From an uncultured Enterobacteriaceae bacterium (lineage in GTDB: Bacteria > Pseudomonadota > Gammaproteobacteria > Burkholderiales > SG8-39), in the NCBI GenBank assembly GCA_964576525.1, contig CAZNVH010000002.1, positions 4,121 to 68,120 of the forward strand: a stretch of 64,000 nt of DNA, given 5' to 3'. Numbering within the stretch: the first letter of the stretch is position 1; each line of letters starts with the position of its first letter. The position numbers were made by a program, and so were the translations under genes. Shown here one piece after another: positions 1 through 64,000 of the stretch. Below the pieces are notes generated by a model. The model did no database searches, was not told the origin of the DNA, and saw only the letters and a program-made list of their open reading frames with translations.

Positions 1-293
1 ATGGCGCCTCGACCTGGCAGAAGTTCAAGTACATCACCTGGCCGTCGCTGCGCACGCTGTACCTGAGCTCGACCATCCTGTCGATGATCTGGTCGCTCGG
101 CGACTTCAACAGCGTCTACCTGCTCACCGGCGGCGGGCCGGCGGACCTGACGCACGTGCTGGCGACGCTCGGCATCCGCTACATCAGGCTCGACCAGGTG
201 GACATGGCGATGGCGACCATCGTCTGCGCGATGCCGCTGGTGCTGCCGCTCGTGTATTTCATGATGAAGAACCTGTCGCGGCCTGCGCAATGA
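1..293 (+). CDS. carbohydrate-type ABC transporter permease, C-terminal fragment (5' end outside window)
   Basis: Open frame from the window edge to TGA 291-293. The tail ...GDFNSVYLLTGGGPADLTHVLATLGIRY... resembles MalF/UgpA-type permease C-termini. The stop overlaps the next permease start (ATGA 290-293). Confidence 0.75.
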   Translation, partial: GASTWQKFKYITWPSLRTLYLSSTILSMIWSLGDFNSVYLLTGGGPADLTHVLATLGIRYIRLDQVDMAMATIVCAMPLVLPLVYFMMKNLSRPAQ

Positions 294-1128
294 AGCGGAA
301 ATTCTCGAAGGAGGCGCTGCTGGTCCTGCTGGCGATCCCGATCCTGCTGTGGACGCTGCTGCCGATCTACCACATCTTCCTGTTCTCCATCTCCTCGAAA
401 GATTCCGCGTTCTCCGGCGCGCTGTGGCCCGACAAGCCGACCGTCCACAACTTCGGCACCATCCTGCGCCAGGAGCATTTCTACCTGCACCACTTCTGGT
501 CGCAGATCTGGAACTCGCTGTGGATCGCGGTCGCGGTGGGGGTGATCACGCTGGCGGTGGCCACCTGTGCTGCATTTGCAATTAGCAGATTGAAAGTCAA
601 AGGCGGTCGGGCGGTGATGAACCTGGCGCTGTTCACCTACTTCATCCCGGCGGCGTTCCTCGCCATCCCGATGTACAAGGCGATGGGGATGTACGGCCTG
701 CTCAACAACCGCTGGTCGCTGGTGCTGGCGATGGTGACGCTCGCCTCGCCCTACGCCATCTGGGTGCTGAAGCAGGCCTCCGACAAGCTGCCCTACGAGC
801 TCGACGAGGCGGCGAGGATCGACGGCGCGACGCCGCTGCAGCTGTTCCGCCTGGTGTACCTGCCGCTGATGGTGCCCTCGCTCATCGCCATCGGCACCTA
901 CGCCCTGCTGCTGGCGTGGAACGAGTACCTCTATGCTTATCTTCTTTTAAGTCATGAAAGAACGATTCCTCTGGCGGTCGCCCTCGGCCACTTCATCGCC
1001 GCCGACGATTCGCCCTGGGAACTGCTGATGGCGACCGGCCTGGTGTACGCGCTGCCCCCAGCGGCGATCTACTACGTGTTCCGGCGCTACATGGTTTCCG
1101 GACTGACCTCCGGGGCGGTGAAGGCCTG

Positions 1129-1129
<1 letters not shown>
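290..1129 (+). CDS. carbohydrate ABC transporter permease (MalG/UgpE-like)
   Basis: 279-aa multi-TM ORF with an EAA-like loop (LDEAARIDGATPLQLFRLVYLPL). Translationally coupled to both neighbours. Confidence 0.9.
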
Positions 1130-2171
<1,042 letters not shown>

Positions 2172-2172
<1 letters not shown>

Positions 2173-2241
2173 AATTCGGGGTCAGGGTCGCAATTCGTTT
2201 TTGCGTACGCAGAAACGAATTGCGACCCTGACCCCGAATTC
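2172..2241. repeat. 70-bp near-perfect palindromic intergenic element, copy A
   Basis: GAATTCGGGGTCAGGGTCGCAATTCGTTTT-TGCGTACGCA-GAAACGAATTGCGACCCTGACCCCGAATTC. The arms pair 29/30. A second copy lies at 5770-5839. Confidence 0.9.
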
Positions 2242-2243
2242 AT

Positions 2244-3218
2244 ATGGCTGAGCAAAAAGATTGGGCATTCCCGGCCGAGATGCGGCCGCGGCCCGAGGAT
2301 TGGCGCTTCGACCTCGACCGCGCGCTCGACGCCGTGGTGCTGCTGCGCTCCGAGATCCCCGAGGACGCGTTCACCGCGCCGCTGCTCGGCACCGAGCGCG
2401 CCGGCAACGGCATCGTGATCCGCGACGACGGCCTGGTGCTGACCATCGGCTACCTGATCACCGAGGCGAGCGTCATCTGGCTCGCGACCAACAAGGGCAC
2501 CGCGGTCGGCGGCTTCCCGATCGCCTACGACCAGGCGACCGGCTTCGGCCTGGTGCAGCCGCTCGGCAAGCTCGGCGTGCGCGCGATCGAGCGTGGCTCG
2601 GCCAGCGCGATCCGCGTCGGCGAGAACGTGGTGGTCGCCGGGCACGGCGGGCGCGCGCACGCGCTCAAGGCCACGGTGTTCGCCAAGCGCGAGTTCGCCG
2701 GCTACTGGGAGTACGTGCTCGACGAGGCGCTGTTCACCACGCCGGCGCACCCGCAGTGGGGCGGCGCCGCGCTGATCGGCCCCGACGGCAAGCTCGCCGG
2801 CATCGGCTCACTGCTGGTGCAGGAGAAGATCGACGCCGGCACCATCCAGGGCAACATGCTGGTGCCGATCGACCTGCTCGAGCCGATCCTCGACGATCTC
2901 CTCAAGACGGGCAAGGCCAACCGCCCGCCGCGTCCCTGGCTCGGCCTGTACACCGCCGAGGCCGGCAACCGCATCGTGGTCGCCGGCCTGGCGCCCGGCG
3001 GCCCCGCCGAGCGCGCCGGCGTCGCCGTCGGCGACATGCTGCTCGAGGTCGCGGGCGGGAAGCCCGCCAGCCTCGCCGACGTGTGGCGCAAGGTCTGGCG
3101 CCTCGGCTCGGCCGGCGCGGTGGTGCCGCTCAAGCTCGCCCGCGGCGGCAAGATTTCGGATCTAAGCGTCACCACCGCCGACCGCAGCGACTTCCTCAAG
3201 AAACCCCACCTGCATTAA
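2244..3218 (+). CDS. trypsin-fold (S1C/DegP-like) domain + PDZ domain protein, no signal peptide
   Basis: 324-aa ORF. The C-terminal part (PWLGLYTAE...GGPAERAGVAVGDMLLEVAG) looks PDZ-like. Paralog of 42626-43591. Confidence 0.8.
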   Translation: MAEQKDWAFPAEMRPRPEDWRFDLDRALDAVVLLRSEIPEDAFTAPLLGTERAGNGIVIRDDGLVLTIGYLITEASVIWLATNKGTAVGGFPIAYDQATGFGLVQPLGKLGVRAIERGSASAIRVGENVVVAGHGGRAHALKATVFAKREFAGYWEYVLDEALFTTPAHPQWGGAALIGPDGKLAGIGSLLVQEKIDAGTIQGNMLVPIDLLEPILDDLLKTGKANRPPRPWLGLYTAEAGNRIVVAGLAPGGPAERAGVAVGDMLLEVAGGKPASLADVWRKVWRLGSAGAVVPLKLARGGKISDLSVTTADRSDFLKKPHLH

Positions 3219-3224
3219 TCAGGC

Positions 3225-3280
3225 ATTAATCAGGGACAGACCACGTTTTCCGCGGAAAACGTGGTCTGTCCCTGATTAAT
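3225..3280. terminator. perfect 56-bp palindrome between convergent genes (likely bidirectional terminator or REP-like element)
   Basis: ATTAATCAGGGACAGACCACGTTTTCCG|CGGAAAACGTGGTCTGTCCCTGATTAAT. It overlaps the stop of the hydrolase gene (3276-3278). Confidence 0.6.
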
Positions 3281-4004
3281 GTTTCTGGATGAAATCCAGG
3301 ACTGCGCTGTTGAAGGCCTCGGGCTGCTCCCAGAAGGCCGAGTGCCCGCACTCGGGAACGATCAGCGACTCGCAGTTCGGGAAGCGCGCGGCGAGAAGCC
3401 GCAGCACTGAAGGCGGCGTGTAGAGGTCGGCGTCGCCGGTCAGCAGCAACGTCGGAAGCCTGATCGTCGCGAGCGCCGCGTAGGTGATGCGGTTACGCGC
3501 GGGCTGCGACTTCACATGCGATGCCAGGCCCGCCCAGCGCCGCGTCCCCTCGGGATTCGCGGCGCGGTACGAGGGGCCGAGCTCGCGCAGCTCCGCGGGC
3601 AGCGCGTTGAATTCGGGCGCGGGCCGCAGCCGGCGCGACATCTCGAGATAGTCCTCGTCCTGCACCCCGACGATGCTGTTGGCGATCACCAGGCTGCGCA
3701 GCCGCTGCGGGTGCGACAGCGCGTAGTCGACGGCGACGATGCCGCCGGCCGCGGTGCCGACGAGGTGGAAGCGCTCGAGGACGAGCTGCTCGACCAGCGC
3801 CTCGAGATCCTCGAGCGCCGCGCCCTCGCTCCTGCGGTCGTAGGCGATGAAGCGGTAACCGGCGCCGGTGAAGGCCGGCACCTGGTGCTCCCACATGCGG
3901 CTGTTCCCCGAACCCGCGTGCAGGAAGACGACCGGAGGCCCCTCGCCGCTGCCTTCGCCGCCGCTGTCCTGGTAGCGGATGCCCTTCCCGGGAAGCTCGA
4001 GCAT
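3276..4004 (-). CDS. alpha/beta-fold hydrolase family protein (nucleophile position is Ala)
   Basis: 242 aa. Has an oxyanion-like VVFLHAGSGN, the nucleophile elbow reads GTAAGG instead of G-x-S-x-G, and the acid/His regions GDADLY and CGHSAF are present. Confidence 0.85.
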   Translation of the reverse strand: MLELPGKGIRYQDSGGEGSGEGPPVVFLHAGSGNSRMWEHQVPAFTGAGYRFIAYDRRSEGAALEDLEALVEQLVLERFHLVGTAAGGIVAVDYALSHPQRLRSLVIANSIVGVQDEDYLEMSRRLRPAPEFNALPAELRELGPSYRAANPEGTRRWAGLASHVKSQPARNRITYAALATIRLPTLLLTGDADLYTPPSVLRLLAARFPNCESLIVPECGHSAFWEQPEAFNSAVLDFIQKH

Positions 4005-4010
4005 CGCCGG

Positions 4011-4877
4011 CTAGCGCTCGATCCTGGCCTCGCGCAGGTAGCGGCGCACGCCGGGATGCAGCAGCTCGGCGCGCGGCGCGGCGACGAGCGTGTTCGCCAT
4101 CGTGGTCTCGCGTGCCTGCTCCAGTCGCGCCGCGAGCGGCGCCTCCGCCCGGTGCACCGCGCGGGCGAGCAGGTAGGCCGCGTCCTCCTTCAAGTCCTTG
4201 CTCGCCAGGACATAGCTCCACGAGCCGACGGAATGGAGCGGCGCGTCCTGGCCCGGATAGCTCTTCGCCGGGAGGGTGACTGCTTGAAGGGCAGGATTTT
4301 TCTTCAAAATCATTTCTACTTCATTGGGGTTCGGCGCGATGAAGCGTCCGCCCGATTTCGCCAGCGCGGTGAACGCCGGCCAGCCCACGCCCGCGCCCCA
4401 CAGCGCGTCGGCGCGCCCGTCGGTCAGCATCGGCGGGCCGTCGGCCGCCTTTTCGAGAAAGATTGGCGTGACCGGAATTGAAAGGCTTTCCAGCACAGTC
4501 CGCCCGAGCGCGGTGACACCGGAGGCCTGCGTTCCCATTACTACCGGCTTGCCTCGCAGATCGGAGATCGAGCGATGCGGGCTGTCGCCGCGCACGATGA
4601 ACATGCCAGGCGAGGAGTACATCGCCGCGACGACGCGCAGCGGCGTGCCCGGTTTCGCCAGCGCCGCCGAGGCGATCTCGCCCGCCACCAGCGCGAGGTC
4701 GAGCTTGCCCGCCTCGAGCAGCGGCACGTTCTCGGTCGAGCCCTTGGTGTTGCGCGGCTCGACGCGCAGGCGCGGCTCCTGCGCGTTCACCATCTCGGCG
4801 AAGGCCGCGCCGTACAGCGGGAAGCCGCCGCCGGGCGTGGCGGTGCCGAGGATCAGGACGATCAGCGCCTCGTTCAT
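4011..4877 (-). CDS. TAXI-family TRAP solute-binding-like protein, leaderless
   Basis: 288 aa. LILGTATPGGGFPLYG matches the start of the mature domain of the TAXI paralog at 48821-49825. Only about 4 residues precede it. Confidence 0.8.
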   Translation of the reverse strand: MNEALIVLILGTATPGGGFPLYGAAFAEMVNAQEPRLRVEPRNTKGSTENVPLLEAGKLDLALVAGEIASAALAKPGTPLRVVAAMYSSPGMFIVRGDSPHRSISDLRGKPVVMGTQASGVTALGRTVLESLSIPVTPIFLEKAADGPPMLTDGRADALWGAGVGWPAFTALAKSGGRFIAPNPNEVEMILKKNPALQAVTLPAKSYPGQDAPLHSVGSWSYVLASKDLKEDAAYLLARAVHRAEAPLAARLEQARETTMANTLVAAPRAELLHPGVRRYLREARIER

Positions 4878-4884
4878 GAGACGC

Positions 4885-5739
4885 TCATTCCACCCACTGC
4901 GGCGCCTTCGGCACCTTGGCGTGCTGCTCCAGGTCGTGGTTGACCCAGAGCTGCGCCCCAGTCTTCGCGGCGTAGGCCTTCATCGCGTCGATGGTCAGCA
5001 TGCTGCGCTGCACGTCGAAGTTGAACGACGGCACGACGCGGAAGTTCCAGCTGTACTGCAGGTGCACCATGTCGCCCGACAGCATCACCGCGCCGGTCTT
5101 CGGCAGGCGCACCACCAGCACCTGGTGCCCGGGAGTATGGCCGGGCGCGGCCACCACCGTCACCGAGCCGTCGCCGAACACGTCGTACTCGCCGTCGATG
5201 ATCATCGCGGGGTTGCCGCGCAGCTTGTCGAAGTTCGACGGGATGAAGCCGAACTTCTGCGGCTCGGCGCCGAACATCGCCGCGTATTCGGCGCGCTGCA
5301 CGTACAGCGTCGCCGAGGTGAAGAGGTTGGCGTTGCCCGAATGGTCGCCGTGCGCGTGCGACAGGGCGAAGTGCTTGATGTCGCCGGGCGCCACGCCGAG
5401 CTCCTTCAGCGACTCGGCGAGCGGCTTCTTCATGAACACCGTGATCGTGCCGCCGGCCACCGCCATGCCGTCGGGCATCGCCGCGAGGCGGTCGGAGTTG
5501 CCGGTGTCCCACAGCATCCAGCCCTTCGCGTGCTTGATCAGGTAGCAGTGGTTGCCGAAGACATGCGCCTTGCCGACGTTGACCCCGGGCGTCCAGCGCG
5601 ACAGGTCCTTGACGTGGTTCTCGCCGCAGCTGATGACGTACATGCGCTCGACGCCGCCGCTTTTCTCCGGGGACGTGGCGCACGCCGCCAGCAAGAGGAA
5701 AACAGGGACAGACCACGTTTTTCTCATTTCGCTCTTCAT
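4885..5739 (-). CDS. MBL-fold metallo-hydrolase (lactonase-like), probable lipoprotein
   Basis: HAHGDHSGN (HxHxDH) motif and the signal/lipobox RKTWSVPVFLLLAAC. The maximal ORF extends to 5754. I prefer the ATG at 5739 (GAGGAG just upstream), and 5727 is also possible. Confidence 0.8.
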   Translation of the reverse strand: MKSEMRKTWSVPVFLLLAACATSPEKSGGVERMYVISCGENHVKDLSRWTPGVNVGKAHVFGNHCYLIKHAKGWMLWDTGNSDRLAAMPDGMAVAGGTITVFMKKPLAESLKELGVAPGDIKHFALSHAHGDHSGNANLFTSATLYVQRAEYAAMFGAEPQKFGFIPSNFDKLRGNPAMIIDGEYDVFGDGSVTVVAAPGHTPGHQVLVVRLPKTGAVMLSGDMVHLQYSWNFRVVPSFNFDVQRSMLTIDAMKAYAAKTGAQLWVNHDLEQHAKVPKAPQWVE

Positions 5740-5769
5740 AATCTCCTCTTCCATCTCGAAAAAACGTGT

Positions 5770-5839
5770 GAATTCGGGGCCAGGGTCACAACTCGTTTAC
5801 GCGTACGCAGAAACGAGTTGTGACCCTGACCCCGAATTC
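5770..5839. repeat. 70-bp palindromic intergenic element, copy B
   Basis: GAATTCGGGGCCAGGGTCACAACTCGTTTA-CGCGTACGCA-GAAACGAGTTGTGACCCTGACCCCGAATTC. Same architecture as 2172-2241. Its right end overlaps the mmsA stop. Confidence 0.9.
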
Positions 5840-7328
5840 ATCCCAGGGTCGGCATGTTCAGGCCCGGCGCCGGGGTGTCCTGGTGCGGCCAGCGCGTGGT
5901 GATCGTCTTGGTGCGCGTGTAGAACTTGACGCTCTCGGTGCCGTGCACGTGCAGGTCGCCGAACAGCGAGCTCTTCCAGCCGCCGAACGAGTAGTAGGCC
6001 ACCGGCACCGGGATCGGCACGTTGATGCCGACCATGCCGACCTGGATCTCGGCGGCGAAGCGGCGCGCCGCTCCGCCCGACTCGGTGAAGATCGCGGTGC
6101 CGTTGGCGTACGGATTCCGGTTGATCAGCTCGATCGCGCTTTCCAGGCTTTCCGCCCTCAAGACGATCAGGATCGGGCCGAAGATCTCGTTCTTGTAGAT
6201 CTCCATCTGCGGCGTGACGTGGTCGAACAGCGAGGTGCCGAGATAGAAACCGTCCTGCGGCACCTGCTGCTTGCGCGCGTCGACCACGAGCTTCGCGCCT
6301 TCCTTGACGCCGATGTCGATGTACGAGGCGACCTTGTCGCGGTGCTGGCAGGTGACCAGCGGTCCCATATCGACACCCAGCTTTATGGCTTTTGCTTTCT
6401 GCTCAAGCAAACGAACTAAAGGATCTCCTGCTGCGCCGACGGCCACCACCGCCGAGATCGCCATGCAGCGCTCGCCCGCCGAGCCGTAGGCCGCGCCGAT
6501 CAGCGCGTCGGCGGCGAACTCGAGGTCCGCATCCGGCAGCACCACGGCGTGGTTCTTCGCGCCGCCGAGCGCCTGCACGCGCTTGCCGGCGCGCGCCGCG
6601 GTCTCGTAGATGTACTTCGCAATCGGCGTAGAGCCCACAAAGGATATTGCGGAAATTTTTTCATGCAAAAGCAAGGCATCTACGGCCACCTTGTCCCCAT
6701 GCACGACGTTGAATACGCCGTCGGGCAGGCCGGCTTCCTTGAAGAGCCGCGCCATCAGGATCGATGCCGAAGGCACCTTCTCCGACGGCTTCAGGATGAA
6801 AGTGTTGCCGCAGGCGATGGCCATCGGGAACATCCACAGCGGCACCATCACCGGGAAATTGAACGGCGTGATCCCGGCGCAGACTCCGACCGGCTGGCGC
6901 AGGCTATGCGTGTCGACCTGCGTGCCGACGTTCTCGGAGTACTCGCCTTTCAGAAGATGCGGAATGCCGCAGGCGAACTCGACCACCTCGATGCCGCGCT
7001 GCACCGAGCCCATCGCGTCGGCGAGCACCTTGCCGTGCTCGTCGGTGACGATTTCCGCAAGCGGCTTCTGATTCTTTTTCAGCAAAGACAGAAATTCTTG
7101 CATCACTCGGGCGCGCCGCAGCGGCGGCGTATCGCGCCACTCAGGGAATGCCGCGGCAGCGGCCGTGACGGCCGAATCAATCAGGCTGTTGTCTGAAAAA
7201 ACAACTCGCTTCGTCACCTGCCCGGTGGCCGGATTGAACACTTCGCCATAGCGCGCCGCGGAGGCGATGGGCTTGCCGCCGATCCAGGCGGGAACGGTGT
7301 CGAGCTCCAGTTCAGCTGGCTTGTTCAT
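5838..7328 (-). CDS. mmsA: CoA-acylating methylmalonate-semialdehyde dehydrogenase
   Basis: 496-aa aldehyde dehydrogenase with characteristic MmsA stretches (GITPFNFPVMVPLWMFP, FILKPSEKVP, GERCMA). Confidence 0.92.
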   Translation of the reverse strand: MNKPAELELDTVPAWIGGKPIASAARYGEVFNPATGQVTKRVVFSDNSLIDSAVTAAAAAFPEWRDTPPLRRARVMQEFLSLLKKNQKPLAEIVTDEHGKVLADAMGSVQRGIEVVEFACGIPHLLKGEYSENVGTQVDTHSLRQPVGVCAGITPFNFPVMVPLWMFPMAIACGNTFILKPSEKVPSASILMARLFKEAGLPDGVFNVVHGDKVAVDALLLHEKISAISFVGSTPIAKYIYETAARAGKRVQALGGAKNHAVVLPDADLEFAADALIGAAYGSAGERCMAISAVVAVGAAGDPLVRLLEQKAKAIKLGVDMGPLVTCQHRDKVASYIDIGVKEGAKLVVDARKQQVPQDGFYLGTSLFDHVTPQMEIYKNEIFGPILIVLRAESLESAIELINRNPYANGTAIFTESGGAARRFAAEIQVGMVGINVPIPVPVAYYSFGGWKSSLFGDLHVHGTESVKFYTRTKTITTRWPHQDTPAPGLNMPTLG

Positions 7329-7920
7329 GCGACTGCCCCAGGTAGGCCGAGACCTTTGCGTCGGCCTCCAGCGCTGCGAAGTTCGGGTGGAGGGAAATTC
7401 TACCCCTCTCGACGTAGATGAAGCGCTCGCACACCTCGCGCAGGATCTCCAGGTGGTAGCGCTCGGTCGGGTGCAGGCAGAGGAACACCACCCTGCCCTC
7501 GGCGCGCAGCCGGCGGAAGAAGTCGAGCATGAAGCCGATGTAGCCGTCCTGGGTGTTGAACTGCGGCTCGTCGAACAGGTGGACGACGGGGTAAGGGGTC
7601 TTGGCGCGCGCCAGCAGGAACTCGGGCTTGCGCCGCCGGAACCGCCGCACCTGGTAGGACTGGTGATAGTGGATCGCCAGGCGGTCGCGCTCGCGCGCCT
7701 TGACGCTGTGGATGTCCTGCCCCATGCACACGACGCGGCCGGCGCTCGGCGTGTTGGAGCCGGTGATCAGCTCGAACAGCGTCGTCTTTCCCGAGCCGTT
7801 CGGGCCCATGACGCCGATGATCTCGGGCTTCTCGACGGTGAAGTCGGCCTCGAGGCGGAAGGTGGTCCGCCAGCGCCGCGAATATTCCTTCACCAGGCCC
7901 TGGACGCGGAGGATCGTCAT
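7312..7920 (-). CDS. ABC-type ATPase-like protein lacking the LSGGQ signature
   Basis: Start MTILRVQGL (ATGA overlap with the livF stop at 7917-7920). Walker A GPNGSGKTT, Walker B VVHLFDEP, H-loop LCLHP. The signature position reads RRFRRRK. Confidence 0.75.
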   Translation of the reverse strand: MTILRVQGLVKEYSRRWRTTFRLEADFTVEKPEIIGVMGPNGSGKTTLFELITGSNTPSAGRVVCMGQDIHSVKARERDRLAIHYHQSYQVRRFRRRKPEFLLARAKTPYPVVHLFDEPQFNTQDGYIGFMLDFFRRLRAEGRVVFLCLHPTERYHLEILREVCERFIYVERGRISLHPNFAALEADAKVSAYLGQSHEQAS

Positions 7921-8612
7921 GCGCCGAGGAGCTTTCCGCGCAGCGAGGAATCCTGCAGAAGATCGCGCGCCGGCCCGTGGTGCGCGATGCGCCCCTTGTC
8001 CATCACGTAGACCTTGTCCGCAACCGACAGCGCGGTGAGCACGTTCTGCTCGACCAGCAGCACCGCGACGCCTTCGGCCTTTAGTTTCCGGATCACGGCC
8101 AGGACCTGCTGCACCATGCGCGGCGCGAGACCCTGGCTCGGCTCGTCGAGCAGCACCAGCCCCGGCGAGCCGAGCAGCGCGCGCGAGATCGCCACCATCT
8201 GCATCTCGCCGCCGGAGAGGTTCTCGCATTCGCGGTGTCTCAGGTACTCGAGCGCCGAGAAGAACTCGAAGCACTCCCCGGTGGACCAGGCGCGGAACTT
8301 CGACCGCTTGCGCGCGATGCTGAGGTTGCGCTCGACCGTCAGGGTGGGGAAAACCCGGCGGTCGTCGGGCACCCAGCCGATGCCGCGCCGGGCGATCTCA
8401 TGCGTCGCCATGCGGGTGATGTCGGCTTGATCGAAGCGAATCGAGCCCCGGCGAGCCGGTGAAAGGCCCAGAATCGACCTGAGGGTCGTAGTCTTGCCCG
8501 CGCCGTTCGCGCCGAGCAGCGCGACAACCTCGCCTGCGGCCACGTCGAGGGAGACCCCGAAGAGGGCCTGGGTCTCTCCGTAGTAGGTCTGGATTTCGTT
8601 AACCGACAACAT
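7917..8612 (-). CDS. livF: branched-chain-amino-acid-type ABC transporter ATP-binding protein
   Basis: Walker A GANGAGKTT, signature LSGGEMQMVA, Walker B LLLDEPS. Confidence 0.9.
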   Translation of the reverse strand: MLSVNEIQTYYGETQALFGVSLDVAAGEVVALLGANGAGKTTTLRSILGLSPARRGSIRFDQADITRMATHEIARRGIGWVPDDRRVFPTLTVERNLSIARKRSKFRAWSTGECFEFFSALEYLRHRECENLSGGEMQMVAISRALLGSPGLVLLDEPSQGLAPRMVQQVLAVIRKLKAEGVAVLLVEQNVLTALSVADKVYVMDKGRIAHHGPARDLLQDSSLRGKLLGA

Positions 8613-9318
8613 TTCCCAGATTGGAGCGTTGCACCCACGGATTCGCCTGCAGCTCGGCCGGCGCGCCCTGGGCGATCACCTGCCCCCAGTGCATGACGTA
8701 GATGTGGTCGGCGAGGCCGAAGAGAAAACCCATATCGTGCTCGATCAGCACGATGGTGAGCGAGCGCTTGAGCCCGGCGATCAGCGCGGCGATGCGCGCC
8801 GTCGCCTCGGTGCCGAGCCCCGCAGTCGGCTCGTCGAGGAACAGAAGGCGCGGGCGCGCCGCGAGCGCGACGCCGATCTCGAGCGCGCGCCGGTCGCCGT
8901 AGGACAGGTCTTTCGCCCTGACGTGGGCCTTATCCGCCAGCCCGACCTGCTCGAGCACGTCGGTCGTTCCGCCGAAACGCCCGAAGAAGCTGTAGCCGCG
9001 GTCGCGGATCTCCGGCGTCGCCACCAGCACGTTGTCGAGCGCGCTGTAGTCGTCGAAGAGATTCATCACCTGGAACGAGCGCGAGATGCCCAGGCGCGCG
9101 ATGCGCCGCGGCGGCAGGCCGGTGATGTCGCGGCCCTCGAAGCTGACGCGGCCGCGGTCGGGCGCGTAGCGCCCGGTGAGCAGGTTGAAGCAGGTGGTCT
9201 TGCCGGCGCCGTTCGGACCCATGATGCCGGTGAGGCGCCCGGGCGCGAAGCGCATGCTCACGTCCTCGAGGACCACGTGGTCCCCGAAGCGCTTATGCAG
9301 GTGCGTGGCTTCGAACAT
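8599..9318 (-). CDS. livG: branched-chain-amino-acid-type ABC transporter ATP-binding protein
   Basis: Walker A GPNGAGKTT, signature LSYGDRRALE, Walker B LFLDEPTAG. Confidence 0.9.
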   Translation of the reverse strand: MFEATHLHKRFGDHVVLEDVSMRFAPGRLTGIMGPNGAGKTTCFNLLTGRYAPDRGRVSFEGRDITGLPPRRIARLGISRSFQVMNLFDDYSALDNVLVATPEIRDRGYSFFGRFGGTTDVLEQVGLADKAHVRAKDLSYGDRRALEIGVALAARPRLLFLDEPTAGLGTEATARIAALIAGLKRSLTIVLIEHDMGFLFGLADHIYVMHWGQVIAQGAPAELQANPWVQRSNLGNVVG

Positions 9319-10225
9319 CTTTCCGGAACAGTCCTGCCAGCCCTTCGGGCTTGAACAGCACCACCAGCATGAAGAGCAGCCCGTACCACAGGAGCCAGGT
9401 CTCGGTATAGGCGCCGAGCAGGTCGCGCGCGACGAAGAACAGCACCACGCCGAGCACCGGCCCCCAGAACGACACCAGGCCGCCGCCGATCAGCGCCATC
9501 ATCACCACGAAGCCCGACTGGTGCAGGCTCATGACGTTGGGATACGCCGACTGCTGCGCCAGCGCGAACAGGCCGCCGGCGAGCCCGGCGACCAGCGCCG
9601 AGAGCGTGAAGGCAAGCCACTTGTAGATCCACACGTGGTAGCCGACGAAGCGGGCGCGCGTCTCGTTCTGCCGGATCGCGGCGAGCACGCGGCCGAACGG
9701 CGAGTGCTGCAGGCGCCACAGGAACAGGACCGCGACCACGAATATTGCGAAGCAGAAGTAGTACAGGCTGTTCAAGTCCGCCAGGAACGCGGGCCGTTTG
9801 ATGTTCAGGAGCCCATCCTCGCCGCGCGTGACGCTATGCCACTTGATCGCCACGAACCAGAAGATCTGGCCGAAGGCGATGGTGAGCAGCGCGTAGTAGA
9901 TGCCGCGGCGGTGCGAGATGAACAGCCCGACGAGCGCACCGGCGATCGCGCCGGCCAGCACTGCCCCTCCAAGAGAAATCCATAAGCCGCTTCCCCAATG
10001 GATCTGCGACAAGCCAAAAGCGTAGGCGCCGACGCCGAAGTAGGCGCCGTGGCCGAAGGACGGCAGGCCGGCGGTGCCGAGCAGCAGGTTGAAGCCGAGC
10101 GCGTAGATCACCCAGATCATCACCTCGACCCCCAGATACGGGTACAGGCCCACTGCCTTGATCCAGAAAGGCAAGGTGCCGAAAGCGACGCAGGTCGCCA
10201 AAAGCGGTAGGAGCCGTTGCAACAT
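9293..10225 (-). CDS. livM: branched-chain-amino-acid-type ABC transporter permease
   Basis: 310-aa polytopic ORF with LivM-like stretches (GLPSFGHGAYFGVGAY). Confidence 0.88.
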   Translation of the reverse strand: MLQRLLPLLATCVAFGTLPFWIKAVGLYPYLGVEVMIWVIYALGFNLLLGTAGLPSFGHGAYFGVGAYAFGLSQIHWGSGLWISLGGAVLAGAIAGALVGLFISHRRGIYYALLTIAFGQIFWFVAIKWHSVTRGEDGLLNIKRPAFLADLNSLYYFCFAIFVVAVLFLWRLQHSPFGRVLAAIRQNETRARFVGYHVWIYKWLAFTLSALVAGLAGGLFALAQQSAYPNVMSLHQSGFVVMMALIGGGLVSFWGPVLGVVLFFVARDLLGAYTETWLLWYGLLFMLVVLFKPEGLAGLFRKDVRSHAPA

Positions 10226-10244
10226 TTGTTCTGTAGTAGTATTG

Positions 10245-10256
10245 TTCTAGAACATT
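10245..10256. promoter_or_regulatory. perfect 12-bp palindrome TGTTCTAGAACA in the AT-rich divergent livM/rpiR intergenic region (candidate operator)
   Basis: Seen directly in the only non-coding stretch between the divergent operons. The function is inferred. Confidence 0.35.
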
Positions 10257-10280
10257 CATTCTAAAGTCAAGCGCGACCCG

Positions 10281-11117
10281 ATGCCCGCCACCGCTCGCAG
10301 CTACGATGAGCTGAAAGGCAGCCTTTCCCGGCTGTACCCGGGAATGTCGCCGCAGCTGCAGCGCATCGCCACCTTCGCCCTCGAGCACCCGCAGGACATG
10401 GCGCTCGATACCGTGGCAACGCTCGCCCGCGGCGTCGGCGTGCAGCCCTCCGCCGTGGTGCGCTTCGCGCAGGCGCTCGGCTACGGGGGTTTCTCCGACT
10501 TGCAGCGCGTGTTCCGCGGCCGCCTGGTCGAGCGCTCGAACCATTCGCCCGGGCTGCACAACTACCGCGAACGCATCGTTGCGTTCCGCGCCGACCAGGC
10601 GCGCCCGGGCCCCGGGGGCGTCCTCGCGCAGTTCATCACCGACGGCATCGCGTCGCTCGAGCGGCTCCACGAGCAGGTGTCGCCGGCGGACCTGACGGCC
10701 GCCGTGCGCATCCTGTCCGCGGCGAAAACGATTTACACGCTGGGCCAACGCCGCTCTTTCACCGTGGCGTACTACCTGGCGTATGCGCTCACCCAGCTCG
10801 ACCTGAATGCCCACCTGCTCGACTCGCTCGGCGGCATGCTGCGCGACCGCGCGGAGCTCATCGGGCCCAAGGACGCGCTGATCGTCATGTCCTTCAAGAA
10901 CTACACCGCCGAGGTGATCGAGGTCGCGCAGGCCTGCCACGCGCGCAAGGTTCCGGTGATCGCGATCACCGACAACGCGCTTTCGCCGCTCGTGCGCCAC
11001 GCCAGCGTGTGCTTCCAGATCGAGGAGAAGGCGTCGAAGCCGCTCGGCATGCTTGCCGGGCCGGTGTGCTTCGCGCAGGCGCTGGTCGTTGCGGTAGGAG
11101 AGCAAATCTCAAAATGA
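10281..11117 (+). CDS. MurR/RpiR-family transcriptional regulator (HTH + SIS domain)
   Basis: 278 aa. N-terminal HTH (LQRIATFALEHPQDMALDTVATLARGVGVQPSAVVRFAQALGY) and a C-terminal SIS-like part. Confidence 0.9.
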   Translation: MPATARSYDELKGSLSRLYPGMSPQLQRIATFALEHPQDMALDTVATLARGVGVQPSAVVRFAQALGYGGFSDLQRVFRGRLVERSNHSPGLHNYRERIVAFRADQARPGPGGVLAQFITDGIASLERLHEQVSPADLTAAVRILSAAKTIYTLGQRRSFTVAYYLAYALTQLDLNAHLLDSLGGMLRDRAELIGPKDALIVMSFKNYTAEVIEVAQACHARKVPVIAITDNALSPLVRHASVCFQIEEKASKPLGMLAGPVCFAQALVVAVGEQISK

Positions 11118-12016
11118 CACTGCAAAAGATCGGCTTCATCGGCCTGGGACTCATGGGCCACGGCATGGCCAAGAACCTCCTCAAGAAGGGCCATCCGCTT
11201 TCGTTCCTGGTCCACCGCAACCGCTCGAACATCAGCGACCTGCTGGACTTGAAAGCCAAAGAACTGAAAACGGCCGCGGAGATCGCCAAGGAGAGCGACG
11301 TCGTCATCCTGTGCGTCACCGGCACGCCGCAGGTCGAGGCGAACGTGTACGGCGCCGACGGCCTGCTCGCCGGCTGCCGCCCGGGGCAGATCGTCATCGA
11401 CTGCTCGACGGCGATGCCGGAGTCGACCGAGCGCATCCGCGCCGACTTCCAGGCGAAGGGCGTGCGCTTCGTCGACGCGCCGCTCGCGCGCACGCCGCAG
11501 GCGGCCGAGGAAGGCAAGCTCAACTGCATGGTTGGCGCCGACCCGGACATCTTCGCGGCGGTCAAGCCGGTGCTGGAGAAGTTCTGCGAGAACATCTTCC
11601 ACGTCGGCGGCCCGGGAACCGGGCACAAGATCAAGCTGGTCTACAACTTCGTCGCCATGGGGCACGCCGCGATCACCTGCGAGGCGCTCGCCGCCTGCGC
11701 GCGGGTCGGCATCGACGGCGAGGCGTTCTACAAGCTGGTCTCGGCGGGCGGCGCCAACTCCAACATGTTCCAGATGGTGGTGCCGAAGGCGTTGCAGGGC
11801 GACCTCACCGGCCTGATGTTCACCCTGGGCAACGCCAAGAAGGACATCGGTTACTACCAGCAGATGGTGGCGGGAGCACCGCTTGCCGGTCCCATGGGAT
11901 CGGCGCTCCACCAGGTGCTGGTGCAGGCGAACGCGCTCGGCCTCGGCGAGAAGTTCGTCCCGTCTTTGATCGAGGCCTACGAGAGGGTCAACGGACTGAA
12001 AGTCGTCAAACGCTGA
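11114..12016 (+). CDS. NAD(P)-dependent oxidoreductase, 3-hydroxyisobutyrate dehydrogenase family
   Basis: Start MTLQKIGFIGLGLMGHGMA (Rossmann GxGxxG). ATGA overlap with the rpiR stop. Confidence 0.88.
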   Translation: MTLQKIGFIGLGLMGHGMAKNLLKKGHPLSFLVHRNRSNISDLLDLKAKELKTAAEIAKESDVVILCVTGTPQVEANVYGADGLLAGCRPGQIVIDCSTAMPESTERIRADFQAKGVRFVDAPLARTPQAAEEGKLNCMVGADPDIFAAVKPVLEKFCENIFHVGGPGTGHKIKLVYNFVAMGHAAITCEALAACARVGIDGEAFYKLVSAGGANSNMFQMVVPKALQGDLTGLMFTLGNAKKDIGYYQQMVAGAPLAGPMGSALHQVLVQANALGLGEKFVPSLIEAYERVNGLKVVKR

Positions 12017-12026
12017 AGGAGGAGTC

Positions 12027-13295
12027 ATGAAGCGCAGAAAGCTATTGCAGATGCTGGCCGCAGGCGCCGCGTTCTACGGTCCCTGGAAGGTGCACCACGC
12101 CTGGGCGCAAGCCGGGCAGAAGAAGCCGCTGGTGATCGGCCTCACCATGGACGCGAGCGGCCAGTTCGGCGCGAGCGGCATGGACGAGCGCCTCGGCGCG
12201 ATGCTCGCGATCCGCGAGTTCAACGACAAGGGCGGCGTGCTCGGGCGCCGCATCGAGGCGCTGCACATGGACACGGAGACCACCCCGGCCACGGGCTCGC
12301 GCATCGCCGAGCGCATGATCACGCGCAACGAGGCCGCGGTGCTGATCGGCGCGGTGCATTCCGGCGTGGCCAACGCCATCTCGCAGGTGGCGCAGAAGTA
12401 CGGCACGGTGTTCTTCAACACCAACTCGAGCTCGCCCACCGAGGCCGGCCGCGACTGCCACCGGGTCAAGTTCGTCTGGGACGGCAACGGCACCAACTTC
12501 AACCACGCCATCGTCAAGAACGCGCTGCGGGTGAACGGCCGCAACTGGGTGCTGCTGACCAACGACTACGTCTGGGGTCACAACACCTCGAAATCGACGC
12601 GCGCGCTGGTCGAGGCGAACGGCGGCAAGGTGGTCGACGAGCTGATGGTGCCGCAGAACACGCGCGACTTCAGCTCGTTCCTGCTCAAGCTGCAGCAGAT
12701 CAAGCCCCACGTGGTGGCCACCGCGGTCGGCGGCGACGACATCAAGGCGCTGCGCCAGCAGGTGGTCCAGAGCAAGCTCGACAAGCGCTTCGCCTGGATC
12801 AACAACCAGCAGGACTGGCCCGACGTCTACGGCCTGGGGCCCGACGCGGTGTTCGGTGTCTTCGGCACCACCTGGTACTACCGGCTGGACCTGCCGGGCG
12901 TAAAGGAGTTCGTCGCCAAGTACCAGAAGACCTATCCGGGCGTGCAGATCAAGGTTCCGGGCAACGTGTTCCTCAACGGCTACCTCGCTACCCGCGAGTA
13001 CCTGCGTGTCGTCGAGGAAACGGGCAGCACCAACAACATCGCCGTGATCAAGAAGCTGGAGGGCCGCAAGATGTCCGCGGCCGACCGCATGCAGCACCAC
13101 GATGCGTGGATCGATGCAGCCACGCACCAGGTGCAGCAGACGATCTACATGGCGAGCTACAACGACGCGCCCGCCGAAAAGGACGACATCTTCAAGATCC
13201 TGACGAGCGTGCCGCCGCAGGAAGTGGTGGACCAGGACGCCCCGAAGGCCTGCAAGCTGGAAACCTACGAGTCCACACCCAGCTACGAAGCCTGA
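12027..13295 (+). CDS. ABC transporter substrate-binding protein (Leu/Ile/Val-binding-protein family)
   Basis: 422 aa with a signal-like N-terminus (RRKLLQMLAAGAAFYGPWKVHHAWAQ) and a type-I periplasmic binding fold pattern. Confidence 0.9.
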   Translation: MKRRKLLQMLAAGAAFYGPWKVHHAWAQAGQKKPLVIGLTMDASGQFGASGMDERLGAMLAIREFNDKGGVLGRRIEALHMDTETTPATGSRIAERMITRNEAAVLIGAVHSGVANAISQVAQKYGTVFFNTNSSSPTEAGRDCHRVKFVWDGNGTNFNHAIVKNALRVNGRNWVLLTNDYVWGHNTSKSTRALVEANGGKVVDELMVPQNTRDFSSFLLKLQQIKPHVVATAVGGDDIKALRQQVVQSKLDKRFAWINNQQDWPDVYGLGPDAVFGVFGTTWYYRLDLPGVKEFVAKYQKTYPGVQIKVPGNVFLNGYLATREYLRVVEETGSTNNIAVIKKLEGRKMSAADRMQHHDAWIDAATHQVQQTIYMASYNDAPAEKDDIFKILTSVPPQEVVDQDAPKACKLETYESTPSYEA

Positions 13296-13297
13296 AG

Positions 13298-14176
13298 TTG
13301 GACTTTGCAGTCAACCTCCTCCCTCACCTCCTGAACGGGGTGAGCCTGGGGCTGCTGTTTGCTCTCATAGCCCTGGGCTTCATGCTGATCGTGGGGGTGA
13401 TGGAGGTCATCAACCTGGCGCACGGCTCGTTCTTCGCGCTGGGCGCGTATGTCGCGATTTTTCTGCTGGGTTTGAAGTTTCCCTTTTATGCGGTTTTTTT
13501 CCTCGCGCCATTGTTGGTCGCCATCCTGGGCATGCTGCTCGAAGTCTGCATGCGCCGGACGTACGGCAAGGACGCGCTCTACGGCCTGCTGCTCACCTTC
13601 GGCGCGGCGCTGGTGATCGAGGAGATGATCCGGCTGGTGTGGGGCTCGGGCGAGAAGCAGCTCATCCCGCCGCCCGAGTTGTCCGGCGCCATGCTGGTCG
13701 GCGGCCTGATCTACGCCAAGTACCGCCTCTACGCGAGCCTGGCTGCCATTGGCCTGATTCTGTTCCTGTGGTTGTTTCTGCAGAAAACCCCCTACGGCGC
13801 CATGATCAAGGCCGGCGCGCATGACTCGGAGATGGTGCGCGCGCTCGGCATCAACCTGACACGGCTGCGGCTGTTCGTGTTCGCCCTCGGCACGGCGCTC
13901 GCCGCGATCGCCGGCATCGTGCTCGCGCCGATCTGGGGCGTACGGCCGCACATGGGCGTCGACGCCGTGATCCCGGCGTTCCTGATCATCGTGCTGGGCG
14001 GCGTCGGCAGCTTCTGGGGCGCGGTGCTCGCCGGCATCCTGGTCGGCATCGTCGTCGGCGTCACCGGCGCCTACGCCTCGGAATGGTCGCTGCTCTCCAT
14101 GTACCTGCTCCTCATCGCGCTGGTGACGTTCCGCGCGAGGGGCCTGTTCGGCAAGAAGACCGCGCTTGAAAACTGA
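13298..14176 (+). CDS. livH: branched-chain-amino-acid-type ABC transporter permease
   Basis: (L/M)DFAVNLLPHLLNGVSLGLLFALIALG is a typical LivH N-terminus. The inferred TTG start at 13298 lies 3 nt after the SBP stop. The longer track ORF (13106) overlaps the SBP. Confidence 0.8.
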   Translation: MDFAVNLLPHLLNGVSLGLLFALIALGFMLIVGVMEVINLAHGSFFALGAYVAIFLLGLKFPFYAVFFLAPLLVAILGMLLEVCMRRTYGKDALYGLLLTFGAALVIEEMIRLVWGSGEKQLIPPPELSGAMLVGGLIYAKYRLYASLAAIGLILFLWLFLQKTPYGAMIKAGAHDSEMVRALGINLTRLRLFVFALGTALAAIAGIVLAPIWGVRPHMGVDAVIPAFLIIVLGGVGSFWGAVLAGILVGIVVGVTGAYASEWSLLSMYLLLIALVTFRARGLFGKKTALEN

Positions 14177-14858
14177 GCTCAAGGGAAAAACCGCCGTCGT
14201 CACCGGCGCCTCGGGGACGATGGGGCGCGCGGTAGTTTCGTTCCTCAAGGAGGACGGCCTGAACGTGATCGGCCTGGACGTGAAGGGCGATTGCCTTCAG
14301 TGCGACATCAGTGATGCTGTTTCTGTAAAGCAGGCAATAAAGCAGATCGGCCATGTCGACGTATTGGTCAACAATGCCGGCATCCTCTCCAACAACAAGG
14401 CCGAGGCCACGACGCCCGACGAATGGCACAGGGTGCTCGCCGCCAACCTCGACGGCGCGTTCTACCTCGCCCGCGAGGTGATTCCCGGCATGAAGGCGCG
14501 GCGCTGGGGACGCATCGTCAACACCTGCTCGCTCGCCGCGAAGACCGGCGGGCTGACCGCGGGCACCGCCTACTCGGTGTCCAAGGGCGCTCTCACCTCG
14601 CTCACCTTCTCGCTGGCGCGCGAGCTGGCGCCGTTCGGCGTCACCGTCAACGGCATCTCACCCTCCTACGTGCGGACGCCGATGGTGACCGAGCAGCTCA
14701 CCGAGGCGCAGCGCCAGGCGCTCATCGCCCAGATCCCGGTCGGGCGCTTCTGCGAGCCCGAGGAATTCGCGCACGTCGTGCGCTTCCTCGTTTCGCCCCT
14801 CGCCGGCTTCATTACCGGCGAGATCGTCGACCTCAACGGCGGATTGTTGATGGACTGA
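14166..14858 (+). CDS. SDR-family oxidoreductase
   Basis: TGASGTMG cofactor motif, NNAG, and the catalytic YSVSK. Confidence 0.85.
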   Translation: MKTELKGKTAVVTGASGTMGRAVVSFLKEDGLNVIGLDVKGDCLQCDISDAVSVKQAIKQIGHVDVLVNNAGILSNNKAEATTPDEWHRVLAANLDGAFYLAREVIPGMKARRWGRIVNTCSLAAKTGGLTAGTAYSVSKGALTSLTFSLARELAPFGVTVNGISPSYVRTPMVTEQLTEAQRQALIAQIPVGRFCEPEEFAHVVRFLVSPLAGFITGEIVDLNGGLLMD

Positions 14859-15583
14859 TGATGCTCAAAGGGAAAATCGCATTCGTCCCCGGAGGCTACG
14901 GCGGCATCGGCCGTGCGGTCTGCCGCGCGCTCGCGCAGGTGGGCGCCAAGGTCATCGTCGCGGGGAGGGATTTTTCAAAAGCCTCCCGCCTTGCGAAGAG
15001 CATCCGTGGAATTCCCTTGAAGGTCGATGTGCGCGATACCCCGTCCATCGAGAAAGCACTCAAGCCCTTCCGCCGCATCGACCTGTTCGTCAACTGCGCC
15101 GGCGTCAGCCGCGAGGAAGCGCTCGACGCGGTCACCGAGGCCGCGTGGGACGAAGTGCTCGGCACGAACCTCAAGGCGGCCATGTTCCTCGCGCAGGCGG
15201 TGGCGCGGCGCCAGAAGCGCGGCGGCAAGCAGGTGCACCTGCTGTCGGTGCGGGCGCAGCTCGGGCTACGCGGCCGCGGCTATTCCACGTACTGCACGAG
15301 CAAGGGCGGCCTAGTCATGCTCGTGAAGCAGCATGCGGCCGAGCTCGGGCCCCGGGGCATCTGCGTGAACGGCGTGGCGCCGACCGTGGTGCGCACCGAG
15401 ATGGGCGCCCACTGGCTGAAAAACCCGAAGACGCGCGCGTGGCTCGCGCAGCGCATTCCGCTCGGACGCGTCGCCGAGCCGGCGGATGTCTCGGGTGCGG
15501 TGCTGTTCTTCTGCTCCGCGGCGGCCGACTATGTTACTGGGCAGATCCTGTACGTTGATGGAGGCCTGACGGCTTCGCAATAG
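14858..15583 (+). CDS. SDR-family oxidoreductase
   Basis: Start MMLKGKIAFVPGGYGGIG overlaps the upstream stop by 1 nt. Has the YCTSK catalytic motif. Confidence 0.85.
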   Translation: MMLKGKIAFVPGGYGGIGRAVCRALAQVGAKVIVAGRDFSKASRLAKSIRGIPLKVDVRDTPSIEKALKPFRRIDLFVNCAGVSREEALDAVTEAAWDEVLGTNLKAAMFLAQAVARRQKRGGKQVHLLSVRAQLGLRGRGYSTYCTSKGGLVMLVKQHAAELGPRGICVNGVAPTVVRTEMGAHWLKNPKTRAWLAQRIPLGRVAEPADVSGAVLFFCSAAADYVTGQILYVDGGLTASQ

Positions 15584-16667
15584 CCGCGTTGACGCGCGGC
15601 ATGACCTGCTCGGCCATCAGCTGCATCGAGCGCTTCTCGAGCCTGGCATCGACCCAGTCCATGCCGGCGTACACCAGCTCGCCGAAGTCGCCGGTCTGCT
15701 CGCGCAACGCCAGGATCTGGTCGACCACCTTGTTCACCGTGCCGTACATGCACAGGCGATCGAGCACGAAGTCGTAGGTGATCTCGCTGTCGGGCTGGTC
15801 CATGCGCTCCTTGAACACCGCGTGGCGCCCGGCCTTGGTCAGCTTGGTCTGCAGCTGCTTGTAGTAGAAGCGGTAAGGGCTGTTGGCGTCGTGGCGGCCG
15901 TACGCCGCGGCGACCTTGTCGTCGTCGGCGACGAACAGCGTGCGCGCGACGCGCCATTCCGCCGGGTCGGGCTTGATGCCGGCCTTGGTCTTGCCCTCGG
16001 CGTAGTTGGTCCAGTGCGTCTTCAGCCAGTGCGGCAGCAGGAAATTCGCCGACAGCGGGTGGAAGTCGCGCTCGCCCATGATCACCACGCCCTTCGAGAA
16101 CGGCGCCACCACGGTGCCGACGATCTCGGGCCGCGGCTTCTGGTAGGGCGTCGGCATGATGCCGGTGCCCATGGCGGGATCGAAGTTCTTGCGCGTAGTC
16201 ACCTTGTAGCGGTTGCCGGGGAAGTCGATGTCGTAAGGCGGCTCGCGCTCCCAGATCGCCAGGATCACGTCGATCGCCTCGGCGAACATCTTGTTGCGGT
16301 CCTGCTCGAGGATGCCGATCGCTTCCGCATCCGAGGGCAGCGCGCCCGGGCTGACCCCGAGGATGAAGCGCCCCTGCGCCAGGTGGTCGAACATCGCCGC
16401 CTGCGCCGCCACCAGCGCCGGGTGCTGCTGCGACAGGTTGCAGGTGCCGGTGCCGAGCTTGATGGTCTTGGTCGAGTGGATCAGCGTGGCGAGGAACAGC
16501 AGCGAGTTGGTGATGTTCTCGGCCTTGTCGGTGAGGTGCTCGCCGATGAAGGCGTCGTGGTAGCCGAGCTGGTCGGCGAGGATCACCGTCTCCCGGTCTT
16601 CCTTGAGCGTCACGCTGGGGTCCCGGTGCAGGGGGTGCACCGGCATCATGAATATCCCGAGCTTCAT
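15534..16667 (-). CDS. LLM-class (luciferase-like) flavin-dependent oxidoreductase
   Basis: Start MKLGIFMMPVHP is typical of LLM proteins. The longer ORF reaching 16739 would overlap the mnmC start region. Confidence 0.85.
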   Translation of the reverse strand: MKLGIFMMPVHPLHRDPSVTLKEDRETVILADQLGYHDAFIGEHLTDKAENITNSLLFLATLIHSTKTIKLGTGTCNLSQQHPALVAAQAAMFDHLAQGRFILGVSPGALPSDAEAIGILEQDRNKMFAEAIDVILAIWEREPPYDIDFPGNRYKVTTRKNFDPAMGTGIMPTPYQKPRPEIVGTVVAPFSKGVVIMGERDFHPLSANFLLPHWLKTHWTNYAEGKTKAGIKPDPAEWRVARTLFVADDDKVAAAYGRHDANSPYRFYYKQLQTKLTKAGRHAVFKERMDQPDSEITYDFVLDRLCMYGTVNKVVDQILALREQTGDFGELVYAGMDWVDARLEKRSMQLMAEQVMPRVNAAIAKPSGLHQRTGSAQ

Positions 16668-16692
16668 CCGCGGGATTCTATACTCCGCCGCC

Positions 16693-18453
16693 ATGCCCGA
16701 AGCCCTGATCCCGGCGACCCTGCGGTTCCACGAGGGCACGCCCTATTCCGACGCCTTCGGCGACGTCTACCACAACGCCAACGGCGGCATCGAGAAGAAG
16801 CGGCACGTGTTCCTCGGCGGCAATGGCCTGCCGCAGCGCTGGGCCGGCCGCGAGCGCTTCGTGATTCTCGAGACCGGCTTCGGCCTGGGCCTCAACTTCC
16901 TGGTCACCCTGCAGGCCTGGCGCAACGACCCGGCGCGCTGCCGGCGGCTGCACTTCGTCGCGGTCGAAAAGCATCCGTTTTCCCTGCGGGACCTCCGGAC
17001 GCTTCACGCGCGGTACCCCGAAGTGGAAAAAGAAGCGGCCGAGCTGCATGCCCGCTGGCCCATGCTCGTCCCGGGAGGGCACCGTGTGGAACTCGAGAAC
17101 GGGAGAGTGGTCCTCACGCTGTTCTTTGCCGACGTCAAGGTGCTGCGCGACCTCAGGCTCGCGGCCGACGCCTTCTACCTCGACGGCTTCTCGCCGGCGA
17201 AAAACGCCGACATGTGGTCGCCGGCGGCGTTCCGCGCGCTGTCGCGGCTCGCCGCGCCGGGCGCCACGGCGGCGACCTGGAGCGTCGCCGGGCCGGTGCG
17301 GCACGCCCTCGAAGAGACCGGCTTCGCGGTCGAGAAGCGGCCCGGCTTCGGCAACAAGAAGGAAATGCTGGTGGCGCGGAACATCCGACCGGGGAGTGGG
17401 AGTGGATTTTCCGGAGAAAGAAAAGCTGCGGTTATCGGCGCCGGCCTGGCCGGCGCGGCGGTGTGCGAGCGGCTGTGCGCGCGCGGCTGGGAGGTGGACC
17501 TGTACGAGCGCCACGCCGCGCCCGCGCAGGAAGCCTCGGGCAACCACGCCGGGACGTTCCACCCGGTCGTGACGCCGGACGACAGCCTGTTCGCGCGGCT
17601 CACGCGCGCGGGATTCCTCGCTTCGCTTTCACATTTCAGAAAACTAGCGGAACTTCGCTGGGACCCCTGCGGCGTCCTGCAGCTCGCGCGCGACGCGCGC
17701 GAGGAAGCCTCGCAGCGCGCGTCGATCGCCGCGCTCGCCCTGCCGCCGGAGTACGCGCAGTACGCGACGCGCGAGGAGGCTTCGGCGCACGCCGGCGTGC
17801 CGGTGGCGGCAAGCGGCCTGTGGTTCCCGCAGGGCGGATGGATCAAGCCTTCGAGCCTGGTGCGCGCGCAGTTGGAGGCTTGTGGCACTCGATTGAGATC
17901 TTTTTTCGGAAAAGAGCTTTCTGTGCTGCCGGAAGCGCCGGTCGTCATCCTCGCCAATTCCGCCGGGGCGCCGAAGCTGCACCCAGTGCCGCAGCTGCGG
18001 CTGCGCAAGGTGCGCGGCCAGCTCACCTACGTCCCGGCCGACGCCATCGAAGCGCCGCGCGCCGTGGTGCTGCGCGGCGGCATGGTGCTGCCGCCGGTCG
18101 ACGGCCTGTGCATGGTCGGCGCCAGCTACGACCTCGACGACGACGACCCCGCGCCGCGCGCCGAAAGCGACCGCGGCAACCTCGAGCGGCTGGAGAAAAT
18201 CCTCGGCACGAAGGTAAAAATTGCGCAATTCGACAGCCGGGTCGGTTTCCGCTCGGTGACGCCTGATAGATTGCCGGTCGTGGGGAAAATCGCGGAAAAC
18301 GTCTACGGCGCCTTCGCCTACGGCTCGCGCGGGCTGGTCTGGTCCGCGCTCGCCGCGGAGCTGATCGCCTCCGAGCTCGACGGCGAGCCGCTGCCGCTGG
18401 AAGCGAAGCTCGCCGACGCCTTGCACCCGGACCGCTTCGGGAAAAAGAGATGA
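16693..18453 (+). CDS. mnmC: bifunctional tRNA (mnm5s2U34) methyltransferase / FAD-dependent cmnm5s2U34 oxidoreductase
   Basis: N-terminal MnmC methyltransferase-like block (FVILETGFGLGLNFL, FYLDGFSP) plus a C-terminal DAO-type FAD domain (AVIGAGLAGAA). Confidence 0.88.
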   Translation: MPEALIPATLRFHEGTPYSDAFGDVYHNANGGIEKKRHVFLGGNGLPQRWAGRERFVILETGFGLGLNFLVTLQAWRNDPARCRRLHFVAVEKHPFSLRDLRTLHARYPEVEKEAAELHARWPMLVPGGHRVELENGRVVLTLFFADVKVLRDLRLAADAFYLDGFSPAKNADMWSPAAFRALSRLAAPGATAATWSVAGPVRHALEETGFAVEKRPGFGNKKEMLVARNIRPGSGSGFSGERKAAVIGAGLAGAAVCERLCARGWEVDLYERHAAPAQEASGNHAGTFHPVVTPDDSLFARLTRAGFLASLSHFRKLAELRWDPCGVLQLARDAREEASQRASIAALALPPEYAQYATREEASAHAGVPVAASGLWFPQGGWIKPSSLVRAQLEACGTRLRSFFGKELSVLPEAPVVILANSAGAPKLHPVPQLRLRKVRGQLTYVPADAIEAPRAVVLRGGMVLPPVDGLCMVGASYDLDDDDPAPRAESDRGNLERLEKILGTKVKIAQFDSRVGFRSVTPDRLPVVGKIAENVYGAFAYGSRGLVWSALAAELIASELDGEPLPLEAKLADALHPDRFGKKR

Positions 18454-20408
18454 CGAAGCCCTGGAATCGCCGGCGCCTGCTGCAGGCCGCGCTGGGCGTG
18501 CCGTTGCTCAAGTGGCATGCCACGTGGGCGCAAACACCGGGTCGCACGCTGCAGGTCGAGCCGCGCCCGGCTGCGGCCGCTCCCGGGGTCGCGGCGCCGA
18601 GCGGTTCGCTGCTCACCGCACCACGCCGCGCGCTGGTCATCGGCAACTCCAGCTACGCCGTCGGCCCGCTCAAGAACCCCGCCAACGACGCCAAGGGGGT
18701 TGCCGACGCGCTCAGGGGCCAGGGCTTCGAGGTGACCCTCGGCCTCGATCTGAAGCGCAGCGAGATGGTCGAGATGATCGGCGCGTACGGCCAGTCGCTC
18801 GCGCGCACCAAGCCGGTGGCGCTGTTCTACTTCGCCGGCCACGGCCTGCAGGTCGCCTGGCGCAACTACCTGGTGCCGGTGGATGCCGCGATCAAGGCCT
18901 CGGCGGATGTCCAGGCGCAGTGCGTCGACGTCAACGCGGTGATCGAAGGTATCGGCAAGGCGGCCAACCCGATGAACGTGATCGTGCTCGACGCCTGCCG
19001 CAACGATCCCTTCGGGCGCAGCGAGCAGAAGGGCCTGTCGCAGCTCGACGCGCCGCCGGGAACCCTGCTCGCCTTTGCCACCTCGCCGGGCAACGTGGCG
19101 AGCGACGGCGAGGGCGTCAACGGCCTGTACACCGAGCACCTGCTGCGCGAGATGAAGGTGCCGGAGGCGAAGATCGAGGACGTGTTCAAGCGCGTGCGGC
19201 TCGGCGTGCGCCGCGGCTCGAACGGCCGGCAGATTCCGTGGGAGAGCACCTCGCTCGAGGAAGACTTCTGGTTCATCCCGCCCCGGGAGCTGATGCGTGT
19301 CGCGCAGGAGGCCGCCGAGCGGCGGCGCCAGGAGCAGGAAGCCGAGCGCCGTCGGCAGGAGCAAGAAGCCGAGCGGTTGCGCCAGGAGCAGGAAGCCGAA
19401 CGGCGCCGCAAGGCGCAGCTGGAGCAGGCGCGGCAGGAGGACCTCGAGCGCGTGCGCCGCGAGCAGGACGCCGAGCGGCGGCGCAACGAGCAGCTCGAAC
19501 GAGCGCGGCAAGAGGAGCTCGAGCGCGAACGCCGCGCGCAGGACGCCGAGCGGGCACGGCGCGCAGCGCTCGAGCGGGCGCGCCTGGAACAGATCGAGAA
19601 AGCGCGGCAGGGGGACGCTGAGCGGCTGTTCAACGAGGAATTCGCGCTCTGGGAACGCGTCGACGGCGCAACCGTCCCGAGTCCGCTCGAGGACTACCTC
19701 AGGCGCTACCCGAGCGGGCGCTTCTCGGAGCTGGCGCAGCTGCAGCTCGACACGCTGCTGGCGCGGCAAGGCGAGCAGCGCATCCAGCTCGCTTCGTCGG
19801 AAGGCAATCCCTTCACGCAAGGTTCGGCGCGCGCCGACGTCGACTACAAGGTCGGCGACAGCTACGCCTATGTGCGGCGCGACCGCGACACGAAGGAAAA
19901 CATCGGCAAGGCGGTCACCCGGGTAACCCAGGTCAGCGACACGCAGGTGATCTTCAACGACGGGCGGCTCATCTACGACCGCCTCGGCAACGCGGTCAAG
20001 CTGCCCAACGGCGACCGCTTCACCCCGCGCCAGGACCAACCGCTCGAATACTCGGTCGGCAAGAAATGGTCGACGCGCTATTCGATGAAGAACGAGGACA
20101 AGGGCGTGGCGGCGCAGGCCGAGTTCCATTTCAGGATCGCGGGGCGCGAGAAGGTCACCGTTCCGGCCGGAACCTTCGACTGCTTCGTGATCGAAGGCGA
20201 CGGCTGGTCGACCACCACGCAGGGCTTCCAGATGCGGCTCGGCCTGAAGCGCTGGATGGCGCCCGACAAATGCCGCCGGCCGATCGTGATCGAGCAGTTC
20301 CGCCAGCACGAGGGGCGCGTCGGCCAGGGCTCGCGCGGCAACCTCGGAAAGGCCGGGCAGTTCGCCGTCAACGAGCGCCAGGAGCTCGTCGCCTTCAGCC
20401 AGTCCTAG
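18450..20408 (+). CDS. caspase-family (peptidase C14) protein with Tat-type signal, Arg/Glu-rich coiled-coil and unassigned C-terminal domain
   Basis: NRRRLLQAALG...TWAQ signal. Caspase dyad context FYFAGHG and VLDACRND. ATGA overlap with the mnmC stop. Confidence 0.85.
   Translation: MTKPWNRRRLLQAALGVPLLKWHATWAQTPGRTLQVEPRPAAAAPGVAAPSGSLLTAPRRALVIGNSSYAVGPLKNPANDAKGVADALRGQGFEVTLGLDLKRSEMVEMIGAYGQSLARTKPVALFYFAGHGLQVAWRNYLVPVDAAIKASADVQAQCVDVNAVIEGIGKAANPMNVIVLDACRNDPFGRSEQKGLSQLDAPPGTLLAFATSPGNVASDGEGVNGLYTEHLLREMKVPEAKIEDVFKRVRLGVRRGSNGRQIPWESTSLEEDFWFIPPRELMRVAQEAAERRRQEQEAERRRQEQEAERLRQEQEAERRRKAQLEQARQEDLERVRREQDAERRRNEQLERARQEELERERRAQDAERARRAALERARLEQIEKARQGDAERLFNEEFALWERVDGATVPSPLEDYLRRYPSGRFSELAQLQLDTLLARQGEQRIQLASSEGNPFTQGSARADVDYKVGDSYAYVRRDRDTKENIGKAVTRVTQVSDTQVIFNDGRLIYDRLGNAVKLPNGDRFTPRQDQPLEYSVGKKWSTRYSMKNEDKGVAAQAEFHFRIAGREKVTVPAGTFDCFVIEGDGWSTTTQGFQMRLGLKRWMAPDKCRRPIVIEQFRQHEGRVGQGSRGNLGKAGQFAVNERQELVAFSQS
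19314..19412 (+). repeat. in-frame 27-nt tandem repeat (about 3.7 units) encoding AERRRQEQE
   Basis: Units at 19314-19340, 19341-19367 and 19368-19394, plus a partial fourth. Lies inside the caspase-family CDS. Confidence 0.85.
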
Positions 20409-21541
20409 GCGCGCAGGATCGCCGGGCTCGCGTCCTTCACGTCGCGTATTCCGCACAGCGCCATCGTCACGTCGAGCTCGGCGTGGATGATCTCGAGCGC
20501 GCGCATCACGCCCGCCTCGCCCATCGCGCCCAGGCCGTAGGCGTAGGCGCGCCCGATCAGCGTGGCGTGGGCGCCGAGCGCGAGCGCTTTCAGCACGTCC
20601 TGCCCGCTGCGGATCCCTCCGTCGAGCCACACTTCGACCTGATTTTTTGTAGCCTCGACAATCTCCGGGAGCGCACGGATGGAGGAAATGGCGCCGTCGA
20701 GCTGGCGCCCGCCGTGGTTCGACACCACGATCGCGTCCACGCCGAGGCCGGCGGCGATCTTCGCGTCCTCGGCATCGAGGATCCCCTTGAGGATCAGCTT
20801 GCCGCCCCACAGGCGCTTCACCCACTCGACGTCCTTCCAGGAGAGCGTCGGGTCGAACTGCCCGGCGATCCATTGCGACAGCGTGGTGAGGTTGCTTGCG
20901 TCCGGGATCTGGCCCTCGAGGTTGCCGAAGGATCTGCGCTTTCCGCGCAGGACGTTCAGGGCCCACGACGGTTTTCGCAGTACATCAAAAAAAGTACCCC
21001 ACGTGAGGCGGGGAGGAACGGCCAGCCCGTTCTTCAGGTCCTGGTGGCGCTGGCCCTGCACCTGCAGGTCGAGCGTCAGCACCAGCGCCGAGCACTTCGC
21101 GGCCTTCGCGCGCTCGATCAGCGAGGCGGCGAAGCCGCGATCGCGCATGACGTAGAGCTGGAACCAGAAAGGCTTGCCGGTCCCGGCGGCGACGTCCTCG
21201 ATCGAGCAGATCGACATGGTCGACAGGGTGAAGGGCACCCCGAAGCGCGCGGCGGCGCGCGCCGCGAGGATCTCGCCGTCGGCCCAGTTGAGGCCGGCCA
21301 GGCCGACCGGGGCCAGCCCCACCGGCATGGCCGCCTCGTGCCCGGCCATGGTGGTGCGCGTCGAGCGCCGGTCGACGTCGACGCCGACGCGCTGGCGCAG
21401 CCGCAGCGCCTCGAAATCGGCGCGGTTGGCGTGCAGCGTGGCTTCGCTGTAGGAGCCGCGGTCGACATAGTCGAAGATGGCGCGCGCCACGCGCCTTTTC
21501 GACAGCTGGCGCAGGTCCTCGATGCAAGTCACCACCGGCAT
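20405..21541 (-). CDS. FMN-dependent alpha-hydroxy-acid dehydrogenase/oxidase (L-lactate dehydrogenase LldD-like)
   Basis: 378 aa with family-typical blocks (FWFQLYV, VVSNHGGRQLDG, GGIRSGQDVLKALALGA). Confidence 0.9.
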   Translation of the reverse strand: MPVVTCIEDLRQLSKRRVARAIFDYVDRGSYSEATLHANRADFEALRLRQRVGVDVDRRSTRTTMAGHEAAMPVGLAPVGLAGLNWADGEILAARAAARFGVPFTLSTMSICSIEDVAAGTGKPFWFQLYVMRDRGFAASLIERAKAAKCSALVLTLDLQVQGQRHQDLKNGLAVPPRLTWGTFFDVLRKPSWALNVLRGKRRSFGNLEGQIPDASNLTTLSQWIAGQFDPTLSWKDVEWVKRLWGGKLILKGILDAEDAKIAAGLGVDAIVVSNHGGRQLDGAISSIRALPEIVEATKNQVEVWLDGGIRSGQDVLKALALGAHATLIGRAYAYGLGAMGEAGVMRALEIIHAELDVTMALCGIRDVKDASPAILRA

Positions 21542-21576
21542 GGCGGGCGATTCTACACGCGGTAAAATGCCTCGCG

Positions 21577-22371
21577 ATGCCCACGAACGACGAGCAGCAG
21601 AAGAGCCCGATCCAGGTGATCGACCGCATGATGCGGCTGCTCGAGGTGCTCGCGCAGCACCCGGAGCCGCTCGGCCTGAAGCAGATCTCCCAGTACAGCA
21701 AGCTGCACCCCTCGACCGCGCACCGCATCCTGTCGTCGATGTCCGCCGACCGCATGGTCGACCGCGTCGAGCCGGGCAGCTACCGCCTGGGCATGCGGCT
21801 GCTCGAGCTCGGCAACCTGGTCAAGTCGCGCATCAGCGTGCGCGATCTCGCGCTGCCGATGATGCGCGAGCTGCACGCGCAGACCGGCGAGACCGCCAAC
21901 CTGTCGGTGCGCCACGGCGACGAAATCGTCTACGTCGAGCGCACCTCGTCGGGCCGCTCGGCGATGCGCGTGGTGCACGTCATCGGCGCGCGCGCGGCCC
22001 TGCACGTGACCGCCGCCGGCAAGCTGTTCCTGCTTGAGGAAGGCTTCGCGCGGCTGCGCGACTACGCCAAGCGCACCGGGCTCGCCGCGCACACCAAGAA
22101 CACGCTGTCGAGCGTCACCCTGCTGGAACGCGACCTGGAGCGCATCCAGCGCCAGGGCTGGGCGAGCGACAACGAGGAGGCCGAGCTCGGCGTGCGCTGC
22201 GTCGCCGCCGGCATCCGCGACGACGGCGGCATGCTCGTCGCGGCACTTTCCCTATCCACGCCCGCCGACCGCATGAAGCTGCAGTGGGGCCCGCTGGTGA
22301 AGGAGACCGCCGAGCGCATCTCGCGCACCCTCGGCCATCGGTCGCAGCCTGCGCGCATCGGAGCTCATTGA
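21577..22371 (+). CDS. IclR-family transcriptional regulator
   Basis: 264 aa. N-terminal wHTH (VIDRMMRLLEVLAQHPEPLGLKQISQYSKLHPSTAHRIL) and a C-terminal IclR effector domain pattern. Confidence 0.9.
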   Translation: MPTNDEQQKSPIQVIDRMMRLLEVLAQHPEPLGLKQISQYSKLHPSTAHRILSSMSADRMVDRVEPGSYRLGMRLLELGNLVKSRISVRDLALPMMRELHAQTGETANLSVRHGDEIVYVERTSSGRSAMRVVHVIGARAALHVTAAGKLFLLEEGFARLRDYAKRTGLAAHTKNTLSSVTLLERDLERIQRQGWASDNEEAELGVRCVAAGIRDDGGMLVAALSLSTPADRMKLQWGPLVKETAERISRTLGHRSQPARIGAH

Positions 22372-22385
22372 GGCACACTGAGGCC

Positions 22386-23201
22386 ATGAACGCTTGGCTC
22401 ACCCGCGCCGCGCTTGCCGCCGGGCTCGCCACGGCTGCGGCTGCCGGCGCGCAGACCGTCGCAGGCCAGGCCTACTCGCACATCCTCAGCGCCTTCACCA
22501 CCACCGTCGACCCGCGCGTGCTCTCCGACAGCGTCGTCCTCGGGCCGGCGCTGCGCGGCCAGCTCGGCGCGGAGACCGACTCCCGCAAGGTCTACCAGGC
22601 CCTGGTGGAGCTTTCCTCCGGCAGGCGCGTGGAGGTGCGGACCCTGCCGCCGGCGGACGCCGCGCGCTACGCGTCGCTTCCGGGCGTAAACGCGGGTGAG
22701 CTGCTCTTCACGCTGCAAGCCGGCGAGCTCGCGCTTCTCCTCCAGTACGCGCCGGCGCAAAAGCGGGTGTCGTTCGTCGAGCACCTGCAAGGACCCGCGC
22801 CGCGCAGCGCCGCCCCGGCGCCCAAGCTCGAAGTGCCGAAGCCCGCCCCGGCGGTTGCTCCTGCTCCGGTAGTTACTCCTGCCCCGGCGGTCGTTCCAGT
22901 CGCCGTTCCCGCGATCATTGCCCCGGTCGCGCCTCCGAGCAGGCCGGCGGCGGCGCCAAGCGCCACGCAGTTGCGGCCGACCGGCCCCTGCGTGATCAAG
23001 CCGGTGATGTCCGAACAGGACCTCGCGAACTGCGCCGCCGCTGCCGCCGCGCCGCGCCCGGTCGCCGCCGACCGGCCGGCGCCGGCGCCGTCCCCCGCGC
23101 CGCCGACGTTTACCCTTCAGCCGCCTGTACGCTCGACCCAGTGCGTGATCAAGCCGGTAATGTCGGACGAAGAGCTGCGCAACTGCGGCGTCAGGCGGTA
23201 A
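22386..23201 (+). CDS. secreted hypothetical protein, Pro/Ala-rich linker with two Cys-bracketed CVIKPVMS..L.NC motifs
   Basis: Signal-like start MNAWLTRAALAAGLATAAAAGAQT. Has CVIKPVMSEQDLANC and CVIKPVMSDEELRNC. Confidence 0.7.
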   Translation: MNAWLTRAALAAGLATAAAAGAQTVAGQAYSHILSAFTTTVDPRVLSDSVVLGPALRGQLGAETDSRKVYQALVELSSGRRVEVRTLPPADAARYASLPGVNAGELLFTLQAGELALLLQYAPAQKRVSFVEHLQGPAPRSAAPAPKLEVPKPAPAVAPAPVVTPAPAVVPVAVPAIIAPVAPPSRPAAAPSATQLRPTGPCVIKPVMSEQDLANCAAAAAAPRPVAADRPAPAPSPAPPTFTLQPPVRSTQCVIKPVMSDEELRNCGVRR

Positions 23202-24156
23202 GGCCGAACAGGGCGAACAGCCCGCGGCGGTCGGTCCAGATTTTCGTGCTCCGGTAACCGGCCCTGCCCGCAAGCGCGGCGAACTCCGCGGGCGAGTACT
23301 TGTAGGAGTTCTCGGTGTGGATGGTCTCGTCCGCGGCGAAATGCCAGCGGTATCTGCCCAGCTTCACGCGCTGCGCCGCGAGCGCGACGAGGTGCATCTC
23401 GATCCTGCCGGCCGCCGGGTCGTAGAACGCGTGGTGGCGCCAGCGGCTCAGGTCGAAATCGGCGCCGAGCTCGCGGTTGATGCGCGCCAGCAGGTTGAGG
23501 TTGAACGCGGCGGTGACGCCGGCGGCGTCGTTGTACGCCGCGTGCAGGCGCGCCGGGTCCTTCTTCAGGTCGACGCCGACCAGCATGCGCGAGGCGACGC
23601 CGCGCGTCATCGAGAGAAAGGCCTGCGCCTCGCCGGGATCGAGGTTGCCGATGGTCGAGCCGGGAAAGTAGGCCACACGCTCGGCCACACGCCCGGCCAC
23701 GCGCCGCTTCTGCTTCCCCGGGAGGGGAATATCCAGAGGGCGCGAAAAATCGCCGGCCACCGGAATGATCTCGAGCCACGGGAACTCGCGCGCCAGGCGC
23801 CGCACCGCACCCTGCAGCGCCTCGGGCGAGATGTCCACCGGGACATAGGATGCCGGGCGCAGCGCGCTGACCAGCAGCCGCGTCTTCAGGCCCTGGCCGC
23901 TGCCGTATTCGACGAGCTGGCCGCCGCGCCCGGCGAAGCGCGCGATCGACGCCAGGTGGGCGCGGGTGAGCGCCAGCTCGGCGCGCGTCAGGTAGTACTC
24001 GGGCAGGCGGCAGATGCGCTCGAACAGCCGGCTGCCGGCGGCATCGTAGAAGTACTTGGGGGACAGCGCCTTCTGCGGGAGCGAGAGCCCCGCGACGACG
24101 TCCTCGCGAAAGCCCGCTAGCTCGAGGGCCCGGAGGCCGCGCCGCTCTCGAGCCAC
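23191..24156 (-). CDS. egtD: EgtD-like L-histidine N-alpha-methyltransferase family protein
   Basis: LSPKYFYDAAGSRLFE, LVEYGSGQGLKTRLL and YVPVDIS match my recollection of EgtD motifs. Confidence 0.78.
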   Translation of the reverse strand: MARERRGLRALELAGFREDVVAGLSLPQKALSPKYFYDAAGSRLFERICRLPEYYLTRAELALTRAHLASIARFAGRGGQLVEYGSGQGLKTRLLVSALRPASYVPVDISPEALQGAVRRLAREFPWLEIIPVAGDFSRPLDIPLPGKQKRRVAGRVAERVAYFPGSTIGNLDPGEAQAFLSMTRGVASRMLVGVDLKKDPARLHAAYNDAAGVTAAFNLNLLARINRELGADFDLSRWRHHAFYDPAAGRIEMHLVALAAQRVKLGRYRWHFAADETIHTENSYKYSPAEFAALAGRAGYRSTKIWTDRRGLFALFGLTA

Positions 24157-25010
24157 TTGCGGATGCGCTGGGCGTCGCCGACTCGCGAGTGCTTGCCCCA
24201 GGAATCGAGCAGCACCACGATCAGGTCCTTGGACGCGACGCGCACCTGCATCACCAGGCAGCGGCCGGCCTCGCTGATGTAGCCGGTCTTCGACAGCCCG
24301 ATTTCCCAGTAGCTGGAGCGCACCAGGTGGTTGGTGTTGCCGTAGGCGAGCGGCCGGCCGGAGGCGCGCACCGTGGCGCGGTGGCGCGTCGAGTACTCGC
24401 GGATCAGGGGATAGTCGTGCGCCGCGCGCACCAGCCTGGCGAGGTCGCGCGCGCTCGACACGTTGGCGGGCGACAGGCCGGTCGGCTCGACGAAGCGGCT
24501 GTCGGTCATGCCGAGCGCCGCGCCCTTGGCGTTCATCGCGTCGACGAAGGCTTCCAGGCCGCCCGGGTAGCTCGAGCCGAGCGCCGCCGCCGCGCGGTTC
24601 TCCGAAGACATCAGCGCGAGCAGCATCAGGTCGCCGCGCGTCAGCTTGAGACCGGTGCGCAGCCGCGAGCGCGAGCCCTTCATGCCGACCGCGTCTTCGC
24701 GGCTGAGGACGATCTGCTCGTCGAGATCCAGCTTGCTGTCGAGGATCACCATCGCGGTCATCAGCTTGGTGATCGAGGCGATCGGCACGATCGCGTCGGC
24801 GTTCTTGCCGTAGACGATCTCGCCGGTGGCGGCGTCCTGCACCAGCGCGGAAGAGGAGCGCAGCACCACCTTGCGCACGTCGCCGCGCTGGTCGAGGCGC
24901 GTGTCGCCCCGAATGTCCCCTGCGTTCGCGAAGCCGACCGTCAACGCGACCGCGAAAAACAGCGCGCAGATGGCCACGATCCCTTCTAACGGGTGCAGTT
25001 TTCTTTGCAT
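24117..25010 (-). CDS. D-alanyl-D-alanine endopeptidase/carboxypeptidase (S11, PbpG-like)
   Basis: Signal/TM N-terminus, SITKLMT (SxxK) active-site motif, SENR (SxN). Confidence 0.88.
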   Translation of the reverse strand: MQRKLHPLEGIVAICALFFAVALTVGFANAGDIRGDTRLDQRGDVRKVVLRSSSALVQDAATGEIVYGKNADAIVPIASITKLMTAMVILDSKLDLDEQIVLSREDAVGMKGSRSRLRTGLKLTRGDLMLLALMSSENRAAAALGSSYPGGLEAFVDAMNAKGAALGMTDSRFVEPTGLSPANVSSARDLARLVRAAHDYPLIREYSTRHRATVRASGRPLAYGNTNHLVRSSYWEIGLSKTGYISEAGRCLVMQVRVASKDLIVVLLDSWGKHSRVGDAQRIRKWLESGAASGPSS

Positions 25011-25096
25011 GGAGCAGCGGAGTCTAGCGCAGCGGCAAAAAAATGTGCAAGTAAAACAGTGGCTAGGGACTCATTCCGCGAATCAACGTGAAATTT

Positions 25097-26914
25097 TTAA
25101 CGCGGCGCAGGGCTCGCCATCTCGAGCACTTCCTTGGCCTGCTCCTGCTGTTGCTGGAGGGCCCACATCCGGGCGTATTCCCCTTTCGCTTCAAGCAATT
25201 GGCCGTGGGTGCCGTGCTCGACGATGCGCCCCTGGGCGAGCACCAGGATCTGGTCGGCGTCCATCACCGTCGAGAGCCGGTGCGCGATCACCAGCGTAGT
25301 CCTGCCCTGCGAGATGCGCTCGAGCTCGGCCTGGATCGCCTTCTCGGCGCGCGAGTCGAGCGCGGAAGTCGCTTCGTCGAAGATCAGGATGCGCGGGTTC
25401 TTCAGCAGCGCGCGCGCGATGGCCACGCGCTGCTTCTCGCCGCCCGAGAGCTTCAGGCCGCGCTCGCCGACCATGGTTTCGTATTTCCTCGGCAGCGTCT
25501 CGATGAAATCGTGGATGTGCGCGGCGCGCGCCGCCTCGAACACCTCGGCGTCGCTCGCTTCCGGACGGCCGTAGCGGATGTTGTAGAGGATGTTGTCGTT
25601 GAACAGCACCGTGTCCTGCGGCACGATGCCGATCGCCGCGCGCAGGCTCGCCTGCTTTACGTCCTTTATGGAAATGTCGTTGACCCGGATGCTTCCCCCG
25701 GAAACATCGTAAAAACGGAACAGCAGCCGGGCGAGCGTCGATTTGCCCGAGCCCGAATGCCCGACCACCGCGACGCGGTGGCCGGCAGGAATCGTGAACG
25801 AGACGCCGAACAGGATCTGCCTGTCCCGTTCGTAGGAAAAATCCACGTGCGAGAAGGCCACTTCGAGGCGCCCGGAGGGCAACGGTACGGCCCCCGCTGT
25901 GTCCTCCACCTCGCGGTGCTCGCTCAACAACCGGAACATGCGGTCCATGTCGAGCAGCGCCTGCTTGATCTCGCGGTACACCATGCCGAGGAAGTTGAGC
26001 GGGATGTAGAGCTGGATCAGCAGGCCGTTCACCAGCACCAGGTCGCCGAGCGTGAAGCTCTTCGCCGCCACGCCCTCGGCGACCAGCAGCATCAGCACGG
26101 TCACGGCGAGCGCGATGATCAGGCTCTGGCCGATGTTGAGGATGCCGAGCGAGGCCTCGTTGGTCGTGGCCGCGTCCTCGTACTTGTGCAGCTGCTCGTC
26201 GTAGCGACTCGCCTCGAACTCCTCGTTGCCGAAGTACTTCACCGTCTCGTAGTTGAGCAGGCTGTCGATGGCGCGCGTGTTGGCGCGCGAGTCGAGCTCG
26301 TTGGCGCGGCGGCGGATCTCCATGCGCCACTCGGTGATGGTGACGGTGAAGGCGATGTAGATCGCCACCGCGCCGAAGGTGATCGCGGCGAAGCGCCAGT
26401 CGAACTTCGCCAGCAGCACCGCCCCCACCAGCGCGAACTCGAGGATGACCGGAACGATGGAAAAAATCAGATAACTCAAGAGCGTCGAGATGCCCCGCGT
26501 GCCGCGCTCGATGTCGCGCGTCATGCCGCCGGTCTGGCGGTCGAGGTGGAAGCGCAGCGACAGGCTGTGCAGGTGGCGAAACACGCCGAGCGCCACGCGC
26601 CGGATGGCGCGCTGCGTGACGCGCACGAACACCACGTCGCGCAGCTCGGCGAACATCGTGCTCGAGAAGCGCAGGCAGCCGTAGATCGCGAGCAGCGCCA
26701 CCGGCACCGCGACCAGGGCGAGCGTCGGGTCGAGGCCGTCCACCACTTCCTTCATCACCAGCGGCACGCCGACGTTGGCGAGCTTCGCCGCCACCAGGAA
26801 GGCCAGGGCAAGAATGACGCGCCCCTTGTATTCCCACAGGTAGGGGACCAGCGTCCCGAGCGCCTGCCATTCGTTGCCCCTTAGGCGCTGGGCGGGCGCG
26901 GCGCTGTGTGCCAT
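25097..26914 (-). CDS. ABC transporter permease/ATP-binding fusion (Atm1/ABCB6-type exporter)
   Basis: 605 aa. A 6-TM domain followed by an NBD with GHSGSGKST, LSGGEKQRVA and ILIFDEATSALD. Confidence 0.9.
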   Translation of the reverse strand: MAHSAAPAQRLRGNEWQALGTLVPYLWEYKGRVILALAFLVAAKLANVGVPLVMKEVVDGLDPTLALVAVPVALLAIYGCLRFSSTMFAELRDVVFVRVTQRAIRRVALGVFRHLHSLSLRFHLDRQTGGMTRDIERGTRGISTLLSYLIFSIVPVILEFALVGAVLLAKFDWRFAAITFGAVAIYIAFTVTITEWRMEIRRRANELDSRANTRAIDSLLNYETVKYFGNEEFEASRYDEQLHKYEDAATTNEASLGILNIGQSLIIALAVTVLMLLVAEGVAAKSFTLGDLVLVNGLLIQLYIPLNFLGMVYREIKQALLDMDRMFRLLSEHREVEDTAGAVPLPSGRLEVAFSHVDFSYERDRQILFGVSFTIPAGHRVAVVGHSGSGKSTLARLLFRFYDVSGGSIRVNDISIKDVKQASLRAAIGIVPQDTVLFNDNILYNIRYGRPEASDAEVFEAARAAHIHDFIETLPRKYETMVGERGLKLSGGEKQRVAIARALLKNPRILIFDEATSALDSRAEKAIQAELERISQGRTTLVIAHRLSTVMDADQILVLAQGRIVEHGTHGQLLEAKGEYARMWALQQQQEQAKEVLEMASPAPR

Positions 26915-26958
26915 AGCCGATTATCGGTCTTGACTGCACTCCGGGCCGGCAGTTATAT

Positions 26959-26976
26959 TTCAAACGTTCGTTTGAA
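26959..26976. promoter_or_regulatory. inverted repeat TTCAAACG-TT-CGTTTGAA, candidate TetR operator
   Basis: Located in the 77-bp divergent region between the ABC exporter and the TetR gene. The function is inferred. Confidence 0.4.
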
Positions 26977-26991
26977 TACCCGGAACAAGCC

Positions 26992-27663
26992 ATGACTCTG
27001 CGCGCCGTCAAGCCTCCGCACGAAACCCGCACCCGCATCCTCGATGCCGCCGAAGAGCTCTTCATGCAGCACGGTTTCGAGGGCACCTCGATGCGCCTGC
27101 TCACCGCGCGCGCCGGGGTGAACCTGGCCGCGGTCAACTACCACTTCGGCTCGAAGCACGCGCTGATCGAGGCGCTGTTCCGCCGGCGCCTGGACCCGAT
27201 GAACACCGCCCGGATCGCTGCTTTGGATGAACTTGAAAGAGAAGGTCGTGTGCTGGCGGCCGAAAGCATCATCCGCGCTTTCGTCGGCCCGAGCCTGCGC
27301 ATGATCGAGGACGCGAAAGGCGGCGGGCGCAACTTCATCCGCCTGCTCGGGCGCACCTACTCCGAGCCGGCGAAGGCGGTGCGCGCGCTGATCGGCCAGA
27401 TGTACGCGCCGGCGATGCAGCGCTACAAGGCGGCGCTCGAGCGCGCGCTGCCGCAGATGCCGCGCGACGAGCTGGTGTGGCGCATGCACTTCATGTTCGG
27501 CACCCTCGCCTACACCCTCGCCGCCACCGACACGGTGCAGCTGATCGCCGGCTGCAAACCCGAGGACCGCTACGACTCGCGCCTGCTCGAGGACCGGCTG
27601 ACCGCCTTCCTCGCCGCCGGGCTGCACGCGCCGCTGAAAACCTCAATCAAGAAAGCCGCCTAG
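26992..27663 (+). CDS. TetR/AcrR-family transcriptional regulator
   Basis: N-terminal HTH TRTRILDAAEELFMQHGFEGTSMRLLTARAGVNLAAVNYHFGSK. Confidence 0.9.
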   Translation: MTLRAVKPPHETRTRILDAAEELFMQHGFEGTSMRLLTARAGVNLAAVNYHFGSKHALIEALFRRRLDPMNTARIAALDELEREGRVLAAESIIRAFVGPSLRMIEDAKGGGRNFIRLLGRTYSEPAKAVRALIGQMYAPAMQRYKAALERALPQMPRDELVWRMHFMFGTLAYTLAATDTVQLIAGCKPEDRYDSRLLEDRLTAFLAAGLHAPLKTSIKKAA

Positions 27664-27672
27664 GAGACCGTC

Positions 27673-30150
27673 ATGGCTGGATTCGCGCTCGGCGTCATCG
27701 CCGTCTTCCTGATCTTCGGCTACTTCGGCCTGCCGATCGCCTGGTGGACCCTCGCCGCGGCGCTGCTGACGTGGTACCTCAGCGTCATCGCAGGCCTTGG
27801 GTTTGCAACGAATGCGGTGTTCGGAATTGCCTTCCTGGCCATTGCTGCGGTTCTCAATATTCCAGCCCTGCGCAGAAAAGTCGTTTCGGATCACATCCTC
27901 GCCCTCTACCGCAAGATCCTGCCGGACATGTCGCAGACCGAGAAGGAGGCGATCGACGCCGGCACCGTGTGGTTCGACGCGGATCTGTTCTCGGGCAAGC
28001 CCGACTGGGACAAGCTGCTGGCGACGCCCGCGCCGCGCCTGTCGGCCGAGGAGCAGGCGTTCCTCGACGGCCCGGTCGAGGAGCTGTGCGCGATGTGCAA
28101 CGACTGGGAGATCACCCACGAGCGCCAGGACCTGCCGCCGCGCGTGTGGCAGTTCGCCAAGGACAAGGGCTTCCTCGGCATGATCATCCCGAAGAAGTAC
28201 GGCGGCCTCGGCTTCAGCGCGCTGGCGCATTCGGCGGTGGTGATGAAGCTCTCGACCCGCTCGGCGACCGCGGCGATCTCGGTGATGGTGCCGAACTCGC
28301 TCGGGCCGGGCGAGCTGCTGCTGCACTACGGCACCGAGGCGCAGAAGGACCACTACCTGCCGCGCCTCGCCAAGGGCCAGGAGGTCCCCTGCTTCGCGCT
28401 GACCAGCCCCGAGGCCGGCTCGGACGCCGCCGCGATCCCCGACTACGGCATCGTCTGCAAGGGCGTGTGGCAGGGCAAGGAAGTGCTCGGCATGCGCGTC
28501 ACCTGGGACAAGCGCTACATCACCCTCGGCCCGGTGGCGACGCTGCTGGGTTTGGCTTTCCGCCTTTACGATCCTGAAAAAATCATTTCTGAAAAAACGG
28601 ATCTGGGCATTACCTGCGCCCTGGTGCCGACCAACACGCCCGGCGTCAACATCGGCCGGCGCCACCTGCCGCTCAACACCGCGTTCCAGAACGGGCCGAA
28701 CTCGGGCAAGGACGTGTTCATGCCGCTCGACTGGATCATCGGCGGCGCCGAGTACGCGGGCAAGGGCTGGATGATGCTGATGGGCTGCCTCGCGGCGGGC
28801 CGCGCCATCTCGCTGCCGACCTCCTCCACCGGCGGGGTCAAGGCGCTGACGCGCTTCACCGGCGCGTACGCGCGCGTGCGCAGCCAGTTCAAGACGCCGA
28901 TCGGCAAGCTCGAAGGCGTCGAGGAAGCGCTTGGCCGCATCGCCGCGAACTGCTACGTGATGGACGCGACGCGCGTCATGACCGCCGGCGCGGTCGACCT
29001 GGGCGAGAAGCCCGCGGTGCTCTCGGCGATCGCCAAGTACCACATGACCGAGCGAGCGCGCCAGTGCGTCAACGACGCCATGGACATCCACGGCGGCAAG
29101 GGCATCTGCCTCGGGCCGAACAACTGGCTCGGGCGCGGCTACCAGATCGCCCCGGTGGCGATCACGGTCGAGGGCGCCAACATCCTGACGCGCACGCTGA
29201 TCATCTTCGGCCAGGGCGCGATCCGCTGCCATCCCTACGTGCTGCGCGAGATGCGCGCCGCCAAGGAAATGAGCGGCGCCGAAGCTTCACGCGAGTTCGA
29301 CGACGCCTTTACTTCGCACGTCGGCCACGTGCTGCGCAACGGCGTGCGCACCTTCGTGCACGGCATCACCAGCTCGCGCCTCGGCCATATCCCACGTAAC
29401 TGCGCCGCCGAGATGAGGCATTACTACCGCTTCACCTCGCGCCTGTCGGCGGCCTTCGCCTTCCTCGCCGACATGTCGATGCTGGCGATGGGCGGGGCGC
29501 TCAAGCGCAAGGAGAAAATCTCCGGGCGCCTCGGCGACGTGCTGTCCATGCTGTACCTGGTTTCGGCGACGCTCAAGCGCTACGAGGACCAGGGGCGCAT
29601 CCGCGAAGACCTGCCGCTGATCCGCTGGGCGGTGCGCGACGCGCTCTACACCGCGCAGGAGGCGATCGACGGCATCCTGTCGAACTTCCCGGTGAAATCG
29701 CTGGCGACGCTGCTGCGCTGGACCATCTTCCCGCTCGGCATGTCGTTCCGCCCGCCGCTCGACTCGCGCAACCACGAGTGCGCGGCGATCGCGCTCTCGC
29801 CGGGCGCGGCGCGCGACCGGCTGACCGCCGGCATGTACTTCCCGAAAGGCGAGGCCGACGCCACCGGCCAGCTCGAAGCCGCGTTCCTCGCCACCGTCGC
29901 CTGCGAGCCGATCGACGAGAAGCTGCGCAAGGCGGTGAAGAAGGGCAAGATCGTGCCGCGGCCCGGGGTGGACCTTGGTTCTCTTGCCAGAGAAAAGGAC
30001 CTGATCTCGGCGGAGGAGCTTGCGCAGTGGAGCCGCAAGGAGGCGCTGCGCAAGGGCGTGATCAAGGTGGACGACTTCCCGAAGGACTTCGGCCGCGCCG
30101 AGCTCGCGCGCAGCGCCGAGGAAACCACCGTCACCATGAAGGCGGCCTGA
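27673..30150 (+). CDS. fadE: large acyl-CoA dehydrogenase (FadE type)
   Basis: 825 aa. N-terminal TM segments plus an ACAD core, the same architecture as E. coli FadE. Confidence 0.9.
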   Translation: MAGFALGVIAVFLIFGYFGLPIAWWTLAAALLTWYLSVIAGLGFATNAVFGIAFLAIAAVLNIPALRRKVVSDHILALYRKILPDMSQTEKEAIDAGTVWFDADLFSGKPDWDKLLATPAPRLSAEEQAFLDGPVEELCAMCNDWEITHERQDLPPRVWQFAKDKGFLGMIIPKKYGGLGFSALAHSAVVMKLSTRSATAAISVMVPNSLGPGELLLHYGTEAQKDHYLPRLAKGQEVPCFALTSPEAGSDAAAIPDYGIVCKGVWQGKEVLGMRVTWDKRYITLGPVATLLGLAFRLYDPEKIISEKTDLGITCALVPTNTPGVNIGRRHLPLNTAFQNGPNSGKDVFMPLDWIIGGAEYAGKGWMMLMGCLAAGRAISLPTSSTGGVKALTRFTGAYARVRSQFKTPIGKLEGVEEALGRIAANCYVMDATRVMTAGAVDLGEKPAVLSAIAKYHMTERARQCVNDAMDIHGGKGICLGPNNWLGRGYQIAPVAITVEGANILTRTLIIFGQGAIRCHPYVLREMRAAKEMSGAEASREFDDAFTSHVGHVLRNGVRTFVHGITSSRLGHIPRNCAAEMRHYYRFTSRLSAAFAFLADMSMLAMGGALKRKEKISGRLGDVLSMLYLVSATLKRYEDQGRIREDLPLIRWAVRDALYTAQEAIDGILSNFPVKSLATLLRWTIFPLGMSFRPPLDSRNHECAAIALSPGAARDRLTAGMYFPKGEADATGQLEAAFLATVACEPIDEKLRKAVKKGKIVPRPGVDLGSLAREKDLISAEELAQWSRKEALRKGVIKVDDFPKDFGRAELARSAEETTVTMKAA

Positions 30151-30151
30151 G

Positions 30152-31450
30152 ATGCTCGCCCAGCCGGTCTACGTCGTCGACGGCGCGCGCACGCCCTTCC
30201 TCAAATCGAAGAACCGCCCCGGCCCGTTCGCGGCGAGCGACCTCGCCACCCAGGCCGGGCGCACGCTGCTCGCGCGGCAGAAGTTCGCGCCGGATGAGCT
30301 GGACGAAGTGATCCTGGGCTGCGCGGCGCCTTCGGTGGACGAGGTCAACATCGGCCGCGTCGCCGCGCTGCGCATGGGCTGCGGCCAGAAAGTCCCGGGC
30401 TGGACCGTGATGCGCAACTGCGCCTCCGGCATGCAGGCGCTCGACTCGGGCGTCAGCAACGTCCTCGCCGGCCGCTCGCACCTGGTGCTCGCCGGCGGCG
30501 TGGACGCGCTGTCGCGCGCGCCGCTGCTCTACAACGACAAGATGGTGAACTGGTTCTCCGACATGGCCGGCGCCAGAACCACCGGGCAAAGATTGTCTTT
30601 GTTTTCTCGTTTACCTATTAAATCTCTCTTGGCCCCTGTGATCGGCATCATGAAGGGGCTCACCGACCCGATGGTCGGGCTGCTGATGGGGCAAACCGCG
30701 GAGAACCTGGCGCACCGCTTCGGCATCACGCGCGAGCAGATGGACGCGTTCTCGGTGCGCTCGCATGAACGCGTCATCAAAGGCCAGGACGAAGGCCGCC
30801 TCGCGCCCGGCGGCGGCGAGGTCGAGGCGCTCTACGATGCCAAGGGCAATACCTACATCCTCGACGACGGCGTGCGGCGCGACGCCTCGCTGCCCAACCT
30901 GGCAAAGCTCAAGCCGTTCTTCGACCGCAAATACGGCAACGTCACCCCCGGCAACAGCTCGCAGATCACCGACGGCGCCGCCTGGCTGGTCCTCGCCTCG
31001 GAACAGGCTGTCAAGAAATTCAATTTGTCCCCCATCGGAAAAATCCTGGATTCCGAGTGGGCGGGGCTCGACCCGGCGCAGATGGGCCTCGGCCCGGTGC
31101 ACGCCGCGACGCCGATCCTGAAGCGCAACAATCTGGGCCTGAACGACCTCGACTACTGGGAGATCAACGAGGCCTTCGCGGCGCAGGTGCTCGGCTGCCT
31201 CGCGGCGTGGAAGGACGAGAAGTACTGCCGGGAAGAACTCGATCTTGAAAAGGCCATGGGAGAAATCAACCCCGACAAGCTCAATGTGGATGGCGGCGCC
31301 ATCGCGCTCGGCCACCCGGTGGGTGCGTCAGGCGCGCGAATCGTTCTGCATCTGCTGAAGACACTGAAACGCAACAACGCGAAGCGCGGCATGGCGTCGA
31401 TCTGCATCGGCGGCGGGCTGGGCGGCGCGATGCTGGTCGAAGCGCTGTAG
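30152..31450 (+). CDS. acetyl-CoA C-acyltransferase (thiolase)
   Basis: 432 aa. Active-site Cys context VMRNCASGMQAL and C-terminal NVDGGAIALGHPVGASG...CIGGG. Confidence 0.9.
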   Translation: MLAQPVYVVDGARTPFLKSKNRPGPFAASDLATQAGRTLLARQKFAPDELDEVILGCAAPSVDEVNIGRVAALRMGCGQKVPGWTVMRNCASGMQALDSGVSNVLAGRSHLVLAGGVDALSRAPLLYNDKMVNWFSDMAGARTTGQRLSLFSRLPIKSLLAPVIGIMKGLTDPMVGLLMGQTAENLAHRFGITREQMDAFSVRSHERVIKGQDEGRLAPGGGEVEALYDAKGNTYILDDGVRRDASLPNLAKLKPFFDRKYGNVTPGNSSQITDGAAWLVLASEQAVKKFNLSPIGKILDSEWAGLDPAQMGLGPVHAATPILKRNNLGLNDLDYWEINEAFAAQVLGCLAAWKDEKYCREELDLEKAMGEINPDKLNVDGGAIALGHPVGASGARIVLHLLKTLKRNNAKRGMASICIGGGLGGAMLVEAL

Positions 31451-31454
31451 CACC

Positions 31455-33383
31455 ATGGCCAAGCATTTCCGCTGGGAGACCGACCGCGACGGCCTGGCCT
31501 GGCTGACCTTCGACAAGCAGGGCGAATCGGCCAACACCTTCTCGCGGCAGGCGCTGGAAGAACTTTCTTCGGTTTTAAAAGAAATAGAAGCCACCTCTCC
31601 CAAGGGCCTGATCATCCGCTCGGCGAAGGACGGCTTCATCGCCGGCGCCGACGTCGAGGAGTTCACGCGCTTCAAGTCAGGCGCCGAGGCGCTGTCGTTC
31701 GTCAAGCTGGGCTGGGACGTGTTCCAGCAGCTGCGCGAGCTGCCGTTCCCGACCACCGCGATGGTCAACGGCTTCTGCATGGGCGGCGGCGTCGAGCTGG
31801 CGCTCGCCTGCCGCTACCGCGTGGCGCTCGACGACAAGGCGCGCTTCGCGCTGCCCGAGGTGATGCTCGGCATCATGCCGGCCTGGCACGGCGTGCAGTG
31901 GCTGCCGAAGCTGGTCGGCCCGGGCGCCGCGCTCGACCTGCTGTTGACGGGGAAGTCGGTCGACGCGCGCCGCGCCAAGCGCATGGGACTGGTCGACCAG
32001 TCGGTGCCGCTACGGATTCTCGAAAATACGGCCCGCATCGTCACCTTGGAAGCTCCGAAGAAAAAAGAACTGAGCTTGATGAACAAACTGCTCCTGGGGC
32101 CGCTGCGTAGCATCGTGGTGTCCCAGGCCAGGAAGCAGGTGGCGCGCAAGGCGAAGCGCGAGCACTACCCGGCGCCTTACGCCATCCTCGAGCTGTGGCG
32201 CAAGTACGACGGCGATCCGTTCGCCGCCGCGAACGACCCGTCGTGCTCGATCGAGACACTGTTCGGCCATCCGACGACCGCCAACCTGATCCGCATTTTC
32301 TTCCTGCAAGAGCGCCTCAAGGCGGTGGCCAAGGGCGTGCAGTTCGCGGCGCGCCGCGTGCACGTGGTCGGCGCCGGCGTGATGGGCGGCGACATCGCCG
32401 CGATCTGCGCGATGCGCGGCCTGACGGTGACGCTGCAGGACACCTCGCCCGAGCGCCTCGCGCCGGCGGTGAAGCGCGCCGCCGAGCTGTTCAAGCGGCG
32501 GCTGCGCGATCCGCGGCGCGAGCGCGACGCGCTCGACCGGCTGATCCCGGATGTGAGCGGCAGCGGCGCGCAGCACGCCGACGTGCTGATCGAGGCGATT
32601 TTCGAGAACCTGGAAGCCAAGCGCTCGCTGTTCGTGAAGCTCGAGTCGCTGGCGAAGCCCGGCGCCATCCTCGCCACCAACACCTCCAGCCTCAAGCTCG
32701 CCGACATCGCCACCGCCCTCAAGGACCCGTCGCGGCTCGTCGGCATCCACTTCTTCAACCCGGTGCCCGTGCTGCAACTTGTAGAAGTTGTTTTTTCAAG
32801 TTCAACCAATACTGAAATGTCGAAGAAGGCGGCGGCGTTCGTGCGCCAGATCGACAAGCTGCCGCTGCCGGTGAAGGACTCGCCCGGCTTCCTGGTGAAC
32901 AGGGTGCTCGGCCCCTATATGCAAAACGCGTTTCAGATGATTGATGAAGGTGCGAAACCCGAGACGCTGGATCGCGCAATGGAGGACTTCGGCATGCCGA
33001 TGGGCCCGGCCGAGCTCGCCGACACGGTCGGGCTGGACATCTGCCTTGCCGCCGGCACGGCGCTGGCGAAAGGCGCCACCTCGGTGCCCGAGGTGCTGGC
33101 GAACAAGGTGGCCCTCGGCCATCTCGGCAAGAAAACCGGCCAGGGCATCTACCGCTACGAGGAGGGCAAGCGCGGCAGCCGGCCGGTCAAGGGCCAGCCC
33201 GACGCCTGCGACCAGGCGCTGGTCGACGCGCTGATCGAGCCCTATTTGCACGAGGCGCAGGCGGTGCTCGGCGAAGGCATCGTCGCCGACGCCGACCTGA
33301 TCGACGCCGGCCTGATCTTCGGCACCGGCTTCGCGCCGTTCCGCGGCGGGCCCCTGCACTATCTCCAGTCGAGTAAGAAGTAG
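31455..33383 (+). CDS. fused enoyl-CoA hydratase / 3-hydroxyacyl-CoA dehydrogenase
   Basis: 642 aa. N-terminal crotonase fold (FIAGADVEEF, NGFCMGGGVELALAC) plus a HACD Rossmann domain (VVGAGVMGGDIA). Confidence 0.9.
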   Translation: MAKHFRWETDRDGLAWLTFDKQGESANTFSRQALEELSSVLKEIEATSPKGLIIRSAKDGFIAGADVEEFTRFKSGAEALSFVKLGWDVFQQLRELPFPTTAMVNGFCMGGGVELALACRYRVALDDKARFALPEVMLGIMPAWHGVQWLPKLVGPGAALDLLLTGKSVDARRAKRMGLVDQSVPLRILENTARIVTLEAPKKKELSLMNKLLLGPLRSIVVSQARKQVARKAKREHYPAPYAILELWRKYDGDPFAAANDPSCSIETLFGHPTTANLIRIFFLQERLKAVAKGVQFAARRVHVVGAGVMGGDIAAICAMRGLTVTLQDTSPERLAPAVKRAAELFKRRLRDPRRERDALDRLIPDVSGSGAQHADVLIEAIFENLEAKRSLFVKLESLAKPGAILATNTSSLKLADIATALKDPSRLVGIHFFNPVPVLQLVEVVFSSSTNTEMSKKAAAFVRQIDKLPLPVKDSPGFLVNRVLGPYMQNAFQMIDEGAKPETLDRAMEDFGMPMGPAELADTVGLDICLAAGTALAKGATSVPEVLANKVALGHLGKKTGQGIYRYEEGKRGSRPVKGQPDACDQALVDALIEPYLHEAQAVLGEGIVADADLIDAGLIFGTGFAPFRGGPLHYLQSSKK

Positions 33384-33390
33384 GAGAAAA

Positions 33391-33780
33391 GTGGACGACC
33401 AGCTCCCGCAAGGCAGGATCCCGGCATTGCGGGTGATGCCGATGCCGGCCGACGCCAACCAGAACGGCGACATCTTCGGCGGCTGGATCATGGCGCAGGT
33501 CGACATCGCCGGCGGCACGCTCGCCGGCCGCGTGGCGCGCGGCCGCGTCGCCACCGTGGCGGTCAAGGAGTTCGTGTTCAAGCAGCCGGTGCAGGTCGGC
33601 GACCTGCTGTCGTTCTACGTCGACCTGGTGAAGACCGGCACCACTTCGATCACGGTGAACGTCGCGGTGTATGCCGAGCGCCGGCCCGCCGATCCCAAGG
33701 TCGTCAAGGTGACCGAGGCGACGCTGACTTACGTCGCGATCGACCGCGACGGGCGTCCGCGCCCGGTGCCGCCCGCCTAG
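33391..33780 (+). CDS. acyl-CoA thioesterase (hotdog fold, YciA-like)
   Basis: 129 aa, GTG start. ANQNGDIFGGWIMAQVD is typical of YciA-type thioesterases. Confidence 0.85.
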   Translation: MDDQLPQGRIPALRVMPMPADANQNGDIFGGWIMAQVDIAGGTLAGRVARGRVATVAVKEFVFKQPVQVGDLLSFYVDLVKTGTTSITVNVAVYAERRPADPKVVKVTEATLTYVAIDRDGRPRPVPPA

Positions 33781-33781
33781 A

Positions 33782-34519
33782 TTGCTGCTCGACGCGCCGA
33801 CGCTCGCGGCGATCGCCGCGCTCGCGGTGGTCGCCGCCGTGGTGAGCGGCATGAGCGGCTTCGGCACCGGCGTGATCCTCGCCGCGGCGCTGGTGCCGCT
33901 GATCGGCGTCAAGGCGGTGATCCCGGTGCTGGCCGTCGCCGGCATCATCATCAACGGCGGGCGCTTCTGGTTCTACCGCAGACACCTCGACCGGCGCGCG
34001 TTCGCGCTGGTGTTCGTCGCCGCGCTGCCCTTCCTGGTGCTCGGCACCTGGCTCTACAGCGTGCTCGACGTGCGCGCGCTCGGCACCGTGCTCGGCCTCG
34101 CGGTGATCTCGTCGGTGCCCCTGAGGAGGGTTTTACATTCGAAACAAATAACTTTAAAACCTGTAGGGCTCGCGGTCGGCTCGGGCGTGTTCGGCTTCGC
34201 CATGGGCATCGCCACCGGCTCGGGCGTGATCCTGGTGTCGCTGCTGCTCGGCGCCGGGCTTGCTACCCCGGCGGTGCTCGCCACCGACGCGCTGGTCTCG
34301 ATCCTCCTCGACATCTGCAAGGCGGCGCTGTTCCAGCGCTTCGACCTGCTCAACGCCGAGGCCTTCTTCACCGGCGTGGTGATCGGCATCGCCACCATTC
34401 CGGGCAGCGCGATCGCCGCCTGGCTGGTCGGCCGCCTCGGCGCGCGGCTGCACATCCTGTTCATGGAGGTGCTGGTCCTGGTTGGCGGCGCCTCGATGCT
34501 GTGGCACGCCTGGAAATGA
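33782..34519 (+). CDS. TauE/SafE-family anion exporter membrane protein
   Basis: 245-aa polytopic ORF (TTG start) with GMSGFGTGVIL-type repeats. Confidence 0.8.
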   Translation: MLLDAPTLAAIAALAVVAAVVSGMSGFGTGVILAAALVPLIGVKAVIPVLAVAGIIINGGRFWFYRRHLDRRAFALVFVAALPFLVLGTWLYSVLDVRALGTVLGLAVISSVPLRRVLHSKQITLKPVGLAVGSGVFGFAMGIATGSGVILVSLLLGAGLATPAVLATDALVSILLDICKAALFQRFDLLNAEAFFTGVVIGIATIPGSAIAAWLVGRLGARLHILFMEVLVLVGGASMLWHAWK

Positions 34520-34529
34520 CGGAGAGCGC

Positions 34530-35363
34530 ATGAAAGAGCTGAACGGCAAGGTGGCGGCGGTCACCGGTGCGGCGAGCGGTCTCGGCCGCTCGATGGCGCT
34601 CGCCTTCGCCGCCGAGGGCATGCACGTCGCGCTGGCGGACGTGGATGAAACGAGCCTGTCGTCGGTCCAGGAGGAGGTCCTGGCGAAAGGCGTGCGCGCG
34701 ATTTCGCTCAAGGTGGACGTCTCGCACGCGGAGCAGGTCGAGGCCTTCTGCGACCACACGCTGGCGCGGCTGGGCGGCGTCCACGTCGTGTGCAACAACG
34801 CCGGCGTGTCGCCGCTCGGCGCGGTGTGGGAGGCGAGCCTCGCCGACTGGCAGTGGATCCTCGGCGTCAACCTGTGGGGCGTGATCCACGGCGTGCGCGC
34901 CTTCGCGCCGCGCCTCATCGCGCAGAACGAGGGCCACATCGTGAACACCGCCTCGGTGGCGGGGCTGATCTCGCCGCCCGGATCGGGCGCCTACAACGTC
35001 ACCAAGCACGCCGTGGTCACGCTGTCGGAGTCGCTGCTGCACGACCTGCGCAGCCGCGGCTCGGCGGTCGGCGTGTCCGCGCTGTGCCCGGCGTACGTGC
35101 CGACGCGCATCAGCGAATCCGAGCGCAACCGGCCGCACGCGTCTTCCCCGAAATCGGATGAGACCCTGGCGCGCGAGGCCATGCTGAAGAAGGCCGTCGC
35201 CTCCGGGAAGGTCTCCGCCGACCAGGTGGCCCAGGCCGTGGTCGCGGCGGTGAAGGAGAACCGCTTCTACATCCTCACGCACCCGCGCATCAAGGGCGCG
35301 ATCCGCGCCCGCATGGAGGACGTCCTCGAGGAGCGCGCGCCGCGCGATCCGCTGCAGCTCTAG
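34530..35363 (+). CDS. SDR-family oxidoreductase
   Basis: Start MKELNGKVAAVTGAASGLG. Has NNAG and YNVTK motifs. Confidence 0.88.
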   Translation: MKELNGKVAAVTGAASGLGRSMALAFAAEGMHVALADVDETSLSSVQEEVLAKGVRAISLKVDVSHAEQVEAFCDHTLARLGGVHVVCNNAGVSPLGAVWEASLADWQWILGVNLWGVIHGVRAFAPRLIAQNEGHIVNTASVAGLISPPGSGAYNVTKHAVVTLSESLLHDLRSRGSAVGVSALCPAYVPTRISESERNRPHASSPKSDETLAREAMLKKAVASGKVSADQVAQAVVAAVKENRFYILTHPRIKGAIRARMEDVLEERAPRDPLQL

Positions 35364-35989
35364 GCCAGGCCGGGAAACAGCTCCTTCAATCCCTCGGCCA
35401 TCGTCTGGATGGCGAGCGCCGCGAGCAGCAGGCCGAGCAGCCGCGTCGCGACATTGAGCCCGGTGGTGCCGAGCCGGCCGCCGATCGCGTTGGCGCCGCG
35501 CAGCACGACCCAGGTCAGCAGGCTGACCAGAGCGATGCAGGCGATGACCGCCGCCAGGTGGGCCGCGCCGCCCTTCTGCGCCGCGATCACCGTGGTGCTG
35601 ATCGCCCCCGGCCCCGCGAGAAGCGGCACCGCCAGCGGCACCACGCCCTGCAGCTCGCCGCTTTCGAGCTCCGCCGCCTCTTCCCGCGACTGGCGCAAGC
35701 CGCCCGCGCGGGCGTTGAGCATCGCCAGCGCCATCAGCAGCAGCACCAGGCCGCCGCCGACGCGGAACGCCGCCAGGCTCGCGCCGATCAGCGTGAGGAT
35801 CGACTCGCCGAGCAGCGCGGAGGCGGCGAGCACCGCGAACACCGTGATGGCGACGACGCGCACCAGCGCGGCGCGCGCCTCGGCGCTGCGCGAGGCGGTG
35901 AGCGCGAGGAAGATCGGGACGGCGAGAAACGGGTCGAGCACCGCGGTCAGCGTTACCAGGAACCGCAGGTACTCCTGGACAGCGCTCAC
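35360..35989 (-). CDS. MarC-family (UPF0056) integral membrane protein
   Basis: 209-aa polytopic ORF. The start FLVTLTAVLDPFLAVPIFL is typical of MarC. Confidence 0.85.
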   Translation of the reverse strand: MSAVQEYLRFLVTLTAVLDPFLAVPIFLALTASRSAEARAALVRVVAITVFAVLAASALLGESILTLIGASLAAFRVGGGLVLLLMALAMLNARAGGLRQSREEAAELESGELQGVVPLAVPLLAGPGAISTTVIAAQKGGAAHLAAVIACIALVSLLTWVVLRGANAIGGRLGTTGLNVATRLLGLLLAALAIQTMAEGLKELFPGLA

Positions 35990-36639
35990 TTCTTCGCGGT
36001 CAGCGCGGCTTGCGCCGCCTTGCGGTCGTCGTTCACCTTGCGGAACGCGGGGCGCTCGCCGAGCATCTTCAGATAGGGCTTGAGCGGAGCGATGTCCTCG
36101 AGGGAGTCGCGGCCGAAAGCGTGCTTGGTCGCGAGCGAGACCAGGGGCAGGTGCACGAAGGCGGCGCAGTCGGCCAGCGTCAGCTCCTTCCCGGCGATGT
36201 ACGGATCGAACCGGGCGAGCGTCCTGAACGCGCGCACCCCCTTCGCCAGGTCCTTGCCGACCGCCTCCTTCACTTCCTCGGAAACCGGGCGCTTAAAGAA
36301 GACCTCACCGTAGAGCCGGCGCGCGACCAGCTCCACGTGCACCTCCATGACCGTGATCAGCTCGCGCACCTTGGCGCGCTCGAAGGGGTCGCGGGGCAGC
36401 AGCGGCTTTTGCGGGTAGGTCTCCTCCAGGTACTCGGAGATGACCTCGGACTCGGCGATGCGCCGGCCGCCGTCGAGCTCGAGAAACGGCACCTTGCCCA
36501 TCGGGCTGCGCGCCAGGAACTCGTCCTTCTGCGAAGGCGGGCAGCCCGGGTCGTCCTGGTGCTCGATGCCCTTTTCGAGCAGTGCAAGGCGCACCTTGTT
36601 GTGGTAATTACTGATGTGAAAGCCGCAGAGCTTTAGCAT
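35986..36639 (-). CDS. glutathione S-transferase family protein
   Basis: 217 aa. Thioredoxin-like N-domain (GKVPFLELDG, ESEVISEYL) plus a helical C-domain. Confidence 0.9.
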   Translation of the reverse strand: MLKLCGFHISNYHNKVRLALLEKGIEHQDDPGCPPSQKDEFLARSPMGKVPFLELDGGRRIAESEVISEYLEETYPQKPLLPRDPFERAKVRELITVMEVHVELVARRLYGEVFFKRPVSEEVKEAVGKDLAKGVRAFRTLARFDPYIAGKELTLADCAAFVHLPLVSLATKHAFGRDSLEDIAPLKPYLKMLGERPAFRKVNDDRKAAQAALTAKK

Positions 36640-36664
36640 GACGGCATTATAGGGAGGTCAGACC

Positions 36665-37051
36665 ATGTCCGATTCACCTTACCGTCCGCCGGCGGCCCCG
36701 GTGGGCGACCCCGCGAAAAGCGCGGGGGAACTGAAGCACTCGGGCCTGGGGATCGCTTCGTTCGTCATCAGTATCCTCTCGGGAATCCTGATGTTCTTGC
36801 TGTTCGCCATCGCCGGCGTCGTCGGGGCAACCACGCCGGGCGGGATGGACGAAAAATCCATGGTCGCGATCGTGATCGGCCTGTCCTTGTTCGCCGGCCT
36901 GTTCGTGGCGCTCCTCGCGCTGGGGCTCGGCATCGGCGGCCTGCTGCAGAAGGAACGGCGGAAGCTCTTCGCCATTCTCGGCACCGTGGCCTCGGCGGCG
37001 ACGATCCTCGGAGCGGTTGCGCTCCTGGCCCTCGGGCTGGCGATGAAATGA
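36665..37051 (+). CDS. small membrane protein, function unknown
   Basis: 128 aa with 3-4 predicted TM helices. Coding-like codon usage. Confidence 0.6.
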   Translation: MSDSPYRPPAAPVGDPAKSAGELKHSGLGIASFVISILSGILMFLLFAIAGVVGATTPGGMDEKSMVAIVIGLSLFAGLFVALLALGLGIGGLLQKERRKLFAILGTVASAATILGAVALLALGLAMK

Positions 37052-37061
37052 GCCGGGGAAG

Positions 37062-38312
37062 CTAGAACCGCTCGGCGCGGTAGGGCGCGGGATCGACGAA
37101 CGGCGTCTCGCCCGTCACCATTTCGGCGAGCAGGCGCCCGGTGACCGGGCCGAGCGTCAGGCCGTGGTGCGCGTGGCCGAAGCCGAACCACAGACCGGGG
37201 TGGCGCGGCGCGGCGCCGATCACCGGCATCATGTCCGTCGTGCAGGGGCGCGAGCCCATCCAGGCCTCGGTATCCAACCGCTCGGCGAGCGGGAACAGCT
37301 CGCGCGCGATCGGTTCGGCGCGGCCGAGCTGCACCGGCGTGCGGATCGCGTCGCGCAGGGCGAACTCGGCGCCGGTGGTCAGGCGGATGCCGCGGCGCAT
37401 CGGCGCGAGAAAATAGCCGCGCTCGGTATCGAGCATCGGGGTGTTCAGCACCGCGCGGCCGGCCGGCCGGTAGTGCATATGGTAGCCGCGCTTCACCGCG
37501 AGCGGCAGATCGTAGCCGAGCGCGCGCGTCACCACGTCGGCCCAGGGCCCGAGCGCAATCACCGCATCGCGCGCCGAGACAGAACCCTCCACCGTCCTTA
37601 CAACCCAGGAATTTTTTTCAGGTTCCAGGCTGGCGGCATTGCCCTGCACGAAACGCCCGCCGAGGCGCTCGAACAGCGCGAGGTAGGCGAGCGCCAGGCC
37701 CTGCGGGTCGGTGACGCTGACCGGGTCGGTCCAGTGCAGCGCGCCCTCCAGCACCGGCGCGACGTGAGGTTCTTTTTCCTGAAGTTGTTTTCGATCCAGA
37801 AGGGCAAAGTTGATTCCGAACTCGCCGCGCCAGCGCTCGGCTTCGGCAAAGCGCAGGTCGCGCTCGCGCGCGCTGCGGAACACCTTCATCCAGCCGCCGC
37901 GCCTGAGCAACCCGCCGGCGCCGGCCTGCGTAGCGAGCGCGTCGTGCTCCGCCACGCAATGCTCGATCAGCTTGGCGTACCAGCGCGCGATCTGCGCGTG
38001 CCGCGCCGGGCGCGATTGCTTCCAGTAGCGCCACAGGAACGGCGCGAGCCGCGGGATTGCCGACGGGTGGTAGTGCGCGTCGATGGTGCGGTTGAGGCTG
38101 TAGCGGAACAGCGCGCCGAAGTCGTGCGGGAAGCCGTACGGGTAGACGCCTTCGCGCTGGATCAGGCCGGCGTTGCCGTACGAGGTCTCTTCCGCCGGGC
38201 CGCGCCGGTCGACCAGCACGGTGGCGCGCCCGCGCTTCTGCAGGTGCAGCGCGACGCTGATCCCGACGATTCCCGCGCCGAGAACCAGCGCGTCAGCGGT
38301 GGCGCTTGGCAA
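37062..38312 (-). CDS. FAD-dependent oxidoreductase (DAO / D-amino-acid dehydrogenase family)
   Basis: N-terminal [17 protein letters not shown] dinucleotide-binding motif. 416 aa. Its start overlaps the ACAD stop by 20 nt. Confidence 0.88.
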
Positions 38313-39528
38313 GCGCCTCTGTAACCGTGGTTTGTTCGCCGATTTCCAGCTTCGCTATCTGATTGCGGTGCACCTCGTCCGGGCCGTCGGCGAAGCGCAG
38401 GGTGCGCGCGTGCGCGTAGGCGTGGGCGAGGCCAAAGTCGTCCGACACGCCGCCGCCGCCGTGCACCTGCATCGCCCAGTCGATCACCTGGCAGGCCATG
38501 GTCGGCGCGAGCACCTTGATCATGGCGATCTCCTTCTTCGCCATCTTGTTGCCGACGCTGTCCATCTTCCACGCCGCGTTGAGCACCATGAAGCGCGCGC
38601 TGTCGATCATGATGCGCGCCTCGGCGATGCGCTCGCGCGTCACGCCCTGCTCCGACACCGCGCGGCCGAAGGCGATGCGCTCGGTGGCGCGCTTGCACAT
38701 CTTCTCCAGCGCGCGCTCGGCCTGGCCGATGAGGCGCATGCAATGGTGGATGCGCCCCGGCCCGAGGCGGCCCTGCGCGATCTCGAAGCCGCGTCCTTCG
38801 CCGAGCAGCACGTTGGACGCCGGCACGCGCGCATCCTTCAGCTCGATCTCCATGTGGCCGTGCGGCGCGTCGTCGTAGCCGAACACCGGCAAATGGCGCA
38901 GCACTTTAATTCCTTTTGTATTTGAAGGAACCAAAACCATGGATTGCTGGCTGTGCCTGGACGTGTTGTCCGGGTCGGTCTTGCCCATGACGATGTAGAT
39001 CTTGCAGCGCGGGTCGCCGGCGCCGCTCGCCCACCACTTGGTGCCGTTGATCACATACTCATTTTTTTCAAGAAGAATCCTTGTTTGGATGTTGGTTGCA
39101 TCCGAGGAGGCGACGTTCGGCTCGGTCATGAGGAACGCCGAGCGGATTTTCCCCTCGAGAAGCGGCTCGCACCATTGCTTCACCTGCTCGGGCGTGCCGT
39201 ACTTGAGTAGCGTCTCCATGTTGCCGGTGTCCGGCGCCGAGCAGTTGAACGCCTCGGGCGCCCAGGTGACGCGGCCCATGATCTCGCACAGCGGCGCGTA
39301 CTCGAGGTTGGTGAGCGTGCCGCCGTGCGACTTCGGCCGCCACAGGTTCCACAGGCCGGCGGCGCGGGCCTTTACCTTCAGCTCCTCGATGACCGGCACC
39401 GGCTCCCAGCGGCGCTCGCTTTTCACGTGCTCGTGCCATTTGTGCTCGTTGGGGTAGACGTGCTCGTCCATGAAGGCGATGACCTGCTTGCGCAGGTCCT
39501 GCACCTTCGGCGTGTAGTCGAAGTTCAC
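38293..39528 (-). CDS. acyl-CoA dehydrogenase, ACAD10/ACAD11 (FadE2-like) subfamily
   Basis: 411 aa. [28 protein letters not shown] and [10 protein letters not shown] are typical of this subfamily. Confidence 0.9.
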
Positions 39529-40580
39529 GCTGCTCTCCTAAGGATCTTCTCAGCTTGCTGCCAGCCGAGCTCGGCCAGCGGCACCGTCTTGGTGGCCGCT
39601 TCGGCGGCGAACGGGCTCGCGGCCGTGCCTTCGAGCACGCGCTTGGCGATGCCCTGGCAGATCGCGGCGATGCGGAACAGGTTATACGCGAGATAGAACT
39701 CCCAAACCTTCGCGTCTACTCCTGCCCTGCGGGTTCTTCGACAGTAGCTTTTCACGTATTCCGATTCCGAGGGAATGCCGAGCTCATCGATCGGCAAACC
39801 CGCGACGCCGCGGAACTTGTCGGGCGGGATGTGGAAGCCCATGCAGTGGTAGGCGAAGTCGGCGAGCGGATCGCCGAGCGTCGACAGCTCCCAGTCGAGC
39901 ACCGCCAGGATGCGCGCCTCGGTCGGGTGGAAGATGGTGTTGTCGAGGCGGAAGTCGCCGTGCACCACCGTGGTTCCGCCTTCCGGCGGGATGTTCTTCG
40001 GCAGCCAGGCGATCAGGCTGTCCATCGCCTCGATCTTCTGCGTCTCGGAGGCGCGGTACTGCTTGCTCCAGCGCTCGACCTGCCGCCCGATGTAGTTGCC
40101 CGGCTTGCCGAAATCTTGAAGTTGCAGTTTGAGGAAATCAAGGGTGTGCAACAGCGAAATGACGCGGTTCTGCTCGTCCCAGATCGCGGCGCGCTCGGCC
40201 TTGGTCATTCCCGGCAGCGCCGGGTCCCACAGCACGCGGCCCTCGACGCAATCCATGACGTAGAACACGGTGCCGATCACCGACTCGTCCTCGCACAGCG
40301 CCAGCGGCTGCGCCACGGGAAAGCCGGTCGGATGCAGCGCCTTGATCACGCGGTATTCCCGGTCCACCGCATGCGCCGAGGGCAGCAGCTTTCCCGGCGG
40401 CTTTCTCCGCAGAACGTATTTTTTTCCGTCCGTGGCGTTGAGCCGGTACGTCGGGTTGGACTGGCCGCCCTTGAATTGTTCAATGGTGGAAATGCGCAAG
40501 CCGAGAAACCTCTCCAAAGCCGCGGCATCGATCCGGTGGCGCTCCTCGACGGGCTTGGTGCCGATGAACTGCTCGAACAT
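39525..40580 (-). CDS. phosphotransferase-family (APH-like) kinase, ACAD10/11 N-terminal-domain-like
   Basis: 351 aa. HGDFRLDN catalytic loop and DWELS. 4-nt overlap with the downstream ACAD. Confidence 0.9.
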
Positions 40581-40611
40581 GCCCGGGAAAGCTTACCTTA
40601 GAATCGGCGTG

Positions 40612-41025
40612 ATGCGCTTCAGCGTCCGCCATCTCAAGGGAGCGAAGTTCGCGCGCCGCGGGCTGCGCAGCTACTTCGAGTATCGCGACCTCGGCATCCG
40701 CCGCGCGACGCGCGGCAGCGTGCTGGCGCACGTGATCCGCGCGCGCGCCGGAAGCGCGCCGCACGGCGAGTGGCACGCGCACGACTGCAAGCTGCAGTTC
40801 GTCTACGTGCTGAAAGGCTGGGTGCTGTTCGAGTACGAGGGCGTCGGCCGGGTGAAGATGAAGGCCGGCAGCTGCTTCTACCAGCCGCCGCGCATCCGCC
40901 ACCGGGAACTCGGCCACTCGCGCGACCTCGAGCTGATCGAGATCGTCGCGCCGGCGCGCTTCAGGACTTATTCTTCGGCGAAACCTGCAGCCAGAAAGTC
41001 ACCGGCCCGTCGTTCACCAGGCTGA
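40612..41025 (+). CDS. cupin-domain protein
   Basis: HAHDCKLQFVYVLKGWVLFEYEG...CFYQPPRIRHRE is cupin-like. The low-complexity tail overlaps the dtd 3' end by 65 nt, so the true C-terminus is uncertain. Confidence 0.7.
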   Translation: MRFSVRHLKGAKFARRGLRSYFEYRDLGIRRATRGSVLAHVIRARAGSAPHGEWHAHDCKLQFVYVLKGWVLFEYEGVGRVKMKAGSCFYQPPRIRHRELGHSRDLELIEIVAPARFRTYSSAKPAARKSPARRSPG

Positions 41026-41416
41026 GCTGCATGTCCGCGCCGAAGCGCCCGGTGGCGACGCGCGGCACCCATTCCTCCACCTTCTCGATGAACTTCTTGA
41101 ACAGCCGCTCGGCCGTCTCGGGCGAGGCGGCGGTGGAGAAGCTCGGGCGCGCGCCGCTGTTGGTGTCGGCGGCGAGCGTGAACTGCGGCACCGCGAGCAG
41201 CTGGCCGTTCACTTCCTTGAGCGAGCGGTTCATCTTGCCCTTGTCGTCGGGGAAGATGCGGTAGCCGACCACGCGCTCGGCCAGCAGCAGGGCTTCGACC
41301 TCGGTGTCGTAGCGCTCGACGCCGATCAGCGCGACGATGCCCGCGCCGATGACGCCGACCGGGGCGGCGCCGACCTTGACGTTGGCGCCCGTGACGCGCT
41401 GCACAAGCGCGATCAC
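40961..41416 (-). CDS. dtd: D-aminoacyl-tRNA deacylase
   Basis: (V/M)IALVQRVTGANV...QFTL...GRFGADMQLSLVNDGPVTFWL matches Dtd end to end. GTG start, GTGA overlap with the upstream gene. Confidence 0.88.
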   Translation of the reverse strand: MIALVQRVTGANVKVGAAPVGVIGAGIVALIGVERYDTEVEALLLAERVVGYRIFPDDKGKMNRSLKEVNGQLLAVPQFTLAADTNSGARPSFSTAASPETAERLFKKFIEKVEEWVPRVATGRFGADMQLSLVNDGPVTFWLQVSPKNKS

Positions 41417-41634
41417 GCGATGATGTCCGGGATGAGGCGCGTGCGCAGGCGCTGGATCTGGTCCTTGAGGACGAGCTTGCGCTTCTTCAGGCGCTGCAGC
41501 TGAAGCCGGTCCTGGCCGGGGTCGCCGGCGAGCTTGTCGATGACATAGTCCAAGTCGTGGTGCTCGACTTCGAGCGCGTGAAGGCGCTGACGAATCTGGG
41601 CTTTTTCCTCTTCGGACGGCGAATGATCGCTCAT
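41413..41634 (-). CDS. DUF465 (YdcH-like) small protein
   Basis: 73 aa. HHDLDYVIDKL...LQLQRLKKRKLVLKDQI is typical of DUF465. Confidence 0.8.
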   Translation of the reverse strand: MSDHSPSEEEKAQIRQRLHALEVEHHDLDYVIDKLAGDPGQDRLQLQRLKKRKLVLKDQIQRLRTRLIPDIIA

Positions 41635-41695
41635 GTGACAAACATCATGCCGTTGCGCCGATCCTATCCCTATACTTGGCGACGCGAAAGCCCCA

Positions 41696-42640
41696 ATGCG
41701 CCGCAGTGATTACGACGTAGCCGACAGCATCCGGACCACCGACCCGACGGCGGTGTCGAGCGAGGTGATCCGGGTCGGCAGGAAGCTGTTCCCGAACGCG
41801 CCCGCGCCCGCCCTGGAGCGCGCCTTCGCCGACGCCGCCCGCATGTACCGCGGCGAGCATCCCGACTACCTGCCCTGCGACACCGAGTACCACGACATCC
41901 AGCACGTGCTCGACGTCACGCTCACCATGGCGCGGCTGATGGACGGCTACCAGCGCGGCGGGCGCAACGGCTATCCCGCGCTCAACAAGGAGCTGTACCT
42001 GGTCGGCGTGCTGGCGGCGCTGTTCCACGACTTCGGCTACCTGCGCCGGCGCAACGACCACAAGCACCGCTACGGCGCCGAGTACACGCTCATCCACGTG
42101 TCGCGCGGCGCGACGTTCCTGCGCGGCTACGCGCGCGAGCTCGGGGTCGACGAGAGCCTGGCGTCGGCGGCCGCGACGCTGGTGCATTTCACCGGCTACG
42201 AGCGCGCGGCGGAGAGCATCCGCGTGTCCGACGACACGCGCCGCGTCGGGCAGATGCTCGGCACCGCGGACATCATCGCGCAGATGGCCGACCGCTGCTA
42301 CCTGGAGAAATGCCGCGATCGGCTCTATCCGGAATTCGTGCTCGGCGGGCTCGCCCAGGGCGGCCTCGCCGGCGGCCGCAGGCTGCCGCTGTTCAGCTCG
42401 GGCGACGACCTGGTGAGCAGGACGCCGGACTTCTACCAGGGCGCGTGCAAGCGCCTCGACGGGCAGCTCGCGCGCAGCTACGAGTACGCCGCCTGGCATT
42501 TCGGCGGCGCCAACCTCTATCTCGACGAGATTCGCAAGAACATCGACTATGCCCGCACGGGCGAGCGGCTCCGGCGGCACCCGCCGAAGACTCTGGCGCC
42601 GGACGTCGAGCCTTACCCGAAAGACCTAGTAGGTTTTTGA
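41696..42640 (+). CDS. hypothetical protein with HD-domain-like metal-binding signature
   Basis: 314 aa. YHDIQHVLDV ... AALFHDFGY resembles H...HD phosphohydrolase motifs. Confidence 0.6.
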   Translation: MRRSDYDVADSIRTTDPTAVSSEVIRVGRKLFPNAPAPALERAFADAARMYRGEHPDYLPCDTEYHDIQHVLDVTLTMARLMDGYQRGGRNGYPALNKELYLVGVLAALFHDFGYLRRRNDHKHRYGAEYTLIHVSRGATFLRGYARELGVDESLASAAATLVHFTGYERAAESIRVSDDTRRVGQMLGTADIIAQMADRCYLEKCRDRLYPEFVLGGLAQGGLAGGRRLPLFSSGDDLVSRTPDFYQGACKRLDGQLARSYEYAAWHFGGANLYLDEIRKNIDYARTGERLRRHPPKTLAPDVEPYPKDLVGF

Positions 42641-43591
42641 GGGCCTGAAGTACTCGATGCGGTCGATCGAGCGCACCGTGATGTCCCGCAGCCGCGCGCC
42701 CTGCAGCACTTTCAACGGCACCTCGGCGCCCGCCGCGCCGCGCGCCCACACCTTGCGGTAGAAGTCCGAGAGCGAGCTGACTTCGTCGTCGCCCACCGCC
42801 AGCACGATGTCGCCGCTCTTCAGGCCGGCGCGCTCCGCCGGCCCGCCGGGCGACACGCGCCCGACGAACAGGCGCCCGCGCAGCTCGTCGGCGTTGACGC
42901 CGAGCCAGGGCCGCGCCGGGGCATTGCGCCGCCCCTTGGCGATCAGGTCATCGAGGATCGGCTTGAGCAGATCGATCGGCACGAACATGTTGCCGGGCGA
43001 CTGCGTGCCGGGGCTGCCGGCGTCCGGGACGATCAGCGAGCCGACGCCGAGCAGCTCGCCCTTCGCGCCGATCAGCGGCGCGCCGGACCAGTCCATCACC
43101 GGCGGGTAGGTGTAGATCGCCGAGTCGAGCAGGTATTCCCAGTTGCCCGAGAACGGCCGGCGCGACACCACGTAGACCAGGCTCGGGGATTCGCGCGCCG
43201 AGGCGCTGACCACCATCGCCGGCTCGCGCTCGGCGAGTCCCGCCGAATCGCCGAGCGGCAGCGGCTTGCCGCCGGCGCCGCCGACCAGCTTGAGCAGCGC
43301 GAACCCCGAGGCGTGGTCGTAGCCGGCGAGGGTCGCCGGCAGCGTGCGGCCGTCGCCGCCGACCACCTGGATGGACTCGGCCTCGATCACCAGGTAGCCG
43401 ATCGTCAGCACGTAGCCTTCGCGCACCAGTGTCCCGGTGCCGCGGCGCTGCGTGCCGAGCGTCTCGGCGCTGCGCGCATTCGCCTGGATCTTCGCCTGCA
43501 CCGCCACCACGGCGTTCAGGGTCTCGTCCGACCGGTCCTGGGCGAGCACCGGCGCGGCAGTCAATGCGAGAATGGCGGCGAGTGTACGCAT
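42626..43591 (-). CDS. secreted trypsin-fold (S1C-like) + PDZ protein
   Basis: Start MRTLAAILALTAAPVLAQ (signal peptide). Paralog of 2244-3218. The longer track ORF reaching 44395 is GC-driven read-through. Confidence 0.82.
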   Translation of the reverse strand: MRTLAAILALTAAPVLAQDRSDETLNAVVAVQAKIQANARSAETLGTQRRGTGTLVREGYVLTIGYLVIEAESIQVVGGDGRTLPATLAGYDHASGFALLKLVGGAGGKPLPLGDSAGLAEREPAMVVSASARESPSLVYVVSRRPFSGNWEYLLDSAIYTYPPVMDWSGAPLIGAKGELLGVGSLIVPDAGSPGTQSPGNMFVPIDLLKPILDDLIAKGRRNAPARPWLGVNADELRGRLFVGRVSPGGPAERAGLKSGDIVLAVGDDEVSSLSDFYRKVWARGAAGAEVPLKVLQGARLRDITVRSIDRIEYFRPSKTY

Positions 43592-43612
43592 AGGTCCCTC
43601 CCTCCCCCGAAT

Positions 43613-44422
43613 ATGCGCCTGCTGAGCTGGAACGTGCAATGGTGCCGTGGCATCGACGGCCGGGTCGATGTGAAACGCATCGCCGCCGAGGCGAAGCACC
43701 TGGCCGACCCGGACGTGTTCTGCCTGCAGGAAATCGCGGTCAATTTCCGCGAGCTGCCGGGCGGCTCGAGCGAGGACCAGGTCGAGGCGCTCGCGCGCGA
43801 GTTCCCCGGCTACGCGGCGTTCTTCGCGGTTGGCGTCGACTTCCCCGCGAGCGGCGGCCGGCGCCGGCAGTTCGGCAACCTGATCCTGTCGCGCCTGCCG
43901 GTGGGACGGGTCCGCCGCCACGCCCTGCCCTGGCCGCCGTCGCCGGAGGCCTACAGCATGCCGCGCGTCGCGGTCGAGGCGGTCGTCGAAGCGCCGTTCG
44001 GGCCGCTGCGCGTGACCACGACGCACCTCGAGTACCACTCGCTCGAGCATCGCGCGGCGCAGATCGGCCGGCTGCGCACGCTGCATGCCGAGGCCTGCGC
44101 CGAGCGGCTGCCGGTGGACGAGCCGGGAACCTACGAGACCGGGAAGCCGGTGGCGAGCGCGGTGGTGTGCGGCGATTTCAACCTCAAGCCCGAGGATCCG
44201 ATGCACGCCCGGATGTGCGACGGCGGATTCGCCGACGCCTGGCAGGCGCTCAACCCCGGCAAAGCGCGCCAGCCGACCTTCCACCTGCACGACGGCGAGA
44301 CGCCGTATTGCTGCGACTACGTGTTCGTCACGCCCGACCTGCTGCCGCGGCTGAAGGCGCTGCGCATCGACACCGCGACGCAGGCCTCCGACCACCAGCC
44401 GCTCATCATCGAGCTTGGATAA
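43613..44422 (+). CDS. endonuclease/exonuclease/phosphatase (EEP) family protein
   Basis: MRLLSWNVQW..., FCLQE, GDFN and SDHQPL motifs. Confidence 0.85.
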   Translation: MRLLSWNVQWCRGIDGRVDVKRIAAEAKHLADPDVFCLQEIAVNFRELPGGSSEDQVEALAREFPGYAAFFAVGVDFPASGGRRRQFGNLILSRLPVGRVRRHALPWPPSPEAYSMPRVAVEAVVEAPFGPLRVTTTHLEYHSLEHRAAQIGRLRTLHAEACAERLPVDEPGTYETGKPVASAVVCGDFNLKPEDPMHARMCDGGFADAWQALNPGKARQPTFHLHDGETPYCCDYVFVTPDLLPRLKALRIDTATQASDHQPLIIELG

Positions 44423-44780
44423 GCGCCCTTAGCTGCTCGACGCGCTTGCGGTTGACGCCGAAATCCCGCCGGCCGAGCCGCGACGCCGAACGCACGTGGA
44501 TGACGTCGTCTCCCTGCAGGAATTCGACGTCGTCGACGAAGCGCAGGACCGGCGTGCGGAACTCGGCATACAGGTAGTTGCCCTTTTCCTCGATAACCGT
44601 GGCCCCCGGCATCGATTCAACTGCTTTCCTCACCTCGGAAAACTTTCCCTTGATCGGCAGGATGTAATGTTCCCGGTCTGCCGGATCGGCTTGCGAGGAC
44701 ACGCAATTGGGCGTGCTTTTCGGGCGCGCGAGGCGCCCGTCTTTCACGCCGAGGTACTGCGGACGCTTCCAGGAAAACAT
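44406..44780 (-). CDS. DUF1499-domain protein
   Basis: 124 aa. PNCVSS...YAEFRTPVLRFVDDVEF...RSASRLGRRDFGVNRKR is typical of DUF1499. Confidence 0.8.
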   Translation of the reverse strand: MFSWKRPQYLGVKDGRLARPKSTPNCVSSQADPADREHYILPIKGKFSEVRKAVESMPGATVIEEKGNYLYAEFRTPVLRFVDDVEFLQGDDVIHVRSASRLGRRDFGVNRKRVEQLRALIQAR

Positions 44781-44824
44781 CGCGAGGATGCTACCATCGC
44801 CGCACTACCGTACGGGGGGATGCG

Positions 44825-45097
44825 ATGGAGATCTCGGCACAACAACTCGCTGAATTGCTGCTCGGCATCGCTCGCGCGCAAGCCGCGATCATCCAGGGGC
44901 TGGAGAACGAGATGCCCGGGGTGCGCAGCGGCCGCGTCATCCCGGCGCTGCATAACGTCGCGCACCTGCGCGACCATCCGAACCCGACCCTCACCGACCT
45001 GCCGGCGCGCGTGCTGCTCGGCACACTCGGACGGGCAGTTCCCGACACGGCCGGAATCGTGCGTGACCTCGAAAGGCTGTTCGGCAAGCCCGCCTAG
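44825..45097 (+). CDS. hypothetical protein
   Basis: 90-aa ORF that fills an otherwise empty interval. No motif recognised. Confidence 0.4.
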
Positions 45098-45909
45098 AAG
45101 TCTTTCGGTTCCGGCGGAAACGAGGGATCCCGCTTCCCCCGCAGCGACGCGAGACCTTCCTTCACTTCGGGGCCGGTAAAGCCCAGCACTTCCAGCGCGA
45201 GCGAGGCGTCGAACGCCGGCCCCGCCATGCGCAGCCAGTTGTTGAGCGAGTACTTGGTCCAGCGCAGCGCGGTCTGCGGGCCGGCCGCGAGCTTGCGTGC
45301 GACTTCGAGCGCTTTCGCCTGCAGCTCGGATTCCTCGCAGGCGAGCGACACCAGCCCGAGGCGCTCGGCTTCCTCCCCGCTGATCGTCTCGCCGGTCAGC
45401 AGGTAGTACTTGGCTTTCGCCATGCCGCACAGCAGCGGCCAGACGATGGCCGCATGGTCGCCCGCAGCGACGCCCAGGCGGGTATGGCCATCAATGAGTT
45501 TTGCATTCTTGCTTGCAATGGATATATCGGCCATCAGCCCGGCCGCCAGGCCCGCGCCCACCGCGGGCCCGTGCATCGCCGAGACGATGATCTTCGAGCA
45601 GTTGAGCATGTTGTAGACCAGGTCGCGCGCCTCGCGCCACACGCGGGCGCGCGCGGCGAAATCGCGCGTCATCTCCTCCACCATCGCCAGGTCGCCGCCG
45701 GCCGAGAAGCCCTTGCCGGCGCCGCGCAGGATCGCAACGCGCGTCTCCGGGTCGCGGTCGACGTCGAGCCAGACGCGCGCCATCTCGGCATGCGCGCGCG
45801 CCGTGGCCACCGCCAGCCTGCCCTCCTCGCCCATCACGATCTCGAGGATGCCGGGCTCGAGCGTGCGAATTTTTAGGTCCTGGTACGCCGAATAGTCCAT
45901 GACTTTCAT
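45094..45909 (-). CDS. enoyl-CoA hydratase/isomerase (crotonase) family protein
   Basis: Start [11 protein letters not shown]. Has [10 protein letters not shown] and [10 protein letters not shown] crotonase blocks. The longer track ORF is read-through. Confidence 0.88.
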
Positions 45910-45927
45910 TCTACAATCCGCTTCGCC

Positions 45928-46887
45928 ATGGTTACCTTCGACGACATCAGCGCCGCGCACGAGCGGATCAAGGGCCACGCGGAGCGCACGCCGGTGCTGC
46001 GCTCGACGCAGGTGGACGCCATCACCGGCGCGCAGGTGCTGTTCAAGTGCGAGAACTTCCAGCGCATGGGCGCGTTCAAGTTCCGCGGCGCCTACAACGC
46101 GCTCGCCCAGCTCAAGGACGAGGACAGGAAGCGCGGCGTGGTCGCCTTCTCCTCGGGCAACCACGCCCAGGCGGTCGCCCTCGCCGGGAAAATTCTCGGC
46201 ATCAAGGCCGTCATCGTGATGCCGCAGGACGCGCCGAAGGTCAAGCTCGACGCGACGCGCCAATACGGCGCCGAGATCGTGCAGTACGCCAAGAGCGAGG
46301 CGCGCGAGCAGCTCGCCGGCAAGCTCGCCACCGAGCGCGGGCTGACCCTGATTCCGCCGTTCGACCACGAGCATGTGATCGCCGGCCAGGGCACCGCGGC
46401 GAAGGAGCTGATCGAGGACGCCGGCGAGCTCGACCTGCTGCTGGTGCCCTGCGGCGGCGGCGGGCTGCTGTCGGGCTGCGCGATCGCCGCGAAACACCTC
46501 GCGCCCAAATGCAAGGTGATGGGCGTGGAGCCCGAGGCCGGCAACGACGCGACGCAGTCGTTCGCCAAGAAGCGCCTGATCGCGATCGCCGTGCCCGACA
46601 CCATCGCCGACGGCGCGCGCACCTCCTCGCTCGGCAAGCTCACCTTCCCGATCGTGATGCGCTACGTCGACGACATGCTGACGGTGAACGACAAGGAGCT
46701 GGCGCGCGCCATGTTCTTCCTGTGGGAGCGCATGAAAATCGTGGTCGAGCCGACCGGCTCGCTCGCCGCCTGCGCCGCGCTCGAGAAGAAGACCGACCTC
46801 AAGGGCAAGAAGGTCGGGGTGGTCCTGTCAGGCGGAAACGTCGACCTTCACTGGGCGGCCACGCAGCTGCACAAAGCCGAGCGCTAG
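45928..46887 (+). CDS. PLP-dependent threonine/serine dehydratase (serine racemase-like)
   Basis: [16 protein letters not shown] (PLP lysine), SSGNHAQA, and the GGGGL loop. Confidence 0.9.
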
Positions 46888-48819
46888 CGCGCCGAGCACG
46901 GTCGCGCCGAGTTGCACGTCCCAGCGCGGCACGATCGTCGCGATGCAGCATCCCCAGAGCAGCAACCGCAGCGGCCAGAAGATGTCTCTCAGGCCGAGCA
47001 GCCCGTGCAGCGCGAACGACGCGAACACCGTGCAGGCGGTGCCGAAGAAGCATGCGATCAGGATGTCGCCCAGGCTGCCCACCAGGGTGAGCCCCGGATT
47101 GAACAGGAAGAAGAACGGCACCACGAAGCCGCCGATGGCGAGCTTGACGGCGTAGGGCCCGAGCGACCCGGGGTTGACGCCCGCGATCGCCGCGGCGGCG
47201 AAATTCGCCACCGCCACCGGCGGCGTGATCGCCGACAGGCAGGCATAGAACAGCATGAACAAGTGAACCTGGAACTCCGGCAGGCCGAACCGCTGGCGCA
47301 AGAGCGGCGCGAGCAGCGCCGCGCCCATGATGTAGACCGCCGGCGTCGGCATGCCCATGCCGAGGATGATGAGAAACAGGCCCGAGAGCAGCAGCGCCGG
47401 CACCAGCATCCCGCCGGAGAGGAAGTTGATGACCAGCGTGAACTTGCCGGCGAGCGCGCTGATCTCGATGGCGCCGATCACCGCGCCGGCGGCCGCTACC
47501 GCGCCGATCAGCGGCACCACTTGCGTGATGGTCTCGGTGCAGCATTCGACGAAGCGCTTCGGGCCGATGGCGCTCGGGCGATGGAACCAGGAGAGCACGA
47601 TCACCGCCGCCGTGGAGCCGGCGGCGACGTACACCGGGGTGTAGCCGTCGAGCAGCAGCCACATCATGGCGCCGATCGGCAGCAGGTGGCGCCAGCCGGA
47701 GGCGAGCGCCCGGCGCAGCGGCACGATCTGGTCTTCGGGCATCGGCGGCTCGTTGTGCCGCACCGCCTCCTGGTGGACCAGGATGTAGATCGCGACGTAG
47801 TAGAGGATCGAGGGCAGCCAGGAGGCCGCCACGATGTCGGCGTAGGGAATGTTGGTGATGTCGGCCATGATGAAGGCCACCGCGCCCATCACCGGCGGCA
47901 GCATCGCGCCGCCGCTCGACGAGGTGGACTCGATCGCCGCCGCGCGCGACGGCGGCACGCCCTGCTTGATCATGATCGGAATGGTGAGCGGGCCGGTGGT
48001 GGCGACGTCCGCCGTCGGGCTGCCGGAGACCGAGCCGTACAGCCCGCTCGCGGTGACGCAGGCCTTCGCCGCACCGCCGCGCATCCTCCCTGTGACCGCG
48101 CTCGCCACGTCGAAGAACAGCTGCCCGCCGCCCGCCTTGTTGTAGAAATTGCCGAACAGCACGAACAGGAACGCATAGGTCGCCGCCACCTCGAGCGGCG
48201 CGCCGAAGATGCCGTTCTCCTGGATGGTCATCATCTCGATGAAGTAGGTGACGCTGAAGTTGTCGTGCCGCAGCGGGCCGGGCATCCATCGTCCGAGCAC
48301 GGTGAACAGCAGCAGCGCCACCAGCAGCGAGGTCAGTCCCCAGCTGGTGCTGCGCCGGCACAGCTCCACCACCAGCGCCACCAGGGCGAAGCCGGCGACG
48401 ATGTCCCAGGCCGTCGGCTGCGAGAAACCGCGGCTCCAGTTGAGGAACTTGTCGTTGAGGACGATGTAGTAGAGCGCCACCGCGAGCGACAGCGCGGCGA
48501 GCGCGACGTCGGTCCAGGCGAGGCGCTTGCGCCCGGGGCCGGCGGTGGTGGTGAGGAAGGCGATCGGGAAAGTGATCGCGATGAAGATCGAGATGTCGAG
48601 ATGGAACCGGGAGGTGAAACCACGCGCCCAGCTCGCGAACGGGATGAGGAAATCCAGGTTGAAATTCGCAGCAAGCCAAAGCAAGGCGTTGCCGGTGAGG
48701 ATGGCGAGCGCGCCGATCCACAGCACGTAGAGCGCCGCGGCGACCGACCCTGCCTGGATCAGCAGGTTCCAGCCGCCGCCGGGACGATGCCGGCTCCCCT
48801 CCCTTAGGAAGCCCAGCAA
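46828..48819 (-). CDS. TRAP transporter fused permease (TAXI-associated type)
   Basis: 663-aa polytopic ORF (TTG start) immediately downstream of a TAXI solute receptor. Confidence 0.88.
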   Translation of the reverse strand: MLGFLREGSRHRPGGGWNLLIQAGSVAAALYVLWIGALAILTGNALLWLAANFNLDFLIPFASWARGFTSRFHLDISIFIAITFPIAFLTTTAGPGRKRLAWTDVALAALSLAVALYYIVLNDKFLNWSRGFSQPTAWDIVAGFALVALVVELCRRSTSWGLTSLLVALLLFTVLGRWMPGPLRHDNFSVTYFIEMMTIQENGIFGAPLEVAATYAFLFVLFGNFYNKAGGGQLFFDVASAVTGRMRGGAAKACVTASGLYGSVSGSPTADVATTGPLTIPIMIKQGVPPSRAAAIESTSSSGGAMLPPVMGAVAFIMADITNIPYADIVAASWLPSILYYVAIYILVHQEAVRHNEPPMPEDQIVPLRRALASGWRHLLPIGAMMWLLLDGYTPVYVAAGSTAAVIVLSWFHRPSAIGPKRFVECCTETITQVVPLIGAVAAAGAVIGAIEISALAGKFTLVINFLSGGMLVPALLLSGLFLIILGMGMPTPAVYIMGAALLAPLLRQRFGLPEFQVHLFMLFYACLSAITPPVAVANFAAAAIAGVNPGSLGPYAVKLAIGGFVVPFFFLFNPGLTLVGSLGDILIACFFGTACTVFASFALHGLLGLRDIFWPLRLLLWGCCIATIVPRWDVQLGATVLGALALGFVQLRGRPVKVDVSA

Positions 48820-48820
48820 G

Positions 48821-49825
48821 CTACTTCACCAGCCCCTTTTCCTTGTAGTAGCGCAGCGCGCCGGGGTGATAGGGCAGCTTCGCCGGATTGGTCGACATCT
48901 TGGCGGTGGTGAACGAGGTCTTGAGCGAGCCGCCGATCGCCTGCACGCTGCTCTCGTTCTCGGCGAGCGCCTTGACGTACTTGTAGACCACTTCATCGGG
49001 CACGTGCGCGCCGGCCAGCAGCGAGACCCACATGCGCACCGTCGGATAGTCCTTGTCCATGAACGGATAGGTGCCCTTCTCGACCATGTCGGCCCTGAAG
49101 TTGAAGGTCTCGGCCGCTTTCTGGATCACCGCGCGGTCGCCGTCGATCCACAGCAGTGCGCGCTTGCCGGCGATGTCCTTGACCAGCGAGTCGCCCAGGT
49201 TGCGCGCGTTCATGAACACGTCGGCCTTGTCGTCGACGATGGCGTCCAGGCCGATCTGGCTGTTGCCCAGGACGTAGTTGCCGCCCCACTTCTCGATGTC
49301 GCCGATGCTGAAGCCGTGCGCCTTCATCACTTCGTACGGCCCGCCGATGGTGGTCTGCGGATTGTCGGGACGGTTGATGGCGAGGCGCATGCGCGGCTTC
49401 TTGGCGGCGATGTCGGCCCAGGACTTGATGCCGTTCGCCTCCGCCCACTGCTTGGTCATCAGGAAGTGGATGAACTGGTTGTCGTAGAGCTGCATCACAT
49501 AGCTGAACTTGCCCTTGAGCGGCGCCTTGAAAGGGGAAGCACCGTCGTTGGCGAGCTTGATCTCGGTGCCGGTGGCGGTGGCGGTGAAATCCGCCTGCCC
49601 CTCGGCGATGGCGAGCACGCCGCCGCCCGGCGAATTCGGCTTGAACGACACCGCGGAGCCGGGATACGTGTCGCGCACCACCGCATTCAGGCCTTCCACC
49701 ATGGTGCGCGGGTAGCCGCTCGGCGTCGCGCCGGTGATCGTGGCGGTGATCGGTTTCTTGTCGTTGAAATCGGCCAGCGCGGGACACGCGACCAGGATTG
49801 CGAACAGGACCGCTGCTCTTCTCAT
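48821..49825 (-). CDS. TAXI-family TRAP transporter solute-binding protein
   Basis: Signal peptide MRRAAVLFAILVACPALA. ITGATPSGYP mature start. Adjacent to the fused permease. Confidence 0.88.
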   Translation of the reverse strand: MRRAAVLFAILVACPALADFNDKKPITATITGATPSGYPRTMVEGLNAVVRDTYPGSAVSFKPNSPGGGVLAIAEGQADFTATATGTEIKLANDGASPFKAPLKGKFSYVMQLYDNQFIHFLMTKQWAEANGIKSWADIAAKKPRMRLAINRPDNPQTTIGGPYEVMKAHGFSIGDIEKWGGNYVLGNSQIGLDAIVDDKADVFMNARNLGDSLVKDIAGKRALLWIDGDRAVIQKAAETFNFRADMVEKGTYPFMDKDYPTVRMWVSLLAGAHVPDEVVYKYVKALAENESSVQAIGGSLKTSFTTAKMSTNPAKLPYHPGALRYYKEKGLVK

Positions 49826-49857
49826 CGTCTCTTCCTCCTGCCCGTATCATGGCATAG

Positions 49858-50835
49858 ATGAAAGCGATCGAGATCAGGCAGCCCGGCGGACCCGAGGTTC
49901 TGCGCCCGGCGGATCGCCCGCGGCCCGCGCCCAAGCCGCACGAGATCCTGATCAAGGTCGCCGCGGCGGGCGTCAACCGCCCCGACGTGCTCCAGCGCAT
50001 GGGCCACTACGCCGTCCCGCCCGACGCCTCCGACCTGCCCGGCCTGGAAGTCGCCGGCGAAGTGGCTGCCCTTGGCTCTTCGGCAAAAACATATCAACTG
50101 GGGCAAAAGGTCTGCGCCCTGGTGCACGGCGGCGGCTACGCCGAGTACTGCGTCGCGCCCGAGGTGCAGGCGCTGCCGGTGCCGAAGGGCCTCAGCCTGG
50201 TCGAGGCCGCATCGCTGCCCGAGACCTTCTTCACCGTGTGGAGCAACGTCTACGACCGCGGCAGGCTCGCACCGGGCGAATCGCTCCTGGTGCAGGGCGG
50301 CAGCTCGGGTATCGGCGTGACCGCGATCCAGATGGCGGCCGCGACCGGCAACCTCGTATTCGCCACCGCCGGCTCGGACGACAAGGTCGCCGCCTGCCTG
50401 CGGCTCGGCGCGGCGAAGGCGTTCAACTACAAAACTCAAGATTTTGAAAAAGAAACTCTTTTGGCTACTGCGGGCAAGGGTGTGGACGTGATCCTCGACA
50501 TGGTCGGCGGCGACTACGTGCCGCGCGAGCTGAAGTGCATCGCCGAGGACGGGCGGCTGGTGTTCATCGCCTACCTGCGCGGGCCGAAGACCGAGCTGAA
50601 CATCGACGCGGTGATGCGCCGGCGGCTGACGATCACCGGCTCGACGCTGCGGCCCCGCACGGTGGAGTTCAAGGGCGCGATCGCGCGCAGCCTGCGCGAG
50701 AAGATCTGGCCGCTGATCGAGGCCGGCCGCATCAAGCCCGAGATCTACAAGACCTTCCCGCTCGAGCAGGCGGCCGAGGCGCACCGCCTCATGGAGAGCT
50801 CGCAGCACATCGGCAAGATCGTGCTTACACTCTGA
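49858..50835 (+). CDS. NAD(P)H:quinone oxidoreductase (zeta-crystallin / MDR family)
   Basis: 325 aa. GVNRPDVLQRMGHY and GGSSGIGVTAIQ motifs. Confidence 0.9.
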   Translation: MKAIEIRQPGGPEVLRPADRPRPAPKPHEILIKVAAAGVNRPDVLQRMGHYAVPPDASDLPGLEVAGEVAALGSSAKTYQLGQKVCALVHGGGYAEYCVAPEVQALPVPKGLSLVEAASLPETFFTVWSNVYDRGRLAPGESLLVQGGSSGIGVTAIQMAAATGNLVFATAGSDDKVAACLRLGAAKAFNYKTQDFEKETLLATAGKGVDVILDMVGGDYVPRELKCIAEDGRLVFIAYLRGPKTELNIDAVMRRRLTITGSTLRPRTVEFKGAIARSLREKIWPLIEAGRIKPEIYKTFPLEQAAEAHRLMESSQHIGKIVLTL

Positions 50836-51204
50836 CCGTGACGCGCCACAGCAAACCCGTGGTGGTCGTCTCCGCGATCGTTCGGTGCCTCGCACCGTCG
50901 ATTAGGAGAGGTACGGCGCGGCACCCTGCGCCTTCCGGCCGGCAAGCGTAGAACCTCCCTCTCGGACTGGAGCGAAAGGTTGGGGCGGAGTTTTTCCGGG
51001 CGCGTGCTCCCGATCGACGAATCCGTCGCGCTGCGTTGGGCGGAAATCGCGGCACGCGCGGAGCAGTCAGGCCGGCCCGGATCGTTCGCCGACGGATTGA
51101 TTGCCGCGACCGCGCTCGACCACGGACTGACGCTTGTCACGCGCAACGTGACTGACTTCGAGCCCTTCGGGGTCTCGCTCCTGAATCCGTGGACAGCGAC
51201 CTGA
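50836..51204 (+). pseudogene. decayed vapBC-type toxin-antitoxin remnant (antitoxin stub + frameshifted, N-terminally deleted PIN toxin)
   Basis: 50835-50879 reads TVTRHSKPVVVVSAI (Phd/VapB-like). 50980-51204 encodes only the C-terminal half of a PIN/VapC (GRVLPIDESVALRWAEI...DGLIAATALDHGLTLVTRNVTDFEPFGVSLLNPW). There is an in-frame stop and a frame change between the two pieces. Confidence 0.6.
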
Positions 51205-51410
51205 TCAAGACAGGAAGTATCAGATCAAGCAGCATATCGTCGTTTCAGCGCAAGCGGGAACCCACGCTGCTCGATGGTCCGCTACCAACCCGGAGCGGAC
51301 GTTCGCTTAACTTATGATTGGTCCTAAGAACCTGGGCAGGTCATTGCAAAAAGGGTAGTTCGTAAAACGCCACCCCAATGTATCCCTTCGTCCAATGCGA
51401 CCCAGAGCCC

Positions 51411-51533
51411 CTATGACGTGGACGAGCGCAAAAGTTCTGGCAGTTCCTTCGTCCCGGCCCTTACTTCAGGCAATTTTCCAATCAGGAGCCGAAACTGTTC
51501 GGCGGAGAGTTTTCCGTATTCCTTAGTCGCCAT
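51411..51533 (-). pseudogene. 40-codon ORF, probable 5' remnant of a decayed gene
   Basis: MATKEYGKLSAEQFRLLIGKLPEVRAGTKELPELLRSSTS*. Protein-like reading continues downstream only after frame changes (..GIHWGG.. / ..FYELPF..). Confidence 0.3.
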
Positions 51534-51628
51534 ATAGGGTCCCTCAAAGTACGTCGCCCTGTGCTTACGGGAGTATCCTTATAACCGCAATTTCCAAGTG
51601 CCCCATTAGGGTCATCCTCGTTTTATAC

Positions 51629-53323
51629 ATGTTAGGCGTCACAGCTGTACCAAGAGCCCAAAATTCGATGACGAGAACAGACACCTCTAGTGAGGGCGCA
51701 TTTGTTTTTCGAAAGCACGACAACGTGGGCTCTGCCTCGGCTGAGGAAGATTCCCAGTTCCTCAACGATTGTTTCGTTGACACCGGAGATCTTGCTCAGC
51801 TTGCCGATTGCAAAGGTCCAAAAAGGATCATTGTCGGAAGGACCGGCACAGGTAAGAGCGCTTTGATATATGAGTTAACGCGTTCGTCCGATCATGTCGC
51901 CCAGCTCTCGCCGCACGATCTTTCGCTCAACTTTATTGCCACAAATAAAGTAATCGCATTCTTCGAAGAGGCAGGCGTCAATCTAGTACCTTTCTATGTC
52001 CTGCTCTGGAAACATCTTCTCGTTGTTGAGCTATTAAAGAAAAAGTTCAACATCGTCAACGAAGACGCGCACCGAGATTTCATGCGCAATGTCCGGTCCC
52101 TCCTTTATAAAAAGGATCGGTACAAAGAACAGGCGATAGACTATCTCGAACAGTGGGGCAATAAATTCTGGTTGACGACGGAACAACGAATTCACGAATT
52201 AACCAACCGTGTCGAGAGCACGTTAACTGGTGCAGTAGGCGGAAAGCTGGCGGGCATCGAGCTCTCGGCTACCGGCGCAAAAACACTTTCTACTGAACAG
52301 CGCGAAGAGGTCGTCGAGCACGGCTTAGATGCGGTCTCGAAGATTCAGATTCGAGAGCTCGACAACATGATTCAACTGCTAGCGGACAACGTCTTCGATG
52401 ACCCGAAGAATCGCTACTATGTAACAATAGATATGCTCGACGAGGATTGGGCCGATGATCGAATTCGGTTCAAGCTTATTCGCGCCCTAATAGACGTAGT
52501 ACGACGATTCAAGGCGGTCCCCAACGTTAAGGTAGTCCTGGCTCTCCGACAGGATCTACTCGATAAAGTTATTCATTCCGACCCTATTCCAGGTTTCCAA
52601 GAAGAAAAATACAGATCGATGTACATGGGCCTTCAATGGAATCATAAGGATCTAGTAGATGTGGTTGAGCGAAGAATTAACCAATTAATTCGCCGTCGTT
52701 ACACGAAAGGCGATATATTTTTTGGTGACGTGTTTCCAAAGAATGTGGATAGCAAAAACACCCTTACCTACATGTTAGATCGCACGTTCCTCCGTCCTCG
52801 CGACATCATCGTGTTCATAAATGAATGCCTCGAATTATCCGAAGGGCGGACTAACATATCGGGAGCCGTGATAAAAGAAGCGGAACCCCGCTATTCGGCG
52901 GAGCGTCTGCAGTCCCTTGCCGATGAGTGGCGTACGATTTACCCGAACCTTTTTCATGCTGTCCAACTCTTTCACGGATTGTCCGAACATTTTTCTATAG
53001 GTGAACTTACTGAGCAGGTCCTTGTAGAGCGATATAACCATATTGCGTCGGATATTCTCGACGTTCACTCTGATCCAATTACAAGGTCGCTTTCCACCTT
53101 ATATACAGAGAGTGGGAACTTCCTTGCAGTCCGAAACTTCGTGCTAAGACAGTTTTATGTCACGGGACTTATTGGCATTAAAGCCGGTCCGACCGACCCC
53201 ACCACTTGGTCTCGCCTGTTTACCGCACGCGCAAGCCTAAGCGCCGGCGACGTTCGACCATCCTCGTTTGTTGTCATACACCCAATGTTTCATCGGGCTT
53301 TGGGGATCAGGTACTCGCACTAG
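51629..53323 (+). CDS. orphan P-loop NTPase, family unassigned
   Basis: 564-aa ORF in low-GC DNA. Walker A GRTGTGKS (nt 51836-51859) and a Walker-B-like YYVTIDMLDED about 190 aa later. No TM segments. Alternative start ATG at 51668. Confidence 0.8.
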   Translation: MLGVTAVPRAQNSMTRTDTSSEGAFVFRKHDNVGSASAEEDSQFLNDCFVDTGDLAQLADCKGPKRIIVGRTGTGKSALIYELTRSSDHVAQLSPHDLSLNFIATNKVIAFFEEAGVNLVPFYVLLWKHLLVVELLKKKFNIVNEDAHRDFMRNVRSLLYKKDRYKEQAIDYLEQWGNKFWLTTEQRIHELTNRVESTLTGAVGGKLAGIELSATGAKTLSTEQREEVVEHGLDAVSKIQIRELDNMIQLLADNVFDDPKNRYYVTIDMLDEDWADDRIRFKLIRALIDVVRRFKAVPNVKVVLALRQDLLDKVIHSDPIPGFQEEKYRSMYMGLQWNHKDLVDVVERRINQLIRRRYTKGDIFFGDVFPKNVDSKNTLTYMLDRTFLRPRDIIVFINECLELSEGRTNISGAVIKEAEPRYSAERLQSLADEWRTIYPNLFHAVQLFHGLSEHFSIGELTEQVLVERYNHIASDILDVHSDPITRSLSTLYTESGNFLAVRNFVLRQFYVTGLIGIKAGPTDPTTWSRLFTARASLSAGDVRPSSFVVIHPMFHRALGIRYSH

Positions 53324-53547
53324 GGGTAGAAGTGGTCCCACTCGTTAAGACAGTCCCGAGGGGTTTCTTAGGTGCAGTCCCAGCAGATTGAGGGTTATCC
53401 ACGGCGGCGCGCGCGTGGCGCAAGCCACGCATACGAGCGCGACGCGGTGGGAATGATCCAGTCGTAGCCGGAGAACGACAGGTCCCGGCCGGCCTGAGGT
53501 CCGTCATGTCCGCGCCCACGTCAGCTCTACAGCCTTCCATGAAGGTC

Positions 53548-53574
53548 TGGTGCATCGTGGTGCAAAGTGGTGTA
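53548..53574 (+). promoter_or_regulatory. three direct TGGTG(C/T)A repeats spaced exactly 10 bp, candidate RHH operator overlapping a TATCCT -10-like box
   Basis: Repeats at 53548-53554, 53558-53564 and 53568-53574. The last ends 11 nt before the RHH start codon. Confidence 0.45.
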
Positions 53575-53584
53575 TCCTGAGGCC

Positions 53585-53842
53585 ATGTCGATCGCCGAAC
53601 GGCCCGTGCGTCAAAGCGTAAGTCTTCCCGCGCGCGTCGCTCGCCGGGTGAAGTCACTGGCGCAAACGAGCAAGACGAGCACCAGCCGCGTCATCGCCGA
53701 TCTCATCGAGTCCGGGCTCGACGCCCGGGAGCAGGAAAAAAAGCGCTTCTTCGAATACGCCGACCGCCTTTCGCGCTCCCGCGACCCGGAGGAGCAGAAA
53801 CGCCTCAAGGAAGAACTCTCCCGCATCACCTTCGGTGAGTAA
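53585..53842 (+). CDS. ribbon-helix-helix (CopG/Arc-like) protein, putative antitoxin/repressor
   Basis: MSIAERPVRQSVSLPARVARRVKSLAQTSKTSTSRVIADLIESGL has the beta-strand then two-helix RHH pattern. The track ORF starts at 53567. Confidence 0.65.
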   Translation: MSIAERPVRQSVSLPARVARRVKSLAQTSKTSTSRVIADLIESGLDAREQEKKRFFEYADRLSRSRDPEEQKRLKEELSRITFGE

Positions 53843-54084
53843 TGCCGAAGATCCAGTGGACCGGGCTTCCTCCAGCGCTTCGCGACCACCTGTTCGAGAG
53901 GCTGCGCGAGCGCAGGATCACCGCCGAGGACCTCTACCTGCTGAAGGTGTGGCGGGAGTCTGAACCCGAGGCGCCGGATGGACCCTGGTACAAGGACTTC
54001 GGCTCCTTCAAGATCTGCGGCGAAGGACAGTATCCGAAGACGTTTTTGCTCCGAGGCCAACCTGCCAAAGGAGAAAAACTCTAA
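53842..54084 (+). CDS. 80-aa hypothetical protein, translationally coupled to the RHH gene
   Basis: TAATG overlap at 53840-53844. Sequence ...ITAEDLYLLKVWRESEPEAPDGPWYKDFGSFKICGEGQYPKTFLL... No motif I can assign. Confidence 0.6.
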   Translation: MPKIQWTGLPPALRDHLFERLRERRITAEDLYLLKVWRESEPEAPDGPWYKDFGSFKICGEGQYPKTFLLRGQPAKGEKL

Positions 54085-54191
54085 CGACATTCTGTGCCGC
54101 GCCTTGAATGTTCCCGCCATGCCGCGGATTCACATCGCGCAATGAGCGCCTGAGCTGACCTTACAATAGCGGTCTACTGCACGGAGGGTGC

Positions 54192-55079
54192 ATGTTCAAG
54201 GAAGGTGTACTCAAGGGTAAGCGCATCCTGATTACCGGCGGCGGCACCGGCCTGGGCAAAGAGATCGCCGCGAAGTACCTCGAGCTCGGCGCCGAGCTGT
54301 GGATTTGCGGACGCAGGGGTGGTGTTCTCGACCAAACCGCCAAAGAGCTCACCGCGAAACACGGCGGCAAGGTCAAAACCCATCCGATCGATATCCGCGA
54401 CGCCGCCGCGGTCGATGCGATGGTGCAGCGGATCTGGGACGAAGCCGGACCGCTCACCGGCCTGGTCAACAACGCCGCCGGCAACTTCATCAGCCCGACC
54501 AAGGACCTGACGCCGAACGGCTTCAACGCCATCGCCAACATCGTGTTCCACGGCACGTTCTACGTGACGCAGGCCGTGGGCAAGCGCTGGATCGCAGGCC
54601 ACCACAAGGGCTCGGTGATCTCGATCCTGGTGACCTGGGTGCATACCGGCTCGCCTTTCGTGGTGCCCTCGGCGATGTCCAAGGCCGGGCTGCACGTGAT
54701 GACCAAGTCGCTCGCGGTCGAATGGGGCAAGTACGGCATCCGCCTGAACGGCATCGCGCCCGGGCCATTCCCGACGGAAGGCGCGACCCAGCGCCTGCGC
54801 CCCGGCGCCAAGGACGGCTTCGGCGACGCCACCGCGCTCAATCCGATGCGCCGCGTCGGGCGCATGGAGGAGCTGCAGAACCTCGCGACCTTTCTGATGG
54901 CCGACGGCTGCGAATGGCTCACCGGCGAGACCATCGCGGTCGACGGCGCGGGCTACCTCGCCACCGGCGCCGCGGGCTACTACGTCGAGTTCGACAAGCT
55001 CTCCGACGCCGACTGGGAGCGCATGCGCGCGATGATCAAGGCGACGAACGACAAGGACCGCGCCGGCAGGACGGCGTAG
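54192..55079 (+). CDS. SDR-family oxidoreductase, 2,4-dienoyl-CoA reductase-like
   Basis: ITGGGTGLG, NNAAGNFISP and SAMSKAG are a DECR-like pattern. Confidence 0.85.
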   Translation: MFKEGVLKGKRILITGGGTGLGKEIAAKYLELGAELWICGRRGGVLDQTAKELTAKHGGKVKTHPIDIRDAAAVDAMVQRIWDEAGPLTGLVNNAAGNFISPTKDLTPNGFNAIANIVFHGTFYVTQAVGKRWIAGHHKGSVISILVTWVHTGSPFVVPSAMSKAGLHVMTKSLAVEWGKYGIRLNGIAPGPFPTEGATQRLRPGAKDGFGDATALNPMRRVGRMEELQNLATFLMADGCEWLTGETIAVDGAGYLATGAAGYYVEFDKLSDADWERMRAMIKATNDKDRAGRTA

Positions 55080-55090
55080 ATGCGCGCCTG

Positions 55091-56713
55091 ATGGCCACCG
55101 CGCCCCGCCCTGCCGCGACGCTGATCCTGCTGCGCGCGGGCGCGGCGGGCCCCGAAGTGCTGATGCTGCAGCGCGCGCAGAACGCGGCCTTCCTCGGCGG
55201 CGCCTACGTGTTCCCTGGCGGCGCGATCGACGCCGCGGACAGCGACCCGCGCGTCCTGCGCCGCATCGTTGGGCTAAGCGAAGCCGAAGCGAACTCCCGG
55301 CTGCAGCTGCCTTCGGGCGCGCTGGCGTATTACGTCGCTGCGGTGCGCGAGTGCTTCGAGGAAGCCGGCGTTCTTTTGGGGGTCAGCGGCGAGCGCGCCG
55401 CGTCGCTCATGCATTGGCGAAAGAAATCGTTTCTCGAAATGCTCGAAACCGAAGACCTCAGCCTCCCGGTGGGCGAGCTCGCCTACTTCGGCCACTGGAT
55501 CACCGCCCCGGGCCGCTCGCGGCGCTTCGATGCGCGCTTCTTCGTGGCGCTTGCGCCCGAGGGCCAGCAGGGCTCGAACGACGCGCACGAGACGGTGCAC
55601 GACGTCTGGATCACGCCGCCCGAGGCGCTGCAGCGGGCCGAGCGCGGCGAGATCGAGCTGGTGAACGCGACGCAGTCCTCGCTGCGCGATCTCGGCTGCT
55701 TCGCCGAGCCGCGCGCCGCCTTCGACTACGCCAGGGCGCTGCCCGAGATCGAGACCAACCGCGCGTGCTGGGCGCAGGGCCAGAACGGTCCGCAGATTTT
55801 CCGGCGCGCGGACCCGCCCTACTTCGAGATCCACTGGAGCGATCCCGAAGAGACCGGCGAGACGACCTACGATCTCATCGCCGGCGCTCCCAAGCGCCTC
55901 GACCGCTGGGTGAGCCGCGTGATCGCGTCGAATCCCGGCCTGATGACCGGGCCCGGCACCAACACCTATATCGTCGGCGCCGGGGAGCTGGCCATCATCG
56001 ATCCCGGGCCGGCGATCGATTCTCACGTGGAAAAGCTGCTGTCCGAAACGAAAGGCCGGCTGCGCTGGATCCTGTGCACCCACACCCACCTGGACCATTC
56101 GCCCGCGGCCGCGGCGCTCAAGGCGGCGACCGGGGCGCAGCTGCTCGGCCGGCCGGCGCCGCCGGGCCAGAACCAGGATGCGACCTTCAAGCCGGACTTC
56201 GTGGTGGAGAACGGCCAGCGCATCGACCTGGGCGGAATCTCGCTGCGCGCCATCCACACGCCGGGCCATGCCTCCAACCACCTGTGCTACTTCCTCGAGC
56301 AGACGAAAATGCTGTTCACCGGCGATCACGTGATGCAGGGCTCGACGGTGGTGATCAACCCGCCCGACGGCGACATGCGCGCCTACCTGGACTCGCTCGA
56401 GCGGCTGCTCGGCGAGGACATCGCGGTGATCGCGCCCGGGCACGGCTACCTGATCGGCGCGCCGCACCGGGAGGTGAGGCGCCTGATCGCCCACCGCCTC
56501 AATCGCGAGCGCAAGGTGCTCGCCGCTCTAGAGCGGCTCGAGCACCCCTCGGTCGAGGAGATGCTGCCGCTGGTCTACGACGACGTTCCCGAGCGCGTGC
56601 ACCGCGTCGCCGCGCGCTCGCTCACCGCGCACCTGGAAAAGCTGGTCGCCGAGGGCGCGGTGCGCGCCGAGGAGAGCCGCTATACGCTGGTAAAATCGCC
56701 CCGGGCTGGCTAA
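55091..56713 (+). CDS. NUDIX-like N-terminal domain fused to an MBL-fold metallo-hydrolase
   Basis: Start MATAPRPAATLILLR. AAVRECFEEAGVLL is NUDIX-box-like. CTHTHLDHSPAA is the MBL HxHxDH motif. Confidence 0.82.
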   Translation: MATAPRPAATLILLRAGAAGPEVLMLQRAQNAAFLGGAYVFPGGAIDAADSDPRVLRRIVGLSEAEANSRLQLPSGALAYYVAAVRECFEEAGVLLGVSGERAASLMHWRKKSFLEMLETEDLSLPVGELAYFGHWITAPGRSRRFDARFFVALAPEGQQGSNDAHETVHDVWITPPEALQRAERGEIELVNATQSSLRDLGCFAEPRAAFDYARALPEIETNRACWAQGQNGPQIFRRADPPYFEIHWSDPEETGETTYDLIAGAPKRLDRWVSRVIASNPGLMTGPGTNTYIVGAGELAIIDPGPAIDSHVEKLLSETKGRLRWILCTHTHLDHSPAAAALKAATGAQLLGRPAPPGQNQDATFKPDFVVENGQRIDLGGISLRAIHTPGHASNHLCYFLEQTKMLFTGDHVMQGSTVVINPPDGDMRAYLDSLERLLGEDIAVIAPGHGYLIGAPHREVRRLIAHRLNRERKVLAALERLEHPSVEEMLPLVYDDVPERVHRVAARSLTAHLEKLVAEGAVRAEESRYTLVKSPRAG

Positions 56714-56737
56714 CATGGCTTCCAGGAGGTCGCTCCG

Positions 56738-57007
56738 ATGAGCAGTGACAGCGAAAAGACGATGAAGCTGGTGACCAACCTCGATCGCAAGGCGATCGAG
56801 GCGAAGCTGGCCGAGGTGCGCACGGAGGCGCAGACGGCCAACCTCAAGGAGCTGGCGGCGATGTTCAACGGGGTCGAGGGCATGCCGCGCGCCCAGATCG
56901 AGCAGAAAGTGAAGAACGCCCTGAAGTGGCTCGCCGACAAGCCGCAGCACAACCGCCTCACTTCGCAGCTCGAACTCATCGGGCTGAACCTGCCGAACCT
57001 GAAGTAA
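56738..57007 (+). CDS. hypothetical small helical protein
   Basis: 89-aa ORF with coding-like composition. No motif recognised. Confidence 0.45.
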   Translation: MSSDSEKTMKLVTNLDRKAIEAKLAEVRTEAQTANLKELAAMFNGVEGMPRAQIEQKVKNALKWLADKPQHNRLTSQLELIGLNLPNLK

Positions 57008-57029
57008 AGCGTCACGTAAGTCACGTAAG

Positions 57030-58376
57030 CTGGCTTTCGACTACGACCTATTCACCATAGGGGGCGGCTCCGGGGGCGTGCGCGCCAGCCGCGTCTCCGC
57101 AGGGTACGGCGCAAAGGTCGCGATCGCCGAGCCGGGCGCCTTCGGCGGCACCTGCGTCAACGTCGGCTGCATTCCCAAGAAGCTGTTCTCCTACGCCGCG
57201 CACTGGCGCGAGGAGTTCGAGATCGCGCGGGCCTACGGCTGGAGTGCCGGCGAGCCGCGCTTCGACTGGCCGACGCTGCTGGCGAACAAGGACCGCGAGA
57301 TCCTGCGCCTGAACGGCGTCTACGAGCGCGTGCTGGCCAACGCGGGCGTGGAGATCCTTCGGGATCGCGCTGTTGTTCTTGATAAGAATTCAATACAGGT
57401 CAACAGCCGCAGATTCACTGCCAAACATATTCTCGTCGCCACCGGCTCCTGGCCGGTGATCCCGCCGATCCCCGGCCGCGAGCACGCCATCACCTCCAAC
57501 GAGGCCTTCCACCTCGAGCGCCTGCCGCGGCGCGCGCTGGTGGTCGGCGGCGGCTACATCGCGGTCGAGTTCGCGTCCATCTTCCACGGCCTCGGCGTGC
57601 AGACCACCCTCGCCTACCGCGGGGCCGGCCTGCTGCGTGGATTCGACAAGGAACTCGGCGCGCACCTCGCCGGGGAAATGGCGCAGAAGGGCGTCTCGAT
57701 CCTGCTCAATGCCAATGCTTCTCGCATCGACAGGAAGCCAGCGGGCCTGCAAGTTTCATTTGAAAAGCAAACCGGCGAATTCGACCTGGTGATGTTCGCC
57801 ACCGGCAGGAAGCCCAATACCGCGAACCTCGGGCTCGAAGCGGCGGGCGTCAAGCTTGCCGCCGACGGCGCGATCGTCGTCGATTCCTATTCGAAGAGCT
57901 CGGTGGACTCGATCCACGCGATCGGCGACGTCACCAACCGCATCAACCTCACCCCGGTGGCCACCGCCGAGGCGATGTGGCTCGCCAGAACGCTGTTTCG
58001 CGGCGAGCCGACCCCGATCGACCACGACAACGTGCCGACCGCGGTGTTCGCCAACCCGAACCTCGCCACCGTCGGGCTCTCGGAAGAGAAGGCGCGCGAG
58101 CGCTTCGGCGCGCTCGACATCTACAAGGCCTCGTTCCGCAGCCTCAAGCTGACGATGACCGACAACAAGGAGCGCACCTTCATGAAGCTGGTGGTCGACC
58201 GGGCGAGCCAGCGCGTGGTCGGCGCGCACATGATCGGCGCCGACGCCGGCGAGATCATCCAGGGCGTCGCCATCGCGGTGAAGCTCGGCGCCACCAAGGC
58301 GCAGTTCGACGCCACGATCGGCATCCATCCGACGGCGGCCGAAGAGTTCGTCACCCTGCGCGAGAAAGCCTCGTGA
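57030..58376 (+). CDS. gor: glutathione-disulfide reductase
   Basis: FDYDLFTIGGGSGGVRAS, redox-active GGTCVNVGCIPKK, and C-terminal HPTAAEEFVT. The 5' end is unresolved because there is no ATG/GTG/TTG upstream of the FAD motif. The 57030 coordinate is a CTG. Confidence 0.8.
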   Translation: MAFDYDLFTIGGGSGGVRASRVSAGYGAKVAIAEPGAFGGTCVNVGCIPKKLFSYAAHWREEFEIARAYGWSAGEPRFDWPTLLANKDREILRLNGVYERVLANAGVEILRDRAVVLDKNSIQVNSRRFTAKHILVATGSWPVIPPIPGREHAITSNEAFHLERLPRRALVVGGGYIAVEFASIFHGLGVQTTLAYRGAGLLRGFDKELGAHLAGEMAQKGVSILLNANASRIDRKPAGLQVSFEKQTGEFDLVMFATGRKPNTANLGLEAAGVKLAADGAIVVDSYSKSSVDSIHAIGDVTNRINLTPVATAEAMWLARTLFRGEPTPIDHDNVPTAVFANPNLATVGLSEEKARERFGALDIYKASFRSLKLTMTDNKERTFMKLVVDRASQRVVGAHMIGADAGEIIQGVAIAVKLGATKAQFDATIGIHPTAAEEFVTLREKAS

Positions 58377-58726
58377 AACTCAAGCCCGGCTTCACGGTCC
58401 GCATGACCATCGAGCGCAGCCCCGCCCACGTGTACGTGTTCGTCTCCAATCCGAAAAACCTCAAGGCCTGGGCCTCCGGGCTCGACGCCGCCGCCAAGGT
58501 ACGCTTCGTCGCGCGCAACCTGCTGGGCGTGCTCGACCATTACGTCAACGTCGCAGGCCGCGAGGGCGAGGTCTACGTGCCGATGCGCGTGGTCGCGAAC
58601 GGCGAAGGCGCGGAGGTGCTGCTGACGATCTTCCGCCAGCCCGGCGAGAGCGACGAGAAGTTCGCCCAGGACACGCTGTTGGTGCGGCGCGACCTCGAGA
58701 CGCTCAAAGCAGTGCTCGAGAAATAA
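58373..58726 (+). CDS. SRPBCC/START-like small protein
   Basis: 117 aa. GTG start with a GTGA overlap on the gor stop. Family call is weak. Confidence 0.6.
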   Translation: MKLKPGFTVRMTIERSPAHVYVFVSNPKNLKAWASGLDAAAKVRFVARNLLGVLDHYVNVAGREGEVYVPMRVVANGEGAEVLLTIFRQPGESDEKFAQDTLLVRRDLETLKAVLEK

Positions 58727-59438
58727 GCGACACCCCGGAAGCGAGCAGCAGGATCGCCACCGCGCGCAGCAGCGCATCGCGCGAGATCCTGAGGAAGATC
58801 AGGCGCGCCACCCAGATGCCGGCGAGGCAGGCCGGCACCGCCGCCAGCGCTGCGAGCCACACCCGGGCGTCGAGCAGCAGGCCGGTGAGCAGGAACGCGA
58901 TCAGCCGCAGCGAGATGCTGGTCAGGGTGGCGAGGCCGAGCGTGGCGCGGAACTGTTCCTTCGACAGGCCGCGCTGCGACAGGTAGATCGCGTACGGCGG
59001 GCCGCCCGCGCCGAACACCGTGCTGGTGATGCCGCCGGCGAACCCCGCGGCCCAGGCCCAGCGCGGCGAGACGGTCTTCGCCGAGGGGCGGCGCAGCAGG
59101 CTGAAGACGCCGAACCACAGCACGAACAGCCCGAGCAGCAGCATGCCGGCGGCGCGCGGCAGGTTGACCAGCAGCGTGACGCCGAGCGCGGTGCCGACGA
59201 CGATCATCGGCACGAGGCGCGTCCATTCGCCGCGCACCGCGTTCTTCGGGTTCTCCAGGCCGACGCTGAGCGCCGCCGCCAGGTCGGCGAGCACGAACAG
59301 CGCCAGCGCGAACTTGAGCGATACCAGGTGGGTGGCGAGCGGGATCGTGACCAGCGCGGCGCCGAAGCCGGTGACGCCGAACACCAGCGCGCCAAGGAAC
59401 GCGATCCCCGCGAGCAGGACGACCTCGGCGATGTCGAT
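58704..59438 (-). CDS. TauE/SafE-family anion exporter membrane protein
   Basis: Polytopic, VFGVTGFGAALV / GGITSTVFGAGGPP repeats. The 5' end is approximate because no canonical start lies upstream of TM1. Confidence 0.7.
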   Translation of the reverse strand: MDIAEVVLLAGIAFLGALVFGVTGFGAALVTIPLATHLVSLKFALALFVLADLAAALSVGLENPKNAVRGEWTRLVPMIVVGTALGVTLLVNLPRAAGMLLLGLFVLWFGVFSLLRRPSAKTVSPRWAWAAGFAGGITSTVFGAGGPPYAIYLSQRGLSKEQFRATLGLATLTSISLRLIAFLLTGLLLDARVWLAALAAVPACLAGIWVARLIFLRISRDALLRAVAILLLASGVSLISRALL

Positions 59439-59440
59439 CG

Positions 59441-60073
59441 CTACGGGACTTTTACGGCGGGGTTGAGCGAATACAGGCCGGTCAGCTTCGCCGTGCCCAG
59501 GACGTGGCCCTTCATCACCTTCAGCACCTCGGCGACGGTGAACTTGCGCTTCACCGGGCACTTGTCCATGTCGAGGGCGAACAGCGTGAAGATGTAGTGG
59601 TGCGGGATCGAGTCGTTCCACGGCGGGCACGGCCCGTCGTAGCCGAAATAGTCGCCCGCCATTTCCGGGTCTTTCGCGAACCAGCTGGTGTAGTCGTTCA
59701 CGCCCTGGCGCGTGCCGCGCGCCGCGAGCGGGCCGCTCTTGCCTTTGGCGGTGACGCCGCTGGAGAACTCGCCGTCGCGGACGGGTGAGCCGCTCGCCGG
59801 CATGTCCACCAGGACCCAGTGGCAGAAGTTCACGCGCGGCAGCGACGCCGGGATCGTGCGGCCCTCCCGGTTCACGTCGTCGCCCTTCGAGGGCACGTCG
59901 GGATCGTGGCAGACGATCACCACCGACATCGAGCCCTTCGGCAGCCCGGACCATTCGAGCTGCGGGTTGCGGTTCTGCGCGAACTTGATGTGGTTCTCGG
60001 GATCGGGCACCGCGAAGGCGTGCAGCCCGGGGATCGCGCCGCCGTCGGCGAAACTGTTGCTGGTGAATTTCAT
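59441..60073 (-). CDS. YbhB/YbcL-family (PEBP, Raf-kinase-inhibitor-like) protein
   Basis: VIVCHDPDVP, HWVLVDMP and HHYIFTLFALD are PEBP motifs. ATGA overlap with the upstream gene. Confidence 0.88.
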   Translation of the reverse strand: MKFTSNSFADGGAIPGLHAFAVPDPENHIKFAQNRNPQLEWSGLPKGSMSVVIVCHDPDVPSKGDDVNREGRTIPASLPRVNFCHWVLVDMPASGSPVRDGEFSSGVTAKGKSGPLAARGTRQGVNDYTSWFAKDPEMAGDYFGYDGPCPPWNDSIPHHYIFTLFALDMDKCPVKRKFTVAEVLKVMKGHVLGTAKLTGLYSLNPAVKVP

Positions 60074-60825
60074 CCGGCGATTATAAGCTCGGCCGCCGTG
60101 CACCGGTTCATGGCGCGCAGCCGCGAGACGTAGCGGGTGAACGGCAGGCCGAGGCGTGCTTCCAGCTTTTCTGCTTTGTCTCTCAAAACATTCCACGGCA
60201 TGCTCGGTGCCGTCCCCTTCAGTGCAAAAGCGATGATGTTCGGATCGTAGAGCGCGGGCAGCGCCAGCACCGCGCCGCCGAAAGCGCGCTCGAGGCGCTC
60301 GAGCGTCAGGTCGAACTTCGGGTCGTCGTTCATGAAGTTCACCACCAGCGCGCCGGGCTCGGCGAGCGCCAGGAAGGCGCCGTCGTAGAACTCGCGGCTG
60401 GCGAGCCGCGGCACGTGCAGCTCGTCCTCGAAAGCGTCGACCACCAGCAGGTCGCAGCATTCCGGAAAGAGAGCGTTGGCGCCGTCGCCGATCTCGACCG
60501 AGAAGCGCGCGCCGTCGGGCGGCAGCGCGAAATGCTCGCGCGCCGCCGCGAGCACGCGCGGGTCGAGCTCGACCACTCGAACTCGGGTTTTTCTCAAAAA
60601 TTTATTAAAAAACTTCGCGAGGGAACCTCCGCCCAGACCGATCATCAGCGCCTCGCGCGGCTCGGGGTGGAACAGCAGGAAAGCCATCATGCAGCGCGTG
60701 TAGTCGAGCGCGAGCGCGTAGGGATCGTCCAGGCGCATCGCGCTCTGGATCGCCTCGCCGCCGACGTGCAGGCTGCGCACGCCGCGGGCGTCGCTAACCG
60801 CGACCGGGCCGTTCGTCTTTTTCAT
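60070..60825 (-). CDS. spermidine-synthase-like class I methyltransferase-fold protein
   Basis: Start MKKTNGP. LMIGLGGGSLAKF, VVELDP and LLVVDAF motifs. Confidence 0.78.
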   Translation of the reverse strand: MKKTNGPVAVSDARGVRSLHVGGEAIQSAMRLDDPYALALDYTRCMMAFLLFHPEPREALMIGLGGGSLAKFFNKFLRKTRVRVVELDPRVLAAAREHFALPPDGARFSVEIGDGANALFPECCDLLVVDAFEDELHVPRLASREFYDGAFLALAEPGALVVNFMNDDPKFDLTLERLERAFGGAVLALPALYDPNIIAFALKGTAPSMPWNVLRDKAEKLEARLGLPFTRYVSRLRAMNRCTAAELIIAG

Positions 60826-61954
60826 ACAGCAGGATCGCGGCGCAGGCCGCAGCGAGAAAGGAAAATCCGGCGCCGGCGAGGATCGGCAGGTCGTAGGAGC
60901 CGAGCGCGTCGTAGGCGACCCCGGCGAGCCAGGGGCCGAGCAGCGTGCCGACGCCGCAGCCGGTGTAGAGCGAGCCGATGATCCCCGAGACCGCGCGCGG
61001 GCCGTACAGGTCCATGACGATCGTCGGCAGCAGCGCGACATAGGCGCCGTAGCAGACGCCGAACACGAACGCGAACACCGCGAGCAGCCAGTAGGCGCTC
61101 GCCGCCCACCACAGCAGGAGCATCGCGCCGAGCCCGGCGTACATCGCGCCGAGCGAGGCGACGCGGCCGAGCCGGTCGGCGAGGCCGCCGATGCCGAAGC
61201 GCCCGATCAGGCTGCCCAGGCCGATCAGGCTCACCAGCGCCACGCCCTGGGCTTCGGCGTAGCCCAGGTCGGTGGCAAAGGGGCCGAGGTGCACCATCGG
61301 CACGAACAGGCCGACGCAGCTGAACACCAGCGACGCGAACAGCAGCCAGAAGGGCCTGGTGCGGAGCGCTTCGGCCAGGCTGGCGCCCGCGATTTCGCCG
61401 GGATTTCTCGAAACGGGTTTTTGCTTCAAGACCGCGGCTGCCCCACCGCCCAGCACCAGCACGAACAGGGCCAGCGCAAGATAGGCGCCGCGCCAGCCGA
61501 AAGCATCGATCCACCAGGCGGCGAGCAGCGGGCCGGCGATATTGCCCGCGCCGATGCCGGCGACCGCGAGCCCCGAGGCGGTCGCGCGGTTGGCCGCGAA
61601 CCACGGCTGCACCGCGCCGATCGACGGCACATACACCAGGCCGACCCCCAGGCCGATGCCGATGCTGTAGGTGGCATAGAGCACGCCGAGCGAGCTTGCT
61701 TCGGCGGCGAGCCACAGCGCGACCGCAAGGCAGGCGACACCGGCCAGGGCGACGCGGCGCGGGCCGTAGCGGTCGGCGAGCATGCCGCCCGGCGCGCCCA
61801 GCAGGAACCAGAGGAAAGCCGCCACCGAGAACACCAAGGCCACGTCGCCGCGCGCGGCGCCGAACTCCGCCTCGAACGCCGAGAAGAAAGCGGCGAACGA
61901 GTACGCCGCGGCGAAGCCGACGAACATCAGGGTGAAGGCCGCCGCGACCACCAC
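60794..61954 (-). CDS. MFS transporter (oxalate/formate-antiporter-like)
   Basis: 386 aa, about 12 TM. GGMLADRYGPRRV MFS loop motif. GTG start. Confidence 0.85.
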   Translation of the reverse strand: MVVAAAFTLMFVGFAAAYSFAAFFSAFEAEFGAARGDVALVFSVAAFLWFLLGAPGGMLADRYGPRRVALAGVACLAVALWLAAEASSLGVLYATYSIGIGLGVGLVYVPSIGAVQPWFAANRATASGLAVAGIGAGNIAGPLLAAWWIDAFGWRGAYLALALFVLVLGGGAAAVLKQKPVSRNPGEIAGASLAEALRTRPFWLLFASLVFSCVGLFVPMVHLGPFATDLGYAEAQGVALVSLIGLGSLIGRFGIGGLADRLGRVASLGAMYAGLGAMLLLWWAASAYWLLAVFAFVFGVCYGAYVALLPTIVMDLYGPRAVSGIIGSLYTGCGVGTLLGPWLAGVAYDALGSYDLPILAGAGFSFLAAACAAILLYEKDERPGRG

Positions 61955-61977
61955 CCAGCCGTAGCGGGAGCCGCCGG

Positions 61978-63063
61978 TCAGTAGACCGCCCCTCTCCCCG
62001 TGATCGGCCAGAGCGCTTCCACGCGCCCGACGCGGACGCAGACGTACCAGTCGTAGAGATTGATCGTGGGATCGCAGTGGCCGGGGACCAGCAGCAGCTT
62101 CTCGCCCAGCGGCGGCGGGGTTTTCCCCTCAACCCACCCATGCTCATCGGAAGCATGGGTATACGTGAGGCCAGGCCGCTGCCAGATTCCGGGCATTCCC
62201 GAATCCACGCTCGAGGCCTTGAGCCCGGCGTCGACGATCGCCACCTCGGGCGACGGGCGGCTCATCACCGTAGCGAGCACGAACAGCGCATGCTCGAAGC
62301 GCGGCAGCGGCGCGGCCCACTCGTTCTTCGCGTAGTCGGCATCCATGAAGGCGTATGAGCCGGGCTGGATCTCGTCCCAGGCGCCGGACTCGACTTCCAG
62401 CATGAAGGTGCCGCTGCCGGCGCCGGTGACTCGCGGGCAGGGAATCCCGGCCTCGGCGAGCAGGCGCTTGGTGTGCTGCACGTGCTGCGCCGCGGTCTCG
62501 ATCACCGCGTGGCGCTCCTCCATGCTGCGGATGTGCTGCGCGCGGCCGTGGTAGGCCTGCAGGCCCGCGAAGCGAAGATGGGGGTAAGAAAGGATCTGCC
62601 TTGCAAGTTCCACGGCAGGTGCGCCAGGCGCCACGCCGCAGCGGCGCATGCCGACCTCGATCTCGATGTACACGTCGAGATTGCCTTTGAGCTGGGAAAC
62701 ATTCTCCGCGTTGTCGACGCAAACGCCGATCTTCGCGCGGCGCGACAGCGCGGCGAGGCGCTCGATCTTGCGCGCGCCGACGATTTCGTTGGTCACGAGG
62801 ACGTCCTGGACGCCGCCGTCGACCAGTGCCTCGGCTTCCGACACCTTCTGGCAGCACATGCCGACCGCCCCGAGCGCGATCTGGCGCTTCGCCACCTCGG
62901 GGCACTTGTGGGTCTTGGCATGCGGGCGGATGCGCACGGCGCCGCCCACGGCGCTCTTCAGGGTGGAAAGGTTCTTCTCGAAAGCATCCAGCTCCAGGAT
63001 CAGCGCCGGGGTGTCGACCTCCTCGAGCTTCTGCCCGATGCGGGCGGGCGCCGGCTGGCTCAT
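61978..63063 (-). CDS. DSD1-family PLP enzyme (D-serine dehydratase / D-threonine aldolase-like, alanine-racemase N-domain fold)
   Basis: IRPHAKTHKCPEV (PLP Lys) and the C-terminal GHCDPT motif. The preferred start MSQPAPA (63063) gives an ATGA overlap with the upstream MFS stop. Confidence 0.82.
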   Translation of the reverse strand: MSQPAPARIGQKLEEVDTPALILELDAFEKNLSTLKSAVGGAVRIRPHAKTHKCPEVAKRQIALGAVGMCCQKVSEAEALVDGGVQDVLVTNEIVGARKIERLAALSRRAKIGVCVDNAENVSQLKGNLDVYIEIEVGMRRCGVAPGAPAVELARQILSYPHLRFAGLQAYHGRAQHIRSMEERHAVIETAAQHVQHTKRLLAEAGIPCPRVTGAGSGTFMLEVESGAWDEIQPGSYAFMDADYAKNEWAAPLPRFEHALFVLATVMSRPSPEVAIVDAGLKASSVDSGMPGIWQRPGLTYTHASDEHGWVEGKTPPPLGEKLLLVPGHCDPTINLYDWYVCVRVGRVEALWPITGRGAVY

Positions 63064-64000
63064 GCCGCCTTTCGCTTGTGCAAGGCGTACCACAGCAGAG
63101 CGACGAGGACCGCCGCCACCAGCGGCAGCGCGAACAGGTTGACGCGCTCCCAGCCCGCGGTCGCGACAGTCATGCCCGAGCTGAGCGAGGAGACCGCCAT
63201 CACGATGAAGATCGCCTGCTCGTTGGCGCCCTGCGCCTTGGCGCGTTCCTCCGGGCGGTAGGTTTCAGTCAGCAGCGTGGTGCCGCCGAGGAACAGGAAG
63301 TTCCAGCCGACGCCGACCAGCACCAGCGACCACCAGAATTGCGTCACGGAGATGCCCGAGAGCGCGACGCCGATCGCGGCGAAATTGATCAGCGCGCCGC
63401 AGATCATCACCGGCAGCACGCCGACGCGCCTGATCAGCGGCCCGGTGACGAACGACGGCGCGAACATGGCGATGACGTGCGAGGAGATCACGAAGGCGGC
63501 GTCGCTGTAGGGGTGGCCGCAGGCCTGCATCGCGATCGGCGTCGAGGTCATCAGGAAATTCATCACGCCGTAGCCGATCGCGCCCGAGAGCACCGCGACG
63601 ATGAACTTCGGCTGCGCCGCGATCACCGCGAGCGGCCGCCCGGGCGCGGCCTGCTCCGCGGCGCTCGGCATCGGGATGCGCACCCAGCGCAGCAGCAGCA
63701 TCGTCGCGATGGCGAAGCCGATCAGCACCAGGTAGGCGCCCATGAACTTCGACCCGAGCAGCTCGATGGTCCAGCGGCTGGTGGTCGGGCCGAGCACGCC
63801 GCCGACCAGGCCCCCGGCGAGCACCAGCGAAATGGCGGTGGCCTTGAAGTCGGCCGAGGCGACATCCGCGGCGGCGAAGCGGTAGTACTGGCCGTAGGCG
63901 TTGTAGACGCCGAACACCAGCGTGGCGAAGCACAGGAGCCAGAAGCTCTGCGCCCAGATCGCGAGGGCGCACAGCAGCGCGCCGGCGACGCCCCACAGCG
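63060..64000 (-). CDS. MFS transporter, 5' end beyond window
   Basis: The polytopic frame stays open to the window edge (upstream of the GTG at 63917 it reads ..LWGVAGALLCALAIWAQSFWLLCFATL..). Confidence 0.8.
   Translation of the reverse strand, partial: LWGVAGALLCALAIWAQSFWLLCFATLVFGVYNAYGQYYRFAAADVASADFKATAISLVLAGGLVGGVLGPTTSRWTIELLGSKFMGAYLVLIGFAIATMLLLRWVRIPMPSAAEQAAPGRPLAVIAAQPKFIVAVLSGAIGYGVMNFLMTSTPIAMQACGHPYSDAAFVISSHVIAMFAPSFVTGPLIRRVGVLPVMICGALINFAAIGVALSGISVTQFWWSLVLVGVGWNFLFLGGTTLLTETYRPEERAKAQGANEQAIFIVMAVSSLSSGMTVATAGWERVNLFALPLVAAVLVALLWYALHKRKAA

Follow-up and report, generated by a model that had tools for sequence, protein, structure and literature searches.

The question raised by the locus described here is what a lone, foreign-looking P-loop ATPase gene does on a Burkholderiales-like chromosome, and whether it represents a kind of system that is already known. 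The gene lies in a short low-GC tract of the window, that is, the whole stretch of 64,000 nucleotides that was analysed. A preliminary description had regarded the tract as a foreign insert and its gene as an orphan that might constitute a single-gene defence module. The reading favoured in this analysis, with moderate confidence, is that the tract is a recent acquisition whose lone Sll1717-family ATPase most likely defends the cell as a single protein against phages, with other invading DNA as a possible further target.

The tract is the sole compositional trough of the window. Its GC content (51205-53390) is 0.48 versus 0.675 elsewhere in the 64 kb, all 1-kb windows with GC below 0.58 overlap it, and the minimum of the 1-kb scan is 0.47 versus 0.675 +/- 0.025 outside the tract (z = -8.3), which agrees with the one sharp break in composition reported earlier; the G+C counts given then (25/60 in 52021-52080 and 39/60 in 50221-50280) were exact. 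The maximum-likelihood change points of GC were located at 51306 and 53180, the flanking pieces 51205-51667 and 53324-53390 have GC values of 0.51-0.55, and 0.65 is regained from 53391, the borders of the segment being defined by composition alone. The contrast in codon usage with the flanks was also reproduced, with a GC3 of 0.525 in the ATPase ORF versus 0.89-0.92 in native neighbour genes. Neither convincing terminal repeats (direct or inverted) at the borders of the insert nor an integrase or transposase ORF in the slot that contains it were seen, and its flanks have nothing conserved in common with those of other family loci.

The insert occupies a variable slot in the intergenic space that separates a quinone oxidoreductase (QOR) gene from an SDR gene. 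In related genomes this slot contains other genes or is empty, and the ATPase segment was absent from it in every relative examined; the slot comparison thus found no positional conservation, in favour of the earlier proposal. Since the segment is missing from the slot in all these relatives and its GC3 is unameliorated, it is foreign, and this origin is close to certain. The truncated VapC gene upstream aligns to residues ~45-137 of an intact 138-aa VapC and is host-like in composition (GC 0.667, GC3 0.79); it is an older occupant of the slot, distinct from the low-GC insert. What had been described as a decayed vapBC remnant therefore holds for the truncated VapC, while no trace of VapB was found. 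The RHH-like gene downstream encodes 85 aa from ATG 53585 or 91 aa from GTG 53567, and its stop codon overlaps the start of the 80-aa gene (53842-54084). This cassette has a GC3 of 0.75-0.77, is missing from the slot in relatives and is independent of the ATPase gene. It is an unassigned, extremely conserved mobile pair that deserves separate attention.

The leader was acquired along with the ATPase gene and presumably holds its promoter. It contains a minus-strand ORF of 40 aa (51411-51533) without homolog beside other family members, and no longer reading frame was found in it. Comparison of the leader with 116 other family loci by blastn and tblastx gave no match, a sigma-70 consensus promoter was not found in it, a scan for promoter and terminator consensus sequences returned nothing exceeding the shuffled expectation, and no clear ribosome-binding site was seen for the ATPase gene.

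The ORF 51629-53323 (564 aa) is intact, as previously noted, although its probable start lies further downstream. Homology with all relatives, also at the DNA level, starts at about 51665-51677, and an identical database protein (P0001, retrieved in a search that listed 474 homologs) is 551 aa long; for these reasons ATG 51668 is the probable start codon, with ATG 51629 as the upstream alternative. Residue numbering throughout follows the 564-aa ORF (from ATG 51629).

Table 1. Features of the low-GC segment, its ATPase and the neighbouring elements of the slot (positions refer to the window).
Feature	Position	Strand	Remarks
5'-truncated VapC (PIN) pseudogene	50905..51204	+	PIN domain positions 67-111 of 120
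Horizontally acquired low-GC segment, ~2.2 kb, GC ~0.48	51205..53390	.	Begins directly after the stop codon of the VapC remnant
Non-coding low-GC leader, 463 nt	51205..51667	.	GC 0.51-0.52
Sll1717-family P-loop (AAA+-like) ATPase gene	51668..53323	+	NF047389 match; identical 551-aa database protein
Walker A GRTGTGKS (G70-R-T-G-T-G-K76-S77)	51836..51859	+	G70, R71, T72, G73, G75 and K76 at least 95% conserved
All-helical insertion between the Walker A and Walker B halves, residues ~95-256	51911..52396	+	Predicted in AlphaFold2 model
Walker B strand and motif (Y263-Y-V-T-I-D268-M-L-D271-E272)	52415..52444	+	D268, L270 and D271 conserved
Lid motif (R385-T-F-L-R389-P390-R391-D392)	52781..52804	+	R385, R389, P390 and R391 at least 95% conserved
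C-terminal domain of ~160 residues, residues 406-564	52844..53323	+	Most variable part of the protein
Mobile two-gene cassette (RHH-like gene and 80-aa gene), same slot	53585..54084	+	Pair conserved in unrelated contexts

Both nucleotide-binding motifs noticed in the preliminary description, GRTGTGKS for Walker A (GxxGxGK[ST]) and YYVTIDMLDE for Walker B (hhhhDxxDE), are intact. Walker A, D268, L270, D271 and E272 are invariant among close homologs (alignment A1), and across 168 diverse family members the Walker A/B residues, except E272, are still at least 95% conserved. Every position invariant in A1 is kept in the window copy, most of them being also at least 95% conserved across the 168 members, and the conserved arginines R307, R385, R389 and R391 are present. 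The AlphaFold2 model of the protein (pLDDT 86) predicts an AAA+-like fold with BrxC, RdrA, HslU and ORC/Cdc6 as best PDB matches. As had been anticipated, the NTPase core is split in this model by a large insertion of ~165 residues, composed only of helices, which follows strand 90-93 and precedes the Walker B strand (263-267); it is moderately variable, with the lowest conservation across the 168 members at residues 141-160 and 201-220. The RPRD lid is taken by us as a candidate sensor-2 or arginine-finger region, by analogy with the lids of ORC/Cdc6-type AAA+ proteins.

The ~290 C-terminal residues that had been left unassigned can be assigned in part, to the rest of the AAA+ core, the RPRD lid and the variable domain of ~160 aa. 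The mean top-residue frequency of this domain is 0.37 and decreases to 0.22-0.26 at residues 461-500 and 521-540, a variability that makes it a candidate specificity or sensor module. When modelled separately (pLDDT 90), it gave no significant fold match in a Foldseek search against the PDB (best E = 2.5); winged-helix proteins were scattered among the weak hits and were not counted as evidence.

Searches with Pfam, NCBIfam and PADLOC detected no effector domain, whether nuclease, protease, TIR or other, and no convincing transmembrane segment was found, the top KD-19 window (1.63) including two Glu residues and being modelled as packed helices; on both points the earlier reading of the protein stands. 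In the Pfam search nothing reached any curated cutoff, neither the single protein nor the family profile retrieved a relative in sequence searches of the PDB (the best was a P-loop-only match, E = 0.0026), and Foldseek against viral predicted structures retrieved generic AAA+ proteins only. A weak PADLOC v2 match to PDC-M28C (E = 4.6e-4, residues 244-345) was judged meaningless.

The protein is neither an orphan nor without a named family, contrary to what was first thought. It scores 219.9 bits (E = 7e-65) on the NCBIfam model NF047389, 'P-loop ATPase, Sll1717 family', against a cutoff of 75, and the match covers residues 34-558 of the protein and positions 2-454 of the 454 of the model; three of its homologs (P0024, P0092 and P0118) reach 214-233 bits. 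More than 550 homolog clusters (E <= 1e-30, clustered at 50% identity) and 244 plasmid records were retrieved. Of the best 150 representatives, most have ~530-590 aa and are matched over their whole length, a few being shorter or partially matched, and the window ATPase, with no further Pfam domain, has the stand-alone architecture of ~500-560 aa. By these sequence comparisons its placement in the Sll1717 family is close to certain. The family protein also matches phrog_13260; no papers were found in the literature for 'Sll1717' or 'phrog_13260'.

The family includes one protein with demonstrated activity. DS-41 was validated as a single-gene anti-phage system in Escherichia coli in the DefensePredictor study (Science 2026; PMC13092281), where it was cloned and tested as a single gene, gave protection when carried on a plasmid vector and produced a 3.6-log reduction for Bas63, one of several phages (PMC13092281). 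DS-41 (P0270) passes the NF047389 cutoff with 97.6 bits and reaches 414 bits on its own equivalog model, NF053860, and NCBI labels its homologs 'Sll1717 family'. On this DS41_1 HMM the window ATPase obtains 41.9 bits (E = 6.4e-11, residues 36-438), below the equivalog cutoff of 370, versus 371-414 bits for true DS-41 relatives. Profile-profile comparison of the window branch with the DS-41 branch gave a probability of 93.8%. Judged by these scores, the window ATPase is a distant relative of DS-41 on a different branch, not an equivalog.

Within the window branch, two homologs, WP_000026497.1 and WP_261735718.1, obtained DefensePredictor log-odds of 14.7 and 15.4, respectively, the stringent cutoff being 4. 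Both are machine-learning predictions alone, not included in the table of tested systems of that study, in which 45% of the hits overall were validated by experiment (PMC13092281).

In 116 loci of the window branch no partner gene was found repeatedly, which points to a single-gene module. The only recurrent neighbour is a CI/S24-type repressor, in ~10 proviral loci, and its recurrence reflects prophage location rather than partnership. In four P2-like prophages the family gene lies between gpQ/gpP and gpA, the interval known as the old/tin defence hotspot (PMC9122126). Other neighbours, which differ by locus, include DrmD and DrmMI on either side of the gene in two DISARM loci, PglW, HmaA, an HKD-Snf2 gene, a Gabija-like pair, MazEF and VapBC, and one copy is at the edge of an ICE. 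IMG/VR proviral contigs yielded 32 loci, whereas GenBank phage records gave two weak hits only (22% identity). Many loci show ordinary metabolic neighbours, and the defence neighbours are given as raw counts.

Defence is the best-supported reading because DS-41 belongs to the same NCBIfam family, homologs occur in defence hotspots and islands, and the DefensePredictor scores of homologs of the branch are very high. By this line of analogy a defence role of the window ATPase is likely, and the single-gene defence module first proposed is upheld on the lack of a partner in the 116 loci, the kinship with DS-41, the hotspot contexts and DefensePredictor, from which we infer the defence activity itself. 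Several points count against it: the similarity to DS-41 is remote (41.9 bits versus the 370-bit equivalog cutoff), PADLOC v2 did not recognise the protein, no promoter was found, and many neighbours are metabolic. The gene is, moreover, often carried by plasmids close to replicons, which would fit a plasmid-centred role as well.

Such a role is the first of four other explanations. The ATPase could work for its carrier elements instead of for host immunity, helping plasmids or prophages to persist or compete (for instance by excluding rival plasmids, by controlling replication or partition, or through a function like addiction), and the window copy would then be a stranded passenger. Among the 244 plasmid records 119 are conjugative, and in IncF plasmids only a few kb separate the gene from RepFIB/SopAB and an integrase. 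One copy is found at the edge of a Trb-type ICE, adjoining a serine recombinase, prophage copies are near the CI repressor or gpA, and the predicted AAA+ fold resembles ORC/Cdc6 and clamp-loader-type ATPases of DNA transactions. Nevertheless, no single replicon, partition or transfer gene is consistently associated with the family, the copies in P2-like prophages occupy an interchangeable cargo hotspot rather than a core position, and chromosomal copies, located in defence loci or away from mobile-element genes, are numerous. Moreover, DS-41, the sole tested member, protected E. coli against phage when carried on a plasmid vector. A role confined to mobile elements is thus considered rather unlikely.

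The contexts of some homologs suggest instead that the protein is an accessory subunit of a larger system (DISARM, BREX/Pgl or an SNF2-helicase system), the lone window copy being inactive or orphaned. In two DISARM loci (L156 and L158) the family gene is located between DrmD and DrmMI (E = 0), in others it lies beside PglW (L189) or HmaA (L180), and in Methylomonas an SNF2 helicase is ~5.7 kb away; BrxC and RdrA, both of them ATPases that belong to multi-gene systems, are also among the top matches of the predicted fold. Yet such neighbours occur in only ~5 of the 43 loci with adequate flanks and the systems differ from each other, DS-41 works as a single gene, and no DISARM/BREX-type partner is near the window gene or its closest homologs. 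Unrelated defence genes are commonly nested inside larger defence loci. Dependence on a larger system is accordingly held to be improbable.

It is about equally doubtful that the gene is a neutral or decaying passenger, intact by chance after a recent arrival, unexpressed and useless to the host. The slot already holds a truncated vapC, neither a sigma-70-type promoter nor a clear ribosome-binding site was seen, and the codons used deviate strongly from those of the host (GC3 0.525 versus 0.9). On the other hand, the frame of 551 codons is fully open with all A1-invariant positions kept, and the 463-nt leader could supply its own promoter. In addition, an identical sequence including both junctions was assembled from two separate sequencing runs, so the insert is stable in that population.

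A function in housekeeping or 'DNA repair', which some plasmid annotations suggest ('DNA repair protein', 'ATPase involved in DNA repair'), was already disfavoured and is very hard to credit: the Pfam and NCBIfam searches found neither homology to a housekeeping ATPase nor a match to a repair family, the labels are generic and no experimental basis was found for them, and the gene is absent from the closest relatives, patchy on mobile elements and foreign in composition.

As regards phage defence by a single protein, the failure to detect an effector domain counts against this reading, but a mechanism can be proposed in outline. The protein has a complete set of ATP-binding and hydrolysis motifs (K76, D271/E272, R307, R385, R389 and R391) with no recognisable enzymatic effector domain, and does not depend on a dedicated neighbour gene. 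The C-terminal domain, perhaps with the helical insertion, may recognise a phage-derived protein or nucleic-acid cue, and ATP-dependent oligomerisation or remodelling might then block phage replication, as in other AAA+/STAND-like immune ATPases, either directly or via growth arrest of the infected cell; the recognition and blocking steps are hypotheses. More tentatively, the window branch could be a distinct effector-less, single-protein immune system, in which an ORC/Cdc6-like switch with hypervariable C-terminal sensing of a phage component would drive an ATP-dependent assembly that stalls phage DNA replication or packaging, or depletes ATP. We know of no description of an effector-less assembly mechanism of that kind for any defence ATPase.

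Among known systems, BREX BrxC (E = 1.3e-4) and RADAR RdrA (E ~3e-3) are among the top structural matches of the predicted model. Both are defence-associated and, like the window ATPase, carry helical insertions in a P-loop/AAA+ core, but global TM-scores (0.19-0.27) and identity (11-12%) are low, and they act in multi-gene systems (the BREX operon; the RdrB deaminase) that are absent from the slot. Membership in either group was rejected, as no PglX, PglZ, BrxA-B or RdrB genes occur in the slot and there is no Pfam, NCBIfam or PADLOC family match. STAND/Avs proteins share with the window ATPase a P-loop NTPase, a possible nucleotide switch and a variable C-terminal region as possible sensor, and Avs1B was the best remote hit of DS-41 in the DefensePredictor paper (PMC13092281). 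Avs proteins are, however, far longer and have an N-terminal effector and TPR, WD40 or LRR repeats that the window ATPase lacks, its C-terminal domain being non-repeat and of 160 aa in the model; the scores on nSTAND3 (12.7 bits, cutoff 27.2) and AAA_16 (15.1 bits, cutoff 32.6) place it outside that group. In KAP NTPases (PF07693), too, a large insertion separates Walker A from Walker B, and a few homologs have a precomputed PF07693 hit, but the window ATPase obtains 10 bits (cutoff 20) and the defining inserted transmembrane helices are absent. A type II toxin-antitoxin module was rejected, with no conserved adjacent small gene across the 116 loci; nearby TA pairs (MazEF, VapBC, the VapC remnant) vary by locus, and their GC is not that of the ATPase gene. 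A role as an AAA+ ATPase in transposition (TniB/IstB/TnsC type) was discarded because no transposase is linked.

The two homologs scored by DefensePredictor are much closer. They share with the window ATPase the full length, branch, architecture and NF047389 match, identity being 34% where 98% of the query is aligned and 41% within the first 165 residues; they differ in host and replicon context, WP_000026497.1 being carried by E. coli IncF plasmids. DS-41 ('AAA2', WP_033812887.1; NF053860) is, like the window ATPase, a stand-alone protein of ~500-550 aa without recognisable effector domain or partner gene, and both have the same layout, consisting of a short motif conserved near the N-terminus, then Walker A (GxRGxGKS), an extended helical insertion, Walker B (DxxDE) and a lid with a conserved PR[DE] motif. 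The VLVDKxDE of the DS-41 branch aligns to the Walker B of the window branch and its invariant SPRE to the RPRD lid, the profile alignment being confident from Walker B to the lid only, whereas the C-terminal domains are unalignable. The window ATPase is therefore a credible candidate for phage defence, but of a kind of system already known (Sll1717 family, DS-41), and its annotation should read Sll1717-family ATPase, putative anti-phage protein, rather than orphan or 'DNA repair protein'. If active, it would add a betaproteobacterial example to a large and widely mobile family of effector-less defence ATPases that ranges over conjugative IncF plasmids of Klebsiella and E. coli, P2-like prophages and DISARM loci, and of which one distant member has been tested. 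The activity of DS-41 was measured in E. coli; because the window branch scores higher than DS-41 on the family model and has top-tier DefensePredictor scores, it is a good target for the first mechanistic work, for instance on how a lone AAA+ protein would stop a phage and on whether specificity is set by the variable C-terminal domain.

The ATPase gene at 51629-53323 (+) belongs, as a further member, to a known, named family in which defence is validated for one member and predicted for many others. Its product, the window protein, numbered here over 564 residues, matches the NCBIfam model NF047389, 'P-loop ATPase, Sll1717 family', with 219.9 bits (cutoff 75) and coverage of the whole model, and a word-indexed search returned 474 homologs (120 at 51-74% identity) from Methylomonas, Gallionella, Azonexus and Methylotenera and from numerous metagenomes; it is thus not the orphan for which a preliminary description of the region had taken it. 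When 1.84 billion cluster representatives were scanned exhaustively with HMMER, 2,109 matched, 558 of them at E <= 1e-30, and most of the best 150 measure ~530-590 aa and align end to end. The protein has a match in PHROG as well, to phrog_13260, a family of uncharacterised phage proteins; Pfam and PADLOC v2 scans gave nothing above threshold, and PDB searches found no solved structure among the relatives. Since the identical database protein (P0001) has 551 aa and nucleotide homology to all other family loci begins at ~51665-51677, ATG 51668 is the likely start codon.

The low-GC DNA carrying the gene is a genuine compositional break and the single one in the window. The G+C counts reported earlier, 25/60 in 52021-52080 and 39/60 in 50221-50280, were exact on recount, and the one sharp break then described was recovered in 1-kb windows: GC is 0.675 +/- 0.025 outside the region (whole 64-kb sequence), the minimum is 0.47 (z = -8.3), and all windows below 0.58 overlap 50.8-53.9 kb. 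GC is still 0.51-0.55 in 51205-51667 and 53324-53390, and is back to 0.65 from 53391. The GC3 of the ATPase ORF is 0.525, far below the 0.89-0.92 of the flanking genes for a TAXI-type TRAP solute-binding protein, a quinone oxidoreductase (QOR) and an SDR, so that the insert is unameliorated and probably a recent arrival. Neither terminal repeats bordering the ATPase segment nor flanks common to other family loci were found, and the interval between the QOR and SDR genes showed no ORF for an integrase or transposase; the identical segment, including both junctions, was assembled from two independent sequencing runs. A 40-aa ORF, MATKEYGKLSAEQFRLLIGKLPEVRAGTKELPELLRSSTS, lies at 51411-51533 (-) within the low-GC leader, pointing away from the ATPase gene; no similar ORF adjoins any other family member, and it could be a gene remnant of the donor genome or a chance ORF.

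The QOR-SDR slot varies in content, and what it contains here is particular to this lineage. Nearest to this genome are MAGs of uncultured Burkholderiales, whose QOR proteins are 77-83% identical. Only 12 bp separate the two genes at one locus (L015), and three others (L009, L010, L012) carry a LysR regulator and a small conserved ORF, joined in L010 by an isochorismatase-like gene. When the interval was compared for presence and absence, as the preliminary description had proposed, the ATPase gene, VapC fragment, RHH gene and orf80 were found in none of 80 related loci; both the differing contents and this absence argue for variability, and the absence, with the GC3 values, upholds the foreign origin proposed for the insert. 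Three unrelated modules of differing composition occupy the slot here: a truncated vapC, the low-GC ATPase segment and an RHH+orf80 cassette. The vapC gene is without ~44 N-terminal residues, the first catalytic Asp among them, and no vapB lies beside it, so that only the toxin half of the reported vapBC remnant is present. Its stop codon falls exactly at the onset of low-GC DNA. Toxin-antitoxin pairs adjoin family members elsewhere too: the family gene comes after MazEF in Methylomonas (L004) and directly adjoins an intact vapBC pair on an Enterobacter IncF plasmid (L204).

By sequence comparison, the RHH+orf80 cassette looks like a mobile, toxin-antitoxin-like pair with extreme conservation. 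Searches gave at least 3,975 orf80 homologs, all of 80-81 aa; the best 120 of them are 83-94% identical and belong to Betaproteobacteria, Acidobacteriota (Vicinamibacteria, Thermoanaerobaculia, Acidobacteriia) and others. Searches of orf80 against Pfam, NCBIfam, PADLOC, PHROG and PDB gave no match. An abutting ~85-aa gene always precedes it (7/7 fetched loci) in otherwise unrelated neighbourhoods, and in the one pair compared, that of L205, this gene is 55% identical to the RHH gene of the window. In novelty the cassette may exceed the ATPase.

Features of the QOR-SDR slot (nucleotide positions in the window) and segments of the window protein (residues)
Feature	Position	Strand	Remarks
QOR gene	49858-50835
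QOR-SDR slot	50836-54191
5'-truncated vapC (PIN)	50905-51204	+	GC 0.667; matches residues ~45-137 of 138
ATPase ORF	51629-53323	+
RHH+orf80 cassette	53567-54084	+	GC3 0.75-0.77
RHH-like gene	ATG 53585	+	85 aa
orf80	53842-54084	+	start overlaps RHH-gene stop (TAATG)
SDR gene	54192-55079
Disordered lead	residues 1-22		AlphaFold2 model
Conserved N-terminal motif region	residues 23-60		AlphaFold2 model
Strand, then Walker A helix	strand residues 67-70		AlphaFold2 model
Strand	residues 90-93		AlphaFold2 model
All-helical insertion	residues ~95-256		AlphaFold2 model
Walker B strand	residues 263-267		AlphaFold2 model
Further core strands	residues 300-307, 332-334		AlphaFold2 model
Helical lid	residues ~339-405		AlphaFold2 model
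C-terminal alpha/beta domain	residues 406-564		AlphaFold2 model

The AlphaFold2 model, built with 63 homologs, was confident (pLDDT 86, pTM 0.83). Its top PDB fold matches were BREX BrxC, HslU, ORC/Cdc6, RADAR RdrA and an archaeal AAA+ protein (E 1e-4 to 2e-2, TM only 0.19-0.32), and a viral structure library returned generic AAA+ proteins only; from these matches the predicted fold is of AAA+-like type, its core interrupted by a large insertion, in line with the earlier reading of the motif spacing as an NTPase core split by a helical insertion. No significant structural neighbour was found for the C-terminal domain modelled alone (pLDDT 90). Among 168 diverse members, which share 30-74% identity with the window protein, Walker A G70-K76 and Walker B D268, L270 and D271 are at least 95% conserved, as are R307/D309, Q324/K327, R349, R385/R389/P390/R391 and N398; R389-P-R-D is a candidate sensor 2 or arginine finger, by analogy with ORC/Cdc6-type lids. 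Residues ~441-540 form the most variable stretch, followed by parts of the insertion. Megaplasmids of the Cupriavidus metallidurans CH34 type (plasmid matches H8-H10, e.g. NC_007971.2 144649-145911) carry a family member of 45% identity that aligns to residues 12-434 only (77% of the query), with the variable C-terminal domain missing or replaced; truncation or a domain swap may account for this.

Neighbourhoods were compared at 116 loci: 4 found by exact protein identity (L003-L006), 32 IMG/VR viral/proviral contigs and 80 metagenome contigs. Clustering of all ORFs within +/-5 kb revealed no recurrent partner gene, the biggest cluster being a CI/S24-type repressor at only ~10, mostly proviral, loci; the ATPase gene thus forms a self-contained module, as had been supposed from the window. 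Domain scans in batch (233 neighbour ORFs, 43 non-redundant loci) identified terminase, portal, gpA replication protein and CI/S24 repressor genes at proviral loci, and ResIII/helicase, SNF2, MmeI/Eco57I/Type ISP restriction-modification, NERD and resolvase genes among others at metagenome loci. In Azonexus a Trb-type ICE has the family gene at its end, adjoining a serine recombinase, and 244 plasmids in PLSDB carry the gene (Klebsiella 106, Escherichia 77; 119 conjugative); on IncF plasmids its place is in the accessory region, close to RepFIB. Four P2-like prophages (L095, L097, L098, L099) have it between portal/terminase (gpQ/gpP) and gpA, at the P2 cos-proximal hotspot where old/tin and numerous further defence systems are found (Rousset et al. 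2022, PMC9122126). A function centred on the carrying mobile element is unlikely.

On two metagenome contigs (L156, L158; 8001-9602 in each), a family member between full-length DrmD and DrmMI lies inside a class-1 DISARM locus, either as a nested defence gene or as an accessory component. Others adjoin PglW (L189), HmaA (L180) or an HKD-Snf2 candidate (L166), and the closest homologs (66-74% identity) adjoin a Gabija-like AAA_15/21 + UvrD pair, Mut7-C/PIN genes with an rve fragment, or DUF4145. These associations, counted without a background rate, are supportive and not statistical proof. A role of the ATPase as accessory subunit of larger systems is quite improbable. It is doubtful, too, that the gene is a silent passenger: the ORF is open throughout and every position invariant among close homologs (alignment A1) is kept. 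In PLSDB the copies go under the names 'DNA repair protein', 'ATPase' or 'hypothetical'; that the protein works in repair or housekeeping is very improbable.

A defence function is the reading we favour, with moderate confidence; the preliminary description stands in proposing a foreign, single-gene defence candidate and fails in calling it orphan and unplaceable. The motif set for nucleotide binding and hydrolysis is complete and conserved, no effector domain was detected in the window protein, and its C-terminal domain is hypervariable. The protein might act as a nucleotide-dependent switch, in which the variable C-terminal domain, perhaps with the insertion, would sense a phage cue, and ATP-driven assembly or remodelling would then stop phage propagation, directly or via growth arrest. 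Given defence, the chance of this sensor-oligomer mechanism specifically is put at about one in three.

Among known systems, the DS-41 equivalog, STAND/Avs proteins, KAP NTPases, BrxC and RdrA were each rejected for the window protein, as a defining feature failed in every case. Homologs of its branch are tabled as 'Predicted novel defense gene' in the DefensePredictor study, where the stringent cutoff is 4 and the overall validation rate is 45%, higher with higher score (PMC13092281). WP_000026497.1, an E. coli IncF-plasmid protein sharing 34% identity with the window protein across 98% of its length, has a mean log-odds of 14.7, and WP_261735718.1, 41% identical over the first 165 residues, one of 15.4; both are absent from the table of tested systems (PMC13092281). 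The former is widespread on IncF plasmids of clinical Klebsiella and E. coli, near the RepFIB replicon and IS26 (e.g. L203, E. coli IncFIA/FIB plasmid NZ_CP081687.1, 33907-35580; 243 other plasmid records), is annotated 'hypothetical' or 'DNA repair protein' despite its score, and offers an easily testable representative of the branch.

DS-41 itself (internal name AAA2, WP_033812887.1, 502 aa) is a single gene from that study that shielded E. coli from several BASEL phages, with e.g. a 3.6-log drop for Bas63 (PMC13092281). Its published sequence retrieves a family in which many members are NCBI-named 'P-loop ATPase, Sll1717 family', and DS-41 (P0270) scores above cutoff on its equivalog model (414 bits vs 370) as well as on NF047389 (97.6 bits vs 75). 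The window protein, in contrast, fails the equivalog model (41.9 bits vs 370), and the two C-terminal domains do not align. NCBIfam 'DS41_1_antiphage' matches it weakly (E = 6.4e-11, residues 36-438), and A1, for the branch of the window protein, aligns with A5, for the DS-41 branch, at 93.8% profile-profile probability from Walker B to lid (residues 262-430 vs 247-410). This match and the common NF047389 model indicate, at the sequence level, that the window protein and DS-41 are distant members of one named family.
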